A stretch of 64,000 nt of DNA from Eubacteriales bacterium (GTDB lineage Bacteria > Bacillota > Clostridia > Oscillospirales > CAG-382). The stretch is taken from NCBI GenBank assembly GCA_045536935.1, contig JAZSOO010000003.1:2281-66280 (forward strand), read 5' to 3'. A model generated the notes under the pieces. It did not search any database, was not told where the DNA came from, and worked only from the letters and a program-made list of their open reading frames with translations. The first letter of the stretch is position 1; every line of letters begins with the position of its first letter. Position numbers and translations under genes: made by a program. Shown here in pieces: positions 1-64,000 of the stretch.

Positions 1-52
1 TGTAATTGTTTCGGTCAATAAAAATGAAGAAGAATCAACCCCCTCAAGCGAT

Positions 53-481
53 ATGAAGGAAAATAAAAATAACACGCAAATGATCGAAGGGCAGGCACTT
101 ACTTGCAAAAAATGTGGGGAATCCGTTACACCAGAAAGCAAATTTTGCATGGAATGCGGTGAACCTTTGGCAAAGAAACAAGAAGGAACATCTATAGTTT
201 GTCCGCATTGTGGCGGCTTGAATCCACAAGCAAGCAAATACTGTATGCACTGTGGAAAGAAAAAAATTGCATTCGTACACACAACCACTGCAACCGATTG
301 GATTTGTGAATGTGGAAATGCTAATCCTCCGGATATGGCTTTTTGTTCCGAGTGCGGAAAGCCTCATGCTGAAACCAACAAATCTTTGCCTTGGATCTGT
401 TCTAATTGTGGCACAGAGAATGAGGCTGATTATATCTTTTGTATCACCTGTAAAACAACGTACGGAGGGAAGAAAGAATGA
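53..481 (+). CDS. Multi-zinc-ribbon (double-zinc-ribbon type) protein, function unknown
   Basis: 142-aa ORF built from four CxxC-n-CxxC pairs (CKKCG/CMECG, CPHCG/CMHCG, CECG/CSECG, CSNCG/CITCK). Its stop overlaps the next ATG (ATGA at 478-481). No clear RBS, so the start is uncertain. Confidence 0.6.
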   Translation: MKENKNNTQMIEGQALTCKKCGESVTPESKFCMECGEPLAKKQEGTSIVCPHCGGLNPQASKYCMHCGKKKIAFVHTTTATDWICECGNANPPDMAFCSECGKPHAETNKSLPWICSNCGTENEADYIFCITCKTTYGGKKE

Positions 482-2073
482 TTTGTCCTAACTGTAATCA
501 AGTTATCAAGGATGGTGCGAAATTCTGCGGTTACTGCGGTGCCGATATTTTACTTGCCAAAAATTTAATTACTGAAGATACACTGGAAAAGATACTTTCT
601 CGAGTTTTTGAGCTATTATCGTCAGAAACTTATGACGAGGCGCGAGAATTATTGAATAGAGCAACTCAAAAAGATTCTAAAAACACTCAAGTATTACTTG
701 GAAAACTACTGTGCGATTTAAAAATTCGTAATGAGTATGAATTGTCGCGGTGTAGCGTTGATTTTGGCGACAATATCAACTACCGTAGTTTATTATTATT
801 TGCGGATGAAGAAACTAAAACTCGTTTTTCTTTATATCAAAAAGAAGCATCAGACAGAGCTATCCTTTTAGAAAAAGATAATAAGTATAAGACCGCTTGT
901 CGCTTTATGGAAGATGGCTCATATACAAATGCAATTAAATTATTTGAAGAACTTGATGGTTGGGAAGATAGTGCTAATAAACTTCTGTTATGCAATGAAT
1001 GCATTGAACGAGCAAGAATTGAAGAAGAAAAACGTTCCAAAAGAGTAAAACTTATTACAGCTATCGTATTACCCTTGTTGGCTGTATTTATTGTGTCTGC
1101 AATTGTTTATTCTTCCTATATCGTTCCAGAAAGTAATTATAGAAACGCCAAGTCTTTATATGCAGAAGGTAATTATATTGCCGCCGCTGAAGCAATGAAT
1201 GAGTTAGATGGATATAAAGATAGCAAACGATTAGAAGCGGATTATTATTTTGAAGCCAAAGAGTATATTAAAGCAGCTGAGTGTTATCAGCATTTGCCCA
1301 ACTGTACACAAGAATATAATCAGTCACGCTATAATCATGCAATAGACTTGTATGATGCTAAGCAATATAATGAAGCACTTGCCGAATTTACATATTTGAG
1401 CGACTTCGAGGATTCACAAGACTATGTTAAAAAATGTAATATTGGTTTGTTAAAATCTTCTTCGCCCGGATATACTTTTGAATTTGGCAGATATGAGCAA
1501 GACAACGATACCTCTAATGGTAAAGAAAACATTACCTGGATAGTAGTCAAAAATGATGGCGATAAGATTCTTTTGGTGTCATCCAAGGTCTTGGACTGTC
1601 AAGTTTTCGACTATAACACACAATCATATACACCATGGTCTAAGACAAAACTGAGAAACTGGCTGAATAAGACTTTCTATAATATTGCTTTCAATTCGGA
1701 GGAAAAAGAAAGCGTGTTATTGTCTAAAGTAGAAACAAATGACAGTGGTTATGGGAGCAGTAGTTGTAGAGATTATGTATTTATTATGAGCGAAGATGAA
1801 TTTGATAATTATAAGTCTATAAACGGAATTAATCATCCTACCGTTACGGACTATGCAAAAGCACAGGATGACCGTGATGACGATGTTTCAAATGGTTGGG
1901 CGAGTTGGTATACCCGTGACCAATCAAAATTTTCCGGATATGTTGGCTATCATTACGCTCCTGGTTCGATAGATAGCAAGGGGCGTTGTTATCATGTGTT
2001 TTCAGGCGACCATACAGGTGGTATAAGACCGTGTATATGGATTGATTTAAAGGCTTTCGAAAATGTTAGGTAA
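478..2073 (+). CDS. Zinc-ribbon / TPR-like / single-TM protein with C-terminal DUF6273-like domain
   Basis: 531 aa. GGAGGG RBS upstream. N-terminal CPNC..CGYCG zinc ribbon, helical repeat region, hydrophobic segment ITAIVLPLLAVFIVSAIVYSSYIV. The C-terminal region shows DUF6273-like hallmarks (ITWIVV.., LRNWLN, VFIMSEDE, GGIRPCIWIDL). Confidence 0.65.
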   Translation: MICPNCNQVIKDGAKFCGYCGADILLAKNLITEDTLEKILSRVFELLSSETYDEARELLNRATQKDSKNTQVLLGKLLCDLKIRNEYELSRCSVDFGDNINYRSLLLFADEETKTRFSLYQKEASDRAILLEKDNKYKTACRFMEDGSYTNAIKLFEELDGWEDSANKLLLCNECIERARIEEEKRSKRVKLITAIVLPLLAVFIVSAIVYSSYIVPESNYRNAKSLYAEGNYIAAAEAMNELDGYKDSKRLEADYYFEAKEYIKAAECYQHLPNCTQEYNQSRYNHAIDLYDAKQYNEALAEFTYLSDFEDSQDYVKKCNIGLLKSSSPGYTFEFGRYEQDNDTSNGKENITWIVVKNDGDKILLVSSKVLDCQVFDYNTQSYTPWSKTKLRNWLNKTFYNIAFNSEEKESVLLSKVETNDSGYGSSSCRDYVFIMSEDEFDNYKSINGINHPTVTDYAKAQDDRDDDVSNGWASWYTRDQSKFSGYVGYHYAPGSIDSKGRCYHVFSGDHTGGIRPCIWIDLKAFENVR

Positions 2074-2140
2074 TTTTAAGTGGCACTTTAAGTTAGAGAG
2101 ACAACATAACAAAAACAGAGTACAATATAATCTTTGATGT

Positions 2141-2179
2141 TTCCACCTCCACTTTGTTTGGAGGTGGAATTCTATTTTT
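2141..2179 (+). terminator. Rho-independent terminator of the zinc-ribbon gene pair
   Basis: Stem TTCCACCTCC / GGAGGTGGAA with a 9-nt loop, followed by ttctattttt. Confidence 0.75.
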
Positions 2180-2220
2180 GAAAGTTAATCATATTTTCAA
2201 ACTTATATCCTGTTATGTTT

Positions 2221-2280
2221 TTGGTGTTCGTTTACGGGAGGTTTGCTCGTTTACGGCAGATTTGTTCGTTGACGGGAGCG
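2221..2280. repeat. Three tandem imperfect ~19-bp repeats (consensus TTTGYTCGTTKACGGSAG)
   Basis: Read directly: tgttcgtttacgggagg / tttgctcgtttacggcaga / tttgttcgttgacgggagcg. Confidence 0.7.
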
Positions 2281-2440
2281 AATATTCATTGGCGGGGAGA
2301 GGGCGAAAATGCTGATTTTGGGTGTTTTTCGGTTGTGCGGTAACCTTATATCCCCGATACAATTTTAGTACAAAGTCCTTTTTTTACAGCGCCTTATACA
2401 AACAAAAGTGCTGATAACAGGCGAAAAAACACAAAAAATT

Positions 2441-2467
2441 AAGGTTGATTCGTTTTGAATCAACCTT
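2441..2467 (-). terminator. Hairpin terminator downstream of the displaced tmRNA 3'-end fragment
   Basis: AAGGTTGATTC-gtttt-GAATCAACCTT. On the minus strand it is followed by a T-rich run (plus-strand aaaaaacacaaaaaatt). Confidence 0.55.
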
Positions 2468-2475
2468 AATGAGTA

Positions 2476-2497
2476 TTGGTGGAGCCGAGGGGAATCG
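2476..2497. repeat. 22-bp direct duplicate of the tmRNA 3' end (att-like core)
   Basis: ttggtggagccgaggggaatcg occurs at 2476-2497 and again at 2634-2655, the genuine ssrA 3' end. The sequences diverge immediately beyond the core. Confidence 0.85.
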
Positions 2498-2590
2498 CTC
2501 TCGCCTGCGGGCTCGGTCAGGGTCGGCTCTGACGTGCCCCCGGCACGTCATTCACTACCGACCCGTTCGATTCCCCCAACTTAACCAGGA

Positions 2591-2625
2591 AATAAAAACA
2601 AGCCAAACCCAAATGGGTTCGGCTT
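2591..2625 (-). terminator. Rho-independent terminator of ssrA
   Basis: Minus-strand hairpin AAGCCGAACCC-attt-GGGTTTGGCTT followed by GTTTTTATTT, directly after the CCA end. Confidence 0.8.
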
Positions 2626-2634
2626 ATTTTCATT

Positions 2635-2986
2635 TGGTGGAGCCGAGGGGAATCGAACCCCTGTCCGAAAACCCGTCCACGGCGTTTTCTCCGAGCGCAG
2701 TCTGTCTTTGGGATTCCCCTTTGGCTATGCCGACAGACAGGCAAAGCCAAACGGTAGCTTCATTAGTTCATGGAAGGGCTCAAAGCTTTGCCCGACACAC
2801 GTTCACCACTAAGTGACGCCGCAATCGAGGCCGTGGTACTCCTCGGTGCGACGGAAGCTGCGATTAGGCAGCTACTGCTAATTTGTTATTGTTAGCGTTT
2901 AATTTTAAGTTGCACATTTTTAGGAAGTTATGCGCTTCTGCTCGCTTACACCGTTTCAAGATCCCCGTCGAAACCTTTACGGCCCC
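2635..2986 (-). ncRNA. ssrA: tmRNA (transfer-messenger RNA)
   Basis: The minus strand starts GGGGCCGTAAAGGTTTCGACGGGG and ends GGGGTTCGATTCCCCTCGGCTCCACCA. The acceptor stem has the G3:U70 pair. An internal tag ORF GCT AAC AAT AAC AAA TTA GCA GTA GCT GCC TAA (ANNNKLAVAA) lies at 2864-2896. smpB is adjacent. Confidence 0.93.
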
Positions 2987-3004
2987 ATGAAGACCGATAA
3001 ACGG

Positions 3005-3661
3005 TCATATATTATGTTTTTCTTTAAAAATCTTCAAGACCGTTTCGGTCATAAGACATATTAACCTTTCTGCCTCTTCCTCGTTATGCGTGAGCAGGGG
3101 GACAGACCTATCCGCCTTTCCGTTTTCGTAAAGATGAACGGCGTAGAGGATACGTTCGGTTATATCGTCCTTTGTGAAATAGTCGAAATAGAGGTTATCG
3201 AACCTTTCAACAGTTTTGAGTGTTGTGAGCGGTTCAAAGTCCTTATTTTCTTCCAAGAACCGATAATCTATCTGGTACCAGCCGTTACGTATATCGGTTA
3301 TGTTTGCTCTCCAGAAATCCATTCCGTGAAGATGCATATACGGGTGGATAACATCACGAACGTAGACAGTGTCGGTCAAAATATGGGCATAATATCCCAA
3401 ACAGAGCGACCTTTTGAAGGGGTCAAGCTCGTTCTCGCAGTATTTTTTATAAAATTCTGCATTATCCTCAAATCGTTGCTCATAGGTAACGCCTTCACGT
3501 TTCCAATGCGAAACGTCTTTTGTCGGGATATATGTAAAATTGTTTATCATTCTTCCGCTGTCGGGCGCAATCGAGCCGACGTAGAACGCCGTTATATCGG
3601 GAATATCTATCGCTTGAGCGATCTTTTGCGCAACACGGAGATGAGTTAGCCAGGTTGCCAT
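3005..3661 (-). CDS. Metal-dependent hydrolase, zinc-dependent phospholipase C-like (tentative)
   Basis: 218 aa. N-terminal W-x-THLRVA, APD, SHW and YYAHILTD motifs resemble the Zn-PLC/P1-nuclease-like fold. Its ATG shares one nucleotide with the smpB TGA (TGATG). Confidence 0.5.
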   Translation of the reverse strand: MATWLTHLRVAQKIAQAIDIPDITAFYVGSIAPDSGRMINNFTYIPTKDVSHWKREGVTYEQRFEDNAEFYKKYCENELDPFKRSLCLGYYAHILTDTVYVRDVIHPYMHLHGMDFWRANITDIRNGWYQIDYRFLEENKDFEPLTTLKTVERFDNLYFDYFTKDDITERILYAVHLYENGKADRSVPLLTHNEEEAERLICLMTETVLKIFKEKHNI

Positions 3662-4122
3662 CAGTAATTACCCTTATCCGCACGTTCCATTTCACGTTTT
3701 GCGGTTTTTTCTGCCTCGACGGCACGTTTATCGTAAAGCTTTTTACCCTTGCAAAGACCTATCTCGACCTTGACCCAGCGTCCCAGGAAGTACATCGAAA
3801 GCGGGATTATCGAATACCCCTGCTGTCCGACCTGCCCGAAAAGACGGTCGATCTCTCGTCTGTGCATCAAAAGTCTTCTTGCTCTGTAAGGGTCACGGTT
3901 GAAGATATTGCCCTTTTCGTAGGGGCTTATATGCATACCGTAAACGTATATTTCGCCGTTATCTATACGGCAGAACGAGTCCTTGAGGTTCACCCTTCCG
4001 CAACGCAGAGATTTGACCTCGGTGCCGAAAAGCTCGATGCCGGCTTCAAAGGTATCAACGACGAAATATTCGTGATATGCGGCTTTGTTATTCGCTATAT
4101 TTCGTTTTATATCCATTTCCAT
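3661..4122 (-). CDS. smpB: SsrA-binding protein SmpB
   Basis: 153 aa. IANNKAAYHEYFV..FEAGIEL.GTEVKSLR and C-terminal KGKKLYDKR motifs are typical of SmpB. The gene lies next to ssrA. Confidence 0.95.
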   Translation of the reverse strand: MEMDIKRNIANNKAAYHEYFVVDTFEAGIELFGTEVKSLRCGRVNLKDSFCRIDNGEIYVYGMHISPYEKGNIFNRDPYRARRLLMHRREIDRLFGQVGQQGYSIIPLSMYFLGRWVKVEIGLCKGKKLYDKRAVEAEKTAKREMERADKGNY

Positions 4123-4201
4123 CTCCGCAATGTAGGTTTATTCAAGGTTTCAAGTCCTCGACTGCGATACGAAAGAAGTATACTATAAACAGGGTAAAAA
4201 A

Positions 4202-4927
4202 TCAATGATCAATTTTACCCAACATATATTCTGCTTCAAAGCAAGCCGATTCTTTTGTTGAATTATCGGCAAAAACGGCGAAACCGTTCTCGGTCTTGCC
4301 GACAGAAACGAGAAGCTTGTCGTTTATGACCGCTTCGTGACGGAAGATTATTCTCACGCCCGATACGAAATCCTCTTTTCTGTCAAAGGGAAGAAAATCG
4401 AGAGCTATGTCCGAATAGACACAATTATTAAGATGGTCGTTTTCGTCAAGGTCGGAAAGGCGGACTGTGCGTTCCCCCGAAAGCTCTTTGTTTTCGCATT
4501 TTATCGAACGGGGAAGCTCGATAGTGTCGCAATCTATGTTTGCTTCTCCTATCGGGAAGGGGAAATCACGGGGACGGACTATTTGGCGGTTGTCGTATTT
4601 AACGACGACCCATTGTGTTGTTGCGTGGATCATCTCCTCACCGTCACGGTAAAATTCAAATTCACGTTCGAAGGAAACACCCGAAACCTTGTTGTTATAG
4701 GTGCGAACGGTAAGCTCGTCATAAGCATAGACGGGTTTCTTGATATTTATACCAAGCTTTGTTAAAACGAACACCATATTAACGCTGCGCATCATTTGGT
4801 AAGTGCAAGCCATTTCGTCGCAATCCTCACGTGCAAGCTGTTGCATATAATGCTGCAGAGCCGAGGGCTTTAAGGTGCTGTTCGGGAAAACGTCATAGCT
4901 TTTGACGGAGATCTTTGTTTCTAACAT
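4202..4927 (-). CDS. Acyl-ACP thioesterase
   Basis: 241 aa. The double hot-dog layout and the N-terminal region (YDV.PN..LKPSALQHYMQ) resemble FatA/B-type acyl-ACP thioesterases. Its ATG overlaps the stop of the upstream recombinase (TAATG). Confidence 0.8.
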   Translation of the reverse strand: MLETKISVKSYDVFPNSTLKPSALQHYMQQLAREDCDEMACTYQMMRSVNMVFVLTKLGINIKKPVYAYDELTVRTYNNKVSGVSFEREFEFYRDGEEMIHATTQWVVVKYDNRQIVRPRDFPFPIGEANIDCDTIELPRSIKCENKELSGERTVRLSDLDENDHLNNCVYSDIALDFLPFDRKEDFVSGVRIIFRHEAVINDKLLVSVGKTENGFAVFADNSTKESACFEAEYMLGKIDH

Positions 4928-5916
4928 TATTTTTTTATCTTCGCAAGCGGATTCGCCTGTGCTGCCTCCTGAAGTTTTTTGTCGGAAAGGTGGGTATATA
5001 TCTGTGTTGTCGTAAGCTGTTCGTGCCCGAGAATATTTTGCAAGGTCAAAACGTCGACCTCGCCTTCGTTATAAAGCAGAGTTGCCGCCGTATGACGCAA
5101 TTTATGTACCGAAAGACCGCGTCCGCCGAGACCTGCTGCGTCAAGATAGCGGTATACTAACGTCTGCACCATTTGGTTTGAAATTCTCGTTCGGCGAGAG
5201 CTTAAGAACAGAGCATTCTTATCGATTATCGGCTGACCGAACTGTGTTGCCTTTGTTTGACGTACGGCAAGATAGTCGGAAAGTGCGCTTTGGCAGGCGG
5301 AATTTAGGTATACGATACGCATTTTGTTACCCTTACCCGTAACGACAAGCTTTGACATATCGTGCTCGATATGCGAAAGGTCGATGCCAACAAGCTCCGA
5401 AAGACGCATACCGCAATTCAAAAAGAGGGTCAAAATACAATAATCACGCTCGAAATTCGGACAATCACGGGGAACGCTTTCCAAAAGGCGTATGCTCTCT
5501 TCGAGCGAAAGATATTTCGGCAGAGCGGGCTTGACCGTCGGGCTGTCGATATCCTTGACGGGATTTTCGGAAATACGGCGTGATTTTGCCGTATGGTATT
5601 TATAAAACGCCTTAAGCGCAGAAAGCCTTCTTGCACGGATACGAACACCGTTGCCACGAACAGAGGCAAGATAGAGCATAAAGGCATAGACCTCTTCGGT
5701 CTTTACCGAAGCAACCATAGCATAATCGAGGTTTGAGATATCAACGTCCTTCATCTCTACACGGTCGGGATTTTCACCTCTGCGTATGACGGTGATATAG
5801 CGGAAAAAGAGGAGAATATCGTTGATATATTCCTTGACGGTAAGCGCAGAGCAGTTTTGTATCGAGCCTTTATATCCCGCAAAGGTTATAAGCGGTTCGG
5901 GCAGAGAAACGGTCAA
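4927..5916 (-). CDS. Tyrosine site-specific recombinase (XerC/XerD-like)
   Basis: 329 aa. C-terminal catalytic signature HKLRHTAATLLY...LGHEQLTTTQIYTHL and an SAM-like N-terminal domain. TTG start preceded by AAGGAGGT. Confidence 0.85.
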   Translation of the reverse strand: MTVSLPEPLITFAGYKGSIQNCSALTVKEYINDILLFFRYITVIRRGENPDRVEMKDVDISNLDYAMVASVKTEEVYAFMLYLASVRGNGVRIRARRLSALKAFYKYHTAKSRRISENPVKDIDSPTVKPALPKYLSLEESIRLLESVPRDCPNFERDYCILTLFLNCGMRLSELVGIDLSHIEHDMSKLVVTGKGNKMRIVYLNSACQSALSDYLAVRQTKATQFGQPIIDKNALFLSSRRTRISNQMVQTLVYRYLDAAGLGGRGLSVHKLRHTAATLLYNEGEVDVLTLQNILGHEQLTTTQIYTHLSDKKLQEAAQANPLAKIKK

Positions 5917-6125
5917 GATATTACCTCCTTTTGCTTGTTTTCAATAATTATAATTGTTTTTTTCTTCAAAATCAAGGGCGGACGTACTGTTTTAACAAAT
6001 TTTATACAATTCATTCTTTGGGATTTTGGTGGGAAAATTTTGAGATGAAAAAATATTTTGTATAATGTAAAGTTTTATTGGGTATCCGCCGTACCTCCCT
6101 CGTCAGTAAAAATTTTGGAGGTTCT

Positions 6126-7817
6126 ATGAAAACAAACGCAAAGATCAATCTGTCCTTCGATATAAGCGCTGTTAAAACACCGCAAAGCGTATCCTCGAAG
6201 CAGTTTGATAACTTGACCCGTACCCTGACGGTACGGTTCGGGAAGGAGATTCCCGAAGAGTCGGTCGTCGTTTTAAGAGGAACGAAGCCCGATTCGACAA
6301 TATTCGAGCTTGTCGGCAATCGTTTGGGTGATTACGAATATCTTTTCGAATTTACCGAAAATTCTCTTTCGGTTTCGGGAAGGATCGTTTGCGACGTGAA
6401 TTGCACCCTTTTTGAAAACGGTATTGCAAAGACCTGCTCGACAGAGATTTTCTTTATTGAAAATATGTCCTCTGCCGTACCTGCAAACGGAAAAGAGGAC
6501 AACAACGCAAAAACGGTCCCCTTGATCATCGAAAATGCGCTTGCCGATGCCAAGGAAAGCGGTACGTTCGACGGCAAAGACGGCAAAGACGGCAAAGACG
6601 GCAAATCTGCCTATGAATATGCCGTTGAGGGCGGTTTTACGGGAAGTGAAGAGGATTTTTCAAGGAAGCTTGCCGAGGACAATTCTGTAAACGGTATACC
6701 TGCAAATGCCGTCAGAAAAACCGTCTTGGGCAGTGTTGTCAGAATTGACGATATGATTCCCGAGATACAGAATATCAACGGTTCTGTCAAAAGTAAAAAC
6801 CTTCTTCCGATCATGCCGACAAAAACTCTTAACGGGGTGTTATTTACGGTATTCGGTGACGGCAGGATCGTTATAAGCGGTACGGCAAGCGCAGATACGT
6901 CTTTCACGATTCCGTTATCGCTCCCTGCAAACACGTATACCTTTTCAATGAACAACCCTTACGTTTTCGGCGGTGAGATGATACGTGTTATTGCTTACGG
7001 CAAAACAGGTGCTCCGCTTTGTACGGTAACACCCGATACGGTAAACAAGACGTATACCTTCAAGAGTGAAAGCGAGATAGGTATGCTTACAATAAGACTT
7101 TCAAGCGGTTTGGAGCTTAACGATTTTATAATCAAGCCCCAGCTTGAAATCGGCTCTGTTTCAACTCCCTATACACCCATTATAGAAACGGGAGATCTTT
7201 CTTGCTTTGTCTTTGGGAAGAATCTTCTTCCGCCGTTAAAGAAAAGCCAAGCTATAAACGGACTTGCTGTAACACCGAATCCCGACGGTACGGTTACGGT
7301 CGACGGAAGTGCGGAAAGTTCTTTTGTGAGTACGGTTTTCGACCTTGCGCTTCTCAACGAAAACGGCGAAAGCGAAGGTGCTGTGCTGAAGGCAGGGAAG
7401 GTTTATACTCTTTCGATGTTAAAAGACGGAATACAAAACGGCTCCTACAAATCCGAAATATACTATCCCGACACAGACGAAACGGTAGTGCTTTCCAATC
7501 TTGGCGATAAAAGCCGTGAAAGAGTTTTGAAAAGAGTCTATATCGAGCGAACACTTTCCAAGGGGAGCACTGTATTGAACGGTGTTTATTCACTTCAGCT
7601 CGAGCTTGGCTCGGTAAGAAGCGGGCACGAGGCATATTCGAAGGAAAAATATACTTCCGACGGGAACGGCCTTTTGGAATTCCTTTCGGTAAACCCGACG
7701 ATGACGGCACAGACCGAAAACGAGGGTGCCGTTGTCGAATTGACCTATTCACAGGACACAAATTCGGCACTGAATGATATTAAAAATGCGTTAAAAGCAC
7801 TTGGCGCAGACATTTGA
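6126..7817 (+). CDS. Phage tail-fibre / receptor-binding-protein-like protein (BppU-N-like head, collagen-like GKD x3, two beta-sandwich modules)
   Basis: ATG at 6126 with a GGAGG RBS (the track ORF begins earlier, at 6078). GKDGKDGKDGKSAYEYAVEGGFTGSEEDF is a classic phage fibre motif. Two ~150-aa modules begin KNLLP and end QLE(I/L)GSV. Confidence 0.6.
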   Translation: MKTNAKINLSFDISAVKTPQSVSSKQFDNLTRTLTVRFGKEIPEESVVVLRGTKPDSTIFELVGNRLGDYEYLFEFTENSLSVSGRIVCDVNCTLFENGIAKTCSTEIFFIENMSSAVPANGKEDNNAKTVPLIIENALADAKESGTFDGKDGKDGKDGKSAYEYAVEGGFTGSEEDFSRKLAEDNSVNGIPANAVRKTVLGSVVRIDDMIPEIQNINGSVKSKNLLPIMPTKTLNGVLFTVFGDGRIVISGTASADTSFTIPLSLPANTYTFSMNNPYVFGGEMIRVIAYGKTGAPLCTVTPDTVNKTYTFKSESEIGMLTIRLSSGLELNDFIIKPQLEIGSVSTPYTPIIETGDLSCFVFGKNLLPPLKKSQAINGLAVTPNPDGTVTVDGSAESSFVSTVFDLALLNENGESEGAVLKAGKVYTLSMLKDGIQNGSYKSEIYYPDTDETVVLSNLGDKSRERVLKRVYIERTLSKGSTVLNGVYSLQLELGSVRSGHEAYSKEKYTSDGNGLLEFLSVNPTMTAQTENEGAVVELTYSQDTNSALNDIKNALKALGADI

Positions 7818-7918
7818 TAAAAACTTTATAAATATTTACAAAACAATGCGTTAAATAGTATTGACAAAGTTGAATTAATGTGCAAAAATCCTTAATGTAA
7901 ATAATTAGGAGATGCACT

Positions 7919-9664
7919 ATGTTAAAGAAACTTTCTCAAAATATTAAGGGGTATTATAAAGCATCGATACTCTCGCCGATACTGATCATGGGCGAGGTAT
8001 TGATGGAAGTTATAATCCCGACGCTTCTCGCATTGTTGATAGATAACGGAATCGACGGCAACAACGGCGAGGGTGATTTAAGGTATATTTTCTATATCGG
8101 TATCGCTATCGCCGTTTGTTGCGTTATATCGCTCCTTTTCGGTGCGGCGGCAGGCAGATATGCGGCTATTGCGGCAACGGGCTTTGCGAAGAATCTCAGA
8201 AAAAGCCTTTTTACCCGTATTTCGCATTTTTCCTTCAAGAATATCGATAAATTTTCGTCGTCAAGCCTTGTTACAAGAATGACTACCGACGTAAACCGCC
8301 TTCAGGAAGCCTTCCATATGATAATCCGTGTTGCGGTGCGAAGCCCCTCCATGCTGATATTCTCGCTCGTTATGGCGTTCAGAATGAACCCGAAGCTTTC
8401 TTTGATATTCCTCGGTGCCGTTCCGGTCCTCGTTACGGGTCTGACGCTCATTATGACGAAGGTCCACCCGATATTTATGAGTATGTTCAAGAAGTACGAC
8501 CGTCTTAACCGTGTCGTACAGGAAAATCTTCGTGGTATAAGAGTTGTTAAGGCTTTCGTGCGTGAGGACGAGGAAATTAAGAAGTTCAACAGTGTTTCCG
8601 ACCAAATTGCAACCGATTCCGTACGTGCGGAAAAAACACTTGCATTTAATATGCCGTTGATGCAGATGACGATATACGTTTCCATACTGTTGCTCTGCTG
8701 GTTCGGCGCAAGGATAATAATTCTTTCGGGGGGAAGCGAAATGTCCCCCGGCGACCTTACTGCGATGCTTAATTACACAATGCAGATATTGTCAAGCCTT
8801 ATGATGCTTTCGATGATATTCGTCACCATCGTAATGTCACGTGCGTCTGCCGAACGTGTTTGCGAGGTTCTTGATGAAGAAAGCACTATCAGAAATCCCG
8901 AAGATCCTATTACCGAAGTCAAAGACGGCAGTATTGAATTTAAAGACGTTAATTTCGGTTATCACGAGGGCAAGATCTGTCTTAAGAACGCAAACTTTTC
9001 GATAAGATCGGGCGAAACGATAGGTATTATCGGCGGAACGGGCAGTTCAAAATCAACGCTCGTTCAGTTGATCCCCCGTCTTTACGACGTCGTTGACGGC
9101 TCGGTCTCGGTCGGCGGAAGAGACGTTCGTGATTATGATATACATACTTTGCGTGATTCCGTGGCTATGGTGCTTCAGAAAAACGTTCTTTTCTCGGGCA
9201 CGATAAAGGAAAATCTCCGTTGGGGCAACGAAAACGCTACCGACGAGGAGATCAAAGAGGCTTGTATTGCTTCCTGCGCCGACGAATTTGTATCAAGCTT
9301 CCCTGACGGTTACGATACTTATATCGAGCAGGGCGGTACGAACGTTTCGGGCGGTCAGAAGCAAAGACTTTGTATCGCACGTGCGCTTTTGAAGAAGCCG
9401 AAGATACTTATTCTCGACGATTCCACCTCGGCTGTCGATACAAAGACCGATGCAATGCTCCGTGAGACCTTATCAAACCGTATTTCCGAAACGACAAAGA
9501 TAATTATTGCACAGAGAATTTCTTCCGTGCGTGATTGCGACAGAATAATCGTTCTCGATAACGGAGAAATTAACGGTATCGGTACTCATACAGAGCTTTT
9601 GGAAACAAATACGATATACAGAGAAGTTTATGATTCTCAGATGAAGGGGGACGACGAACAATGA
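7919..9664 (+). CDS. ABC exporter, fused permease/ATPase (heterodimer subunit 1)
   Basis: 581 aa. Six-TM N-terminal half, Walker A GGTGSSKST, signature VSGGQKQR, Walker B ILILDD. AGGAG RBS. Confidence 0.9.
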   Translation: MLKKLSQNIKGYYKASILSPILIMGEVLMEVIIPTLLALLIDNGIDGNNGEGDLRYIFYIGIAIAVCCVISLLFGAAAGRYAAIAATGFAKNLRKSLFTRISHFSFKNIDKFSSSSLVTRMTTDVNRLQEAFHMIIRVAVRSPSMLIFSLVMAFRMNPKLSLIFLGAVPVLVTGLTLIMTKVHPIFMSMFKKYDRLNRVVQENLRGIRVVKAFVREDEEIKKFNSVSDQIATDSVRAEKTLAFNMPLMQMTIYVSILLLCWFGARIIILSGGSEMSPGDLTAMLNYTMQILSSLMMLSMIFVTIVMSRASAERVCEVLDEESTIRNPEDPITEVKDGSIEFKDVNFGYHEGKICLKNANFSIRSGETIGIIGGTGSSKSTLVQLIPRLYDVVDGSVSVGGRDVRDYDIHTLRDSVAMVLQKNVLFSGTIKENLRWGNENATDEEIKEACIASCADEFVSSFPDGYDTYIEQGGTNVSGGQKQRLCIARALLKKPKILILDDSTSAVDTKTDAMLRETLSNRISETTKIIIAQRISSVRDCDRIIVLDNGEINGIGTHTELLETNTIYREVYDSQMKGDDEQ

Positions 9665-11571
9665 GCGAACCTAAAAGACAAGAACCCCTTCGCCCGATGA
9701 AAGGCGTGCGCCTTCCGGGACAAAAAGCGGATATGAAAACCGTAAAGCGTGTCCTTTCATATCTTTTCGAATATAAATGGCACCTTGCTTTCGTGTTTAT
9801 CGGTATTATGATAAGCTCGCTTGCAGGAGTTTACGGTTCTAAATTCCTCGAGACCCTTGTTGACGATTATATCAAGCCTCTTATGCTTGACAATGATCCG
9901 AACTTTGACGGACTTTTGAGGGAAATTATAACCGTCGGCATCGTTTATGCGCTTGGCGCAGCCTGCGCTTATCTCTATAACAGAATTATGGTTACGGTGT
10001 CGCAATCGGTTCTCAAAAACCTTCGTGACACAATGTTTGCGAAGATGCAAACGCTCCCCGTTAAGTATTTCGATACCCATTCCTTCGGCGATACGATGAG
10101 CCGATACACCAACGATACCGACACTCTCCGTATGATGATATCGCAGAGCATACCCTCGGTTGCGTCCTCGCTTTTCACGGTCATTGCGGTATTCGTTGCG
10201 ATGCTTATGACGAACGTATATTTAACGGCGTTTGTTGTCTTGACTGCGCTCGCAACGATGTTTGTCGTTAAGAAGATAGGCGGTAAGAGCGGACATTATT
10301 TCGTTCGTCAGCAAAGGTCGGTCGGTGCGATAAACGGATTTATTGAAGAAATGGTCAACGGGCAGAAGGTCGTTCAGGTATTCTGCCGTGAAGAAAAGAC
10401 CAAAGAGGAATTTGATTCTCTTAACAACGAGCTTTGCGAAAACGCAAAAAGCGCAAACATATTTGCAAATATCTTAGGACCCGTTACCAACAACCTCGGA
10501 CATTTGCAGTATATCCTCATAGCGATGCTCGGCGGCATACTTGCAATAACCACCGATTCGCTCACAGCGGGCGGTGTTATCGCCTTCTTACAGCTTTCAA
10601 GAAGCTTTACAAACCCCATAAACCAGGTTTCCCAGCAGATGAACGCTGTTGTTATGGCGCTTGCGGGCGCAAAACGTATCTTCGAGCTTATGGACGAGAT
10701 CCCCGAAGAAGACGAAGGATACGTTACCCTCGTCAACGCAAAATATATTGACGGCGAATTGACCGAGACCGATGAAAGAACAGGGATATGGGCTTGGAAG
10801 CATCCGCACGGCGACGGAACCTTGACTTATACCAAGCTTTGCGGTGACGTGCGTATGTTTGAGGTCGATTTTGGGTATACTCCCGAAAAAACGGTACTCC
10901 ACGACGTAACTCTTTATGCCGAGCCCGGCCAGAAGGTTGCCTTTGTCGGTGCAACGGGCGCAGGTAAAACGACGATAACGAACCTTATAAACCGTTTCTA
11001 CGATATCGCCGACGGCAAGATCCGCTATGACGGCATAAACATCAATAAGATCAAGAAGTCCGACCTTCGCAAATCGCTCGGTATGGTTTTGCAGGACACC
11101 CATCTATTTACGGGTACGGTTATGGAAAATATCCGTTACGGCAGACTTGATGCGACCGACGAGGAATGTATTGCGGCGGCAAAGCTTGCCAATGCCGATG
11201 CGTTCATAAAGCTTCTCCCCGAAGGCTATGATACTCTTCTTTCGGGCGACGGAAGCGGACTTTCGCAAGGTCAGCGGCAGCTTCTTGCAATAGCACGTGC
11301 CGCCGTTGCAGACCCGCCCGTTATGATTCTTGACGAGGCGACCTCGAGCATAGATACCCGTACCGAATCGATAGTGCAAAAGGGTATGGACAGTCTTATG
11401 CAGGGCAGAACGGTCTTCGTTATCGCTCACAGACTCTCCACGGTACGCAATTCCGACGTTATAATGGTTTTGTCGGACGGAAGGATCATCGAACGTGGAA
11501 ACCACGAAAAGCTTATTGAAGAAAAAGGTCAATATTACCGTTTGTATACGGGTGCTTTTGAATTAGAATAA
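9661..11571 (+). CDS. ABC exporter, fused permease/ATPase (heterodimer subunit 2)
   Basis: 636 aa. Walker A GATGAGKTT, signature LSQGQRQ, Walker B MILDEATS. Start overlaps the upstream stop (ATGA). Confidence 0.9.
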   Translation: MSEPKRQEPLRPMKGVRLPGQKADMKTVKRVLSYLFEYKWHLAFVFIGIMISSLAGVYGSKFLETLVDDYIKPLMLDNDPNFDGLLREIITVGIVYALGAACAYLYNRIMVTVSQSVLKNLRDTMFAKMQTLPVKYFDTHSFGDTMSRYTNDTDTLRMMISQSIPSVASSLFTVIAVFVAMLMTNVYLTAFVVLTALATMFVVKKIGGKSGHYFVRQQRSVGAINGFIEEMVNGQKVVQVFCREEKTKEEFDSLNNELCENAKSANIFANILGPVTNNLGHLQYILIAMLGGILAITTDSLTAGGVIAFLQLSRSFTNPINQVSQQMNAVVMALAGAKRIFELMDEIPEEDEGYVTLVNAKYIDGELTETDERTGIWAWKHPHGDGTLTYTKLCGDVRMFEVDFGYTPEKTVLHDVTLYAEPGQKVAFVGATGAGKTTITNLINRFYDIADGKIRYDGININKIKKSDLRKSLGMVLQDTHLFTGTVMENIRYGRLDATDEECIAAAKLANADAFIKLLPEGYDTLLSGDGSGLSQGQRQLLAIARAAVADPPVMILDEATSSIDTRTESIVQKGMDSLMQGRTVFVIAHRLSTVRNSDVIMVLSDGRIIERGNHEKLIEEKGQYYRLYTGAFELE

Positions 11572-11587
11572 AGGAAGGTTTTTAAAA

Positions 11588-12400
11588 ATGAGTGAATGCA
11601 CACACGATTGCTCGACCTGCAGCCAGAATTGCGCAAGCAGGGATCAGGCACAAAAAAGTATGATAGAACCTCTCAGAGAGGGAAGCAAGATCGGAAAGGT
11701 TATTGCCGTTGTCAGCGGCAAGGGCGGTGTAGGTAAATCGCTTGTAACCTCGCTTTTGGCTATTGATGTCCAGAGAAGCGGTAAGAAGGTTGCGATTCTC
11801 GACGCAGACATCACAGGTCCTTCCATACCGAAGATCTTCGGTGTGAACGGCGGTGTTTACAGTGATGGAGAAGCTATGACTCCTCCCCAAAGCAAGACGG
11901 GTATTAAGGTTATGTCCTTAAACCTTCTTCTCCCTAACGAATCCGACCCCGTTGCCTGGAGAGGTCCCGTTATCGCAGGCTGTGTTAAACAGTTCTGGAC
12001 GGACGTAAACTGGGGTGAAAACGACGTTATGTTCATCGATATGCCTCCCGGAACGGGCGACGTACCGTTGACCGTGTTCCAGTCTATTCCCGTTGACGGT
12101 ATGGTTATCGTTACCAGCCCTCAGGACCTTGTTTCTATGATCGTCGGTAAGGCGGTTCGCTTGGCAGAGCTTATGAACGTTCCGATACTTGGTATCGTTG
12201 AAAACTTTTCTTCGTTCAAATGTCCCGATTGCGGTAAGGAGCACCTCATCTACGGCGAAAGCAAGGTTGATTCTGTCGCAACCGAAAAAGGAATCAACAA
12301 GGTCGCAAAGCTTCCTATCGACCCGACTCTCGCACACCTCTGCGACAAGGGAGAGCTTGAAAACTATGAGGGTTCGCTTTTGAAGGATTTTATAGATTAA
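11588..12400 (+). CDS. Mrp/NBP35-family Fe-S cluster carrier ATPase
   Basis: 270 aa. Deviant Walker A SGKGGVGKS and a CPDCG motif. N-terminal Cys cluster CTHDCSTCSQNC. Confidence 0.88.
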   Translation: MSECTHDCSTCSQNCASRDQAQKSMIEPLREGSKIGKVIAVVSGKGGVGKSLVTSLLAIDVQRSGKKVAILDADITGPSIPKIFGVNGGVYSDGEAMTPPQSKTGIKVMSLNLLLPNESDPVAWRGPVIAGCVKQFWTDVNWGENDVMFIDMPPGTGDVPLTVFQSIPVDGMVIVTSPQDLVSMIVGKAVRLAELMNVPILGIVENFSSFKCPDCGKEHLIYGESKVDSVATEKGINKVAKLPIDPTLAHLCDKGELENYEGSLLKDFID

Positions 12401-12466
12401 GAATTTGTGATTATTTAGGGGACTTTTTGAAAAAAGTCCCCTAAAACCCCAAAAAACTTTTAATAT

Positions 12467-12493
12467 AAAACGGCATCATTTGATGCCGTTTTT
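12467..12493 (+). terminator. Rho-independent terminator
   Basis: AAAACGGCATCA-tt-TGATGCCGTTTTT. Confidence 0.75.
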
Positions 12494-12550
12494 ACCTTTT
12501 ATATTCAATGTAGAACGACGCAAGAAAAGTGCGTAGCAGAATGACGCAGA

Positions 12551-12608
12551 ATGGACGAACAGAACCCGAAGCTGTAGTAACCTACTGCGAGCGGTTCTGT
12601 TCGTTCAT
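12551..12608. repeat. Long imperfect inverted repeat (16-bp arms, 26-nt structured loop)
   Basis: The arms atggacgaacagaacc and ggttctgttcgttcat have one G-T mismatch between them. The loop contains a gtag..ctac mini-stem. Confidence 0.6.
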
Positions 12609-12628
12609 AGCACAAAAAATACAACAAT

Positions 12629-12658
12629 AAAACGGACTCAATTGAGTCCGTTTTATTT
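12629..12658. terminator. Bidirectional terminator hairpin
   Basis: AAAACGGACTC-aat-TGAGTCCGTTTT, with an A-run on one side and a T-run on the other. It lies between convergent genes. Confidence 0.7.
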
Positions 12659-12728
12659 ACCTTATAATCAAAGATATTAATTATAAAAATTCTTTTTGTG
12701 CGTTCTGCGTTATTGTGCTTAGCACATA

Positions 12729-14105
12729 TTAACCGATTTTGGGAAGAGATGCAGCAGCAACAGACTGACCGACACGACGGGATTTTTCGTCGGGAATGTG
12801 GAGCTGGATCTTCTTTGCGAGCTCGGGGAATTCAACGTCAAGAACTTCCTGTGCTCTTTCAAGAAGGAGTGCGCCGCCGTCGCCGGAGGTTACACGGCCC
12901 ATGATAAGAACGTGCTTGATGTCGTAGAATTCGGAATAGAATGCGATAGCGTAGCCGAAGTATGCACCGATGGTGTCATAGATCGCAGCAGCACGGGGAT
13001 CGCCTTCCTTCATAAGACCCTGAACGACCTTAAGCTTTTCTGCGGGAGAGAGGTTTTCGTCAAGCTCGATACCTGCATAAGGAGCAAGCTTAATTACGCC
13101 GTCCTGCGAGAAATACTTAACGCCGCAGCCATAGTCGCCCGACCATTCGTCAACCATAGCGTCCTTGCAGTAGTCAACGGGAGCGAATGCAAGCTCGTTA
13201 AGCCAGCCGGTGATGTTACCGTTGGGGTCAACGTAACCAACTGCTTCGGAAGTACCCATAGCAACACCGAGAACGGAGTTGTCGTTAAGGTTCATAGCGC
13301 CTGCGAGAGCGGTAACGTCGCCGTCGTTTGCAACTTCGATCGGAATATCTTCGCCGATCTCCTTACAAACGTTGATGTACATATCTTTAACCTTTTTATC
13401 AAAGTCTTCGTCGCTAACCTTAAGGAAGAGAGAAGCAACCATGATACGGTTGTCAACGTAAACACCTGCAGAAGAAATACCGATAGCGTCAACACGGGGC
13501 ATTTTGGAAGCAGCAGTCTTCATAGCGTCGAGAATGCCTTGATAGTGATAATCGGGGTCTGCGGTAACCTTGGGGAACCAAACAACTTCTTCGGAATATA
13601 CGCTTTCGCCGTCGATAACAGCAGAAACCTTTCTGTCGCTTCCGCCTGCGTCAAAGCCGATACGGCAGCCGTCAAGATGTCTGCCTACGGGAGCTGCGCC
13701 GGAAACTTCGACGGGAGCGTTTTCGAGAGAACGAACTTCTACTTCAAATTTGGTTTCGTATACACGTTCCATAAAGTGAACGTCGAAATCACGAAGACCG
13801 CCGTCGGTATAAGCTTCTTTGATCTTGTTACCGATAACTTCGCTGCCTGCGATAATGATCTTGAAACCGCCTGCAACCCAAAGGAGAGCCTTTGCCATTC
13901 TTTCGATGAAGTTGAAGTTTTCTTCATCGTGGCCGGTACCGTCACGGAAAACTCTTGTTTTGTAAACGGTGGTGTAGCCTTTGTTTCTTTCAACGCCGAT
14001 GACGATGTCCTGACCGTCGTCTTTGGTTGCTTCACGCATCTCACGGCAAACGAGAGAAAGCGGGGTGAATTGGGGGTCGAGCTTAGCGTTAACTTTAAGC
14101 TTCAT
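12729..14105 (-). CDS. ASKHA/ROK-like sugar kinase with ~150-aa N-terminal extension (putative GlcNAc kinase)
   Basis: 458 aa. GFDAGGSDRKV (phosphate-1), ANDGDVTALAGA and GVAMGTSEAVGY motifs. The ROK zinc motif CxCGxxGC is not seen. The gene overlaps nagA by 11 nt. GGAGGA RBS. Confidence 0.65.
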   Translation of the reverse strand: MKLKVNAKLDPQFTPLSLVCREMREATKDDGQDIVIGVERNKGYTTVYKTRVFRDGTGHDEENFNFIERMAKALLWVAGGFKIIIAGSEVIGNKIKEAYTDGGLRDFDVHFMERVYETKFEVEVRSLENAPVEVSGAAPVGRHLDGCRIGFDAGGSDRKVSAVIDGESVYSEEVVWFPKVTADPDYHYQGILDAMKTAASKMPRVDAIGISSAGVYVDNRIMVASLFLKVSDEDFDKKVKDMYINVCKEIGEDIPIEVANDGDVTALAGAMNLNDNSVLGVAMGTSEAVGYVDPNGNITGWLNELAFAPVDYCKDAMVDEWSGDYGCGVKYFSQDGVIKLAPYAGIELDENLSPAEKLKVVQGLMKEGDPRAAAIYDTIGAYFGYAIAFYSEFYDIKHVLIMGRVTSGDGGALLLERAQEVLDVEFPELAKKIQLHIPDEKSRRVGQSVAAASLPKIG

Positions 14106-15237
14106 ACTTTGTGTTTCCTCCGATTATAGTTTTTTGTACATTGAATTCATTGTCGGTGATAATAATGTCTGCGTCCTTGCCGACTTCGATAGAGCCCTTG
14201 GTCTTGTCGATGCCGAGCGTGGTTGCAGGGTTGAGAGATGCGCCGTTTACACATTCCCAGAGAGGAATCGTAGAATTGGTATAAACGTTCCAAACACCCT
14301 TGTTAAGATGAAGAACGCTGCCTGCAACGGTACCGTCTTCAAGACGGCAAACGATGCCTCTGTAAATGATCTTGTTACCGCCGAGAGTATATTCTCCTTC
14401 GGGAAGACCGCCTGCAGGGAGACAGTCGGTAATGAAGCAGAGTTTTCTGCCCTTTATCTTAAAGAGCATATCGTAAAGAGCCGTATTGACGTGGAAGGTG
14501 TCAACGATAAGCTCACAGCTTACGTCGGAATTAAGAGCCGCAGTAACAACACCGGGAGCACGGTGAGCAAGAGGAGTCATCGCATTGAAAAGGTGGGTTG
14601 CGTGGCGGACACCGATCTCGGTACTCTTCATTGCGGTTTCATAATCTGCGCTGGTGTGACCCATAGACATTATAACGTCGGTATCACGGCGGATCTCACG
14701 GAGTGCTTCGAAATCTTCGGTATCGGTTTCGGGAGCGAGCGAGATGATCCTTATAATATCAGCATATTCTTTAACGAATTTTGCATCGGGCTTGAGGATA
14801 TATTTCGGGTCCTGCGCACCTTTCTTGGATTCGCTTATGAAAGGACCTTCAGCGTGGCAACCGAGAATTGCACTTCCGTCCCAAGTCTTGCTTTCTTCCT
14901 TGAGAGCACGGCAAACTTCAAGAGCCTTTTTGATGACCTTCATATCGACCGTCATGGTCGTGGGAAGGTAACCGGTTACGCCGTTAGCAAGAAGACCCTT
15001 GGAAATGGTGCGAATGCTTTCTTCTTCGCCGTCGCAAACGTCTTTTCCGAGATAACCGTGAATATGTAGATCGATAAGACCGGGAGCAACGTAGCCGCCC
15101 TTCGCATCGATGATTTCAACGCCTTCGGGAAGTTTGTCTGCGGGGAGGATTCCTTCGATCACATCGGAATAAAGCAAAGCGCTTCCTTCAACGATGCGGT
15201 CTTTTAAAATGATTTTACCGTTAATGATAGCTTTCAT
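14095..15237 (-). CDS. nagA: N-acetylglucosamine-6-phosphate deacetylase
   Basis: GLIDLHIHG metal-binding motif and overall amidohydrolase pattern. I prefer the internal ATG at 15237, which has AGGAG 9 nt upstream, over the track start at 15255. Confidence 0.9.
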   Translation of the reverse strand: MKAIINGKIILKDRIVEGSALLYSDVIEGILPADKLPEGVEIIDAKGGYVAPGLIDLHIHGYLGKDVCDGEEESIRTISKGLLANGVTGYLPTTMTVDMKVIKKALEVCRALKEESKTWDGSAILGCHAEGPFISESKKGAQDPKYILKPDAKFVKEYADIIRIISLAPETDTEDFEALREIRRDTDVIMSMGHTSADYETAMKSTEIGVRHATHLFNAMTPLAHRAPGVVTAALNSDVSCELIVDTFHVNTALYDMLFKIKGRKLCFITDCLPAGGLPEGEYTLGGNKIIYRGIVCRLEDGTVAGSVLHLNKGVWNVYTNSTIPLWECVNGASLNPATTLGIDKTKGSIEVGKDADIIITDNEFNVQKTIIGGNTKYEA

Positions 15238-15344
15238 TTCAATATTCTCCTGCATTGTTATAGGGTATTTGCATTATTATGCATTTTCTTCCTTAATTAT
15301 AACAAAGCCCCAATAAAATTGCAATAGGTTTTGTCCCTTTCGTT

Positions 15345-15382
15345 AATAAAAAATGAACCCGAAAAATGAATTTCGGGTTCAT
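15345..15382 (-). terminator. Rho-independent terminator of the DUF1836 gene
   Basis: ATGAACCCGAAA..TTTCGGGTTCAT hairpin, followed by a T-run on the minus strand. Confidence 0.7.
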
Positions 15383-15387
15383 ATTAT

Positions 15388-15927
15388 TCAATTCTTCAAT
15401 AATCTTTCGGCAACGGCACTTAAACGGCGGCGCTGTTCGATAAATTTATCAAAAACAAGGGTCTTTGCAACCACCGACGCAAGCGAACGCATTGCACCGA
15501 CCTTGTTCGACCCTGCTTCCGAAATAGTGCGGACGGGGAACTTTTCGGGTTTTACCGTACTTTTGATCTCGTATTCCACTTCGTCGCAGAAGATGTTATA
15601 TCCTTCTTCGATCTCGAAAAAACGTGACATAAGCATTATTGCTTCCGAGATATACGAGAGGGGAAGCATACGCTTGGAAACGCATATCACGACAAGCTTC
15701 GCAAGGTGTTCTCTGTTATACTTTTTCTTAACGGGCGCAGGGATAACGCCGTTTTTGACGTAATTATTTATCATTGCCTGCGTGATGATAGGTTCGTCAC
15801 CCTTGTTGAATACGGAAAGGCTTTCGGATATGAAGGAGATGACCTGGTCGATATAAAGCTCGAACACGGGAAATTCTTCATAACGGGGCAGGCGGAAATT
15901 TATAAGCTCTTCGGTTTTTGGAATCAT
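15388..15927 (-). CDS. DUF1836 domain protein
   Basis: 179 aa. The LYIDQVISFI...ITQAMINNYVK.GVIPAPVKKKY pattern is typical of DUF1836. Confidence 0.75.
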   Translation of the reverse strand: MIPKTEELINFRLPRYEEFPVFELYIDQVISFISESLSVFNKGDEPIITQAMINNYVKNGVIPAPVKKKYNREHLAKLVVICVSKRMLPLSYISEAIMLMSRFFEIEEGYNIFCDEVEYEIKSTVKPEKFPVRTISEAGSNKVGAMRSLASVVAKTLVFDKFIEQRRRLSAVAERLLKN

Positions 15928-16062
15928 TTTTGTCCTCTTAATAGGTTTTTTATTGATAATACATCATCAAATATATCATTAAAAAGCATCAAAGTCAATC
16001 ATTTAGTATAGAAAATCGCAAGAATCGGGCGTGTTTTTGGTTAAAATAATTCGCAACACCTC

Positions 16063-16091
16063 TTGACATAGTTTTGAAAACTATGTATAAT
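16063..16091 (+). promoter_or_regulatory. Consensus sigma-A promoter with an operator-like palindrome in the spacer (acyl-CoA ligase operon)
   Basis: TTGACA (16063-16068), 17 nt, TATAAT (16086-16091). The spacer carries the perfect inverted repeat CATAGTTTT-g-AAAACTATG (16067-16085). Confidence 0.65.
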
Positions 16092-16123
16092 GTCTTCATA
16101 AACTAAAAGGAGATTTTTGCAAT

Positions 16124-17845
16124 ATGGCAAAGAACAGCCTCGCAAGAACCACACGTCCCCTTACAAAACCCGAAAGTATAAAGCATCTTATCAATATCGC
16201 CGTTGCCGAAGCAGGCGGCAAGGCTGCTTTTAAGTACCGTTCGGGAAACGAAATTGTTGAAGTTACCTATAAGCAGTGTCAGGAGCATACCTTCTGGCTT
16301 GGCACTGCAATCAAATCGCTTGGTATGGAAAGCGCCCATATCGGCTGCTGCGGTGAAAACAGCTATGATTGGATAATGACCTATCTTTCTGCATTGCAGA
16401 CCGAAGGTGTCTTCTGCCCTATCGATAAAGAGCTTCCCGAAAGCGACCTTATCAACGTCATCGACGGCGGTGACGATGAGATAGTCTTCTGCGACAAAAA
16501 GCGTGAAGGCATCTTTAAGAATATCCGTGAACATCTTCCCAAGGTTAAATATTTCGTCTGCTTCGACAGAGAAGAAGACGAAGGCGAATTCCTTTCCTTT
16601 AAGAAATTGGTTCAGAAGGGTAAGGAAATATTCGAATCGGGCGACAGAAGCTTTTTGGACCTCGAGACCAAGGACAGACACGCATTAAAAATGCTTCTCT
16701 ATACCTCGGGCACGACGGGTATTGCAAAGGGTGTTATGCTTACCGAGCACAATCTTTGCAGTCTTATCTATTACGGACTCCGCCTTTCAAGCTTCCGTGA
16801 CGTTTCGCTTTCTATCCTTCCTTATCACCATTCCTTCGAAGCAGTTGCAGGTATACTTGCTTCAATACATCATCAATCCACGCTTTGCGTTAACGACAGC
16901 CTAAAGCGTGTTCTTAAGAATATGGCGGTGTTCAAGCCGGGCCACATGCTCGTCGTTCCTGCGATCGTCGAGATCATGTACCGTAAGATCATTGCGAACA
17001 TCGAGGAAAAGGGCAAGACCAAGCTTATTAAGGTTGCAATTAAGCTAAGCCGTTTCCTGCGTGCTATCGGCATTGATGCAAGAAGAAAGCTCTTCAAAGA
17101 AATTCACGATGCATTCGGCGGAAATCTTGAAAAGCTTATCTGCGGTTCCGCACCGCTCCGTCCCGAAGTTGCCGATTTCTTCGACGATATCGGTATCCTC
17201 TTGACGAACGGCTACGGCATTACCGAATGTTCGCCCCTTGTTTCGGGTAATACCGATTACGAAAACGACCCCAGAACCGTCGGCGGTTGGATAGAATGTA
17301 TCGACCTTCGTATCGATAACCCCAACGAAGACGGCGAAGGCGAAATTTGCGTTAAGGGCGATACCGTAATGCTCGGTTATTACAAAAACCCCGAAGCAAC
17401 TGCCGAAGTCTTTGATGAAGACGGATATTTCCACACCGGCGACTACGGCAAGGTCAACGAAAAGAAACAGCTTCTTATAACGGGCAGAAAGAAGAATATA
17501 ATCATTCTCGGCAACGGTAAGAATATCTATCCCGAAGAGCTTGAAAACTACATCGGAAACATTCCCTATGCGCTCGAAAGCGTTGTTTATGCGCTCCGTG
17601 ATGAGATCGGACACGAATCCGAGCTTTGCGCAGAATGTATCGTAGACCCGAAATTTATGGAAGGCTCCAGCATTGAAGAAAAGGTTACAAAGCTTAAGAA
17701 CGATATCTTCAAGGCGCTTGAAAAGCTTCCTACGTATAAACAGATAAAAAACGTAAAGATACGTGAAATTCCCTTTATAAAAACTACAACAAACAAGATA
17801 CGCCGTGCAAAAGACGGCTCACCGCTTAATGAGGAGGAAAAATAA
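16124..17845 (+). CDS. AMP-dependent acyl-CoA synthetase (long-chain fatty acid-CoA ligase-like), paralog 1
   Basis: 573 aa. YTSGTTGIAKGV, GYGITE, GDYG and GRKKNIIILGNGKNIYPEELE motifs. Confidence 0.88.
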   Translation: MAKNSLARTTRPLTKPESIKHLINIAVAEAGGKAAFKYRSGNEIVEVTYKQCQEHTFWLGTAIKSLGMESAHIGCCGENSYDWIMTYLSALQTEGVFCPIDKELPESDLINVIDGGDDEIVFCDKKREGIFKNIREHLPKVKYFVCFDREEDEGEFLSFKKLVQKGKEIFESGDRSFLDLETKDRHALKMLLYTSGTTGIAKGVMLTEHNLCSLIYYGLRLSSFRDVSLSILPYHHSFEAVAGILASIHHQSTLCVNDSLKRVLKNMAVFKPGHMLVVPAIVEIMYRKIIANIEEKGKTKLIKVAIKLSRFLRAIGIDARRKLFKEIHDAFGGNLEKLICGSAPLRPEVADFFDDIGILLTNGYGITECSPLVSGNTDYENDPRTVGGWIECIDLRIDNPNEDGEGEICVKGDTVMLGYYKNPEATAEVFDEDGYFHTGDYGKVNEKKQLLITGRKKNIIILGNGKNIYPEELENYIGNIPYALESVVYALRDEIGHESELCAECIVDPKFMEGSSIEEKVTKLKNDIFKALEKLPTYKQIKNVKIREIPFIKTTTNKIRRAKDGSPLNEEEK

Positions 17846-19551
17846 TGAAAAAGAGAAACAGTATTGCAGTACACCCCAACAAACACGAGCCCTTTAACAG
17901 CATCAAAGAGCTTGTAAACCGTGCCGCAACCGATTCTGCGGATAAGATAGCATACAGATTCCGCACAAAAGACGGCATTAAAGACGTTACTTATGCAGAG
18001 CATCAGAGAAACACCCATTATATTGGTACTGCGCTTTGCAATATAGGTATGGGCAGTGCACATATCGGCTGCTGTGCGGAAAACAGCTATAATTGGATAA
18101 CCGTTTATTTCACAGCACTTCAAAGCGGCGGTGTTTTCTGTCCTATCGACAAAGAGCTTCCCGAAAGCGACCTTGTCAATATCATCAACAACGGCGACGA
18201 CGATATAATCTTCTGTGACAAAAGACATGAAGAAATGTTCAAAAACATTCGTGCAGAGATCCCCAAGGTTAAATATTTCGTTTGCTTCGACAGAGAAGAA
18301 GACGAGGACGAATATCTTTCCTTCGAAAAGTTTATGGCAAAAGGCAAAGAACTTTACGAAGCAGGCAACAAGGATTTCCTCTCCCTCACCCGTGATCCCA
18401 AAGAGCTTAAAATGCTCATCTATACTTCGGGCACAACGGGACTTGCAAAGGGTGTTATGCTTTCCGAGCACAACCTTTGCTCGATGGTTCATTACGGACT
18501 TGATATTGCAACGATACGTCCCGTAGGCCTTTCTCTCCTTCCTTATCACCATTCCTATGAAGCCGTTGCAGGTATTCTCGTTGCTATGCACGACCGCAGA
18601 ACCCTCTGCATCAACGACAGCCTTAAGCGTGTTGTAAAGAACCTTGCGCTTTATCAGCCCGATTATATGTACGTTGTTCCTGCGCTTGTCGAGATACTTT
18701 ACAGACGTGTTAACGCAAGCATCGAGGAAAAGGGCAAGACGAAGACTATTCAGCTTGCGATCAAATTGAGCAACGCTCTCCGTTATATCGGTATCGACCT
18801 TCGCCGTAAGCTCTTTAAAGAAGTCCATCAGGCATTCGGCGGAAACCTCGTAAAGATCGTGTCCGGCGGCGCACCTCTTCGTGCAGAAATAGGCAAATTC
18901 TTTGACGATATCGGCGTTATCGTTTGTAACGGCTACGGTATCACCGAATGTTCTCCCCTCGTTTCCGTAAACCTCGATACCGACAACGACCCTGCAACCG
19001 TAGGCGTTCCGCTTGAATGTGTTAAGGTCAAGATAGATGACCCCAACGAGGACGGCGAAGGCGAAATTTGCGTTATCGGCGACAGCGTTATGATGGGTTA
19101 TTATAAAAACCCCGAAGCAACGAACGAAGCATTTGATGACGACGGATATTTCCATACCGGTGACTACGGCAAGCTTGACAAAAAGGGCAGGATCATCATC
19201 ACCGGACGTAAGAAGAATATCATAATTCTCGGCAACGGTAAGAATATCTATCCCGAAGAGCTTGAAGGCTATATCGGCGGTATTAAATACGTTACCGAAA
19301 GCATCGTTTACGGCGCACGTGACGAGGAAGGTAAGGAAGCAGAGCTTGCTATCCAGTGTATCATCGACCCCGAGGTTTTGGAAAATACTCCCCGTGAAGA
19401 GCTTCAAACCAAGCTTAGAAACGATATTTACGAAACCCTTAAAGATCTTCCCACTTATAAGCAGATCACAAAGATCATAATCCGTGAAACCCCCTTTGTT
19501 AAGACCACCACAAACAAGATCCGCCGTGCAAAAGACGGTTCTCCTATGTAA
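17845..19551 (+). CDS. AMP-dependent acyl-CoA synthetase, paralog 2
   Basis: 568 aa, collinear with paralog 1 and carrying the same motifs. Start overlaps the upstream stop (TAATG) and follows GAGGAGG. Confidence 0.88.
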   Translation: MKKRNSIAVHPNKHEPFNSIKELVNRAATDSADKIAYRFRTKDGIKDVTYAEHQRNTHYIGTALCNIGMGSAHIGCCAENSYNWITVYFTALQSGGVFCPIDKELPESDLVNIINNGDDDIIFCDKRHEEMFKNIRAEIPKVKYFVCFDREEDEDEYLSFEKFMAKGKELYEAGNKDFLSLTRDPKELKMLIYTSGTTGLAKGVMLSEHNLCSMVHYGLDIATIRPVGLSLLPYHHSYEAVAGILVAMHDRRTLCINDSLKRVVKNLALYQPDYMYVVPALVEILYRRVNASIEEKGKTKTIQLAIKLSNALRYIGIDLRRKLFKEVHQAFGGNLVKIVSGGAPLRAEIGKFFDDIGVIVCNGYGITECSPLVSVNLDTDNDPATVGVPLECVKVKIDDPNEDGEGEICVIGDSVMMGYYKNPEATNEAFDDDGYFHTGDYGKLDKKGRIIITGRKKNIIILGNGKNIYPEELEGYIGGIKYVTESIVYGARDEEGKEAELAIQCIIDPEVLENTPREELQTKLRNDIYETLKDLPTYKQITKIIIRETPFVKTTTNKIRRAKDGSPM

Positions 19552-19560
19552 TTAATTATA

Positions 19561-19594
19561 AAAACTGCCGTGAGTTAGTCTCATGGCAGTTTTT
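19561..19594 (+). terminator. Rho-independent terminator
   Basis: CTGCCGTGAG-ttagt-CTCATGGCAG followed by TTTTT. Confidence 0.8.
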
Positions 19595-19614
19595 GTATTA
19601 AAGAGAATAGGTTA

Positions 19615-19985
19615 AAAAGAAGTGACATTCCGAACGGAAACGGGGGTAGAAGTGTCATTCTGAACGCAAGGAAAAAATACAGCTGTCATTCTGAACGGAA
19701 ACGGGGTCCCCTTAATAACCCTACAAAACTTCGTTTTGCAGGGAACACCCGCTTGTTTTGTGGGGTGTCAAGTGAAGAATCTCAAGAAAGTTGTTTCTTA
19801 TGTCTGTGACATTACAAAGTCCAACGGTGTAGGGGAGGGTCTTGCACCCTCCCGTGCTCTTAAATCGTTGTTGTTTCTTTTGTCTTTGAACGAGTATCTT
19901 TTTCGTTCTCCTGGGTGAGATTCCTCGTTATATCGCCCCAAAAACGCAAGCGTTTTAAGGGACGATGTCACTCGGAATGACAGGT
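19615..19985. repeat. Mosaic intergenic repeat array (locus 1)
   Basis: Three copies of gtSaCATTCyGAACG, then ccctacaaaacttcgttttgcaggg, gtgaagaatctca and gttgtttcttatgtctg..tgtaggggagggt-cttgc-accctccc. The inverted copies tgagattcctcg and gtcactcggaatgaca also occur. The same modules recur at five other loci. Confidence 0.85.
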
Positions 19986-20036
19986 TATACTGAATTGATT
20001 ACTCGTAACGACAGCCATTCATTACGTCGGACATAA

Positions 20037-21158
20037 TCAATCACGCAAAATTTTCATTATATCCTCCTTAATATCCCTATCACTTTCCAACCCCAACGAT
20101 AACCGCAAAAGCCTGTCGGTAATGCCAATATGCTCCCGCATTTCCTCGGGTATGGAAAAATGGGTCTGCGTCAGCGGATAGGTCACAAGACTTCGAAAAC
20201 CGCCGAGACTTTCGGCAAATTTGATTATATTTCCGCCCTTTAAGAAGGATTGCACGTGTTTTTTCTCCTTTAATGTAAAGGAAACCACACCGCCGAAGCC
20301 ACGGGCTTGCTTTTTGCAAAGCTCGTGCCCCGAATGTTCGGGCAGTCCGGGATAGCAGACCTTTTCCACTTCGGGCAGAGTTTTTAGAAATTCGGCAATG
20401 CTTCTTGCGTTTTCCTCGTGCTTTTCCATTCTCATCGGAAGCGTCCGCAAACCTCTGAGGACAAGCCAGGAATCGAACGGAGAAAGGCAGTTCCCAAGCG
20501 TCATTGCAATAATATTCAAACGTTGGGCAATATCCTCTCTGTCGGTTATGGCAATACCCGAGAGGGTATCGTGATGGCCGGAAAGATATTTCGTTGCCGA
20601 ATGGATAACGATATCTGCGCCGAATTTAATTGGATTTTGGAAATAAGGTGAAAGGAAGGTATTGTCAACGACAAACAAAGCACCCTTTTCCTTGCAAAGA
20701 GCGCCTATCTCTTCGAGAGGGGCGATCTTCATCATCGGGTTCGTGGGTGATTCCACAAATACCATAGAAGCACCGTTACAGAGATGCTTTGCAATATTCT
20801 CTGCGTCCGTCATATCAACGAAAACGAATCTAATACCGTAGTTTTGGTATATCTTCGTTATAAGCCGATATGTACCGCCGTATAGATCGTCGGAAACAAG
20901 AACCGTATCGCCCGATCTAAGCAGAGAAAACACAGAATTTATCGATGCAAGCCCCGATGAAAAGGCAAAGCCGAACCGTGCCCCTTCAAGCCTTGCAACA
21001 GCTTTTTCGAGAGCGTTTCTCGTTGGGTTTGAGCAACGTGAGTAGGAATATTCCTTTCCGCCGCCGAAGGTGGAGCTTTGGAAGATAGGAAAGCTTACAG
21101 AATCCTCATAAGGATTTTCGCCCTCCCCGATCACCGAGAGGGTATCGTATTCAAACAT
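20037..21158 (-). CDS. Cys/Met-metabolism PLP enzyme (cystathionine gamma-synthase / beta-lyase family)
   Basis: 373 aa. PLP-lysine region HSATKYLSGHHD and typical N-terminal and C-terminal family motifs. Confidence 0.85.
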   Translation of the reverse strand: MFEYDTLSVIGEGENPYEDSVSFPIFQSSTFGGGKEYSYSRCSNPTRNALEKAVARLEGARFGFAFSSGLASINSVFSLLRSGDTVLVSDDLYGGTYRLITKIYQNYGIRFVFVDMTDAENIAKHLCNGASMVFVESPTNPMMKIAPLEEIGALCKEKGALFVVDNTFLSPYFQNPIKFGADIVIHSATKYLSGHHDTLSGIAITDREDIAQRLNIIAMTLGNCLSPFDSWLVLRGLRTLPMRMEKHEENARSIAEFLKTLPEVEKVCYPGLPEHSGHELCKKQARGFGGVVSFTLKEKKHVQSFLKGGNIIKFAESLGGFRSLVTYPLTQTHFSIPEEMREHIGITDRLLRLSLGLESDRDIKEDIMKILRD

Positions 21159-21423
21159 AATTCATCACCAATTTCAATATATTCGCCCACCGTAAAATTT
21201 GACAAAATCCGATTTTTGCTTTTTTGCAGATTGCACAATATATAGGAAACGTATATACGCAAACCACATTCTATGGGACTTGACAAGGTGTGGTATAATA
21301 GTATTTGGACGATATTGCGTTTTTTGCAAAAACGTGAAAAAAGATTGAAAAACAGACATATTTTTAAAAAGCTTCGCATAGATATTAATAATGGCGAAGA
21401 AAAATTTAAGGAGAGAATAATCT

Positions 21424-21942
21424 GTGAAAAAATTCATCGTTCCGCTGTTGCTTTTGTGTTTGCTTGTAATGACTTTCTCTGCAATCACAATGCAATCTTC
21501 GGCGGAAACTACGGACGGCGAAACCAAAACCGCAACCGAATCGAACAGCGATGCATTGATCCCCGACGAAACTCTTGTTACTTACGGTATGTTGTTACAG
21601 ATCAAGGACGAATTAAGACAGGAGATCGTTGCGGAACTTCTTGATACCGGCGTCTCTGTTCAGAACACTTATAATGATATTTGCGTAAACCAAGGCGAAC
21701 TTTTGATACTTTCCCCCGATAGCGAGATCATCTATCGTGGCGGAGGAGCTATCGCAATAACCTCTTCGGAAGGACAAACCGAAGGAATCACCGATATGTC
21801 GGCAAATACCGAGATATTCTCGGGTATGCCTCTTGAATACGGACATATCTATCATTCCTCTGCTTCCGAAGCAACAAAAGCTATTCTTGTGACGGGCAAT
21901 AAAGCCTATTTCACCGTGAGAGGTGATTATGAGATTGGCTAA
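21424..21942 (+). CDS. Secreted hypothetical protein
   Basis: 172 aa. GTG start 8 nt after AAGGAGAG. Signal peptide MKKFIVPLLLLCLLVMTFSAITMQSSA. The 3' end overlaps the next gene. Confidence 0.55.
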   Translation: MKKFIVPLLLLCLLVMTFSAITMQSSAETTDGETKTATESNSDALIPDETLVTYGMLLQIKDELRQEIVAELLDTGVSVQNTYNDICVNQGELLILSPDSEIIYRGGGAIAITSSEGQTEGITDMSANTEIFSGMPLEYGHIYHSSASEATKAILVTGNKAYFTVRGDYEIG

Positions 21943-23545
21943 TCGACGTTTGATTGCGTTCGTGCTTGCAATCGTATTCTGCATCGGCACGTTTAACGCT
22001 TCACTTGCAATTAAAAAGGTCTCCGCAGAGGGCGGATATAAGGACAGGATCGTGCGTGTCGGTATGTACGTTTCGACAAGCCTTATCGACACAAGACGTT
22101 TTTCTGCGAAGAACACCTCGTCGACAGGCTTTGATATCGGCTTTGCTTCGGGAAATAACTTCAGCACGGCATTTTCGGTTTCTTCCAAATCGATAGTAAT
22201 TCTCCCCCACGTTAATGCAAGCGTTAATTCTTCGACGGGCAACGGCTCTCCCTCCGAAAACGGAAATATCGGCGCATACAGCGCAGTTATCGGTGCTTTT
22301 TCCGATTGGAACTCCGCACGTACTGCCGCAAGCGCTTTCCCCGACGGATTCGTTGCCGTTGTCAAGGGTGGTTTTGAAGCAAGAAGATTCCCTTCGACCA
22401 ACGCACAAACCGTTATCGAAAAAAGCAATAACGGTATCGTGACCGCACCCGTTTCGGGCGGTTTAACGGTTCTCGATTCAAACACGGGAAAGATTCTCTT
22501 CACCGTCGAAGACACTTCCCGCAGATTTGCACTCCGTGCAAGAAACGGCGGTACGGTTGCATTGCCTACGGGTGAATCTACCGTTAGAAACTACTACGGA
22601 TTTTTCGAATATTCTGTTTCGGGCGGCAAGCTTAAGATGATAAACTGCGTTCCGCTTGAAATGTATACAAAATGCGTTATGTCGGTCGAGATAGGTACAA
22701 ACTTCTCCACCGAAAACCGCAAGGCGTTCTCGCTTTTGGTCAGAACCTTCGCTATGGCGTGCAAACACGGCAGTGATTTCAACGTATGCCCCACAACCTG
22801 CTGTCAGGTCTATCCCGGAACCTACCGTATGAGCGAATCGAACAACGCTATCGTCGATGCAACCAGAGGTATGTATCTGACTTATAACGGCAGCCCCATT
22901 TCCGCACAGTACCATATCTCCAACGGCGGTGCGACCTGCTCTGCGCTTGCAGCATGGGGAAGCAGAAGCGTTCCCTATCTTACGACCGTTTTCCAAGAGG
23001 AAGACAAGGAAGGTATTAAATGGGAGCACACCTATACCAAGCAGGAATTTTACGAATACCTCAAATCGAGAAAAGCGTTCTCTTCCTTGTCGGGCAAAAA
23101 CCTTTCGATGAAGATCCTCAGCACCGACCCTTACGGTTCCGACTTTATAACCCACCTTTCCGTCAGCGACGGCAAGGGCAACACCGTTGACGTTAAGAGT
23201 GCAGAGGACGTGCGTGTGGCTATCGGCTATAAGAGTGCAAACTTCGATATTGAATATTCAACCGAAGTCAAGGTTCTCGGCTCTGACGGTAAGGTTACAA
23301 CAAAGAAGATCACGGGTGTTATGACCACAGACGGATATAAGCCGTTTGAAAGCTTTGGCGATAGCTATATGACCGTTATGGGCGAATCTATCGAACCCGA
23401 AACCGTAAAGATCAACGGCTCGGGCGCAGGCCACGGCGTTGGCTATTCGGTATGGGGCGCAGAACAGCTTGCAAAGGACGGATATAACTTCAAATATATC
23501 CTCAACGTTTATTATCAAGGCACGACAATTTCAAAAGCATCATAA
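21929..23545 (+). CDS. SpoIID/LytB domain protein
   Basis: The ATG at 21929 is preferred (AGAGGTGA RBS). N-terminal signal/anchor. SpoIID-type core with the CPTTCCQVYPG motif. Confidence 0.8.
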   Translation: MRLANRRLIAFVLAIVFCIGTFNASLAIKKVSAEGGYKDRIVRVGMYVSTSLIDTRRFSAKNTSSTGFDIGFASGNNFSTAFSVSSKSIVILPHVNASVNSSTGNGSPSENGNIGAYSAVIGAFSDWNSARTAASAFPDGFVAVVKGGFEARRFPSTNAQTVIEKSNNGIVTAPVSGGLTVLDSNTGKILFTVEDTSRRFALRARNGGTVALPTGESTVRNYYGFFEYSVSGGKLKMINCVPLEMYTKCVMSVEIGTNFSTENRKAFSLLVRTFAMACKHGSDFNVCPTTCCQVYPGTYRMSESNNAIVDATRGMYLTYNGSPISAQYHISNGGATCSALAAWGSRSVPYLTTVFQEEDKEGIKWEHTYTKQEFYEYLKSRKAFSSLSGKNLSMKILSTDPYGSDFITHLSVSDGKGNTVDVKSAEDVRVAIGYKSANFDIEYSTEVKVLGSDGKVTTKKITGVMTTDGYKPFESFGDSYMTVMGESIEPETVKINGSGAGHGVGYSVWGAEQLAKDGYNFKYILNVYYQGTTISKAS

Positions 23546-23551
23546 AATAAC

Positions 23552-23586
23552 AAAACGGACTCGGAAAAAACCGAGCCCGTTTTTTG
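23552..23586 (+). terminator. Rho-independent terminator
   Basis: AACGGACTCGG-aaaaaa-CCGAGCCCGTT followed by TTTTTG. Confidence 0.75.
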
Positions 23587-23755
23587 TTGTTTCTTGTGTC
23601 TGTTCAAAAACAAAATAATTATAATGTAGGGACCGGCGTCCTCGACGGTCCGCCTGAAAAACATCGTTGTTTCTTATGTCTGCACAAAAACAAAATCCAA
23701 CGGTGTAGGGGAGGGTGCAAGACCCTCCCCTACGATAAAACCAATATAAACAACA
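23586..23755. repeat. Mosaic intergenic repeat array (locus 2): two tandem units
   Basis: Unit A is gttgtttcttgtgtctg..aaaaacaaaat..tgtagg-GACCGgcgtcctcgaCGGTCC. Unit B is gttgtttcttatgtctg..aaaaacaaaat..tgtagg-GGAGGGTgcaagACCCTCC. Confidence 0.85.
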
Positions 23756-23782
23756 AAACGGACTCGATCGAGTCCGTTTTTC
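23754..23782. terminator. Bidirectional hairpin terminator
   Basis: AAAACGGACTCGATCGAGTCCGTTTTT. Confidence 0.65.
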
Positions 23783-23960
23783 GTTTTGTTTGATTTTTAT
23801 ATTTTTCAAGGACATGCGCCTTGAAAAATATACCATAGAGATTCGCGAGTGTCGAGTGCAACGCACGAGGCGCGAGATGCGAATGAACGAATCTCGCAAA
23901 CCTCGCCGTGCGAGTATGGGATCCCCGAAAATGCTTGCATTTTTGGGGAGAGCGAAGCAA

Positions 23961-26585
23961 TCAAAGCGAAGCAATCGAAGCACGGAGCTTTTCCGCAAGC
24001 TCTTGGAACTTAACAAGCTTTTCTTTCTCTGCGTTAACGACCTTTTCGGGCGCTTTGCTGACGAATTCTGCGTTTGCAAGCTTGCCTTCGGCACGTTTGA
24101 TCTCGTTTTCTGCGTTTGCAAGCTCTTTAGAGAGTCTTTCTCTTTCCGCATCGAGGTCTACGATGTCGGCAAGGGGAAGGAATATCTCACAAGCGTTTGT
24201 AACGATACGAACGGTGCCTTCGTCGTCGCAGGAATCAACAACGGATATACCCGATGCCGAAGCAAGACGTACAAAATAGGGCTCTTTGTCCGCAAAAAGC
24301 TTTTTTTCCGCAGTTGCGATAATGACGTTTGCCTTTCTGGAAGGAGGAACGTTCATCTCTGCACGGCGGTTTCTTATTGCACGGATAGCGGTAAGCATAA
24401 TTTCCATATTGCGTTCTGCATCGGGGAAATTAAGCTCTTCCTTAACAGCGGGATAATCGGAGATCATAATGCTTTCGCCGTTGTGGGGGAGCGACTGCCA
24501 AATCTCTTCGGTGATGAAGGGCATAAAGGGGTGGAGAAGCTTTAAGGTGTTCGAAAGAACGTAGGTGAGCGTTGCCTGCGCTGCAAGGTTGGTCTGTGTG
24601 CCTTTTTCGGAAAGACGGGGTTTTACAAGCTCGATATACCAATCGCAGAAAACGTCCCAGATAAAGTCATAAAGCTTCGAAACGGCAATACCAAGCTCGT
24701 ATCTGTCGATATTGTCTCTAACTTCGCCAACCAAACGGTTGTAAAGCGAGAGGACCCATTTATCCTCTTCTGCAAGCTTTGCGGTATCGATATTATCGGT
24801 GTCGCAGTCCTGATCGAGGTTCATCATAACGAATCTTGCCGCATTCCATATCTTGTTTGCGAAGTTACGGGAAGCCTCAAAGCGTTCGTCGGAGATACGC
24901 ATATCGTTTCCGGGGCTGTTACCTGTTGCAAGAGTGAATCTGAGTGCGTCTGCGCCGTAATTCTTGATAACTTCAAGCGGGTCAATACCGTTACCGAGCG
25001 ATTTGGACATCTTTCTGCCGAGCGCATCACGTACAAGACCGTGTATGAATACGTCGGAGAAGGGCTTCTTGCCCGTGTGAGCAAGACCGGAGAAAATCAT
25101 TCTGGAAACCCAGAAGGTGATTATATCATAACCCGTAACGAGGGTATCGGTCGGGTAGAAACGCTTGAGAAGCTCTGCGTCCTCGTTGGGCCAACCCATT
25201 GTGGAGAAGGGCCAGAGTGCAGAGGAGAACCAAGTATCCAAAGTATCGGGGTCCTGACGCATTTCTTTACCGCACTTGGGACAAACTGCGGTATTGTCTT
25301 TTGTAACAACTATCTCACCGCAATCGTCACAATAGAATGCAGGGATACGGTGACCCCACCAAAGCTGACGGGAGATACACCAGTCACGGATATTTTCCAT
25401 CCAATGGAGATAGTTCTTAGAGAATCTGTCGGGCACGAAACGGACTTCACCGCTCTTAACTGCTTCAATAGCAGGCTCTGCGAGAGGCTTCATCGAAACG
25501 AACCACTGGAGCGAAGCTCTGGGCTCGATTGTAGTACCGCAACGGTAGCAGGTGCCGACGTTGTGCTTGATGTCCTCAACACGAACGAGGAATCCGCCCT
25601 CTTCGAGGTCCTTTACGATAGCCTTGCGAGCCTCGTATCTGTCCATACCTGCATATTTGGGATAGTTTTCGGTAACCTTTGCATCGTCGGTGAGCATATT
25701 TTCAAGGGGAAGATCATGACGCATACCGACTTCAAAGTCGTTCGGGTCGTGCGCAGGAGTGATCTTAACAACGCCCGTACCGAAGTCCATTTCAACGTAT
25801 TCGTCGGCAACAACGGGAATCTCTCTGCCGACAAGGGGAAGAATGAGCGTCTTGCCCACAAGATGTGCATATCTTTCGTCCTTGGGATTAACTGCAACTG
25901 CGGTATCGCCAAGCAAGGTTTCGGGACGTGTGGTTGCAAGATAAACAAATTCGTCGCTGTCCTTAACGGGATAACGGAGGTGCCAGAAATGGCCGTCCAT
26001 ATCCTTATATTCAACCTCTGCATCGGAGATAGAAGTGCAGCAATGAGGACACCAGTTAATAATTCTTGTGCCTCTGTAGATAAGACCTTTATTGTAAAGG
26101 TTTACGAATACTTCTTTAACGGCATCGGAGCAGCCGTCGTCGAGAGTAAAACGGCGTTTCGACCAATCACAGCTCGAACCGAGCTTTTTAAGCTGTTCGC
26201 ATATTCTTCCGCCGTAGGTATCGTTCCATTCCCAAGCACGCTTGAGGAAGCCTTCTCTTCCGAGGTCTTCTTTGGTAATACCTTCCTTGCGCATAGCTTC
26301 AACTATCTTTGCTTCGGTAGCGATAGATGCATGGTCGGTACCGGGAAGCCAAAGAGTTTCGAAACCGCACATTCTCTTGTAACGAACAAGAATGTCCTGC
26401 AAGGTATTGTCAAGTGCGTGGCCCATGTGGAGCTGGCCTGTAATGTTGGGAGGGGGCATAACTATAGAGAAAGCTTCTGCCTCGCTGTTGCCCGAGGGAG
26501 CAAAATAGCCCTTTGCGTCCCATTCGTTATAAAGTCTTTCTTCAAATTCGGCGGGGTTATATTTCTTTTCAAGTTCTTTTCTCAT
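23961..26585 (-). CDS. valS: Valine--tRNA ligase
   Basis: 874 aa. HMGH (LHMGHALD) and KMSKS motifs, an editing domain and a C-terminal coiled coil. Confidence 0.97.
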
Positions 26586-26596
26586 AACGTCCTCGA

Positions 26597-27850
26597 TTAT
26601 TTCTTAAGGATATTCATAACAAGTCCGGTCTTAAGCTTCGGATAGAAATAGGTGCTCTTCTGGGGCATCTTGTCGCCTGCAAGAGCAACGGCCTTTATCT
26701 GCGAGACCTTGGTTGCGTTGATAAGGAACGCCGCATCGGCAGCACCGTTCTTGACCGATTCAATAGCGTCGTCAAGCGAACGGGTATAGCGGAGGTTTAT
26801 CTGGTTTGCCATATTTTCTTTATCAATGCCGAGAGCATTTTCGAGAACGAAGGAGTGAAGTATACTAACGTCAAGGTCGCTGTATGCTTCGCTTCTGTTG
26901 TCGATAATTCTCTGTTTTTCGGGCTTGAAGGTCATAAGAAGGAAATCGTCTCCGCCGTTGTAGAGAGCATAGGTCTTTCCGTCTTCGCCGTCGGAGAGAG
27001 CCTTGTTAAGCTCGGAAAGGGGACGGACGCACATATCAAAATCGTCGGCGCATTTGTCGATAATTTCCTGACGACCAACCTTGCGGTCTACGATAAGACG
27101 GTGGGTCGGGAATACGACAAGTCCCTTATCGTCCATATCGACGAGAGTCATCATAATATGGTCGTAATCTGCGCCTTCGGGGATAGCTTCGCTCTGCTTT
27201 TTAAAGTTAAGAGCAGTTTCATAGCGGTGGTGGCCGTCTGCGATAAAGAGCTGTTTATCGGCAAGAGCATTTACGATTGCGTTAACGCCTTCTTCGGAAT
27301 CTATCTTCCAGAGAGAATGTGTAACTTCTTCATCGTCGGTGAAGCGGTGTATGGGTGCTTCGGCAGTTTTCTTTGCGATCTCTGCTTCGATAGTACCGCT
27401 TTCGTCGGAATAGAGCGAATAGATGGACGAGAAGTTACAGCCCGTACCCTTCATAAGGTTAAGTCTGTCCTGCTTTGCCTTTGTAAGAGTTTCTTCGTGG
27501 GGAAGAACGATTCTTTCGGAAAATTCGCAAAGCTTGACAAGACATATTATGCCCGTAAGGCAATAGTCCTTGCCGTTGACCGCAAATTCTTCACGGTAAA
27601 CGTAGATACCGCCCTTTTCTTCACGTTCAAGAATACCGTCGTTAAGCCAGGAATTTAGAGTCTTGCCTGCTTCGGCATATCTGTCTTCGCCGAGAGGAAG
27701 CTCAAGACGTACGACGTTATATTCGTTCTTTTCTACAAGTGCTTCTCTTTCCGCAGGTGCGATTATATCGTAAGGGGGACATACGCAATCTGCAATATTA
27801 CCTGCTTTTTCGGTAAAATGCAAGGCTTTGATAGGTTTTATAACTGCCAT
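26597..27850 (-). CDS. DUF1015 family protein
   Basis: Start moved to [10 protein letters not shown] (ATG 27850, AGGAGAATC RBS); the track ORF extends artificially into pcrA. Motifs PPYDII and IADGHHRY are typical of DUF1015. Confidence 0.85.
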
Positions 27851-27882
27851 AAAATGATTCTCCTGATATATGTAATAAATTT

Positions 27883-30249
27883 TTATAACTTCTTTAATTT
27901 TGCAAAACTGCCCATAAGCCGTTTTGCCGTTCCGTTCACGAATTCTATCTCGTAAAGGATATCTCCGCCCATATCCGTTGCGGAAACGATCTCGCCCTCG
28001 CCGAATATTGCGTGGGAAACTCTGTCGCCCGAAGCAAATCTTTCGCAACAGGGCTTTGGTTCGGAAGACGCACGTATGTTTTCAAGGAAATTGTTTCTGC
28101 TTTCCGAATAACGTGCGGAATATGCTCCGACGGGTGCGGCGGTGTGACCGTTGCTGTCACGTACGACCTCACGCTCGCAAACCTCTTGCGGTATCTCGTT
28201 GCCGAATCGGGACATCTGTCTTGTTTCGGTCCTGCCGTAAAGCATTCTCGAAGAGGTATTGAGAAGATAAAGCTCGTTCTTTGCTCTCGTGACGGCAACG
28301 TAGGCAAGCCTGCGTTCTTCTTCAAGACCTTTGTCGCCCTCGGTGACCGATTGCGAGCTCGGGAACAGACCTTCTTCAAATCCGGGAATGAATACCGTCG
28401 GGAATTCAAGCCCTTTTGCCGAATGTACCGTCATAAGAACGACGGCGTCGGTGCCCGTTTCGTAATTATCAAGGTCGCTGACCAAGGAAAGCTCGTTTAA
28501 AAATTCCGAAAGAGTCGGTTCCTCTGCGGTTTCTTCGAAAAGCGTTGCAGAGGAAACAAGCTCGAGAACGTTGTCCTCTCTGTCCTTGCCGTCCTCTTCC
28601 TCGGAAAGCATAACACGGTATCCGCTTTCTTCGATAACACGGGAAACGGTGTCTGACGGTGTGTTTTCCTTTGCGAATCCACGCAGACTGTTTATAAGCT
28701 CTGCAAAACGCAAAAGCTTTTGAGAAGCACGTTTAAGCTCGGGATATCTGTCTGCGTTCTCGATTATCGAGAACATAGATGTTTCGTATTCAAGCGCAAG
28801 AGAAGCGACCTTTTCGACCGTTGCTTCGCCGATGGCACGCTTGGGCACGTTTATTATACGGCGCAATCTTACCGTATCGTCGGGGTTGACGATGACGGAG
28901 AGATAGGCAAGTATATCTTTAATTTCTCTGCGCTCATAAAATCTTATGCCGCCGAATATTTTATAAGGGATCTTCTTTTTGACGAACATCGTTTCAAGCG
29001 AGTTCGAAAGTGCATTCACACGGTACAAAACCGCAAAATCCGAATATTTCGCACCGGAATCGACCTTTTGCTTTATCGTATCGCAGATAAACGCAGCTTC
29101 TTCCGCTTGGGTGAAAAGACGTTTTATCTGAACCTTTTCTCCGTCGCCGGCAGCGGTCCAAAGCTCTTTGCCTTTTCTGCCGATATTGTTTTGGATAATG
29201 CCGTTTGCGGCCTTGAGTATATTTCCCGTCGAACGGTAGTTTTGTTCGAGTCTGATGACTTTTGCGCCGCTGTATTCACGTTCAAAGCCGAGAATATTGT
29301 CGACGGTCGCACCACGGAATGAATATATCGATTGGTCGTCGTCACCCACAACACAAACGTTTCGGCGTTTGCCTGCAAGCTTTGCGATAAGCCTGCTTTG
29401 AGAGGGGTTGGTATCCTGATATTCGTCAACGAGGATATATTCAAACTGCTCCCTGTATCTTTCAAGAACGTCGGGGTTCGATTCAAAAAGACGGTTTGTG
29501 AGCATTATTATATCGTCAAAATCAAGCGCATTTGCCGATTTAAGACGGGCTTGATAGCGTTTATAGACCTCTGCGGTCTTGATCATACGCATATCTCTGC
29601 CCGCATCTGCCGCTTCATCGTCGGGTGTGCGGTCGTTTTCCTTTGCTTTGGAGATAGCATTTATCAACGTTCTCGGCGGAAGCACGCTTTCTGCGATGTT
29701 AAGCTCTTTTAGTATCTCGGTTATAAGTTTTTTGGAATCGTCGGTATCGTATATAACGAAATTGTTGTTATAACCGATCCTGTCAATATATCTGCGGAGT
29801 ATCCGTACGCATATCGAATGGAACGTGCCTGCCCAAATATCGTTCGCCTGCTCTCCAAGAGCGTTCGAAAGACGTTCCTTGAATTCCTTTGCCGCCTTGT
29901 TTGTGAAGGTTATGCAAAGAACCTTGTAAGGGAAAGCAGGATTGACGGCACAGCGTCTTAAAATACTTTTGATCTCGTCCCTGTTGCCGAAATCGAGGAT
30001 CCCTTGCATAAGCGGAAGCAATTCTTCTGCATTTTCGGGGACGGTATTGCTTGTTGCGGCAGACCCGAAAAGAACTATGTTTGCGATACGGTTTACGATG
30101 ACCGTTGTCTTTCCGCTTCCTGCGCCTGCAAGAACGAGAAGAGGCCCTTCGGTATGATAGACCGCTTCACGCTGACGGGGGTTGAGAAACGAAAAGTATT
30201 TATCAAAAAGCTTTGATCTCATTTCAAGATAGGTCTTTTTGTTCTCCAT
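27883..30249 (-). CDS. pcrA: ATP-dependent DNA helicase PcrA/UvrD
   Basis: Start at MENKKTY (ATG 30249, GGAGGGAC RBS). Helicase motifs AGAGSGKT, DEYQDTN, QNYRS and VTRAK. Confidence 0.93.
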   Translation of the reverse strand: MENKKTYLEMRSKLFDKYFSFLNPRQREAVYHTEGPLLVLAGAGSGKTTVIVNRIANIVLFGSAATSNTVPENAEELLPLMQGILDFGNRDEIKSILRRCAVNPAFPYKVLCITFTNKAAKEFKERLSNALGEQANDIWAGTFHSICVRILRRYIDRIGYNNNFVIYDTDDSKKLITEILKELNIAESVLPPRTLINAISKAKENDRTPDDEAADAGRDMRMIKTAEVYKRYQARLKSANALDFDDIIMLTNRLFESNPDVLERYREQFEYILVDEYQDTNPSQSRLIAKLAGKRRNVCVVGDDDQSIYSFRGATVDNILGFEREYSGAKVIRLEQNYRSTGNILKAANGIIQNNIGRKGKELWTAAGDGEKVQIKRLFTQAEEAAFICDTIKQKVDSGAKYSDFAVLYRVNALSNSLETMFVKKKIPYKIFGGIRFYERREIKDILAYLSVIVNPDDTVRLRRIINVPKRAIGEATVEKVASLALEYETSMFSIIENADRYPELKRASQKLLRFAELINSLRGFAKENTPSDTVSRVIEESGYRVMLSEEEDGKDREDNVLELVSSATLFEETAEEPTLSEFLNELSLVSDLDNYETGTDAVVLMTVHSAKGLEFPTVFIPGFEEGLFPSSQSVTEGDKGLEEERRLAYVAVTRAKNELYLLNTSSRMLYGRTETRQMSRFGNEIPQEVCEREVVRDSNGHTAAPVGAYSARYSESRNNFLENIRASSEPKPCCERFASGDRVSHAIFGEGEIVSATDMGGDILYEIEFVNGTAKRLMGSFAKLKKL

Positions 30250-30278
30250 ACAAGTCCCTCCGTACACATAATAGATAT

Positions 30279-30307
30279 ATTATAATAAAAACCGTAGCAA
30301 AAATCAA
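30279..30307 (-). promoter_or_regulatory. Putative sigma-A promoter of the pcrA-DUF1015-valS operon
   Basis: Minus strand TTGATT-17 nt-TATAAT. Confidence 0.5.
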
Positions 30308-30439
30308 GCGTTACACCCATAAATTCTACATAAAAATATATATACGGCGTATATTTTGCAAACGGCTCCGAATTACACAAAAATATTTGTCGACGTAAGA
30401 AAAATTTAATCAAAAAAACAAAAAACCTATAATTTCCTA

Positions 30440-30468
30440 TTGCAATTTGAAGAGCGTTCGTTTATAAT
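30440..30468 (+). promoter_or_regulatory. Putative sigma-A promoter of the surface-protein gene
   Basis: TTGCAA (30440-30445), 17 nt, TATAAT (30463-30468). Confidence 0.55.
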
Positions 30469-30529
30469 AGTGATACCAAGATAGGGCCCTGCGCCCAAAA
30501 TAATTTTTCGATAAGGAGAAATATTAAAA

Positions 30530-32377
30530 ATGAAGAAAATTCTTGCGTTTCTTCTCGTAGCAACAATGCTTTGCGCATTGTTTGTTTTGCCCTCTTCTGC
30601 GGCGGACAACAAGAACTATGAAGTAAAATTCAAGTACACCAAGTCCGCTCCGAAGATCGACGGTACCGTAAAGACTAACGAATACGGCTCCGCACTTCCT
30701 TTCCATACTTATTCCACCAGCAAATCCCAGTTCAAAGACAGAGAACATAACAAGCTCGTCGGTCAGTGGGACGTAGATTTCTACACTACTTGGGATAAGA
30801 ACAACCTCTACATGGCATGGGTAGTTAAATCCGAAGCTCACGGCGCACTTCCCAATGCACAGTTCAAAGAAGCTCCTGCAAACGCAGGTGAACCTATTGA
30901 AGGAACCAAGATCAGCGATAACCCTGAATTGGCATCGCAGCACATGTGGACCTATTCCCACGTTTCCTTCATCATCACTCCCGGTGCTCCCAACCAGGGC
31001 ACTGACTATTCCGCAAACTACCTCGAAGTTGGTTTCTGTGAAGACGTTACCGGCACTACCCAGAGAGCGATCTGGAAGGTTCCCACCAGCATGCAGTTGG
31101 ACGAAGTTAACCTTAACGACTGGTCTGCTGTAGCAAAGAGAGACGAAGCTAAGAAGACCACCACTTACGAAATTGCAATTCCCTGGAAATATGCAGGCGT
31201 TAACCAGATCGGTAACAACGCTCAGTTCGGTCTTGCTTATGCAGTAGGCGCTCAGGAATACTACTACAAAGACAACCGTGCTGAAATGGCTATGATCGAA
31301 TGGCAGGACGCTATTCTTACCACCAAATTCCCCAACAGATGTGCTATCGTAACTCTTACCGGCGCTGACTTCAGCGGCACAGTTGATTACCACAAACCCC
31401 TTACTTCCGGCACTCTTCCTTCCGCAGCAACCGGCAAGCCCCAGATCGGTATTTCCAACGTTAACGAAGGTATCGTAAACGGTAACGAAGGTACTCTTAT
31501 CACCGATCCTTCCATGTCGCTCGATTCTCTCACTTGGGCATATTCCGCACTTCTTAAGAAGACTTCCGAAGCAGGCGTATATGAACTCGTAGAAGGCTTT
31601 ATGGGTCTCGGTTCTCCCGTAACCTTCACCAACAAGTTTGAAAAAGGCATGCTTCTTATCGGCGTACACGCAGGTGAAGCCGATTCTAACAGAGGTTGGT
31701 ACAACACCCTTTCCGGACTTCTTCCCGGCAGCAAGCTCGGTCTCTTCGGTGTAGACCTTGCTAAGAACGAACGTACTTACAGCAACTCGATGTTCTACGT
31801 TATCGAAGAAGCAAAGGCTCCCGTAGTTGACGATCCCGTTGACGAACCCTCTAAGGATCCCGTTGACGAACCCTCTAAGGATCCCGTTGACGAACCTTCC
31901 AAGGATCCCGTTGACGAACCTTCCAAGGATCCCGTTGATGAACCTTCCAAGGATCCCGTTGACGAACCTTCTAAGGATCCCGTTGACGAACCTTCTAAGG
32001 ATCCTGTTGACGAACCTTCTAAGGATCCCGCAACTTCTGACGAACCCACCACTTCCGACGAACCCACTTCCGAAGATCCTTCCGATGTAGTTTCTGACGA
32101 TGTTTCTGATGACGTTTCCGGCGACGTTTCCGACGGTTCTAACGATGTATCCGAAGATTTCGGCAACACCTTCGAAAGCGAAGATGAATCTTCTGTTGAA
32201 CCTTCCGAAGCTCCCGCAGCTTCCGAAGACGATGCAACCGCTGACACTAACACCACCAACGATGACAATAAAGACGACGACGGCAACGGCGCTCTCATCT
32301 GGATCATCCTCGGCGTTGTAGTTGTTCTCGGCGGCGGCGCAGGCGCATTCTTCTACTTCAAGAAGAAAAAGGCATAA
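30530..32377 (+). CDS. Cell-surface protein: signal peptide, CBM9/DOMON-like domain(s), PVDEPSKD x8 linker, acidic S/D/E tract, C-terminal TM anchor
   Basis: 615 aa. AAGGAGA RBS. Signal peptide ..LPSSAADN. APKIDGTV..NEYG is a CBM9-like motif. The C-terminal ALIWIILGVVVVLGGGAGAFFYFKKKKA is a TM segment plus a positively charged tail. Confidence 0.8.
   Translation: MKKILAFLLVATMLCALFVLPSSAADNKNYEVKFKYTKSAPKIDGTVKTNEYGSALPFHTYSTSKSQFKDREHNKLVGQWDVDFYTTWDKNNLYMAWVVKSEAHGALPNAQFKEAPANAGEPIEGTKISDNPELASQHMWTYSHVSFIITPGAPNQGTDYSANYLEVGFCEDVTGTTQRAIWKVPTSMQLDEVNLNDWSAVAKRDEAKKTTTYEIAIPWKYAGVNQIGNNAQFGLAYAVGAQEYYYKDNRAEMAMIEWQDAILTTKFPNRCAIVTLTGADFSGTVDYHKPLTSGTLPSAATGKPQIGISNVNEGIVNGNEGTLITDPSMSLDSLTWAYSALLKKTSEAGVYELVEGFMGLGSPVTFTNKFEKGMLLIGVHAGEADSNRGWYNTLSGLLPGSKLGLFGVDLAKNERTYSNSMFYVIEEAKAPVVDDPVDEPSKDPVDEPSKDPVDEPSKDPVDEPSKDPVDEPSKDPVDEPSKDPVDEPSKDPVDEPSKDPATSDEPTTSDEPTSEDPSDVVSDDVSDDVSGDVSDGSNDVSEDFGNTFESEDESSVEPSEAPAASEDDATADTNTTNDDNKDDDGNGALIWIILGVVVVLGGGAGAFFYFKKKKA
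31832..32029 (+). repeat. Tandem 24-bp repeat x8 (encodes DPVDEPSK)
   Basis: gatcccgttgacgaacc(c/t)tc(t/c)aag is repeated head-to-tail, with only synonymous or wobble variation. Confidence 0.95.
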
Positions 32378-32400
32378 TTGATCAATAATCAATAATATAA

Positions 32401-32430
32401 CGAGGTCACTTTAAGTGGCCTCGTTTTTTT
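32401..32430 (+). terminator. Rho-independent terminator
   Basis: CGAGGTCACT-ttaa-GTGGCCTCG followed by TTTTTTT. Confidence 0.8.
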
Positions 32431-32760
32431 GTCGGGCCCCCCGAGAAGTCGTTAGACTTCTTGGGGTAATTATTGTCGGGGTCCCCTTAATACCCCTACA
32501 AAACTTTGTTTTGCAGGGAACCCGTCGTCAGACTTCTTGGGGTAATTATTATGCACATCAAGCATACTGAAAAACCTTGTTTTGTATTGTGAGGGATCTC
32601 ACACAGTATAACGAAAAGTTAATTGTCAAAGACGGAAGGTTGTTTCTGATTGAGATTCTTCACTTCGTTCAGAATGACACTTCTATTTTTCAATACGTTC
32701 AGTATGACACGGTTCTCCATAATTGAGATTCTTCATTTCGTTCAGAATGACAGTTATACT
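32431..32760. repeat. Mosaic intergenic repeat array (locus 3)
   Basis: gtcgggcccccCGAGAAGTCgttaGACTTCTTGgggtaattatt occurs twice, the second copy interrupted by ccctacaaaactttgttttgcaggg. The compact module tgagattcttcacttcgttcagaatgaca lies at 32651-32679, with a second copy at 32724-32752. Confidence 0.85.
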
Positions 32761-32767
32761 GAACCAA

Positions 32768-32902
32768 CCTGCACCGTGAAGATAAAAAAGTATCACGGGA
32801 ACGACACAGAAATTTGAAACATGCCTACACCGTGAAGATAAAAAAGTATCACGGGAACGACGTGAGAATTTGAAATGTGCCTACACCGTGAAGATAAAAA
32901 AG
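32768..32902. repeat. Tandem 56-bp repeat, about 2.4 copies, each with a CCGTGA-n13-TCACGG hairpin
   Basis: The unit cct(g/a)caccgtgaagataaaaaagtatcacgggaacgac..gaaatttgaaa..tg starts at 32768, 32824 and 32880. The third copy is truncated. Confidence 0.9.
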
Positions 32903-32922
32903 CTCGGTTTTTAAACCGAGCT
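32895..32922 (-). terminator. Terminator of the S8 protease gene
   Basis: AGCTCGGTTT-tt-AAACCGAGCT, followed by a T-run on the minus strand. Confidence 0.7.
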
Positions 32923-32940
32923 CTTTTGTTTGATCGTTTC

Positions 32941-35900
32941 TTATTCAACCTGTTCGTTATTGCTGTTTTTCGGCATTACGAACGGTTCTTTTTTACTTTG
33001 AATAAATATTAAGATGAATGCGAAGACCGACATAAACACCGCTATAACAGCAACTGTCGTACCGATATTGTTGCTTCCGTCAGAATCGGTCGGTTCGGTT
33101 TGCGGTTTGCTTTCGTCGGGAAGGACTGTAACCGTTAAGGAATAGCTTAGAACCTCACCGTCGGGAGCGCCGATGGTTATCGGGATCCTTGTTTTTTCAC
33201 CGTTCAAGGCCGTGTTGCCGATAATGACTGTTGCAGTGCCGTTTTGCGCTACGGCATAGATATTAACCTTTTCCGTGCCGAAGGGAACGGATATGGCGTA
33301 GTGCAGAATATCGGGGTTGAATGACGGCGTCAATCGGAAACCTTCAACTTCGAGCTTGGAAAGACGGCAGTTGGAATCGAATCGAGGTGCTTTGTCACGC
33401 TTGACCTCGATAGAATAGGTCGAGGTTTCGTCGTCTTCGTTCGTATACGTAATGTATACCGTCGTTTTCGTTCCGTCGGGAACGGTCAGCGAGGTTATCG
33501 TAACAAGCTCGTCTTCGGGACTTGTAACGTTTATATCCGCCAAGGCACTGTTGTGGGGTATGGTTGCTTTGTATTGGTTGATCTCGGGATCGAACTTGAA
33601 GGAATATGCATTGAAAAATTCAATATTGAAATCACCAAAGCTTTGTTCCGAAAGAATGATATCGGTGGGCTTGTAGATTATTTTTTCGCATCTGTCGGTG
33701 AAAACGGCGGTCATATTTTCGGATATGATCTTCGTACTCTCACCGCCGGGTGCATTAACACGGAATCGCAGGCTTATAACTGCGGTGAATGCATCTTTGA
33801 TCTCCGCACCGTTGCTGTCGTATGCATAGAAATACAGATTATTCTCGAAATCACGGACTTCGGCTTTCCAACCGATAGTCTGCGCTTTTACAAATTCAAG
33901 ACCGTTGCCGTATCCCAAAATACCCGAAAGAGCACGAACGTTTTTACAGCTTTCAAGACATAGGATAACGTCGATATAATCGCCGTTATGAACCTTGGAG
34001 ACCGTTTGACCGTACGCCTTGCCGAAGAGGTTAAGGGTTGGCGTGCCGACGTTTGCTTCGGTCTTTTTGAGGATTATATTCTTTAATGCACGGTAATCGT
34101 TGTCGCCGAGCGTTCCGTTACCGTTAATGTCAGAGGCAGAGATTGCTTCGAGGGGATATTCCTTTCCACGAAGTATCTGCTCGATAAGATAAAGGTCGTA
34201 TGCGGTGATGAATGCGTCTCCGTCGATATCGCCCGTTAATACACATTTAAGCTCGTCACTTACGATGCCGTTTTTTACAAGACGGACTACCGTGCCCGTG
34301 CCGACGTTTCCGATGGCTTCTTCGCCGTTTTCTGTAAGTATTTGGATATCTTCGGAATGGTTAAGGCTGTTTTTAAGAGCATCGACCGTTGTATCGGGAA
34401 GTATACCGAGAAGGAAACCGTTGTCACGGTCGACGTGCAGATTACTGTCGGGTTTCGGCGTGATAAGCGTATTAACGACGGTTATAACACATTCTGCCCT
34501 GAAAACACCGTAATCGGTCTTGGCTTCGGCAATAACGATGTGCTTGCCGTCCTTGACCGCCTTTATCCTTCCGTTCTTGCCGATCTCAATGCCGTCGCTT
34601 TCGCATTTGAAGGTTATCGGGACGGTGGGCGCATTTGCAGGGAGATATTTGATCTTAAGCGTGACCGATTCTCCGATAGAAACGGTTCTCTGAGGAGAAA
34701 CAAACTCTATTCCCGAAAGTGCCGTTTGGATCGAGAAATTATAGATTATATTTCTTCCGCAGGGGAGAACGAGCATAAAATTATGGTCGCCGATCTCGGA
34801 AACCGCCGTGCCCGATTTAAAGGGTGCTCCGTTAAGGAATCCGATGCCGTTTTTAAAGCTTATCTTCGTGTTGCCGAGGAACGTGGAGGAATCTGAAACA
34901 CCGCTGATCTCGGGGGTGTCAACAACTTCAAAACCGTTGCCCGACGAGGAGACCGAGATTATAGCCTTTGAAAATGCAACGACGGAATTATCCGAAGTGA
35001 TAATTGCCTGTTCGGGTTCGGTAACGCCGAGGTCGCCGATGTATTCCTTCGTTTCAAGGCTGTAAACGCCGTTTTCGGTGACGACGGTATTACCCTTTAT
35101 TGCCAATACGTTGGAATCAAACGATTGCATAGGTTCAAGAGTTTCGAGGGCATAAATGTTCTTACCTGCCGAAATAACGGAGGATATTACAAAATCCTTG
35201 CTGTTAACGTCAACACTTCTTATTTTTGCAAAATCGAATCCGATAACAGAAAGAGTTTCGTTTTCAAGCGCATAGATGAATTTTCCGTCGGTTGCGATTT
35301 TTTCGGCTTTTATCTCCGTCACGGTCGGTTCGGTATTATCAAGCGGATAAACCGTTAAAATTCCGTTGATCAACGCATAGATATTTTCGTTATGAACGAA
35401 CATCGAACTGCATTTGCCCGAAATGTCGAAGTATGCACCGTTTTCAATATTGTTTTCGGGTGCGAGGAATATCTTATCTGCCGATTCGAACATAACCGCC
35501 GAATATCCGCCCGAAACGATGATTTCGGAGGGGGTATATTTCAAAGGAATGGGCGGCATAAGAGAAAGATCGGTAGACGCAAATCCGTAAAGCGAATTCA
35601 TACCCTTGAAAAGCAGATATACGTTTTCGCCCGAGGCTGCCGTGGATATCACGGGAGAATATTTGTCATAGAAGAGGTTTTTGCGGAATTCGTTAACCGT
35701 CTGTGTTGTGCCGAAAGCCTTTTCATTTTTTCTTGCCGCACCGAAACGGGTTACGCCCGTCGGACCGCTTTTTATGAAGGTGTAATAGGGTTCGACACCG
35801 AAAACGTACATCGTTTCTCTGCCGATGACTATTTCCGAAACGGGCGAAGGGAAAACACCCTTTTCCTTCGCTGTTTCGATCTCGGTTATGCGGTTGTCGG

Positions 35901-38331
35901 TATAGAAAAGACCGCTTTTTATCATAACCGCAGAAGTTGACGCTGTTTCAAGAACAAGATTTCCGTTTGTTATATCGTAAACACGGTTTCCGACGGCAAA
36001 ATAGCCTTCTGCAAAGCAGACCTTCTTGCCGTAGAGAGCAAAGTTTGTATCAAATTCCGTGATCAGATTTGTCGTCAGGTCAAGTATTCTGACGGTATTA
36101 TCGGAAGAAGGAGCAATGAAACAGAGATTTCCTTTGTCGTAAATTGCTTTTTCGGGGATAAAGCCAAGCTCGAGAATCGGTTCTGCTTCGAGCGTTTCGG
36201 GGTTGATCCTTGAAAGAAAGCCGTTTACGGAAACGAAAAGGTTATTTTCGGCAAAGATATAAAGCTCTGCACCTTCATAAACGAAGGTCTCTTTTATCGC
36301 CGTTTCGCCTTCAAGGGCGGTTTCACGGTCGATGACCGTTATGCCGTTGTCGCCGAAAAGAAGAAGGTCTGTTTCGGTGAAGATGTGCGAATAAACACGT
36401 CCGATCTCAAGAAAATGCAAATATTGTTCGGGCTTGGTCATATCATAGACTGCCGTACCGATAAGAGAATCGTTATAAACGAAGAAATATCCTTTTTCTT
36501 CGTCAATAGCAGCCGTAGCGTTGCCGTAATCGCTTTCATAAACCGTTGCGTATGGGAACGTTATCTCAAAGGAATATTTCTTCGAAACAGCCTCGTTACC
36601 GCTGAATACTTCAAGAGTGTGTTTTCCTTCGGTCATAACGGCGATCTCGCCATAGACCGATTTTCCGTCAAGCTCTGCTCTGCCGTCACCGATGATGTGG
36701 ATATTGATGGGGTCGGTATATTTTCCGCCGTCCTTAACACCGTAAACGGTGGGAAGTGCGTACTGAACGTAAATTTCGGTTTCTCTGCGTTCGTCGCCGT
36801 CGAAGAGAACGAAGGTGTGTTTGCCCGAGGCGGTTATTTTGTCCTTCGATCTATAGGGGAAACCGTCGAGAGTTGCCGTGCCACGCTCGAATTCAAAATA
36901 GGAATATGTCGGGAATTCTCTGTAATCGTAATAGAGGGGGTCGTAATTGAGGTTGAATTTGACCGTCTTGCTGTTTTCTCCGTCGGTTACTGTGAGAGTG
37001 TGTTTTCCGTTGGTAATAATCGTTTCGCCGTCTTCGATAGGCTCGCCGTCGAGGAGAGCAGTGCCTCGGTTGAATCTGATAGTCACACCGTCGGTATAAA
37101 CACCGCCGTTTGAAACACCCGTGATTATAGGAAGCCTTGAAGCCTTCAATATCTTTTGTGCGTCGATAATGCCGTGTCCGAGAGTATTCGTGCGTTTCTG
37201 TCCGCAGGTTTCGACGATAAGCGCAAGAAATTCTTCGTTGTCGAATCTTGCTCCCTTGTCAATATGCGATGCGGTAAGTGCTGCAATTCCGCTTACCAAT
37301 GCGCAGGAATAGCTTGTGCCGGAATCGGTCTTGTATTTAGAAACACCGTCTTCGACGTATGCGATAGGAAGCTCTTCGCCGTAAGCGGCAACGTCAACGG
37401 CATCGTTATACTGTGAAAAACTGCTTCTCTTGCCGTTTTCGTTGCAGGACGCAACCGAGATAACACCGTTATAAGAGGCAGGATAGCATTTCTGGTCGGC
37501 ATAGGGAAGCTCGCCGCCGTTGCCTGCCGCCGCAATAAGAATACAGCCTTTGGAAACGGCATAATCGATAGCCTCCTGCTCTGCCTGCGAAGAAGCATAT
37601 CCGCCGATAGACATATTGATGACCTTTGCGCCGTTATCGGCGGCATAACGTATACCGTCGATAAGGTCGGAGGAATATATATCGGTTCCGCTTTCGGAGA
37701 TTCTTACGGGGAGTATCGAAACGCCGTTTGCAATACCTGCAAAGCCGAGGGTATTGTTTGCCGTTGCGGCAATAAGACCGATAACACCCGTACCGTGTCC
37801 TACCGTATCGATATCGATACCTTCGGTTTTCGTCACGGCATCATATCCCGAAAGAATGTTTGCGTTTTGAAGCTCTTCGTGCGTGCGGTCGATGCCCGTA
37901 TCGAGAACGGCAACGATAACGTCGGTGCTGCCGAACGTTATATCCCATGCGGAATAGACCGAGAGATTTTCATAAGCAGGGATCTCGATGGGGTCGTTCG
38001 TGGTTGTGAGTGCGGTTCTTAAAGCATCGGGCTCGTAATATTCAAACAAAGAGCCGTATCTGTTGAAAAACTCCTTGTTTGCAATGACCGAATAAAGACG
38101 GAATGCGCTTTCGGAAATTGCTTTATAAGTGACTTTATCAAGAACAAAACCGATTTCTTCTTCGGTTATATCCGGCTTGAATTTAACGATATATCTGCCC
38201 GTATCTTCCGAAAAAACGGCATCGTCTTCAAACGGATTCTGTATTTGAACAGCAAAAACACTCCCTGCTGTAAGCACAACGGGGAGTATCATCAAAAATG
38301 TTAAAACAAGGGAAAGGAGGCGTTTTTTCAT
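32941..38331 (-). CDS. Giant cell-surface subtilisin-like (S8) serine protease with Ig-like, dockerin, cohesin-like and cadherin-like modules and a C-terminal TM anchor
   Basis: 1796 aa. Signal peptide. Catalytic triad contexts AVLDTGID, HGTGVIGLIAA and SGTSYSCALVSGIAAL. Repeated ~65-aa G..Y.D.V.I.F..G.A.LDG...GKHTL modules and a Big_2-like segment. Dockerin duplicate GDIDGDAFITAYDL / SDINGNGTLGDNDY. Two cadherin-like modules (LSKLEVEGFRLTPSFNPDILHY). Hydrophobic C-terminal segment VAVIAVFMSVFAFILIFI. Confidence 0.9.
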   Translation of the reverse strand: MKKRLLSLVLTFLMILPVVLTAGSVFAVQIQNPFEDDAVFSEDTGRYIVKFKPDITEEEIGFVLDKVTYKAISESAFRLYSVIANKEFFNRYGSLFEYYEPDALRTALTTTNDPIEIPAYENLSVYSAWDITFGSTDVIVAVLDTGIDRTHEELQNANILSGYDAVTKTEGIDIDTVGHGTGVIGLIAATANNTLGFAGIANGVSILPVRISESGTDIYSSDLIDGIRYAADNGAKVINMSIGGYASSQAEQEAIDYAVSKGCILIAAAGNGGELPYADQKCYPASYNGVISVASCNENGKRSSFSQYNDAVDVAAYGEELPIAYVEDGVSKYKTDSGTSYSCALVSGIAALTASHIDKGARFDNEEFLALIVETCGQKRTNTLGHGIIDAQKILKASRLPIITGVSNGGVYTDGVTIRFNRGTALLDGEPIEDGETIITNGKHTLTVTDGENSKTVKFNLNYDPLYYDYREFPTYSYFEFERGTATLDGFPYRSKDKITASGKHTFVLFDGDERRETEIYVQYALPTVYGVKDGGKYTDPINIHIIGDGRAELDGKSVYGEIAVMTEGKHTLEVFSGNEAVSKKYSFEITFPYATVYESDYGNATAAIDEEKGYFFVYNDSLIGTAVYDMTKPEQYLHFLEIGRVYSHIFTETDLLLFGDNGITVIDRETALEGETAIKETFVYEGAELYIFAENNLFVSVNGFLSRINPETLEAEPILELGFIPEKAIYDKGNLCFIAPSSDNTVRILDLTTNLITEFDTNFALYGKKVCFAEGYFAVGNRVYDITNGNLVLETASTSAVMIKSGLFYTDNRITEIETAKEKGVFPSPVSEIVIGRETMYVFGVEPYYTFIKSGPTGVTRFGAARKNEKAFGTTQTVNEFRKNLFYDKYSPVISTAASGENVYLLFKGMNSLYGFASTDLSLMPPIPLKYTPSEIIVSGGYSAVMFESADKIFLAPENNIENGAYFDISGKCSSMFVHNENIYALINGILTVYPLDNTEPTVTEIKAEKIATDGKFIYALENETLSVIGFDFAKIRSVDVNSKDFVISSVISAGKNIYALETLEPMQSFDSNVLAIKGNTVVTENGVYSLETKEYIGDLGVTEPEQAIITSDNSVVAFSKAIISVSSSGNGFEVVDTPEISGVSDSSTFLGNTKISFKNGIGFLNGAPFKSGTAVSEIGDHNFMLVLPCGRNIIYNFSIQTALSGIEFVSPQRTVSIGESVTLKIKYLPANAPTVPITFKCESDGIEIGKNGRIKAVKDGKHIVIAEAKTDYGVFRAECVITVVNTLITPKPDSNLHVDRDNGFLLGILPDTTVDALKNSLNHSEDIQILTENGEEAIGNVGTGTVVRLVKNGIVSDELKCVLTGDIDGDAFITAYDLYLIEQILRGKEYPLEAISASDINGNGTLGDNDYRALKNIILKKTEANVGTPTLNLFGKAYGQTVSKVHNGDYIDVILCLESCKNVRALSGILGYGNGLEFVKAQTIGWKAEVRDFENNLYFYAYDSNGAEIKDAFTAVISLRFRVNAPGGESTKIISENMTAVFTDRCEKIIYKPTDIILSEQSFGDFNIEFFNAYSFKFDPEINQYKATIPHNSALADINVTSPEDELVTITSLTVPDGTKTTVYITYTNEDDETSTYSIEVKRDKAPRFDSNCRLSKLEVEGFRLTPSFNPDILHYAISVPFGTEKVNIYAVAQNGTATVIIGNTALNGEKTRIPITIGAPDGEVLSYSLTVTVLPDESKPQTEPTDSDGSNNIGTTVAVIAVFMSVFAFILIFIQSKKEPFVMPKNSNNEQVE

Positions 38332-39087
38332 CTATCGGGGTTCTTCGTTTCTGCCGTCAAAACGGCGGTATATTGATTGCATCTCGTCGGTTTGGACGGT
38401 GTGCGTTTGATCGGTATAGATATAAAGGTTGTTTTCGTATATAAGTCCCTCACCGCCGTCTTTTCTGCCTTCGACGAGGACAAGAGAGGGCTTTTTGTCG
38501 TAAGAGGGGAAAACGGCACGAAGCCTTTTAGGCTCTATACCGTTATTTTTCATAGAGCAAATAAGATTTGCAAGTCTGTCGGGACGGTAGACGGCAAAAA
38601 AGCTTCCGCCGCTCTTTAACGCCCAGGACGCCGCTTCGCAGAAAAGTGAAGCCCCTCCCGAAATCTCACGTCTTGCAATAGCAAGCGGGAGAGATTCGTT
38701 GCTTTTTCCGCAATTCTTGCGCATATACGGCGGATTCGTTATAACAAAATCGGCACGTCCGCTTTCGAAAATGGATCTATAATTCTCGGCGTTACCGCAA
38801 ATGACGTTGAAACGGTCCAAAAAACCGTTCTCAGCGGAATTTTGCCTTGCGATATCGGCATATTCTTCCTGAAGCTCCAAACCCGTAAAATTACATTTGC
38901 AACCCGAAGCAAGCATAAGCAGCGGAATTACGCCCGAGCCTGTACCAAGGTCGATACCTCTGCCTTTTTTGCAACCGTCAAGGGCAAAATCGGCAAGAAG
39001 GAGAGCATCCGTGCCAAAACGGATACCGCCCTTTGGCTCTTTAAGCTTGATATCGGCATTGATTTTCGTTTCGAAGCCGTTAAACAT
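38332..39087 (-). CDS. tRNA (adenine-N6)-methyltransferase, TrmN6/YfiC-like
   Basis: SAM motif GIDLGTGSGV and catalytic NPPY (ITNPPYM). Preferred start is ATG 39087, preceded by AGGTG. Its TAG stop abuts the ATG of the protease gene (TAGATG). Confidence 0.78.
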   Translation of the reverse strand: MFNGFETKINADIKLKEPKGGIRFGTDALLLADFALDGCKKGRGIDLGTGSGVIPLLMLASGCKCNFTGLELQEEYADIARQNSAENGFLDRFNVICGNAENYRSIFESGRADFVITNPPYMRKNCGKSNESLPLAIARREISGGASLFCEAASWALKSGGSFFAVYRPDRLANLICSMKNNGIEPKRLRAVFPSYDKKPSLVLVEGRKDGGEGLIYENNLYIYTDQTHTVQTDEMQSIYRRFDGRNEEPR

Positions 39088-39170
39088 AGATAACACCTGA
39101 AATTCACATAAATAAAACAATAATGCGTCCACAATCAAATTGTGAACGCATTAAGGTTTTTACCCAAAAA

Positions 39171-39344
39171 TTACGCCTGAGGAGCGTCTACGGGGCAAAC
39201 GCCTGCACATGCGCCGCAGTCGAGACAAAGTTCAGCGTCGATAACGTATTTGCCGTCGTCAGCAACGGAGATTGCGCTTACGGGGCATTCGGACTCGCAA
39301 GTGCCGCAACCGATGCAAGCATCGTTGTTAATGATATAAGCCAT
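39171..39344 (-). CDS. 2x[4Fe-4S] ferredoxin
   Basis: 57 aa from MAYIINND (GGAGGT RBS). Two CxxCxxCxxxCP motifs (CIGCGTCESECP, CLDCGACAGVCP). Confidence 0.9.
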   Translation of the reverse strand: MAYIINNDACIGCGTCESECPVSAISVADDGKYVIDAELCLDCGACAGVCPVDAPQA

Positions 39345-39429
39345 TACATTTACCTCCAAGTATGTATTGATTAAAATATATCATAAATATTTTTTAATTT
39401 CAATAGGAAATTGATTGAAAAACAAAGAA

Positions 39430-40716
39430 TTAACAAAAAGTTTTTTCCAATGCACTCTTAAGGTCGTTAAGAATGTCGTTAATGTCCTCGATACCGACGG
39501 AAATTCGTATCAAGCCTGCATCGATACCTGCCTTAACAAGCATTTCGTCGCTTAACTGACGGTGCGTTGAGCTTGCGGGGTGAAGCACGCAGGAATGGAC
39601 CGTCGCAACGTGAACCGCATTCTTGAAAAGGGAAAGCGAATTCATAAACTTAACTGCGGTCTCTCTGCCGCCCTTGATGCAGAAGGAAACAACACCGCTT
39701 TGTCCCTTCGGGAGATATTTTTGAGCGAGGTCATAATATTTATCGCCTTCAAGTCCCGAATAATTAACGTATTCCGCATAACCGCTGTCCTTTAAGAACT
39801 TTGCAACGGTAAGAGCGTTTTCGCAATGTCTTGCAAGACGAACGTCAAGCGTTTGCATACCGAGGTCAAGAAGGAATCCTGCCTGTGCGGTGGGATAAAC
39901 ACCGAGGTCACGTACAAGCTGAACACGCATTTTGGTTATATATGCGAGCTTGCCGAAGGATTCGGTATATACAAGACCGTGATAGGATTCGTCGGGGGTG
40001 CAAAGACCTTTGAATTTATCATTTTGAGTCCAATCAAAATTACCGCTGTCAACAACACAGCCGCCAAGCTGTACTGCGTGTCCGTCCATATATTTTGAGG
40101 TGGAAAGAACAACGATGTCCGCACCGAAATCGATAGGTCTGCAAAGAACGCCCGTTGCAAAGGTGTTGTCAACGATAAGCGGAATGCCTGCCTCGTGAGC
40201 GACGGCGGCGATTCTTTCGATATCAAATACCGAAAGCGCAGGGTTTGCGATAGTTTCGCCGAAGATCAGCTTTGTGTTCGGCTTTATAAGCTTTTTAAGC
40301 TCTTCGCCGGAAATATCCTGATCAAAGAAGGTGCAATCGATGCCGAAACGCTTTAACGTTACGGAGAAGAGGTTTGTCGTTCCGCCGTATATCTTCGAAG
40401 AAACGAGTATCTCGTCGCCTGCGGAAGCAATATTCGTAACCGCAAGGAAGGATGCCGCCTGACCGGAGTTTGTACAGAGTGCCGCAACACCGCCTTCGAG
40501 GTCTGCGATCTTCTTTTCGACAAAATCAACCGTCGGGTTGGAAATACGGGAATACATGTGTCCGTCGGCGGTGAGGTCGAAAAGCTTGCCGATCTCGGAA
40601 GGAGAGCTGTAAGCATAAGTCGTGCTTTGATATATCGGGAGAGCCATAGGGCCGCCGTTTTCGGGGCTATATCCCGAATGTATACATTTTGTGGCAGGGG
40701 AGTAGTTCTTTTCCAT
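39430..40716 (-). CDS. metY: O-acetylhomoserine sulfhydrylase (aminocarboxypropyltransferase)
   Basis: 428 aa. Cys/Met PLP family with the STSKYMDGH lysine motif; length and termini are typical of OAH/OAS sulfhydrylases. Confidence 0.85.
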   Translation of the reverse strand: MEKNYSPATKCIHSGYSPENGGPMALPIYQSTTYAYSSPSEIGKLFDLTADGHMYSRISNPTVDFVEKKIADLEGGVAALCTNSGQAASFLAVTNIASAGDEILVSSKIYGGTTNLFSVTLKRFGIDCTFFDQDISGEELKKLIKPNTKLIFGETIANPALSVFDIERIAAVAHEAGIPLIVDNTFATGVLCRPIDFGADIVVLSTSKYMDGHAVQLGGCVVDSGNFDWTQNDKFKGLCTPDESYHGLVYTESFGKLAYITKMRVQLVRDLGVYPTAQAGFLLDLGMQTLDVRLARHCENALTVAKFLKDSGYAEYVNYSGLEGDKYYDLAQKYLPKGQSGVVSFCIKGGRETAVKFMNSLSLFKNAVHVATVHSCVLHPASSTHRQLSDEMLVKAGIDAGLIRISVGIEDINDILNDLKSALEKTFC

Positions 40717-40741
40717 TTTTCATCAACCTGTTTTTTATAAT

Positions 40742-41743
40742 TTATTTTTCGGATTCGCCTTTATCGAGCTTGCGGAGAAGGTTTACGCCGTCGACCCAGT
40801 TGCTCGGATAGATGACCTCGTGACGTTGGAAATCGTCGTACGAGAAGATAGTTTCAAGATGCTCTGTCGCTTGGTCTGCGGTGAGGTTGGTATCGCAAGC
40901 AGAGATGAGCTTTGTCATAGAGCTGACGTTTTTGAGATTCGATTCATTCTTAAAGAACTGATCGATCAATTGAGCAAACACGTATGCGTATACCGAGTTG
41001 TAATCCCCGCCGGAGCTTTGATCGCCGTGAGGATTATATTCGAGAAGCCATTCAAGATATGTCTTTCCGTGAACCGATTTGTTAAGATTAATCTTACCCG
41101 TGAGATTGAAATAGTAATCCGACGGCTTGGAATCGCCTTCGGGGAAGATAACGTCCTTATAGGCAGGATTCATAATAGATATGGGTTCTTTGGTTATCGT
41201 GCTTGCGATCTCGTCTGCATCGACAGTGGGACTTCCGATGAGCCTTGCAAGAGTTTTAACGGATTTTTTATCAAAGCAGAGAGCATAATCGGTCTTGATG
41301 CCCGTCATGGTGCTTACAAGCTGGCATACCGACTCCGAGGAGATCATACCGAAAAGATCACCGACAGGGACTGCAACGCCTATCTCGTTCGTAACTCTCG
41401 TTGTTTTGGGGATAGAACATTTGATAAACTGCTTTGTCTTGCCGTTTGAATCTATAAAGAAGGTTTCAAGCGCACGGTTTTCGGAATCCACACAGAATAT
41501 AACAGCCGTGAAAATATCGCCTTTTTCGTCATATTCAACGTCAGAGACCTCGGGGAAGGAGGTTTCTGTATCGGAGGTGTCCGAAACATCACCTTGCGAA
41601 ACGTCGCCCGAATTCTCTCCGTTCGGGTCGGGCAGAGCCACGATCTCGGAAAGCCAGGGAGAGATGACGTTAAGACCTATCAAAAGAAAGACGGTCAAGC
41701 TTATAACAAACGTAATTAGAAAGTTTTTGAGTGCGGAAGACAA
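40742..41743 (-). CDS. Membrane-anchored extracellular hypothetical protein
   Basis: 333 aa. TTG start 9 nt after AAGGAG. N-terminal TM segment LITFVISLTVFLLIGLNVI, then an acidic S/D/E linker. There is only a weak LCP-like impression, so no family is assigned. Confidence 0.55.
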   Translation of the reverse strand: MSSALKNFLITFVISLTVFLLIGLNVISPWLSEIVALPDPNGENSGDVSQGDVSDTSDTETSFPEVSDVEYDEKGDIFTAVIFCVDSENRALETFFIDSNGKTKQFIKCSIPKTTRVTNEIGVAVPVGDLFGMISSESVCQLVSTMTGIKTDYALCFDKKSVKTLARLIGSPTVDADEIASTITKEPISIMNPAYKDVIFPEGDSKPSDYYFNLTGKINLNKSVHGKTYLEWLLEYNPHGDQSSGGDYNSVYAYVFAQLIDQFFKNESNLKNVSSMTKLISACDTNLTADQATEHLETIFSYDDFQRHEVIYPSNWVDGVNLLRKLDKGESEK

Positions 41744-41775
41744 GTTCTCATCTCCTTGAAAGTTTTATTCGTATA

Positions 41776-41804
41776 ATTATACACCATATATAAAGGTTTG
41801 TCAA
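41776..41804 (-). promoter_or_regulatory. Consensus sigma-A promoter (hypothetical-metY operon)
   Basis: Minus strand TTGACA-17 nt-TATAAT. The leader to the TTG start is only about 25-30 nt. Confidence 0.6.
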
Positions 41805-41818
41805 TCAAATTATACTTC

Positions 41819-41847
41819 TTGACAACCGACAGGAATGGGAGTATAAT
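41819..41847 (+). promoter_or_regulatory. Consensus sigma-A promoter of the solute-binding protein gene
   Basis: TTGACA (41819-41824), 17 nt, TATAAT (41842-41847). Confidence 0.65.
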
Positions 41848-41905
41848 ATGGTAGTTAATATAGGCGGAGTATACCTACCGCCGAGAACAAGAAAGGACAG
41901 ATATT

Positions 41906-43420
41906 ATGAAAAAGCTTTTAGTTTGTCTTCTCGCATTGCTTATGGTGCTTCCTTTTGCGGTTGCCTGCAGCGGCGACAGCGACGACCAGAGCAAGGCCGG
42001 CCCCAGCAACAGCACAGGTAAGTTGACCACTCCCGTTGTCGATCTCGGAGGCAGAGAGATCAACGTTCTTTGCTGGGACTTCGGTACCGGTAACAAATCG
42101 ATCAAGGGCTACACCGGCGAAATTATGTACGATGAAAACAGCTCCAACTCGGTCGACTTGGCAAAGAAGGAAGTAGTTGCACGTGTACAGGAACTTTACA
42201 ACTGTAAGATCGTCGGCACTCTCACTTCCAACACTAACGAAACCATTCCCTCTATCGTTAAGGAACAGGTTCAGGCAGACAACCACGAATTTGATATCTG
42301 CTTTGATAACCTCGCACAGGCTTCTACCCTTGCGCTCGAAAAGTTCATTCTCGACCTTAACACCGTTCCCGGCATCAACCTTAAAGATGCTTGGTGGGAC
42401 CAGAACGCAGTTGCCGACCTTTCTATCGGCGGTAAGAACTATTTCACCTGCGGCGATATCAACACCTTCGACGACCAGGGTACTTGGGTCATCCTCTTCA
42501 ACAAATCGTTGAAAGAAAAGCAGAATATTGAAGAAGATTTCTATCAGCTCGTTCGTGACAATAAATGGACCTACGATAAGTTTGTTGAGATCTGCACCAA
42601 GAATCAGGTCACTCACGATTCCAACGGTGATAACGCTCTCGACGAGCTCGATACTTGGGCATACGGCGGCGAAAGCTTCAACATCTACGTTCACCTCGTT
42701 GCAGCAGGTATGAAGATCGCTAACAAGGACGAAGTTACCGACCTTCCCTACCTCACCGTTTCCACCGAAGCACAGACCACCTATACCGCACTCACCAAGA
42801 TCCTTGAATTCTATAACGATGAAAACACCGTTATGATCGCAGACAGCCCCACTTATGCGGCTAAATTCCCTTGGGGTACCTACAATCCCTTTGACGAAAC
42901 CGTTCACAAGGCATTCATCGAAGGCCGTGAGCTCTTCTACATGGGCGGTCTCTTCAACCTCGTATCTCTCCGTGATATGGCTGAAGGTCAGGAATTCGGT
43001 ATTCTTCCCATTCCTAAGAACAGCGCAAGCCAGGATAGATATTACCACACCGTTTCCCACAACAACGCAAGCGTAATGTTCCTTCCTGCATCTCTTCCCG
43101 CAGAAGACCTTAACAACATCGGTCTTGTAATTTCTGCTCTCGGCGAACTTTCGAAGCAGGAAGTTACTCCCGAATTCTACGATATCCAGCTTAAATACCG
43201 TGATGCAAGAGACGATGATTCCGGCGAAATGCTCGACCTCATCTTTGAATCCCGTGCATTCGACCTCGGTGCAGCATTCAACTGGGGCGCAGATGCAAAC
43301 GGTTGGGGCGGTATCCTCGGTCAGTATATGAACCTCGATCCCAACGTTGCATCCCGTTTCGAAAGCGTTTATGCTAAATCGCAGTTGGCGCTTGAAGAAT
43401 TCCTTAACAAGATCAAATAA
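41906..43420 (+). CDS. ABC-transporter extracellular solute-binding lipoprotein (sugar-type SBP)
   Basis: 504 aa. Lipobox LPFAVAC|SG. Size and pattern match family-1 SBPs. No permease or ATPase gene is adjacent. Confidence 0.8.
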   Translation: MKKLLVCLLALLMVLPFAVACSGDSDDQSKAGPSNSTGKLTTPVVDLGGREINVLCWDFGTGNKSIKGYTGEIMYDENSSNSVDLAKKEVVARVQELYNCKIVGTLTSNTNETIPSIVKEQVQADNHEFDICFDNLAQASTLALEKFILDLNTVPGINLKDAWWDQNAVADLSIGGKNYFTCGDINTFDDQGTWVILFNKSLKEKQNIEEDFYQLVRDNKWTYDKFVEICTKNQVTHDSNGDNALDELDTWAYGGESFNIYVHLVAAGMKIANKDEVTDLPYLTVSTEAQTTYTALTKILEFYNDENTVMIADSPTYAAKFPWGTYNPFDETVHKAFIEGRELFYMGGLFNLVSLRDMAEGQEFGILPIPKNSASQDRYYHTVSHNNASVMFLPASLPAEDLNNIGLVISALGELSKQEVTPEFYDIQLKYRDARDDDSGEMLDLIFESRAFDLGAAFNWGADANGWGGILGQYMNLDPNVASRFESVYAKSQLALEEFLNKIK

Positions 43421-43469
43421 GCATATCTATTAAAAGATAACTCCGCTTTTTGCGGAAAGGAGACTCCTT

Positions 43470-44324
43470 ATGGGTATATTCGAAGCGATAATATACGGAA
43501 TAATTCAGGGTATTGCGGAATTTCTTCCCATATCCAGCTCGGGCCACCTTGCATTGGCACAGAATTTCACACAGAAATTCTCGGGCGCAGAGATCAATTC
43601 CGGCGCAAACTTCACCTTCAACATTGCACTTCATCTTGCAACGTTGGTTTCGGTCTGCGTGGTTTATCGCAAAGACGTGCTCGACCTTATAAAAGGTTTC
43701 TTCTCTCTCGTCAAAAAGCTCTTCTCCGGAAAGCTTAAGGACGGACTTGATAAGGGTGAAAAATTGTTTTTGATGCTCTGCGTCGCAACCCTGCCCCTCG
43801 TTCCCGTCAAGCTTTTGGGTCTTGATGAGTCTGTCGAAGCTCTAAGCGGTATCAGCTGGGCTATCGGCATGCTCCTTATAATCAACGGAACAATGCTTTA
43901 CATAAGCGACCGCCTTGCAGCGAGAGGAACCACCGCCGAAAACGGCGGTTTCCTCCGCCCGCTCGGCGTTGGCTGTATGCAGGCGTTGGTCGGTATCCTT
44001 CCCGGTATTTCCCGTTCGGGCTCTACCATAACCGGCGGTAAGATCTTCGGTTATACCCGTGAAGAAGCGGTAAGATTTTCCTTCCTTATGTCTATCCCAG
44101 CAATCCTTGGCGCTTGCGTTTTCGAGCTCCCCGATATGTTCGAGCAGGGATTCTCTATGGATATGTTTACTCCCGTTCTTGTCGGTGCGGTCGTTGCGGC
44201 TGTTGTCGGATTCTTTGCGATAAAGCTTTTGCAGTATCTTACCAAAAACAAGAGCTTCACGTTCTTTGCGGTCTATTCGGTTATCGTCGGTATCGGCGCA
44301 ATAATCGTTGACCTTGCGTTTTAA
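43470..44324 (+). CDS. uppP: Undecaprenyl-diphosphate phosphatase
   Basis: 284 aa. QGIAEFLPISSSGH and PGISRSG.TI motifs. AAGGAGA RBS. Confidence 0.93.
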   Translation: MGIFEAIIYGIIQGIAEFLPISSSGHLALAQNFTQKFSGAEINSGANFTFNIALHLATLVSVCVVYRKDVLDLIKGFFSLVKKLFSGKLKDGLDKGEKLFLMLCVATLPLVPVKLLGLDESVEALSGISWAIGMLLIINGTMLYISDRLAARGTTAENGGFLRPLGVGCMQALVGILPGISRSGSTITGGKIFGYTREEAVRFSFLMSIPAILGACVFELPDMFEQGFSMDMFTPVLVGAVVAAVVGFFAIKLLQYLTKNKSFTFFAVYSVIVGIGAIIVDLAF

Positions 44325-44382
44325 TTGGTTTTAATTAAAAAACACCCCCTAAAAGCCGTCATTGGCTATAAAGGAGTAACAA

Positions 44383-46785
44383 GTGGCACAAAAAAAGAAA
44401 AGCAGAGCCGTTAAAACCACACGTAAAAAGGCATCTGCTTCAAAGAGAAGTCAAAAAGAAATAAAGGTCGATCGCTCCGAGATTGTTCGTTTTGCGGTCG
44501 GCTTTCTCGCATTTTTTATAATACTCACGTTCTTCCCTGCGATAAACAGCGGTTGGTTCGGAGAAGCTATAACAAGGTTTCTTAAGGGACTTTTCGGTCC
44601 GATGTATTACGTCGTTCCCTTTTTGATGCTTATCGTTGATATAAGCTGGGGCCGTGACCGTGAGAGTAATTGCGCAAAAACCAAATATTTCTTATATGCT
44701 TTGGAATTTATATTCATTTCCCTCGTTGTTCAGGTTGCGGTCGCAGGCGGCGACGCTATGCCCATAACCTCGCTTTATTCGACGGGTATGAATTTTGAAA
44801 GCGCAGGACTTATAAGCGGTTCTTTGGCGATGATGTTTATATCCACCATCGGCGCAACTGCTTCTATGATCCTTGCAATTTTAGGCATCTTTATCGCAAC
44901 CGTATTGCTTTGCGGCGCAACGCCGAAGGATACGGTTATAGCTATTGTCGACTATTTTCGTAACAGCGCAGCACGTGCTCGGGCGGAAGAAGACGATACT
45001 ATCGACGAAGAAGACAATATCCCCGAAGTTCCCAAGAAAAAGGTTGAAAAAAAGCCCATACAGCCCGAAGAACTTCCCGAAGACCCTGCTGCCGCAGAAA
45101 ATACGGAACCGTTCGACGACGGCTTGTTCATAATTCCCGAATACAACGCAGAACCTCAAAAAGAGAATACTGCTGATATAAAAGAAGAACCTATCGAAGA
45201 AAAACTTTCTCCGCTTTCTCCGCTTTTGGAGGAAGATGACGAAGAACTTTGCCTTGAGCCTATTGAAGACACCCCCTACGTTATCCCGCCCATATCTCTC
45301 CTTACGGCAGACGAAGGCAACGTAGGCGGTCCGACGAAAGTCGACGTTGAGCGTACAAGCAGAAAGCTTGAAGAGGTTCTTGCAAGCTTTAACGTAAAGG
45401 CAAAGGTTATAAACTGCACCTACGGTCCCACGGTAACCCGTTATGAGGTCCAACCCGAAACTGGCGTGCGTGTTAAGGCTATCTCCAACCTTGCCGACGA
45501 TATTGCGCTTCACCTTGCCGCAACGGCAGTCCGTATTGAAAATATCCCCGGTAAAGCCGCTGTCGGTATTGAAATACCCAACCGCAACGTTTCTACGGTA
45601 AGACTCAGAGGTCTTATCGAAAACCCGATATTCAAGGAAAACAAGAGCCGTTTGTTTACTGCACTCGGCGAAGACGTTGCAGGCAACCCCGTATATCTCG
45701 ATATTGCAAAAATGCCCCACCTTCTCGTTGCAGGTGCGACGGGACAGGGTAAATCGGTTTGTATAAACTCGCTTATCATCTCGTTGCTGTATCGCAACCA
45801 CCCCAACGACGTCAAGCTTATACTTATCGACCCGAAAACCGTTGAATTTTCGGACTATAAGGATATACCCCACCTTCTCGTTCCCGTTATTAACGATCCG
45901 AAAAATGCGGCAGGTACGCTTAATTGGGCTTGCACCGAAATGGAAAACCGCTACCGTCTTATACAAGAGGTCGGCGCACGTGACCTTATGGGTTATAATT
46001 CCGCTGTCGCAGACGACCCCGAAAGAAAGCTCCTTCCCCAGATCGTAATTTTCATTGACGAATTTGCCGACCTTATGATGACTGCTCCCGACGACGTCGA
46101 GACCTCGGTCTGCCGTCTTGCACAGAAGGCACGTGCCGCAGGTATGCATCTTGTTATAGGTACACAGCGTCCCTCGGTCGACGTTATCACAGGTCTTATC
46201 AAAGCAAATATCCCCTCGAGAATCGCACTTACCACAACTTCGCAGGTCGACAGCCGTACTATCCTTGATATGACGGGTGCGGAAAAGCTTCTCGGTAAGG
46301 GTGATATGCTCTATAACCCCGTCGGTGCGATGAAGCCCTTGCGTGTTCAGGGCGCATTCGTTGACGGTAAGAGCGAGGTTGCCGCCGTTACCCAATTTAT
46401 CAGAGATGCGGCGCACGTTCAGTATGACGAATCTATTATGAAGCAGATCGAGCAGGAAGCAAAGCTCTGCGGTATGAAGGGCAAACGTGGTGCTGCCGCT
46501 GCTGCCGAAGGCGCCGATGACGGTGACGAAAAGATGGATCCGATGCTTATGGATGCGATCGAGGTTGCTATCGAATGCAATACCGTTTCGACCTCCTTGC
46601 TTCAACGCCGTCTGTCGCTCGGTTATGCCCGTGCTGCAAGAATTATTGATAAAATGGAACGCAAGGGCTATATCGGTGAATTTGATGCCGCAACCAAAAA
46701 ACGCAGTATACTTATAACCCGTGAACAGTTTGCCGAGCTTAAGCTTAACGGCGAACCCAAGAAGGAGGAAGAAGCCAATGCTTAA
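44383..46785 (+). CDS. ftsK: DNA translocase FtsK/SpoIIIE
   Basis: 800 aa. GTG start after AAAGGAG. N-terminal TM domain, acidic/proline linker, motor domain with Walker A GATGQGKS, and a C-terminal gamma winged-helix. Confidence 0.93.
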   Translation: MAQKKKSRAVKTTRKKASASKRSQKEIKVDRSEIVRFAVGFLAFFIILTFFPAINSGWFGEAITRFLKGLFGPMYYVVPFLMLIVDISWGRDRESNCAKTKYFLYALEFIFISLVVQVAVAGGDAMPITSLYSTGMNFESAGLISGSLAMMFISTIGATASMILAILGIFIATVLLCGATPKDTVIAIVDYFRNSAARARAEEDDTIDEEDNIPEVPKKKVEKKPIQPEELPEDPAAAENTEPFDDGLFIIPEYNAEPQKENTADIKEEPIEEKLSPLSPLLEEDDEELCLEPIEDTPYVIPPISLLTADEGNVGGPTKVDVERTSRKLEEVLASFNVKAKVINCTYGPTVTRYEVQPETGVRVKAISNLADDIALHLAATAVRIENIPGKAAVGIEIPNRNVSTVRLRGLIENPIFKENKSRLFTALGEDVAGNPVYLDIAKMPHLLVAGATGQGKSVCINSLIISLLYRNHPNDVKLILIDPKTVEFSDYKDIPHLLVPVINDPKNAAGTLNWACTEMENRYRLIQEVGARDLMGYNSAVADDPERKLLPQIVIFIDEFADLMMTAPDDVETSVCRLAQKARAAGMHLVIGTQRPSVDVITGLIKANIPSRIALTTTSQVDSRTILDMTGAEKLLGKGDMLYNPVGAMKPLRVQGAFVDGKSEVAAVTQFIRDAAHVQYDESIMKQIEQEAKLCGMKGKRGAAAAAEGADDGDEKMDPMLMDAIEVAIECNTVSTSLLQRRLSLGYARAARIIDKMERKGYIGEFDAATKKRSILITREQFAELKLNGEPKKEEEANA

Positions 46786-47200
46786 AAAGCTTTTGTGTAT
46801 CCTTCTTGTTGTTGCCTGCCTGCTTCCGCTTTCGGCTTGCTCAAGCGCAAACGAATACGAGCTCACCTTCAATTTTGACGAAAACGGTAAAAAGGAATAT
46901 ATTTTCTACACCGATGAATGTGTCGTCTACGTTGTAAGCGGTTTGATGATGTGTAGTGTTGACGGCAAATCGAAAATGCTTGAAATGGCATTGCACGACG
47001 GAGAGATCACCGTCGAGGCAATTCTCGAATCCGCTTCTGCCGATGCCGAAAACGAGGATATTAAGTTTACCGAATATCCCGACGGAAGCATTGAATACCA
47101 CTACGAAGGCTTCAACCTTGTAAAGCTTAACAGCCTCACGGGAAGCAAGGATTTATATTTCCTTCCCGACAGTATGAGCTATTACGATATACAAGAATAG
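46778..47200 (+). CDS. Small lipoprotein, function unknown
   Basis: Start at MLKKLLCILLVVACLLPLSAC|SS (ATG 46778, GGAGGAAG RBS). Overlaps the ftsK 3' end by 8 nt. Confidence 0.6.
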   Translation: MLKKLLCILLVVACLLPLSACSSANEYELTFNFDENGKKEYIFYTDECVVYVVSGLMMCSVDGKSKMLEMALHDGEITVEAILESASADAENEDIKFTEYPDGSIEYHYEGFNLVKLNSLTGSKDLYFLPDSMSYYDIQE

Positions 47201-47396
47201 TATTGTGCTTTCGCACAATACATCGATATAAATCCCTGACGGGATTTTCGAGATACGGCAAAGCCGTTCGATATGCAAAATGCTCGATATGCCCTGATGG
47301 GCAAGAAGGGATTTATATCATATCGAATCCGAGGTTAACGAGGATATATCGAATTTACGAAGTAAATATATCGATTTTGCAAAGCAAAAATATCGA
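47201..47396. repeat. Array of mini-hairpins separated by ATATCGA/TCGATAT motifs
   Basis: There are at least 8 copies of the 7-mer in both orientations. They are interleaved with short stems (tattgtgc..gcacaata, atccc..gggat, acggc..gccgt, gccc..gggc, tttac..gtaaa, ttttgc..gcaaaa). Confidence 0.75.
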
Positions 47397-47431
47397 CAAA
47401 AAACCCGAAGGAAATTTTCCTTCGGGTTTTG
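47397..47431. terminator. Bidirectional terminator between convergent genes
   Basis: AAAAAACCCGAAGGAAA-t-TTTCCTTCGGGTTTT. Confidence 0.8.
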
Positions 47432-47434
47432 TAT

Positions 47435-49789
47435 TTATCTTTTATCAATCGCCTGTGCATATTTAACCGATGCCATAGCGTCTGCGCCGTAGAAGTCTGC
47501 GCCCATAGCGTTGGCATATTCTTCGGTAAGCACCGCACCGCCGACCATAACCGTAATATCGGGAAGCTCGGCTTTAAGCATCTTCACCGTTTCGGTCATA
47601 GCGGGAACGGTCGTGGTCATCAATGCACTCAATCCGACAAGCCTTGCACCTGTTGATTTTGCTTCGGCAACGACCTTCTCGGGCGGAACGTCTTTGCCAA
47701 GGTCGATAACGTCAAAGCCGTAATTGGAAAGAAGCGTTGAAACGATATTCTTTCCGATATCGTGTATATCACCCTTGACCGTCGCCATGATGATCTTCAT
47801 ACCTTTTTCACGGCTGTTTTCGGAAAGAGCGTTGTTCACGGCATTGAAAGCCGATTTTGCCGCATCCGCACCGCCAAGCAGACGGGGAAGGAAAATCTGC
47901 TTTTTCTCATATCCGTCGCCAAGCGCATTAAGCGCAGGGATAAGGTCTTCTTCGATAATTTCAAGAGGTTTTTTCGTTTCGAGAAGTTTCTCTGCACATT
48001 CGAAAGCCTTCTTTGATAGTCCCGAAAATACGGCTTCGTAAAGGGTAATATCCTTATTTTCGGATATTACAGCCGTTTCCATTCCCGAACCTTCGGTATC
48101 GAAGGTGAAATCACGGCAGGGGTTTTCGTCGGCAAGCACGGTCTTTGCCGTTTCGGAGGCAGGGTTGATTATCGCCGCAGTCAAGCCTCTTGCCGACGCA
48201 GCAGAAAGGAAAGAAGCATTAATACGTTCTCTGTCGGGCATACCGTAGGAGATGTTTGAAACACCCAAAGCGGTTTTCAAGCCTCTGCTTGAGAGATTTT
48301 CAACACATTCAAGGGTCTTGTTTCCGCTTTCCTTGTCGGTTGCGACCGTCATCGTCAAGGCATCGAAAAGAAGTCTGTCCCTTGAAATACCCATTTCTTC
48401 GGCACGTTTGATTATTTTGTCGGCAATCTTCAATCTATCCTTCGGGCTGTCGGGAATACCGTTTTCGTCAAGAAGGAGAGCAACGCAATATGCGCCGTAC
48501 TTTTTAACTATCGGCAAAACGGTATTAAGACTTTCTTCCTTGCCGTTGACCGAGTTTATTATCGGAATACCGTTATATATCCTTGCAGAAGCAGATAATG
48601 CTTCGGGAGAAGCGGAATCGAGCTGTAAGGGGAGAGAGCTGACGCTTTGTACGGCAAGAACTGCGTTTTTCAAAACGGCAGGCTCGTCAATATTGGGGAT
48701 ACCAACATTAACGTCGAGAATATCCGCACCGCTGTTTTCCTGCGAAACAGCCTCTGTGCAAAGATAGTCCATATCGCCGTTTTTGAGTGCATCCTTAAGC
48801 TTTTGCTTGCCCGTCGGGTTGAGCCTTTCGCCCACAACGGCGGTCTTGTTTCCAAGACGGCAAACCTTTATACCCGAGCAAACTGCGTTTTTGTAATCGC
48901 CTTGTAGCTTTTTTATCTTTTTATCGGCAAGTGCTTTCGACACCTGTCTGATATATTCGGGAGAAGTACCGCAACAACCGCCAACGGCGGAAATGCCGGA
49001 CTCAGCAAGCGAAATTGCAAAATCATAGAACCTTTCGGGCTTAACGTCAAAATAGGTATTACCGTTTTCGTCAAGCTTGGGCAGACCTGCGTTTGCGTTG
49101 ACGATTATGGGAAGTCCCGAAATTGAAGCCAGCTTTTTTGCGATCGGCTCCATAGCATCGGGGCCAAGACCGCAGTTAACTCCGATAGCGTCAACGCCGA
49201 GAGAAGCAAGATAAACGGCAACCGTTTCTGCATCTGCGCCCGTAAGCGTGCGCATACCTTCATCAAAGGTAAGAGAGATCGCAACGGGCAGGCTTGAATT
49301 CTCTCTCGTTGCAATAAAAGCGGCTTTACATTCGTAAAGGTCGCTCATTGTTTCAAAAAAGATCAAATCCGCACCTGCGTCCTCGGCGGCTTTTACGGAA
49401 TCAGAAAAAGCATCGACCGCTTCTTCAAAATCCATATCGCCGATAGGGTGCATCAATCTTCCCGTAGGTCCGATGTCGGCGGCAACGAGAATCTCTCTGT
49501 CAGCCTCGCTTGCCGCTTTTTTCGCAAGCGAAACCGCACGGTAGACTTCGTCATAGCTGTCCATACCGAAGGGGGTCAGCTTTGTTTTATTAGAACTGAA
49601 GCTGTTCGACGAAATAACGTCTGCACCTGCCTTTATATAGGCACGGTGGACGTTGAGAACAGCTTCTTCGTTGGTTGTATTAAGTGTTTCGGGCAATTCG
49701 CCTGCCGTCAGCCCTGCATTTTGGAGCATTGTGCCCATTGCGCCGTCGAAAACGAGAGGCTTGCCCGAGAATTTATCGAAAATGCTCAT
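47435..49789 (-). CDS. metH: Methionine synthase, cobalamin-dependent, short form (Hcy-MT + pterin-binding + B12-binding domains)
   Basis: 784 aa. Hcy-binding GGCCGT, the pterin-binding barrel and the B12 motif DIHDIGKN..G (DxHxxG). No C-terminal reactivation domain is present. Confidence 0.88.
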   Translation of the reverse strand: MSIFDKFSGKPLVFDGAMGTMLQNAGLTAGELPETLNTTNEEAVLNVHRAYIKAGADVISSNSFSSNKTKLTPFGMDSYDEVYRAVSLAKKAASEADREILVAADIGPTGRLMHPIGDMDFEEAVDAFSDSVKAAEDAGADLIFFETMSDLYECKAAFIATRENSSLPVAISLTFDEGMRTLTGADAETVAVYLASLGVDAIGVNCGLGPDAMEPIAKKLASISGLPIIVNANAGLPKLDENGNTYFDVKPERFYDFAISLAESGISAVGGCCGTSPEYIRQVSKALADKKIKKLQGDYKNAVCSGIKVCRLGNKTAVVGERLNPTGKQKLKDALKNGDMDYLCTEAVSQENSGADILDVNVGIPNIDEPAVLKNAVLAVQSVSSLPLQLDSASPEALSASARIYNGIPIINSVNGKEESLNTVLPIVKKYGAYCVALLLDENGIPDSPKDRLKIADKIIKRAEEMGISRDRLLFDALTMTVATDKESGNKTLECVENLSSRGLKTALGVSNISYGMPDRERINASFLSAASARGLTAAIINPASETAKTVLADENPCRDFTFDTEGSGMETAVISENKDITLYEAVFSGLSKKAFECAEKLLETKKPLEIIEEDLIPALNALGDGYEKKQIFLPRLLGGADAAKSAFNAVNNALSENSREKGMKIIMATVKGDIHDIGKNIVSTLLSNYGFDVIDLGKDVPPEKVVAEAKSTGARLVGLSALMTTTVPAMTETVKMLKAELPDITVMVGGAVLTEEYANAMGADFYGADAMASVKYAQAIDKR

Positions 49790-50643
49790 TTACGTATCTC
49801 CGAAAGATTTTCCATAATTGCCTTTGCAATATCGGGTTTATTCATAGCGTAGATATGTATATTGTTAACACCGTTTGCGATAAGGTCAATGATCTGGTTC
49901 GTTGCAAACGCAATACCTGCCTGCTTCATCGCAAGGGGGTTATCACCGAAACGCTCGACCATCTCACGAAGGCTTCTCGGCACGCTTGTACCCGAAAGCG
50001 AAACGCTTCTTTGCAACTGTCTTGCGTTGGTTATCGGCATAATACCTGCAATAACGGGAATGTTAATACCTTTTCTCTGGAATTTGGAGAGGAAGGAATA
50101 CATAACCTCGTTATCAAAAAACATCTGCGTTGTGAAAAATTCGCAGCCGCTTTCAGCCTTTATCTTCAGATTATCTATATCTGCGGAAACGGTTGCAGAT
50201 TCGGGGTGTCCCTCGGGATAGCAAGCACCGCCGACGCAGAAATCGCCCTTGGATTTAATAGCCTTCGCAATATCGCTTGCGTGGGCATAAACCTTCTTCG
50301 GCTCTCTGCCTTGGGGCATATCGCCACGGAGTGCAAGTATGTTTTCAATACCGTTCGCTTTAAGCGTTTTCAGATATTCGTCAAGAGTTTCCTCGTCGGA
50401 AGAAACGCAGGTCACGTGTGCAAGAGAAGCAACACCGCAGTTTTCAACTTCCTCGGCAAGCTCTGTCGTGAACGATGCCGTCGTACCTGCCGCACCGTAG
50501 GTTACGCTTATAAAATCGGGAGAGAGCTTTGCAATCTCCGCAACGACCTGACGGCTTTGGTCAAGCTCTGTACCCAACTTCGGCGGGAAAATCTCGCAGG
50601 ATATCGTTATTTCTTTGTTTTTAAGTATTTCGGAGATCTTCAT
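49786..50643 (-). CDS. metF: Methylenetetrahydrofolate reductase
   Basis: Start at MKISEIL (ATG 50643, AGAGGGA RBS). SCEIFPPK, ISVTYGAAG and LRGD motifs. Its stop overlaps the metH ATG. Confidence 0.86.
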   Translation of the reverse strand: MKISEILKNKEITISCEIFPPKLGTELDQSRQVVAEIAKLSPDFISVTYGAAGTTASFTTELAEEVENCGVASLAHVTCVSSDEETLDEYLKTLKANGIENILALRGDMPQGREPKKVYAHASDIAKAIKSKGDFCVGGACYPEGHPESATVSADIDNLKIKAESGCEFFTTQMFFDNEVMYSFLSKFQRKGINIPVIAGIMPITNARQLQRSVSLSGTSVPRSLREMVERFGDNPLAMKQAGIAFATNQIIDLIANGVNNIHIYAMNKPDIAKAIMENLSEIRK

Positions 50644-50644
50644 T

Positions 50645-51370
50645 TTAATCCCTCTTAAAAATATAATATTCCTTTTCGGGCTCGGCGCAACCGTCAAAGC
50701 CCTTTCCGCCCGTTACAGAAACAAGGGAAAATCCCTTTGCGGCGGCAAGAATATCTTGTTTTTTGTGTAATTTTTGGATCTGTTGCTCGCAGGAACGGAA
50801 ATAGTCCCCGTTCTCAAGCTCGGAAAAGGTGTCGATCATAAATTCGCAGGTCTCGCTGTCTTCCAAGAAAACACTTCTCCATACCGTGAACGAATCGTCG
50901 AATTCATAAACGTAGCTCTGCCCGTCCATTATTTCCTTATAACGGTATTCGGTGTTCACGTCGAAGATGAACACACCGCCCGGCTCAAGATAGTTATGAA
51001 CGAGCGAAAAGACCTCTTCAAGGTCGCAACGTTCGGTAAGATAATTAAGACAGTCGAAAGACGAATAGACCGCCTGAACGGTTCCGTAAAGCTCAAATTC
51101 ACGCATATCCTGACACAGCAAAAGCGTGTTTTTGCCGTAGTTACGTTCACGGGCATGGTTCAGCATCTCCGGAGAGATGTCAAGCGCAACCATATCGTAA
51201 CCGTTATCGGCAAGGATAGCGCAAATACCGCCCGTACCGCAGCCAAGGTCGAGAACCTCTTTAACCTTTATATCCGCTTTTTGAAAGTCGGACATAAGCA
51301 TTTCCGCATAGGGCTTATACGCATTACCGTTTATGCGGTCGTAAATATCGGCAAGGGTAGTAAAGCTCAT
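50645..51370 (-). CDS. Class I SAM-dependent methyltransferase
   Basis: 241 aa. Motif I VLDLGCGTG. Overlaps the upstream yerC-like gene by 4 nt. Confidence 0.8.
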   Translation of the reverse strand: MSFTTLADIYDRINGNAYKPYAEMLMSDFQKADIKVKEVLDLGCGTGGICAILADNGYDMVALDISPEMLNHARERNYGKNTLLLCQDMREFELYGTVQAVYSSFDCLNYLTERCDLEEVFSLVHNYLEPGGVFIFDVNTEYRYKEIMDGQSYVYEFDDSFTVWRSVFLEDSETCEFMIDTFSELENGDYFRSCEQQIQKLHKKQDILAAAKGFSLVSVTGGKGFDGCAEPEKEYYIFKRD

Positions 51371-51654
51371 TCCGAAATTCTGTCGAGAACCATTGCATAT
51401 CCGTCGCTTCCGTAACGGAGAGCACGGTTGACACGGGTGATGGTAGCGGTGGAGAGATGGGTCTTTTCTGCAATATCGTTATAGGTGTTGCCGTCACGGA
51501 GCATTTCTGCAGCGGTGAGACGCTTGCTCATTTCGGTAATTTCGCTTATTGTGCAAAGGTCGCTCAAGAAACGGTATGCTTCGTCAACGTTTTTAACGCA
51601 AACTATCGCAGCAGCAAGCTTATCTGTGGTAGCATCCTTGATTTTTTCTAACAT
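51367..51654 (-). CDS. YerC/YecD-family (TrpR-like) DNA-binding protein
   Basis: 95 aa. C-terminal HTH IAEKTHLSTATITRVNRAL.YG is typical of YerC/YecD. Confidence 0.78.
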   Translation of the reverse strand: MLEKIKDATTDKLAAAIVCVKNVDEAYRFLSDLCTISEITEMSKRLTAAEMLRDGNTYNDIAEKTHLSTATITRVNRALRYGSDGYAMVLDRISE

Positions 51655-51714
51655 TTTAAGTTCCTCCTGAAAATTAATATAAAAATTTCATTTCATACAT
51701 TAACGTGTTAAATT

Positions 51715-51743
51715 ATTATACTATTAATTCCGCAACAATGCAA
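51715..51743 (-). promoter_or_regulatory. Putative sigma-A promoter of the yerC-MTase-metF-metH operon
   Basis: Minus strand TTGCAT-17 nt-TATAAT. The leader is about 55 nt, too short for an S-box or T-box. Confidence 0.55.
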
Positions 51744-51789
51744 TAGATTAATCGATTTTTTTATTAAAAATACAAAAATTTTATTGATA

Positions 51790-51818
51790 TTGACAAACGC
51801 TTTGCGATAGAATAAAAT
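51790..51818 (+). promoter_or_regulatory. Putative sigma-A promoter
   Basis: TTGACA-17 nt-TAAAAT upstream of the CBM9-like gene. Confidence 0.5.
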
Positions 51819-51848
51819 ATACCTATAAACCAAACGGAGGAATTGATT

Positions 51849-52445
51849 ATGGAATACGTTATCCGCGTTGAAAATGAAATTAACTTTGACCGTGCCGAAA
51901 AGGCTATGATCTCAAACTATAAATGGGTCGAGGGCTATGCACCCAAGGCTTTCGCAGAGCTTATCTACGTTGAAAACAAGGGATTTGCTCTTCGTATGAC
52001 CGCTTGTGAAGATAACCCCAAGGCAATCTACACCAAATATGACGAGCCCGTTTATAAGGACAGCTGTCTTGAATTTTTCGTCAGCTTCAATAAGGATAAC
52101 GGCAAATATATGAACTTTGAAATGAACGCAAACGGTGCTTTCCTTTCTGCCGTTCGTACCGACCGCAAGAACAAGACCGAGATCGACAAGCTTGCGCCCC
52201 TTCCCGAGGTTAAACCCTTCAAGGGTGAAGGATTCTGGGGTGTTGAAACCTTCTTCTCGCTCGACTTTATCGAAAAGACCTCGGGCAAAGCTTCTTTCGA
52301 AAGAGGAGAGAGCTTTAAGGGTAATTTCTATAAATGCGGTGACGAGACCGAAATACCCCATTTCGGTATGTGGTCGCCCGTCGGCACCGAAAACCCCGAT
52401 TTCCACCGTCCCGAATTCTTCGGAACTCTTACAATTGAAAAATAA
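51849..52445 (+). CDS. Cytoplasmic CBM9-like (carbohydrate-binding family 9-like) protein
   Basis: ATG at 51849, 8 nt after GGAGG. About 198 aa with no signal peptide. The motif pattern (CLEFF.S....Y.NFE.N..G, KCGD) resembles the CBM9-like family. Confidence 0.65.
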   Translation: MEYVIRVENEINFDRAEKAMISNYKWVEGYAPKAFAELIYVENKGFALRMTACEDNPKAIYTKYDEPVYKDSCLEFFVSFNKDNGKYMNFEMNANGAFLSAVRTDRKNKTEIDKLAPLPEVKPFKGEGFWGVETFFSLDFIEKTSGKASFERGESFKGNFYKCGDETEIPHFGMWSPVGTENPDFHRPEFFGTLTIEK

Positions 52446-52452
52446 CCATAAA

Positions 52453-52492
52453 ATTACCCCAAGAAGTCTAACGACTTCTCGGGTACCCCGAC
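52453..52492. repeat. Single copy (inverted) of the GAGAAGTC-gtta-GACTTCT hairpin module (locus 4)
   Basis: The reverse complement is nearly identical to 32431-32470, with three mismatches by eye. Confidence 0.85.
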
Positions 52493-52496
52493 AAAA

Positions 52497-52532
52497 AGAC
52501 CGATTTGATTTTTTAAGTCAAATCGGTTTTTT
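52497..52532 (+). terminator. Rho-independent terminator
   Basis: ACCGATTTGA-ttttttaag-TCAAATCGGT followed by TTTTTC. Confidence 0.75.
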
Positions 52533-52549
52533 CTTATAAATATTGTATT

Positions 52550-52843
52550 TTACTGTTCCATAGCTCTTCGTTTTATAATAACGTAGTCGACAACGGTGAT
52601 ATCACCGTTTCCGTCAACGTCGGCAAGTTTTTCTTTTGCAGCGGAGAACACGTAGGTTCCCATAACACGGCGCTTGACCATAATATAGTCCATCGTGTCA
52701 ACAACCCCGTTTTCGTTAACGTCGCCCGAGATTCCGTCGTGCAACGGGTCGTCGGGAAGTATGACCGGTGCGGCATAAACTGTGATTGAAAAAAGTGTTG
52801 ATAATATTAAGATTATTGCAATTAATATATTAATCCGTTTCAA
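52550..52843 (-). CDS. Secreted stand-alone dockerin mini-protein
   Basis: 97 aa. TTG start 5 nt after AAGGTGA. Signal peptide ..ITVYA|AP. The mature part is essentially one type-I dockerin (GDVNENGVVDTMDYIMVKRRVMG ... ADVDGNGDITVVDYVIIKRRAM). Confidence 0.75.
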   Translation of the reverse strand: MKRINILIAIILILSTLFSITVYAAPVILPDDPLHDGISGDVNENGVVDTMDYIMVKRRVMGTYVFSAAKEKLADVDGNGDITVVDYVIIKRRAMEQ

Positions 52844-52868
52844 AATATCACCTTAAATTGTTTTTTAT

Positions 52869-52897
52869 AGTATATTGCAATTTTCGGTGTTTGTCAA
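52869..52897 (-). promoter_or_regulatory. Putative sigma-A promoter of the dockerin gene
   Basis: Minus strand TTGACA-17 nt-TATACT. Confidence 0.55.
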
Positions 52898-52924
52898 GAA
52901 TTATGATAAAAACGAAAAAAGGTA

Positions 52925-52953
52925 TTGATTTTTGTGATTTGATATGATAGAAT
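52925..52953 (+). promoter_or_regulatory. Putative promoter of tRNA-Val
   Basis: TTGATT-17 nt-TAGAAT, ending about 20 nt before the tRNA 5' end. Confidence 0.5.
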
Positions 52954-52973
52954 AACCGAGCGCAATAAAATAT

Positions 52974-53050
52974 GTGGGTGTAGCTCAGTTGGTTAGAGCA
53001 CTTGCTTGACATGCAAGGGGTCGTTGGTTCAAGTCCATTCATCCACACCA
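52974..53050 (+). tRNA. tRNA-Val (anticodon GAC)
   Basis: Cloverleaf read by eye. Acceptor GTGGGTG/CATCCAC, D-arm TAGCTCAGTTGGTTAGAGCA, anticodon stem CTTGC-TTGACAT-GCAAG, T-arm GTTGGTTCAAGTCCATT, encoded CCA. Confidence 0.92.
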
Positions 53051-53083
53051 AAAAATCCAAGTCTTCGGACTTGGATTTTTTTA
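53051..53083 (+). terminator. Rho-independent terminator after tRNA-Val
   Basis: AAAAAATCCAAGTC-ttcg-GACTTGGATTTTTTT. Confidence 0.8.
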
Positions 53084-53084
53084 T

Positions 53085-53360
53085 CCATTGCAAAAGCAAT
53101 GGCATATCATCACGCGAAGCGTGTATATCATCAACAACGGCAACACCGTTGTTGTATCTCATCAGTCGTTCGCAGAACGACTGTATCAAATTTGGCTTTT
53201 GCAATGATGATATGCACGGCATAGCCGTGATGATATACAATTTCTGCGAAATTGATGATATACAATGGCTTCGCCATTGATTCCTACACAAAAAGGAACG
53301 CTTTGCTTCACGTTGCGCTTTGCACAATGCTTCATGCGAGCGTAAGCGAGTGCTTCATAT
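53085..53360. repeat. Array of mini-hairpins separated by TATCATCA / TGATGATA motifs, arranged as two inverted half-arrays
   Basis: Seven stems were read: ccattgc..gcaatgg, cacgc..gcgtg, caacaacgg..ccgttgttg, cagtcgttc..gaacgactg, cacggc..gccgtg, aatttc..gaaatt, caatggc..gccattg. The spacer motif flips orientation near 53195. Confidence 0.8.
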
Positions 53361-53388
53361 GTATATATTCCCAATCGCAACATTCCCG

Positions 53389-53417
53389 TTGACTTTTGGG
53401 TATGGAAGATTTATAAT
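53389..53417 (+). promoter_or_regulatory. Putative sigma-A promoter of the cohesin-protein gene
   Basis: TTGACT (53389-53394), 17 nt, TATAAT (53412-53417). Confidence 0.6.
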
Positions 53418-53456
53418 GAATCCGTTAGACCGAAATTATTGACTAAGGAGAAAATT

Positions 53457-56288
53457 ATGAAACGTATCGTATCAATTGCGGTTATCTTTGCGATGATGCT
53501 TGCTGTTTTGGCTTTGCCCGTTTCGGCATTGGATTCTGACAGCGAAGCAAAATTCGATTTCGTTCTCGAAGGGCCCGAAACCTACGTTGCAGGCGACGAG
53601 ATCGAGGTTTACGCAAAGGTTAAGAATATAACTGCTTCCAACGGAACAGACGTTGGTCTTGCGCTCATTGAAGGTATATTGTATTACGACGAGACCAAGC
53701 TTGAGCTTACGAATGACCTTGATGAAGACGACGAAAACGGTGTTATGTGTGTTGAAAAGGTTCCTGCAACAAACTGGGAAAACCTTTCTAACACCGAGCA
53801 TATCTTTGACGAAGACGAATATCTTGCAACACCCACAAACTGCGGTTGGGTTGAATTTGCGGTCGCTACCGTCAATACAAACAAGAGGAATTTTGCCGTT
53901 GCCGACGATTCCGTAATCTTGAAGTTCACTTTTAAGGTCAAGGATACTGCGGTAGGCGATATCGAGATATATATTCCTGAGGTTGACGGCGCTTCCAATT
54001 CTACCGACGACTTTTTCGAATGCATAGGCAATGGCTCGGAATTGGTTATTGCAGACCCGAATTATATTGAGCCTTCCGAAGAACCCTCCGACGAGCCTTC
54101 CGAAGAACCTTCCGAAGAACCCAGCGAAGAGCCTTCCGAGGAACCTTCCGAAGAGCCCTCCGAAGAACCCAGCGAAGAGCCTTCCGGGGGACCTTCCGAA
54201 GAACCTTCCGAGGAACCCTCCGAAGAACCCAGCGAGGAACCTTCTGAAGAACCTTCCGAAGAACCTTCCGAAGAACCTTCCGAGGAACCTTCCGAAGAAC
54301 CTTCCGAGGAACCTTCCGAAGAACCTTCCGAGGAACCCTCCGAAGATCCTTCCGAAGAGCCTTCCGAGGAACCTTCTGAGGAACCTTCCGAAGAACCTTC
54401 CGAGGAACCTTCTGACGAACCTTCCGAAGAACCTTCCGAGGAACCTTCCGAGGAACCCTCCGAAGAACCTTCTGAAGAACCTTCCGAAGAACCCTCTGAA
54501 GAACCTTCCGAGGAACCCTCCGAAGAACCTTCCGAAGAACCTTCCGAGGAACCCTCCGAAGAACCTTCCGAGGAACCTTCTGAAGAACCTTCCGAGGAAC
54601 CCTCCGAAGAACCCTCCGAAGAACCTTCCGAAGAACCCTCCGAAGAACCCTCCGAAGAACCCTCCGAAGAACCTTCCGAAGAGCCTTCTGAAGAGCCCTC
54701 TGAAGAACCTTCCGAAGAACCTTCTGACGAACCTTCTGAAGAACCTTCCGAGGAACCTTCCGAGGAACCTTCCGAAGAACCTTCCGAAGAACCTTCCGAA
54801 GAACCTTCCGAGGAACCCGGCGAAGAACCGTCCGAAGAACCTTCCGAAGAACCTTCCGAGGAACCTTCCGAGGAACCCTCCGAAGAACCTTCCGAGGAAC
54901 CCTCCGAGGAACCCTCTGAGGAACCCTCTGAAGAACCCAGAGAGGAACTCGAAATAATTTATCAGCCCATTTCCGTTTGCGCAGAAAGCGGAGAGATTGC
55001 ATTGGTATCCGTAATGGCAAAGGGAGAAGGACTTACGTATCAATGGTATTATAAGAACGCAAACAGCGATTTCTTTATGCTCACCAACAGTACGAAGACC
55101 AACTATTATGCCGCTGTAATGGATACAAATCGTGCCGGCCGTCAGGTTTATTGCGTTATCACCGATAAATACGGCAATACGGTACAAACCGAGATCGCAA
55201 CCCTTAATATTACCGCTGAGATCGTTTCTCAGCCCGAATCCATCGCCGTTCAAAGCGGTACCGTGGCAAAAGTCAGCGTTAAAGCACTTGGCGAAGGATT
55301 GACTTATAAATGGTATTTCAAGAATAAGGGTGACAGCAAATTCAGCCTTACCAACAGCTATAAGAGCAATACGTATTCTATCGAAATGAACGGTACCCGT
55401 GCATCCCGTCAGGTTTATTGCGTTATCACCGATAAATACGGCAACACCGTAACGACCGAGACAGTAACTCTCGGCATGGCGGTCAAGATCACAAAACAGC
55501 CCGTTAACGTTTCCGCACAAAGCGGAAAGGTTGCAAAAGTTACCGTTACCGCTTCGGGCGAGGGCAAAACTTATAAATGGTATTATAAAGATAAAAACGC
55601 AACCAAGTTCACCCTCACAAACTCCTTCAAGGGCGATTCTTACTATATCGAAATGAACGGTACCCGTGCTTCCCGTCAGGTGTACTGTGTAATTACCGAC
55701 AAATACGGCAACAGCGTAACGACCGAGACCGTAACTCTCGGTATGGCGGTAAAGATAACAAAACAGCCCGCCGACGTTATCGTTTCCAACGGAGCAACCG
55801 CAACCGTGACCGTATCGGCATCGGGCGAAGGTAAAAAATATGAATGGTACTTCAAGGATAAGGGTGACAGTAAGTTCTATCTTACAAAATCCTTTACGGG
55901 CGATACCTATTCCGTAACGATGAACGAAGTCCGTGCATCCCGTCAGGTTTATTGCGTTATCACCGATAAATACGGCAACAGCGTAACTACCGAAACTGTA
56001 ACGCTTGGTATGCGTTTAAGCATCACTGCGCCGCTTCAAACCGTTACTGTTGCAAACGGAAAGACCGCAAAGGTTACTGTTAAAGCATTTGGCGAAGAAT
56101 TGACTTATAAATGGTATTTCAAAGACGTGGGTGCAACCGCATTCACTCTTACTACCTCCTTCACAGGTGATACCTATTCCGTAACTATGACAAAGGCCCG
56201 TGCAGGCAGACAGATCTATTGTGTTGTTACCGATAAATACGGCTATGCGATGTTTACGAACTCCGCAATGCTTAATATGCTTGGTTAA
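53457..56288 (+). CDS. Secreted scaffoldin-like protein: cohesin-like domain, ~290-aa (EEPS)n linker, five Ig-like repeats
   Basis: ATG 53457 after AAGGAGA (the track starts at a TTG at 53439). Signal peptide ..ALPVSA|LD. The N-terminal ~190 aa have a cohesin-like pattern (EIEVYAKVKNI.., YYDETKLEL, ILKFTFKVKD). Five 88-aa repeats carry the YKWY(F/Y)K...RQVYCVITDKYGN motif. No sortase motif or C-terminal TM segment is present. Confidence 0.8.
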   Translation: MKRIVSIAVIFAMMLAVLALPVSALDSDSEAKFDFVLEGPETYVAGDEIEVYAKVKNITASNGTDVGLALIEGILYYDETKLELTNDLDEDDENGVMCVEKVPATNWENLSNTEHIFDEDEYLATPTNCGWVEFAVATVNTNKRNFAVADDSVILKFTFKVKDTAVGDIEIYIPEVDGASNSTDDFFECIGNGSELVIADPNYIEPSEEPSDEPSEEPSEEPSEEPSEEPSEEPSEEPSEEPSGGPSEEPSEEPSEEPSEEPSEEPSEEPSEEPSEEPSEEPSEEPSEEPSEEPSEDPSEEPSEEPSEEPSEEPSEEPSDEPSEEPSEEPSEEPSEEPSEEPSEEPSEEPSEEPSEEPSEEPSEEPSEEPSEEPSEEPSEEPSEEPSEEPSEEPSEEPSEEPSEEPSEEPSEEPSEEPSEEPSDEPSEEPSEEPSEEPSEEPSEEPSEEPSEEPGEEPSEEPSEEPSEEPSEEPSEEPSEEPSEEPSEEPSEEPREELEIIYQPISVCAESGEIALVSVMAKGEGLTYQWYYKNANSDFFMLTNSTKTNYYAAVMDTNRAGRQVYCVITDKYGNTVQTEIATLNITAEIVSQPESIAVQSGTVAKVSVKALGEGLTYKWYFKNKGDSKFSLTNSYKSNTYSIEMNGTRASRQVYCVITDKYGNTVTTETVTLGMAVKITKQPVNVSAQSGKVAKVTVTASGEGKTYKWYYKDKNATKFTLTNSFKGDSYYIEMNGTRASRQVYCVITDKYGNSVTTETVTLGMAVKITKQPADVIVSNGATATVTVSASGEGKKYEWYFKDKGDSKFYLTKSFTGDTYSVTMNEVRASRQVYCVITDKYGNSVTTETVTLGMRLSITAPLQTVTVANGKTAKVTVKAFGEELTYKWYFKDVGATAFTLTTSFTGDTYSVTMTKARAGRQIYCVVTDKYGYAMFTNSAMLNMLG
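54069..54938 (+). repeat. Tandem 12-bp repeat, about 72 copies (encodes EPSE/EEPS)
   Basis: gaaccttccgaa units with synonymous variants (gag, ccc, tct, agc). Rare codon changes give D, G or R. Confidence 0.95.
54950..56282 (+). repeat. Five tandem ~264-bp repeats (Ig-like modules)
   Basis: Near-identical stretches such as cgtcaggtttattgcgttatcaccgataaatacggcaa recur at about 55140, 55408 and 55950. Diverged copies lie at about 55676 and 56210. Confidence 0.9.
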
Positions 56289-56301
56289 ATAATTAAACAA
56301 C

Positions 56302-56331
56302 AAAAAGGGCATCATAGCGATGCCCTTTTGC
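56302..56331 (+). terminator. Rho-independent terminator
   Basis: AAAAAGGGCATC-atagc-GATGCCCTTTTG. Confidence 0.8.
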
Positions 56332-56339
56332 TTTTGCAA

Positions 56340-56860
56340 TTCTGTTATATCTTATGTCTGTATAAAAACGAAATAAAGAAAATGTAGGGGAGGGTCTACG
56401 GGGTCCCTGAAAACGCTTGCGTTTTTGGGGTAATAAACCCTCCCGAACCCTAATTATTTGTTGATTCTTATGTCTGTATAAAAACGAAATTCGCGGGTGT
56501 AGGGACCGGCGTCCTCGACGGTCCGTTTCCTTGTCGTTTTGCGGAGGGTTAAGGTTATGTTGTTTATGTTGATTTTGTTATTCAAACAGACATAATCTTA
56601 TATTTATTCTTACGTAGCGGACCGTCGAGGACGCTTACTTCCTACAATAATCAAATGCCCACAAACAACAAACCACCAACCTGTCATTCTGAACGGAAAT
56701 GGGGCCCCCGCAAAACTTGTTTTGTGGGGTGTTGTAGTGAAGAATCTCAATTCGTTGTTTCTTCTGTCTATGTTAAATCACCCTTACCTTCTCCTGAGTG
56801 AGATTCCTCGTGTTCCTTCGAAACACTCGGAATGACACTTCTGTTTATGTTTCATGGCTA
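56340..56860. repeat. Mosaic intergenic repeat array (locus 5, largest)
   Basis: Two direct copies and one inverted copy of the cttatgtctgtataaaaacgaaat leader. The tgtaggggagggt..accctccc module has a 41-nt module inserted in its loop. Also present are tgtagggaccggcgtcctcgacggtccg, gtcattctgaacg..gtgaagaatctca split by a hairpin insert, and an inverted tgagattcctcg..ctcggaatgaca copy. Confidence 0.85.
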
Positions 56861-56894
56861 CGACGCAGGAACTAAAAACCAACCTAAAACGTGA

Positions 56895-56937
56895 CAATAA
56901 AAAACCGATTTGAAAGGTCAATTCCAATCAAATCGGT
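56895..56937 (-). terminator. Terminator of the XRE gene
   Basis: ACCGATTTGA..TCAAATCGGT hairpin, followed by a T-run on the minus strand. Confidence 0.65.
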
Positions 56938-56938
56938 T

Positions 56939-57163
56939 TTAGTTTTTGTATTGTAAGTCTTTCGGCAGTCCAAGCATATAATCGGCAGAAACAGCGAAAA
57001 AATTACAGATTGCTGTAATGTCTTCAATGCTTGGCTCGCATTTTCCGCATTCGATATACGAGAGCTTGCGTTGCGTCATTCCAAGCTTTTTGCCAAGCTC
57101 GGTTTGGTTCAATTCTTTTTCTTCTCGCAAATTTCGGAGCTTTTCCCCGAACGTCAATTTCAT
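56939..57163 (-). CDS. XRE-family helix-turn-helix transcriptional regulator
   Basis: 74 aa. Canonical LRNLREEKELNQTELGKKLGMTQRKLSYIE HTH_3 pattern. Confidence 0.85.
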   Translation of the reverse strand: MKLTFGEKLRNLREEKELNQTELGKKLGMTQRKLSYIECGKCEPSIEDITAICNFFAVSADYMLGLPKDLQYKN

Positions 57164-57207
57164 TTTTCATCACCCATATATAATTTACCATAGACAAAAA
57201 CTTTCTA

Positions 57208-57236
57208 TTGACAAATAGACAAAAAATGTCTATAAT
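57208..57236 (+). promoter_or_regulatory. Consensus promoter overlapped by operator palindromes (XRE / lipoprotein divergent region)
   Basis: TTGACA (57208-57213), 17 nt, TATAAT (57231-57236). A perfect inverted repeat ATAGACA-aaaaa-TGTCTAT lies at 57215-57233. A second, imperfect site ATAGACAAAAACTTTCTAT lies at 57190-57208. Confidence 0.65.
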
Positions 57237-57269
57237 AAATTATACTATTTTAAAAAAAGGAGCATTTTA

Positions 57270-57824
57270 ATGAAAAAAATCTTAATTGTAGTTTTAACTC
57301 TCACAATGTGCGTTTCTTTATTTGCCTGTAGTAGCGAAGCAAATGATAGAAGAAGCATAGAAAAAGTTATTGATGTTCTTAATGATGTGTGTTATTTTTA
57401 TGAATATAATGAAAAAAATCTATTGAAAGTAGCACCGGAGGATTTTTGGCAAAGTTGGGCAGATAACTATACTGACGGAGATTTGGAAGAACTGTTTGAT
57501 GATATGGAAAGAGAGGGAGAAACAGAGCGAAGCGGAGACGACGAACTGCCAAAAGAAGTAGAGTATGAAATAACATATTTCACACAGTTATCCGAAGACG
57601 AATGCGAACGTGTTGAAGAAGGACTCGAAAAAAGAGATGACATAAACTATGAAAATATATCTAACGCCTATTCTTTTAAAATGAAATTTATTATCACTGA
57701 TTCTGATGGTGAGAATTATGAAGAAGGGCCTTATAATTTTGTTGCTGTTAAAATGGAAGATGAGTGGTATATTGCAGATTACACAGAAAAAAGAATTCGT
57801 TGGACGGTGGACGGTTTTATTTAA
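57270..57824 (+). CDS. Lipoprotein, function unknown (low-GC gene)
   Basis: 184 aa. AAAGGAG RBS. Lipobox SLFAC|SS. Acidic and AT-rich, with codon usage unlike its neighbours. Confidence 0.7.
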   Translation: MKKILIVVLTLTMCVSLFACSSEANDRRSIEKVIDVLNDVCYFYEYNEKNLLKVAPEDFWQSWADNYTDGDLEELFDDMEREGETERSGDDELPKEVEYEITYFTQLSEDECERVEEGLEKRDDINYENISNAYSFKMKFIITDSDGENYEEGPYNFVAVKMEDEWYIADYTEKRIRWTVDGFI

Positions 57825-57850
57825 AATAGATAAAAAGTTCTGAAAAGAGA

Positions 57851-57890
57851 TTGCGAGAGGCAAACTTTTTCAAAAGTTTGCCTCTCGCAA
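57851..57890. terminator. Perfect 19-bp-arm palindrome (hairpin) between convergent genes
   Basis: TTGCGAGAGGCAAACTTTT-tc-AAAAGTTTGCCTCTCGCAA. A second hairpin AAAACGGCATC-aaaac-GATGCCGTTTTTT follows at 57896-57926. Confidence 0.7.
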
Positions 57891-57954
57891 TAAACGAAAA
57901 CGGCATCAAAACGATGCCGTTTTTTGCTGTTCATTTTGTCGGTTCGGAAGAAAA

Positions 57955-59928
57955 CTATCGTCTTCCGGGTCTTCCGCTCATACCGCCGGAGCCGAAGACG
58001 AGGGTTACCATTTCTATCTGTGAAAGTGTTGCACCGTCCTCGATGGAGGTATTTCGTGCATATCCGTTTTCGTCTGCACCGTCAACCGTTCCGCCTGCTA
58101 CGAGAGTATAGGTGTTGCCTGCCTGAATCTCGGGTGCGGAAACTACCGCAGAGGAATAGGTTTTATTGGGAGTGAAGGAAACTATTGCCTTGCCGTTGCT
58201 GTCGCAAAGAGCAAACGAGGTTCCGCCGTTGCAGGTCTGGAAGGTGCTGTATATTGCACCTTGGTTTTCTGCATTCGAAAATCCCTGCGCCATGCCCGAG
58301 CTTCCAAGTGCAATAAACACACCGCCCGTTACGGTTGCACCCGATTGGGTGTCAAGCGCACCGTTACCGTTGTTTGTAGGACCGCTTACAAGGGTGACAC
58401 CGCCTTTAACGGTTACCGTACCGTTGGAGTCGATACCGTCGCCCGAAGCATCAACTATTATCTTACCGCCCGAAATTATAATTTCACCAACGCCGTTGCC
58501 GAACATATCTCCGCCCATACCGCCGGGTCTTTGACCTCCTGCTCCGCCGCCGTGGTCGCCACCGCCGGGGTTAAAGTTACCGTCGGGCTTTTGGGGAGGT
58601 TGCCCACCGCTTTGATTCGGATTTTGTTGACCGTCAAAGCCTTCGGGGGGCATTTGACCGGGTTGCTGACCTTGCAGGTTGGGGTCTTGCTGACCGTTTT
58701 GGTCGGGACGTTGACCGCCGAAGTTGGGGTTTTGGTTGCCCGAGCCGTCATTACCGCCTGCGGCGTTGATACCGTCGTCGGAAGCGGTTATATCAATATC
58801 ACCGCCCGAAACGATAATTTTGCTTGCTTCAAGACCTTCATAGCATTTTTCAATGATTATCTTGCCGTTTGCGATCTGAAGGTCGGTATCGGCGTGGATA
58901 CCGTCGTCAGCGCTATTAAGAACAAATTCACCGTTTTTAATAAGGATAGAATTGTTTGCGTGGATAGAGTCGTCCATCGAATCGATATTGAATTTGCCGT
59001 TGTTGATGATAACGTCAAGAACGGCTTTTAAACCCTTGTACGATTCTTCGCTGTTTATACTTCCGACAGTGTTGGAAGAACCGCCGTTTGCAACGACGTT
59101 GATTTCGGCATTGTCTATCTTCAAAACCGTTTCTGCCTGAATACCGTCGTTGCCCGAGGTAATATCAAGCTTACCGCTTTCGATATAAACAAAACCACGG
59201 TCTGCGTCCTCTTCGTTGTCGGAACGAATACCGTCGCTGCCTGCATCGAGAATTAGATTTGCATCGGAGATCTTAACACAATCCTTGCCGTTAAGACCGA
59301 CCCCTATGGATATCGTGTGAAGTGTTGCAGAAACGATATTAAGGTCGTCTTTCGAAACTATAGCGTGCTTTGTATTGCCCTTAACGGTCAGCTCGCCCTT
59401 GCCGTTTATCGTAAGGTCGGCACGGGAGAATATGGCACCGTCGATATTTGTATCGCTGTCTTGAAGGCTGTATCCCGTTCCGTCGGAGATTTTGTTCTTT
59501 GTGCCTTCTTTGAGGGTTATAAACACCTTGTCGCCCGATTTGATATAGATACAAGGACCGTTTTCGTTGGTTATATTTGCATTGTCGAGGACGATCTGGA
59601 CCTTTTCCTCGTCGCCGACGGAAACGGTTATCATCTTGTTAATGTCGCCCGTGAAGATATAGGTTCCTTCTGCGGTTATATCAATGGAATTCTCGGATTC
59701 GGCAGGGGTTCTGACGTCCTTTTGGTCGTAAGAATTTTCCTTGTCACGCTTTGAAAATTCAAAATCCATATTCGCTGTATCAACAAAAGATACGTCTGTG
59801 TTTGCGTTTTCCGATTCTGTAGAAACGGAAACGTCTTTTGAAGTATCAATAGGTTCTTCGGTATTATCACAGCTTACAAACGAAAGCAGGAGTGCAAAAA
59901 CGAGGGAGCAAGCCAAAAGCTTTTTCAA
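57955..59928 (-). CDS. Cthe_2159-type carbohydrate/polyanion-binding beta-helix lipoprotein with a G/Q/P/N-rich insert
   Basis: 657 aa. TTG start 6 nt after AAGGTGA. Lipobox LLSFVSC|DN. Repeated ..I.SGDDGI.A.. beta-helix rungs (SDGIRSD, NDGIQAE, DDSIHAN, DDGIHAD, DDGINAA, GDGIDSN). Low-complexity tract GNQNPNFGGQRPDQNGQQDPNLQGQQPGQMPPEGFDGQQNPNQSGGQPPQKPDGNFNPGGG. Confidence 0.78.
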   Translation of the reverse strand: MKKLLACSLVFALLLSFVSCDNTEEPIDTSKDVSVSTESENANTDVSFVDTANMDFEFSKRDKENSYDQKDVRTPAESENSIDITAEGTYIFTGDINKMITVSVGDEEKVQIVLDNANITNENGPCIYIKSGDKVFITLKEGTKNKISDGTGYSLQDSDTNIDGAIFSRADLTINGKGELTVKGNTKHAIVSKDDLNIVSATLHTISIGVGLNGKDCVKISDANLILDAGSDGIRSDNEEDADRGFVYIESGKLDITSGNDGIQAETVLKIDNAEINVVANGGSSNTVGSINSEESYKGLKAVLDVIINNGKFNIDSMDDSIHANNSILIKNGEFVLNSADDGIHADTDLQIANGKIIIEKCYEGLEASKIIVSGGDIDITASDDGINAAGGNDGSGNQNPNFGGQRPDQNGQQDPNLQGQQPGQMPPEGFDGQQNPNQSGGQPPQKPDGNFNPGGGDHGGGAGGQRPGGMGGDMFGNGVGEIIISGGKIIVDASGDGIDSNGTVTVKGGVTLVSGPTNNGNGALDTQSGATVTGGVFIALGSSGMAQGFSNAENQGAIYSTFQTCNGGTSFALCDSNGKAIVSFTPNKTYSSAVVSAPEIQAGNTYTLVAGGTVDGADENGYARNTSIEDGATLSQIEMVTLVFGSGGMSGRPGRR

Positions 59929-60593
59929 AGCGATTCACCTTCTTCTGCAGATTCAAAGATTGAGATTTCAAGGTTGCCGTTGCGGCAGCGGAGCTCGTCG
60001 ATAAATTCCTTCAAGAGCGTTCTGTCCTTTGGCTTTATTTTGTAGGAGAGCTTATAAAGACTGCCCATATTTGAGGTTTTTGTTTTGACAAGCTTGTGGG
60101 ATTTTGTGTATTTTTTGAAAAGGTCGGAAAATGCGTCTGTAAAATTCAAGGATTCGGGAACGGTGATGTTAAGGCTCATCATTTCGTCACAGCCAAGCGG
60201 AATGAACGAGAGGGCGAAAAGCACCGCACCGACGATAAGCGAGAAAAGTATTGCAATAGCAACGTAACCGCCTGCGCAAGCCAAGCCCGCCGTCATTGAA
60301 AGGAAGATCGAAACGATATCCTTTGCCTTGCCCGGTACCGAACGGAAACGAACGAGCGAAAATGCACCCATAACGGCAATACCCGTTCCGACGTTGCCGT
60401 TTACCATGGTTATAACGGTTGAAACTATCATCGGAAGCAAAATGAGAGATATTATAAAGCTCTTTGAAGGCATCGAACGTATGCTTGCCGAGATTGCGGC
60501 TATAATACCGCAAACAAGCGCACAGGCAATGCATATCAAATATGCTTCGACGGAAAAACCGTCCTTTAATACAGATTCAAACAGCGCAGACAT
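59925..60593 (-). CDS. DUF4956 membrane protein
   Basis: 222 aa. Four predicted TM helices, an SLVRFRSVPGKAKD motif and a soluble C-terminal domain. The AGGAG RBS lies inside the upstream gene, with a 17-nt overlap. Confidence 0.82.
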   Translation of the reverse strand: MSALFESVLKDGFSVEAYLICIACALVCGIIAAISASIRSMPSKSFIISLILLPMIVSTVITMVNGNVGTGIAVMGAFSLVRFRSVPGKAKDIVSIFLSMTAGLACAGGYVAIAILFSLIVGAVLFALSFIPLGCDEMMSLNITVPESLNFTDAFSDLFKKYTKSHKLVKTKTSNMGSLYKLSYKIKPKDRTLLKEFIDELRCRNGNLEISIFESAEEGESL

Positions 60594-61320
60594 ACTTTTC
60601 TTCTCCTTCGGTCGATTTGATATTTATAGGGGAAAGTCCGGTTGCATCAAGATAGGATCTGCCGTATTTTGAGAACGAGGAGGGAAGTATCGTAAGCTCG
60701 TCAAGAATATGTGACAGCCATATCGGCATACTTCCGTCGGTCTTGATCTCGAGGATATATTCCCCGTTCGGGATGACCCGTTTTCCTTCTGTTCCTTTTG
60801 CAAGGTCGAGCGTATCACTTCGGTATCTTACGTTGGAATCGAAGGTTATACGCAGATTAGGCATATCTTTTATGTAATATGCTTCACGTTCGTATGCAAC
60901 AAGCATTCTCGGCTTTGGTCTGCCGTAAAAGTTCATCGCATGATCGATCTCGTTCATAATCTGCGAGCTTTCGGGTCTTGCACCGTTTTCGATATAATCC
61001 ATTGCCTGTTCAAGTGTTGTGGAGATCCTTCGTTTATAAACAACACCCTTATATTTTTTCTTTATCTCCAAAAAGACCTTGTTTTTTCCGTTCGGTGTGC
61101 CGTAGCTTCGCAAACGTAACTTTTCCTTATAGGTCTTTGCTTCTATCGAGTTTCTTATTATAAGAAAGCTTGGCGTATCAAGATAAAGACTGCAAACGGT
61201 ACTGTTTTTATGAGGGTCGGGGATAAGATATTCAAAGCAACGTGCTATCAAGGCATCTTTTTCTGCTTTGGTTATGCGGTATTTCTTTTCGATTCGCTTG
61301 AACGTATAAATATCCGCCAT
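60577..61320 (-). CDS. VTC-domain (polyphosphate polymerase / triphosphate-tunnel) protein
   Basis: 247 aa. N-terminal F.R.E.KY tunnel motif (FKRIEKKYRI) and alternating basic beta-strand pattern (LRLRSY, FLEIKKKYKGVVYKRR, ILEIKT). Confidence 0.82.
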   Translation of the reverse strand: MADIYTFKRIEKKYRITKAEKDALIARCFEYLIPDPHKNSTVCSLYLDTPSFLIIRNSIEAKTYKEKLRLRSYGTPNGKNKVFLEIKKKYKGVVYKRRISTTLEQAMDYIENGARPESSQIMNEIDHAMNFYGRPKPRMLVAYEREAYYIKDMPNLRITFDSNVRYRSDTLDLAKGTEGKRVIPNGEYILEIKTDGSMPIWLSHILDELTILPSSFSKYGRSYLDATGLSPINIKSTEGEEKYVCAV

Positions 61321-61379
61321 AAAATACCTCCTATCCCGATTTAGTGGGTAGAGTCTATTACTCTAACCTTAAATGAAAA

Positions 61380-62357
61380 CTAAAAAAGTTTTGCCGTTTT
61401 GTAAAGTTCTTCAAGACTTTCTGCTACGCTGTCGGGGGAGATGATCTCAATATCGTTGCCGAATCCCATGATCCAACCGAGAAAAACGGGACTTGGTACG
61501 ACGTTAACGTGTATACGGAAACGGTCACCGTCGTTGAGTATCGTTATATCGCTGCCGAATTTGTCGAGCATAACGTTGGCAAGACGGTTTGCACAGGAGA
61601 GGGTAACTCTTTCGGCTTTGCCTCCGAACATTCCGAATACAGAGCCGGAATAGGAAGCAATATCAAACCTTTTAAATTCTTCTTCGCCGATTCTTTCTTT
61701 TTCGGAAAGAACGGTTTCAAGCATTTTATCAACACGGTAATGACGGATGTCTTTTTTATCGTTATCAAATCCGACAAGATAATAATTACTGTCGTCCCAA
61801 ACGAGCGACCAAGGGCTAACGTCGTAACGCTTTCCGCCGTTGCGAAGCTCTTTTTTCTTGTCTGATGTCCAAGAGAAATAGGCAAACGATATGCAGCGAT
61901 CTGCTTCTATGGCATCGTGGATAATATCGATTGCCTTATAAATATCCTCGTTGTCGGATTTTTTGCGGTTGGAAACGAAAACGGCACGGTTCAAGGATTT
62001 TCTGTCGTGCTCGTTGGCAAGGGAAGCAAGCTTTTTGATCAGCGTTGCGCTTTTCTTTTCGGTTATAAACTTTGAAGCACGTACCGCATCGACCAATAAT
62101 TTAAGCTCGGGAAGCTGGAATTCACGCTCGCCGACGTAATAGCCGGAATACCTGCCCTTGACGGTTTGAATATCCAAGCCAAGCTCACGCAGGGTCTCGA
62201 GGTCGTTATAAATACTCTTGCGTTCTGCAGAAACACCGTATGCATTAAGTGCGGAAATGATTTCCTTCATAGATATGGGGTGATCGGGCCCCGTGCGCTC
62301 AAGCAGGATCGAACGCAGAAGGGAAAGCTTTTTCTTTTGGTTTGACGACCTTGCCAT
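61380..62357 (-). CDS. HTH + WYL domain transcriptional regulator
   Basis: 325 aa. N-terminal winged-HTH (LSLLRSILLE..ISMKEIISAL). Central WYL-like segment (SPWSLVWDDSNYYLVGFD...IRHYRVDKM). C-terminal WCX-like extension. Confidence 0.82.
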   Translation of the reverse strand: MARSSNQKKKLSLLRSILLERTGPDHPISMKEIISALNAYGVSAERKSIYNDLETLRELGLDIQTVKGRYSGYYVGEREFQLPELKLLVDAVRASKFITEKKSATLIKKLASLANEHDRKSLNRAVFVSNRKKSDNEDIYKAIDIIHDAIEADRCISFAYFSWTSDKKKELRNGGKRYDVSPWSLVWDDSNYYLVGFDNDKKDIRHYRVDKMLETVLSEKERIGEEEFKRFDIASYSGSVFGMFGGKAERVTLSCANRLANVMLDKFGSDITILNDGDRFRIHVNVVPSPVFLGWIMGFGNDIEIISPDSVAESLEELYKTAKLF

Positions 62358-62397
62358 AGAATCGCTCCTCTCGGTTTTTTTCTTCCATATATATTAT

Positions 62398-62426
62398 ATT
62401 ATAAAACCTATACAGACAAAAGTCAA
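62398..62426 (-). promoter_or_regulatory. Putative sigma-A promoter of the WYL regulator gene
   Basis: Minus strand TTGACT-17 nt-TATAAT. Confidence 0.55.
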
Positions 62427-62488
62427 TCGTGGCGAAAGCTTGAAAATGCAGGTTTGTTAAATTTTACAAGAAAAATAGTAAAAAACTC

Positions 62489-62517
62489 TTGACAAAGGCT
62501 TGACGGGGTGTTATTAT
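62489..62517 (+). promoter_or_regulatory. Putative sigma-A promoter of rpoB
   Basis: TTGACA (62489-62494), 17 nt, TATTAT (62512-62517). The leader to the ATG is about 130 nt. Confidence 0.55.
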
Positions 62518-62654
62518 ATTAAACTGCACTACAATGCGGAACTTATGCCGTTTTTGAGGTTATGTTAACCGACAAAAAAGCCGATTTTCCGCATAGGACA
62601 ATGAACAAAGCAGATGTTCACAGGCGAAGAACAAAGAATGGAGTGATTGGTTAA

Positions 62655-64000
62655 ATGGTAAAAGAACGACTTCTCGGAAAAACCCTCAGAATGTCTTTTT
62701 CCAAGAACGATGAGGTTCTCGAAATCCCAAATCTTATTGAAGTGCAGAAAAAATCCTTCAAAGATTTTGTAGAGCGTGATATCGGCGACGTATTGAGAGA
62801 TATCTCGCCTATGATGGATTATTCGGGCAACCTTATTATCGAGTTTGTCGATTATTCTCTTGATGAAACTCCCAAGTACAGCATTGAAGAATGCAAGGAA
62901 CGTGATCTCAACTATGCTACCCCCTTCAAGGTGACCGTACGTCTTACGAACAAGATCACCAGCGAAGTTAAAGAGCAAGAGATCTATATGGGCGATTTCC
63001 CGCTTATGACAGACAGCGGAACCTTTATTATCAACGGTGCGGAACGTGTCGTTGTTTCTCAGGTCGTCCGTTCCCCCGGTATATATTATGAAGCAATCGA
63101 TGACAAATCGGGTAAGAATCTCCTTGCCGCTACCGTAATTCCTTACCGTGGCGCATGGCTTGAATACGAAACCGATAACTCCGACGTATTCTACGTTCGT
63201 ATCGATAAAAACCGTAAGATCCCGATAACCGTACTTCTCCGTGCGTTCGGTTTGGGCTCTAACGAATCGATCCTTGAAAAATTCGGTGATGAACCTCTCT
63301 TGAAGGCGACCTTCGAGAAGGATACCATGCTTGCCGAAGTTGACCGTGTTATTCAGGCGGGCGGTATGACCAACCCCGTTGATGAAGCACTTAAAGAGAT
63401 CTATCGCAAATTACGTCCCGGCGATCCGCCTATCGTCGAAAGTGCGCAAATTCTTATAAACAACCTCTTCTTCGACGAAAAGAGATATGATATCTCTCAG
63501 GTCGGCAGATATAAATTCAATAAAAAGCTTGCTATGGCAAAACGTATCACCGGTCAGACTCTCTCCCGTGATGCAGTTTCTCCGATAACCGGCGAAGTTA
63601 TCTTTGAAGCAGGCAGAAAGCTTTCCAGAACCGAAGCAGAAGCTATCGAAGCTGCAGGTGTTTGCGAAGTTTGGCTTACCTGCATGGAAGAAGATAAGGA
63701 AGTTGAAGTAAAGGTATTCACAAACCGTATGGTAGACGCTTCTGCGGTTACCGGTATTTCCGATGAAATTCTCGGTTTCGGTGAATACGTATCTATCGAT
63801 CCTCTCGTTCGCATCATCAACGAAGTCGGCCTTTCCGACGTTGATGCGTTCAAGAAGGCTTGCGATAAGGCTATCGACGAGCTTATTCCCAAGCATATCA
63901 CTATCGACGACATTCTTGCGTCGGTAAACTATATTTTCTGTCTCTACCACAACGTTGGTAAGACCGACGATATCGACCATCTCGGCAACCGCCGTTTGCG
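62655..64000 (+). CDS. rpoB: DNA-directed RNA polymerase beta subunit, 5' partial (runs off the window)
   Basis: Not in the ORF track because it has no stop in the window. My own translation from ATG 62655 (GGAGTG RBS) gives MVKERLLGKTLRMSFSKNDEVLEIPNLIEVQKKSFKDF.. The frame stays open to 64000 and ends in the conserved GKTDDIDHLGNRRLR motif. Confidence 0.95.
   Translation, partial: MVKERLLGKTLRMSFSKNDEVLEIPNLIEVQKKSFKDFVERDIGDVLRDISPMMDYSGNLIIEFVDYSLDETPKYSIEECKERDLNYATPFKVTVRLTNKITSEVKEQEIYMGDFPLMTDSGTFIINGAERVVVSQVVRSPGIYYEAIDDKSGKNLLAATVIPYRGAWLEYETDNSDVFYVRIDKNRKIPITVLLRAFGLGSNESILEKFGDEPLLKATFEKDTMLAEVDRVIQAGGMTNPVDEALKEIYRKLRPGDPPIVESAQILINNLFFDEKRYDISQVGRYKFNKKLAMAKRITGQTLSRDAVSPITGEVIFEAGRKLSRTEAEAIEAAGVCEVWLTCMEEDKEVEVKVFTNRMVDASAVTGISDEILGFGEYVSIDPLVRIINEVGLSDVDAFKKACDKAIDELIPKHITIDDILASVNYIFCLYHNVGKTDDIDHLGNRRL

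Follow-up and report, generated by a model that had tools for sequence, protein, structure and literature searches.

The yeast VTC complex (Vtc4/Vtc3/Vtc1) is the eukaryotic polyphosphate polymerase and is coupled to a channel in the vacuolar membrane (PDB 3G3Q, 7YTJ, 8I6V). MgtC, a membrane protein, is known as a regulator and not as a channel, and influences ATP and phosphate homeostasis. Polyphosphate synthesis by Vtc4 requires K200, R264, R266, K281, R361, K458, S457, Y359 and E426 (bioRxiv 10.1101/2023.01.27.525886; PMC9911596); position 458 is Lys in the active Vtc4 subunit only (bioRxiv 10.1101/2023.01.27.525886). Gram-positive Pel loci carry accessory genes for CotH, a polyphosphate polymerase and DUF4956 (Whitfield 2020, PMC7112168; mBio 2025, PMC12345266), which in S. 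intermedius are SIR_1594, SIR_1593 and SIR_1592, respectively, and for which deletion mutants have been made (PMC7112168, PMC12345266). Deletion of the DUF4956 or the CotH homologue alters Pel-dependent aggregation, no aggregation phenotype was reported for deletion of the VTC homologue, and the arrangement was stated as not found outside Pel loci (PMC12345266). PPK-independent extracellular polyphosphate was described in the B. cereus group in a 2026 preprint, in which VTC4 was treated as fungal or protozoan and B. cereus was said to have no homologue. No demonstration of polyphosphate synthesis by any bacterial VTC-domain protein was found in the searched literature.

The locus described here was identified in a window of 64,000 nucleotides (the whole stretch of DNA that was analysed), which represents core chromosome. 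It comprises the following features:

62426-62398, minus strand: sigma-70-type promoter of the WYL gene, TTGACT-17-TATAAT, 11 of 12 positions
61380-62357, minus strand: WYL gene, 325 aa, Pfam WYL and WCX
61321-61379, minus strand: WYL-VTC spacer, 59 nt, holding the VTC ribosome-binding site GGAGG
60577-61320, minus strand: VTC gene, 247 aa, Pfam VTC
59925-60593, minus strand: DUF4956 gene, 222 aa, Pfam DUF4956
57955-59928, minus strand: lipoprotein gene, 657 aa, TTG start, Pfam Cthe_2159
57923-57897 and 57891-57850, minus strand: two terminator hairpins 3' of the lipoprotein stop, which close the operon

The four minus-strand genes, their overlaps, the promoter and the terminators were confirmed. 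The junctions were read directly: GGAGG precedes the VTC ATG in the 59-nt gap, GAAGGAGAAGAAAAG is located within the VTC gene, which overlaps the DUF4956 gene by 17 nt, and GAAGGTGA is located within the DUF4956 gene, the stop of which shares TTGA with the lipoprotein start. The promoter score was the joint highest of the region, tied with a divergent plus-strand site (62489-62517), and the hexamer positions were conserved across five genomes. Between WYL and VTC no terminator was found, and transcription from the WYL promoter could thus continue into VTC; the spacer also holds an inverted repeat (imperfect, 9 nt) that relatives do not keep. The second hairpin (57891-57850) is a 19-bp palindrome able to terminate the convergent plus-strand gene as well, and an Rfam match to mir-4659 on both strands was rejected as a chance match to it. 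The low-GC islet and repeat field noted earlier near the module were located as a dip in GC to 0.33 at 57.0-57.75 kb and a PSEE repeat field at about 54.0-55.0 kb, within the gene of a 949-aa surface protein.

Family assignments were made with Pfam, and all matches counted as such lay above the curated cut-offs, HTH_11 excepted. The VTC protein matched Pfam VTC with 2e-40 (profile positions 2-231 of 235), in agreement with the initial annotation; it has no signal peptide (pI 9.2) and is cytoplasmic. Its AF2 model (pLDDT 87.9) gave yeast Vtc4 as the top PDB fold matches (3g3r/3g3q, E 6e-13, TM 0.67), and the 13 best matches were Vtc4, Vtc3 and Vtc2 structures, followed by generic CYTH/TTM enzymes at about 3e-8; the AF2 models were built on shallow alignments of 25-40 sequences with identities of 58 % or more. 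The tunnel residues, the presence of which had been left to be checked, were found: R69, R71, K87, Y143 and R145 are invariant among 25 homologues and align to Vtc4 R264, R266, K281, Y359 and R361. The invariant R9-x-E11-x-K13, E191-x-K193 and S217-K218 are spaced like Vtc4 R196/K200, E426/K428 and S457/K458; Vtc4 K200, E426, S457 and K458 were mapped by this motif spacing, not by alignment, and a Lys mapped in this way to K458 is present within an invariant SFSKYG motif. As far as they can be aligned, the Vtc4 substrate-binding residues are retained, and the model suggests a triphosphate-tunnel enzyme, with the Vtc4 catalytic domain as closest structural relative, that is a putative polyphosphate polymerase.

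The assignment of the second protein to DUF4956 was upheld (Pfam 5e-11). Its AF2 model (pLDDT 76) showed five predicted helices followed by a C-terminal beta-alpha-beta-beta-alpha-beta domain with fold matches to ACT, CutA and PII-like proteins. Of 40 homologues, 30 gave sub-threshold Pfam matches to MgtC (best E 0.005), which fall within the transmembrane part, and a strongly conserved basic loop, RFRSxPGKAKD, is predicted to face the cytoplasm. Neither sequence nor fold search related the protein to the Vtc1/3/4 channel or to a transporter of solved structure. The protein is accordingly modelled as an integral membrane protein of MgtC-like architecture with a cytoplasmic ACT/PII-like domain, which weakens the earlier description as a membrane conduit.

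The third protein belongs to the Cthe_2159 family, as proposed (Pfam 2e-83; residues 62-299 match PDB 4peu, E 1.9e-32). It carries a signal peptide and lipobox (...LLLSFVS-C20), and a lipobox is present in at least 42 of 56 beta-helix homologues. Six D/N/S-D-G/S-I-x-A/S rungs were found, and the G/Q/P/N-rich insertion, previously put at about 90 aa, was measured as 103 aa (residues 382-484). A C-terminal region of about 170 aa is conserved and has no Pfam family; a D/H/E/N cluster is invariant in the family. The mature protein contains 90 D+E versus 42 K+R (pI about 4.27) and the family is uniformly acidic (pI 4.05-4.62). These features describe an extended, very acidic beta-helix, lipid-anchored on the membrane's outer face. 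Such strong acidity disfavours the direct polyphosphate binding implied by the term polyanion-binding; polyphosphate could bind only via bridging metal cations.

Synteny of the trio in relatives was borne out in both directions. DUF4956 lies downstream of VTC in all related loci (82/82), usually with an overlap of 8 or 17 nt, and a Cthe_2159-type lipoprotein gene follows the pair in 51 of 70 loci, often with a 4-nt overlap; this overlap of DUF4956 stop and lipoprotein start was counted in 20 loci. Reciprocally, an independent search of metagenomes yielded 55 beta-helix genes, of which 48 adjoin the VTC-DUF4956 pair (one of these DUF4956 only), 8 of the 48 linked loci having a rearranged gene order. 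No beta-helix gene is found beside 19 of the 70 pairs, and about a quarter of pairs have neither a beta-helix nor a CotH gene adjacent. The trio is kept in many Clostridia of gut and rumen, and its hosts degrade fibre there. Other neighbours of VTC loci are envelope enzymes (LtaS-type sulfatase, NAGPA, PMT_2, GT2); CotH-VTC-DUF4956 occurs within an exopolysaccharide cluster on the Pseudobutyrivibrio plasmid pNP95, and CotH was present in only 2 of 171 fetched loci (L085 seed excluded). Dozens of species show these junction overlaps and this gene order, and the arrangement is therefore not due to chance; by gene order and junction sequence, VTC-DUF4956-lipoprotein is a real evolutionary unit, its genes being coupled in translation and inherited together in many Clostridia.

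Among the readings considered, we favour one, with a probability of about 0.42, in which the trio would form a polyphosphate synthase that is coupled to the membrane and acts on the envelope of the cell. The VTC polymerase, docked on DUF4956, would convert ATP to polyphosphate; DUF4956 would be tether and gate for the polymerase, with its ACT-like domain as metabolite sensor, and might perhaps move the polyphosphate chain, or phosphate from it, outward. Carrying Ca2+ or a different divalent cation, the lipoprotein would capture, organise or process the product at the surface. Taken together, this would amount to an envelope-directed pathway independent of PPK, for which the trio is a good candidate, and which, if true, would provide a store of phosphate and cations at the surface or supply a matrix component. 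An extracytoplasmic end-point is indicated by the replacement of the beta-helix protein with the secreted CotH kinase in sister modules. Export via DUF4956 we purely infer, since the protein has no channel or transporter similarity and its nearest relative, MgtC, is a regulator. The acidity of the lipoprotein family, the S. intermedius VTC-homologue deletion without a reported aggregation phenotype, and the quarter of pairs that have neither neighbour count against the envelope synthase.

It is rather unlikely that the enzyme is instead an intracellular synthase making cytoplasmic granules at the membrane, with DUF4956 only anchoring it and tuning it via its ACT-like domain in the manner of MgtC, and that the lipoprotein has a separate role, such as the binding of plant fibre, pectin or cations. 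Such a division would agree with a DUF4956 that resembles MgtC and no transporter, with the acidic lipoprotein, the fibre-degrading hosts and the 19 unaccompanied pairs, and with the reported binding of cellulose and polygalacturonate by Cthe_2159 (PMC6712302); the reciprocal linkage is, however, very tight (48/55) and withstands rearrangement, the 4-nt overlap with the lipoprotein gene recurs, and the alternative partner CotH is likewise secreted (PMC12345266). With dedicated extracytoplasmic partners a product confined to the cytoplasm is hard to explain. We regard as improbable a module that modifies or regulates cell-wall or exopolysaccharide synthesis, in which the tunnel is used otherwise (as triphosphatase or tripolyphosphatase, for nucleotide cyclisation, or for phosphate or pyrophosphate transfer to an envelope glycopolymer precursor). 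The nearest fold and sequence relatives are specifically Vtc proteins, and the Lys by which active Vtc4 differs from the inactive Vtc2/3 is apparently kept. In favour of this reading, the TTM/CYTH superfamily is catalytically diverse, the fold search also matched thiamine triphosphatase, ygiF and class IV adenylate cyclases, the neighbours are often Pel or EPS clusters or enzymes of polysaccharide or teichoic-acid type, and a polyphosphate phenotype is so far unreported.

The WYL assignment was secure (Pfam WYL 2.9e-15, WCX 6e-9), the HTH_11 match being weak (22.1 bits; cut-off 25); the protein is an HTH-WYL-WCX regulator, physically upstream of and possibly co-transcribed with the trio. A stress or defence island in which it senses a ligand and turns on the trio as one regulated unit is very improbable. 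The terminator-free 59-nt gap would allow co-transcription, the WYL-VTC order recurs in L001, L002, L005 and L008, and PADLOC matched the WYL gene, with generic WYL models only; but WYL is upstream in only 4 of 74 VTC loci, none of 80 beta-helix loci has WYL nearby, and in L088/L089 WYL is set apart from the trio by a TM2 gene plus a gap of 640 nt. Orthologues (55-70 % identity) remain divergent from rpoB-rpoC, with unrelated genes downstream, where the trio is missing (L087, L090, L091). The commonest regulator beside the trio is an OmpR-type two-component system, most trios having such a system or no regulator nearby; PADLOC gave no defence-system model match for the trio, and the region is core chromosome. 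The proposed switching of the trio by a WYL sensor is weakened by this distribution, which suggests that the WYL gene probably lies outside the module, its evolutionary tie being to rpoB-rpoC, and that the functional unit is probably the three-gene operon core.

Compared with described systems, the envelope synthase proposed here would share with PPK1/PPK2 the formation of polyphosphate from ATP; fold and mechanism are unrelated, and no dedicated membrane protein and lipoprotein accompany the PPKs. DUF4956 resembles MgtC (Salmonella/Mycobacterium virulence factor, PF02308) in its five transmembrane helices and the cytoplasmic ACT-like domain after them, but its MgtC matches lie far below the curated cut-off; no polymerase partner is known for MgtC. 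The N-terminal 240 residues of the lipoprotein align with Cthe_2159 of Clostridium thermocellum (PDB 4PEU, PL9-like beta-helix), which is half as long; the lipoprotein differs in its lipid anchor, low-complexity insertion, extra rungs, conserved C-terminal region and VTC-DUF4956 context. With yeast VTC the locus shares the triphosphate-tunnel fold, the conserved basic residues and Tyr aligned to Vtc4 substrate-binding residues, and a cytoplasmic polymerase genetically tied to a membrane protein. Unlike yeast VTC, the bacterial protein is a separate catalytic protein with no SPX or Vtc-type transmembrane domain, its MgtC-like partner is unrelated to Vtc1 by sequence or fold search, and the extracytoplasmic lipoprotein has no yeast counterpart. 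The Pel accessory genes comprise the same VTC-DUF4956 pair with an extracytoplasmic third partner, and the published description of their DUF4956 (MgtC-like transmembrane part and ACT domain) agrees with the AF2 model; in the present locus a Cthe_2159 beta-helix lipoprotein takes the third place, the gene order differs, no CotH gene was found in the window, and no pel genes were found near the trio. The initial statement that no function had been demonstrated for the bacterial trio holds for the beta-helix version, for which none was found in the searchable literature; the VTC-DUF4956 pair had already been described in Pel loci, with deletion mutants. The beta-helix version is an uncharacterised variant of the pair known beside CotH in Pel loci, and according to this census the VTC-DUF4956 pair is widespread outside them.

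ORF calling and Pfam searches placed four genes, all on the minus strand, at 57955-62357:

61380-62357, minus strand: WYL regulator gene
60577-61320, minus strand: VTC gene
59925-60593, minus strand: DUF4956 gene
57955-59928, minus strand: lipoprotein gene, TTG start

The coordinates reproduced those of the initial annotation exactly, and each family assignment was confirmed above its curated cut-off (E values: WYL, 2.9e-15; VTC, 2e-40; DUF4956, 5e-11; Cthe_2159, 2e-83). The junctions that it had described were also found on reading the sequence: a 59 nt WYL-VTC spacer, a 17 nt overlap of VTC and DUF4956, and a TTGA in which the DUF4956 stop meets the TTG start of the lipoprotein gene. Shine-Dalgarno-like motifs were located within the preceding genes, as claimed for embedded ribosome-binding sites, and a consensus scan placed the TTGACT-17-TATAAT promoter at 62426-62398 (11/12 positions). 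The DDGI-type rungs, the G/Q/P/N tract (103 aa, residues 382-484), the low-GC islet and the PSEE repeat field were each recovered. Two hairpin terminators were detected directly 3' of the lipoprotein stop. The region of the VTC, DUF4956 and lipoprotein genes (hereafter, the trio) is ordinary core chromosome (MetH, MTHFR, FtsK, BacA, rpoB), and an Rfam scan of 56-64 kb returned nothing real.

Nearby, a 949-aa secreted protein is encoded at 53439-56288 (plus strand). Its ∼80 tandem PSEE(P) repeats (Pfam PT repeat, 2.7e-54) precede five Ig-like repeats, and the repetition also produces artefactual long ORFs, antisense or out of frame, at 53.5-55.5 kb. The islet (56939-57891, GC ∼0.33) holds genes for a 74-aa XRE-family HTH protein (56939-57163, minus strand) and for a 184-aa acidic lipoprotein matching no family (57270-57824, plus strand); a bidirectional terminator built on a 19-bp palindrome (57850-57891) marks its end. 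A CBM9_2-domain protein of ∼200 aa is encoded near the WYL/trio region in three related genomes (window, 51843-52445, plus strand; homologous loci L001, 9240-9836, and L090, 9804-10400).

The trio is a genuine conserved module. A VTC-centred census was assembled from 84 loci with VTC homologues of 45-73 % identity. Of these, 80 came from species-representative genomes, nearly all of Clostridia from the rumen or gut, and look-ups in metagenomes or genomes supplied the other four. DUF4956 lay directly 3' of VTC in 82/82 loci with room for it, the overlap being mostly 8 or 17 nt, and a Cthe_2159-type gene came next in 51 of the 70 loci that had 3 kb or more of downstream sequence, frequently overlapping the DUF4956 stop by 4 nt. 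A lipobox was present in at least 42 of 56 β-helix homologues. For the reverse census the β-helix protein was used as query against metagenome contigs (32-49 % identity). Among 55 genes with enough upstream sequence, VTC and DUF4956 were directly upstream in 39, DUF4956 only in one, the VTC-DUF4956 pair adjacent in another order or orientation in eight, and neither gene in seven; the expected synteny thus held in 48 of 55 (one of the 48 with DUF4956 only). Because linkage persists after rearrangement, it is strong evidence of shared function. Hosts of the trio include cultivable Ruminococcus and Blautia relatives.

Other genes beside VTC-DUF4956 encode envelope enzymes: an LtaS-type sulfatase with CotH (L012), an NAGPA phosphodiester glycosidase (L029), a PMT_2 glycosyltransferase (L009), a GT2 with three secreted Exo_endo_phos paralogues (L003) and DUF5696 (L020).

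The VTC protein matched PF09359 with 139 bits (cut-off 23) over profile positions 2-231 of 235. Its AF2 model (pLDDT 87.9) is predicted to adopt a closed β-barrel tunnel fold, nearer to Vtc4 than to other CYTH/TTM enzymes. The best match in a fold search with this model was the catalytic domain of yeast Vtc4 (3g3r/3g3q; E 6e-13, TM 0.67), and the top 13 PDB matches were all Vtc4, Vtc3 or Vtc2 (E 6e-13 to 2.5e-10). Polyphosphate synthesis by Vtc4 needs K200, R264, R266, K281, R361, K458, S457, Y359 and the Mn-binding E426, as seen by cryo-EM; K458 is present only in this active subunit and separates it from inactive Vtc2/3 (bioRxiv 10.1101/2023.01.27.525886, PMC9911596). The initial annotation had made the catalytic tunnel residues a check on its polymerase assignment. 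In the profile-to-PDB alignment with Vtc4, which spans VTC residues 38-168 only, R69, R71, K87, Y143 and R145 correspond to R264, R266, K281, Y359 and R361, and all five are invariant in 25 homologues. Candidate counterparts of K200, E426 and S457/K458 lie beyond this alignment and were placed by motif spacing and position in the secondary structure only, in the invariant RxExK (9-13), ExK (191-193) and SFSKYG (215-220; SK 217-218). A phmmer search of the PDB with the VTC protein gave weak Vtc3 matches only, and N- and C-terminal profile slices (A5, A6) gave chance matches only. From the HMM, synteny and residue results, therefore, neither a failure of the family models, nor a loss of synteny, nor an absence of the alignable tunnel residues was found.

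The family is large (at least 7950 word-index matches; 8204 clusters at 50 % identity, E up to 1e-3). Its members, which are named 'polyphosphate polymerase domain-containing protein' by NCBI, are almost all stand-alone proteins of ∼240 aa. No natural VTC-DUF4956 fusion was present among the matches examined, and one apparent VTC fusion (P0108, 345 aa) merely has an over-extended N-terminus. In the VTC alignment (A1), 'GE-x-x-YV' is kept within the otherwise disordered C-terminus (60577-60610). At DNA level this stretch doubles as the Shine-Dalgarno sequence and start codon (ATG) of DUF4956, whose gene overlaps here, so the probable cause of its conservation is translational coupling rather than a role in the protein.

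DUF4956 homologues are uniform, with 221-223 aa in most and 62-72 % identity among the top matches. The AF2 model of the window protein (pLDDT 76) has five helices followed by a β-α-β-β-α-β domain, which resembles the ACT, CutA, PII-like and NikR-C regulatory folds at the level of a generic ferredoxin-like fold only; neither sequence nor fold gave a significant match in the PDB. By the positive-inside rule the N-terminus would be outside and the C-terminus inside. In this topology NGNxGTG...RFRSxPGKAKD, the segment conserved most strongly, would face the cytoplasm and could form a dock there for the polymerase or its anionic product. Of the membrane conduit proposed in the initial annotation, the membrane protein, with five predicted helices, stands, and the fold and sequence searches gave no sign of a pore.

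The lipoprotein matched Cthe_2159 (PF14262) with 280 bits, and its residues 62-299 align with 4PEU, the crystal structure of Cthe_2159 (E 1.9e-32). Beyond this part lie extra rungs, a low-complexity insertion where the family alignment is variable, and a conserved terminal region of ∼170 aa (residues 485-657) that matches no Pfam family. Most of the residues that are invariant in the lipoprotein alignment (A7), namely D342, H345, E364, E367, D384, D385, N388, D497, D500, N502 and D526, cluster in the half of the protein (residues 342-657, window 57955-58900) that 4PEU does not cover. They look like a conserved site for a metal or for catalysis, which suggests that the protein does more than bind. 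Calcium-dependent binding of cellulose and polygalacturonate has been reported for Cthe_2159 itself, the first member of the family, only (PMC6712302); a literature search on the genes flanking Cthe_2159 in C. thermocellum found nothing. The initial annotation had proposed a surface polyanion-binding protein; since the family is so acidic (pI 4.05-4.62, median 4.19), polyphosphate could be bound only via bridging cations.

Gly/Met/Pro/Gln-rich low-complexity tracts occur in 34 of 57 β-helix homologues (for example L002, L006, L010, L017, L021, L024, L027, L030 and L033; window 57955-57990). They are mostly C-terminal tails with basic ends (...GGRPPR, ...RKPGR; in the window, ...GGMSGRPGRR).

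The regulator gene, of the HTH-WYL-WCX (YafY/PafBC/BrxR) type, was recognised by its WYL (56.5 bits) and WCX (36.5 bits, 6e-9) domains, both above their cut-offs, and by HTH_11 (22.1 bits, just under the cut-off). It faces rpoB: the plus strand from ∼62655 encodes the RpoB N-terminus and runs off the window end, and two minus-strand ORFs antisense to rpoB (62565-62978 and 63411-63980) are probably spurious. When the non-coding sequence upstream of WYL is compared in five genomes, conservation is highest at the divergent rpoB promoter (TTGACA-17-TATTAT, 62489-62517, with an upstream TG). Between the two divergent promoters lies a palindrome, TTGTTAAATTT/AAATTTTACAA (62454-62469), which overlaps invariant alignment columns and is a candidate operator; inverted repeats in the WYL-VTC spacer were not conserved in relatives. 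The initial annotation had taken the WYL protein for the sensor that switches the trio, and as an account of the module this is very improbable. As the terminator scan found none between WYL and VTC, the WYL protein may drive transcription of the trio in this organism. However, WYL orthologues of 55-70 % identity stay beside rpoB-rpoC with unrelated genes, not the trio, downstream (L087, L090, L091), throughout a Clostridia lineage the WYL/WCX family keeps its place divergent from rpoB-rpoC regardless of the genes that follow (L087, L090, L091, L002, L005, L008), and WYL is linked in 4/74 VTC loci and 0/80 β-helix loci. In L088/L089 the trio is set apart from WYL by a TM2 gene plus a gap of 640 nt, and the compact arrangement of the window is common to its closest relatives only (L001, L002, L005, L008). 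More often than any other regulator, a divergent OmpR-type response regulator with a histidine kinase adjoins the trio, in ∼20 of 84 loci (L013, L034, L035, L038, L040, L046-L048, L053, L054, L076, L080, L082 and others). On these gene neighbourhoods, comparative evidence does not place the WYL gene in the module. All NCBIfam matches of the OmpR-type pair were below the curated equivalog cut-offs (best partial matches, RppA/RppB and PhoB/PhoR), which gives no basis for naming it PhoPR. No PADLOC defence-system model matched any trio protein.

In the reading that we prefer, with a probability of roughly 0.4, a Vtc4-like polymerase docked at the membrane would make polyphosphate, and DUF4956 and a surface partner would direct its product or activity to the outside of the membrane. 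The main rival, an intracellular synthase with an MgtC-like regulator, is rather unlikely. The S. intermedius DUF4956 homologue was published as 'MgtC transmembrane domain plus ACT' (PMC12345266), with which the window model agrees; the window protein itself matched MgtC (PF02308) below threshold (E 2, 9 bits; cut-off 31), and 30 of 40 homologues gave sub-threshold matches on the helical part (best 0.005). This likeness is one of architecture, not of family membership. A non-polymerase triphosphate-tunnel reaction in envelope glycopolymer metabolism is less probable again: the generic triphosphate-tunnel enzymes, ygiF and adenylate cyclases, ranked after the Vtc proteins in the fold search (E 3e-8 or worse).

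Bacterial polyphosphate synthesis is attributed to PPK1 and PPK2. Beyond the membrane-docked polymerase, it is conceivable, if doubtful, that VTC-DUF4956 constitutes a third, PPK-independent class of bacterial polyphosphate synthase, which like a minimal VTC complex would hand polymer made at the membrane across to a surface partner (here a calcium-loaded β-helix lipoprotein, elsewhere CotH kinases). If true, thousands of Firmicutes lineages from gut and rumen would have polyphosphate on the cell surface or outside the cell, and the Vtc4-type family (∼8200 clusters at 50 % identity), whose members always come with a membrane protein, would represent an additional, separate route tied to the envelope. 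PPK-independent polyphosphate is a live question, given a 2026 preprint on extracellular polyphosphate made independently of PPK by an 'uncharacterized pathway' in the B. cereus group; there, VTC4 is treated as fungal/protozoan and B. cereus is stated to be without a homologue. A literature search found no paper testing polyphosphate synthesis by any bacterial VTC protein. The polyphosphate hypothesis is directly testable, as only three genes are involved, the point mutants to make are clear and cultivable relatives carry the module.

The eukaryotic VTC complex includes SPX and Vtc1-type three-helix channel domains, whereas the window protein is the VTC domain alone, and neither the sequence nor the fold of DUF4956 matches a Vtc subunit. 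A sister version with CotH connects the module to the biology of exopolysaccharides and Pel. Accessory genes of streptococcal and clostridial Pel loci encode CotH, a polyphosphate polymerase, DUF4956 and DUF4832 (Whitfield et al. 2020, PMC7112168). In S. intermedius, deletion of the DUF4956-like or CotH gene changed aggregation and Pel levels, and no phenotype was reported for loss of the VTC gene; the same 2025 study stated that it did not find the CotH-VTC-DUF4956 arrangement outside Pel loci (PMC12345266). The arrangement was found here within a non-Pel exopolysaccharide cluster of the Pseudobutyrivibrio plasmid pNP95. Cthe_2159 and CotH, the two alternative extracytoplasmic partners of VTC-DUF4956, are both on a short list of Pfam domains that, within the fungi, only the anaerobic gut fungi have, and the fungal Cthe_2159 copies were reported as acquired from rumen Clostridiales (PMC6712302). 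The adjacent VTC-DUF4956 pair of the Gram-positive Pel loci is likewise present in the window. Those loci, in contrast, have CotH and linkage to pelDEADAFG: the scanned ORFs at ∼39-57 kb are housekeeping and surface-protein genes with no pel genes among them, rpoB lies beyond WYL, jackhmmer with the pNP95 CotH seed found no CotH in the window, and CotH occurs in only 2 of 171 other loci (seed locus L085 excluded). The module in the window is therefore a variant of its own, and one common in this clade: an acidic β-helix lipoprotein stands in for the secreted kinase.
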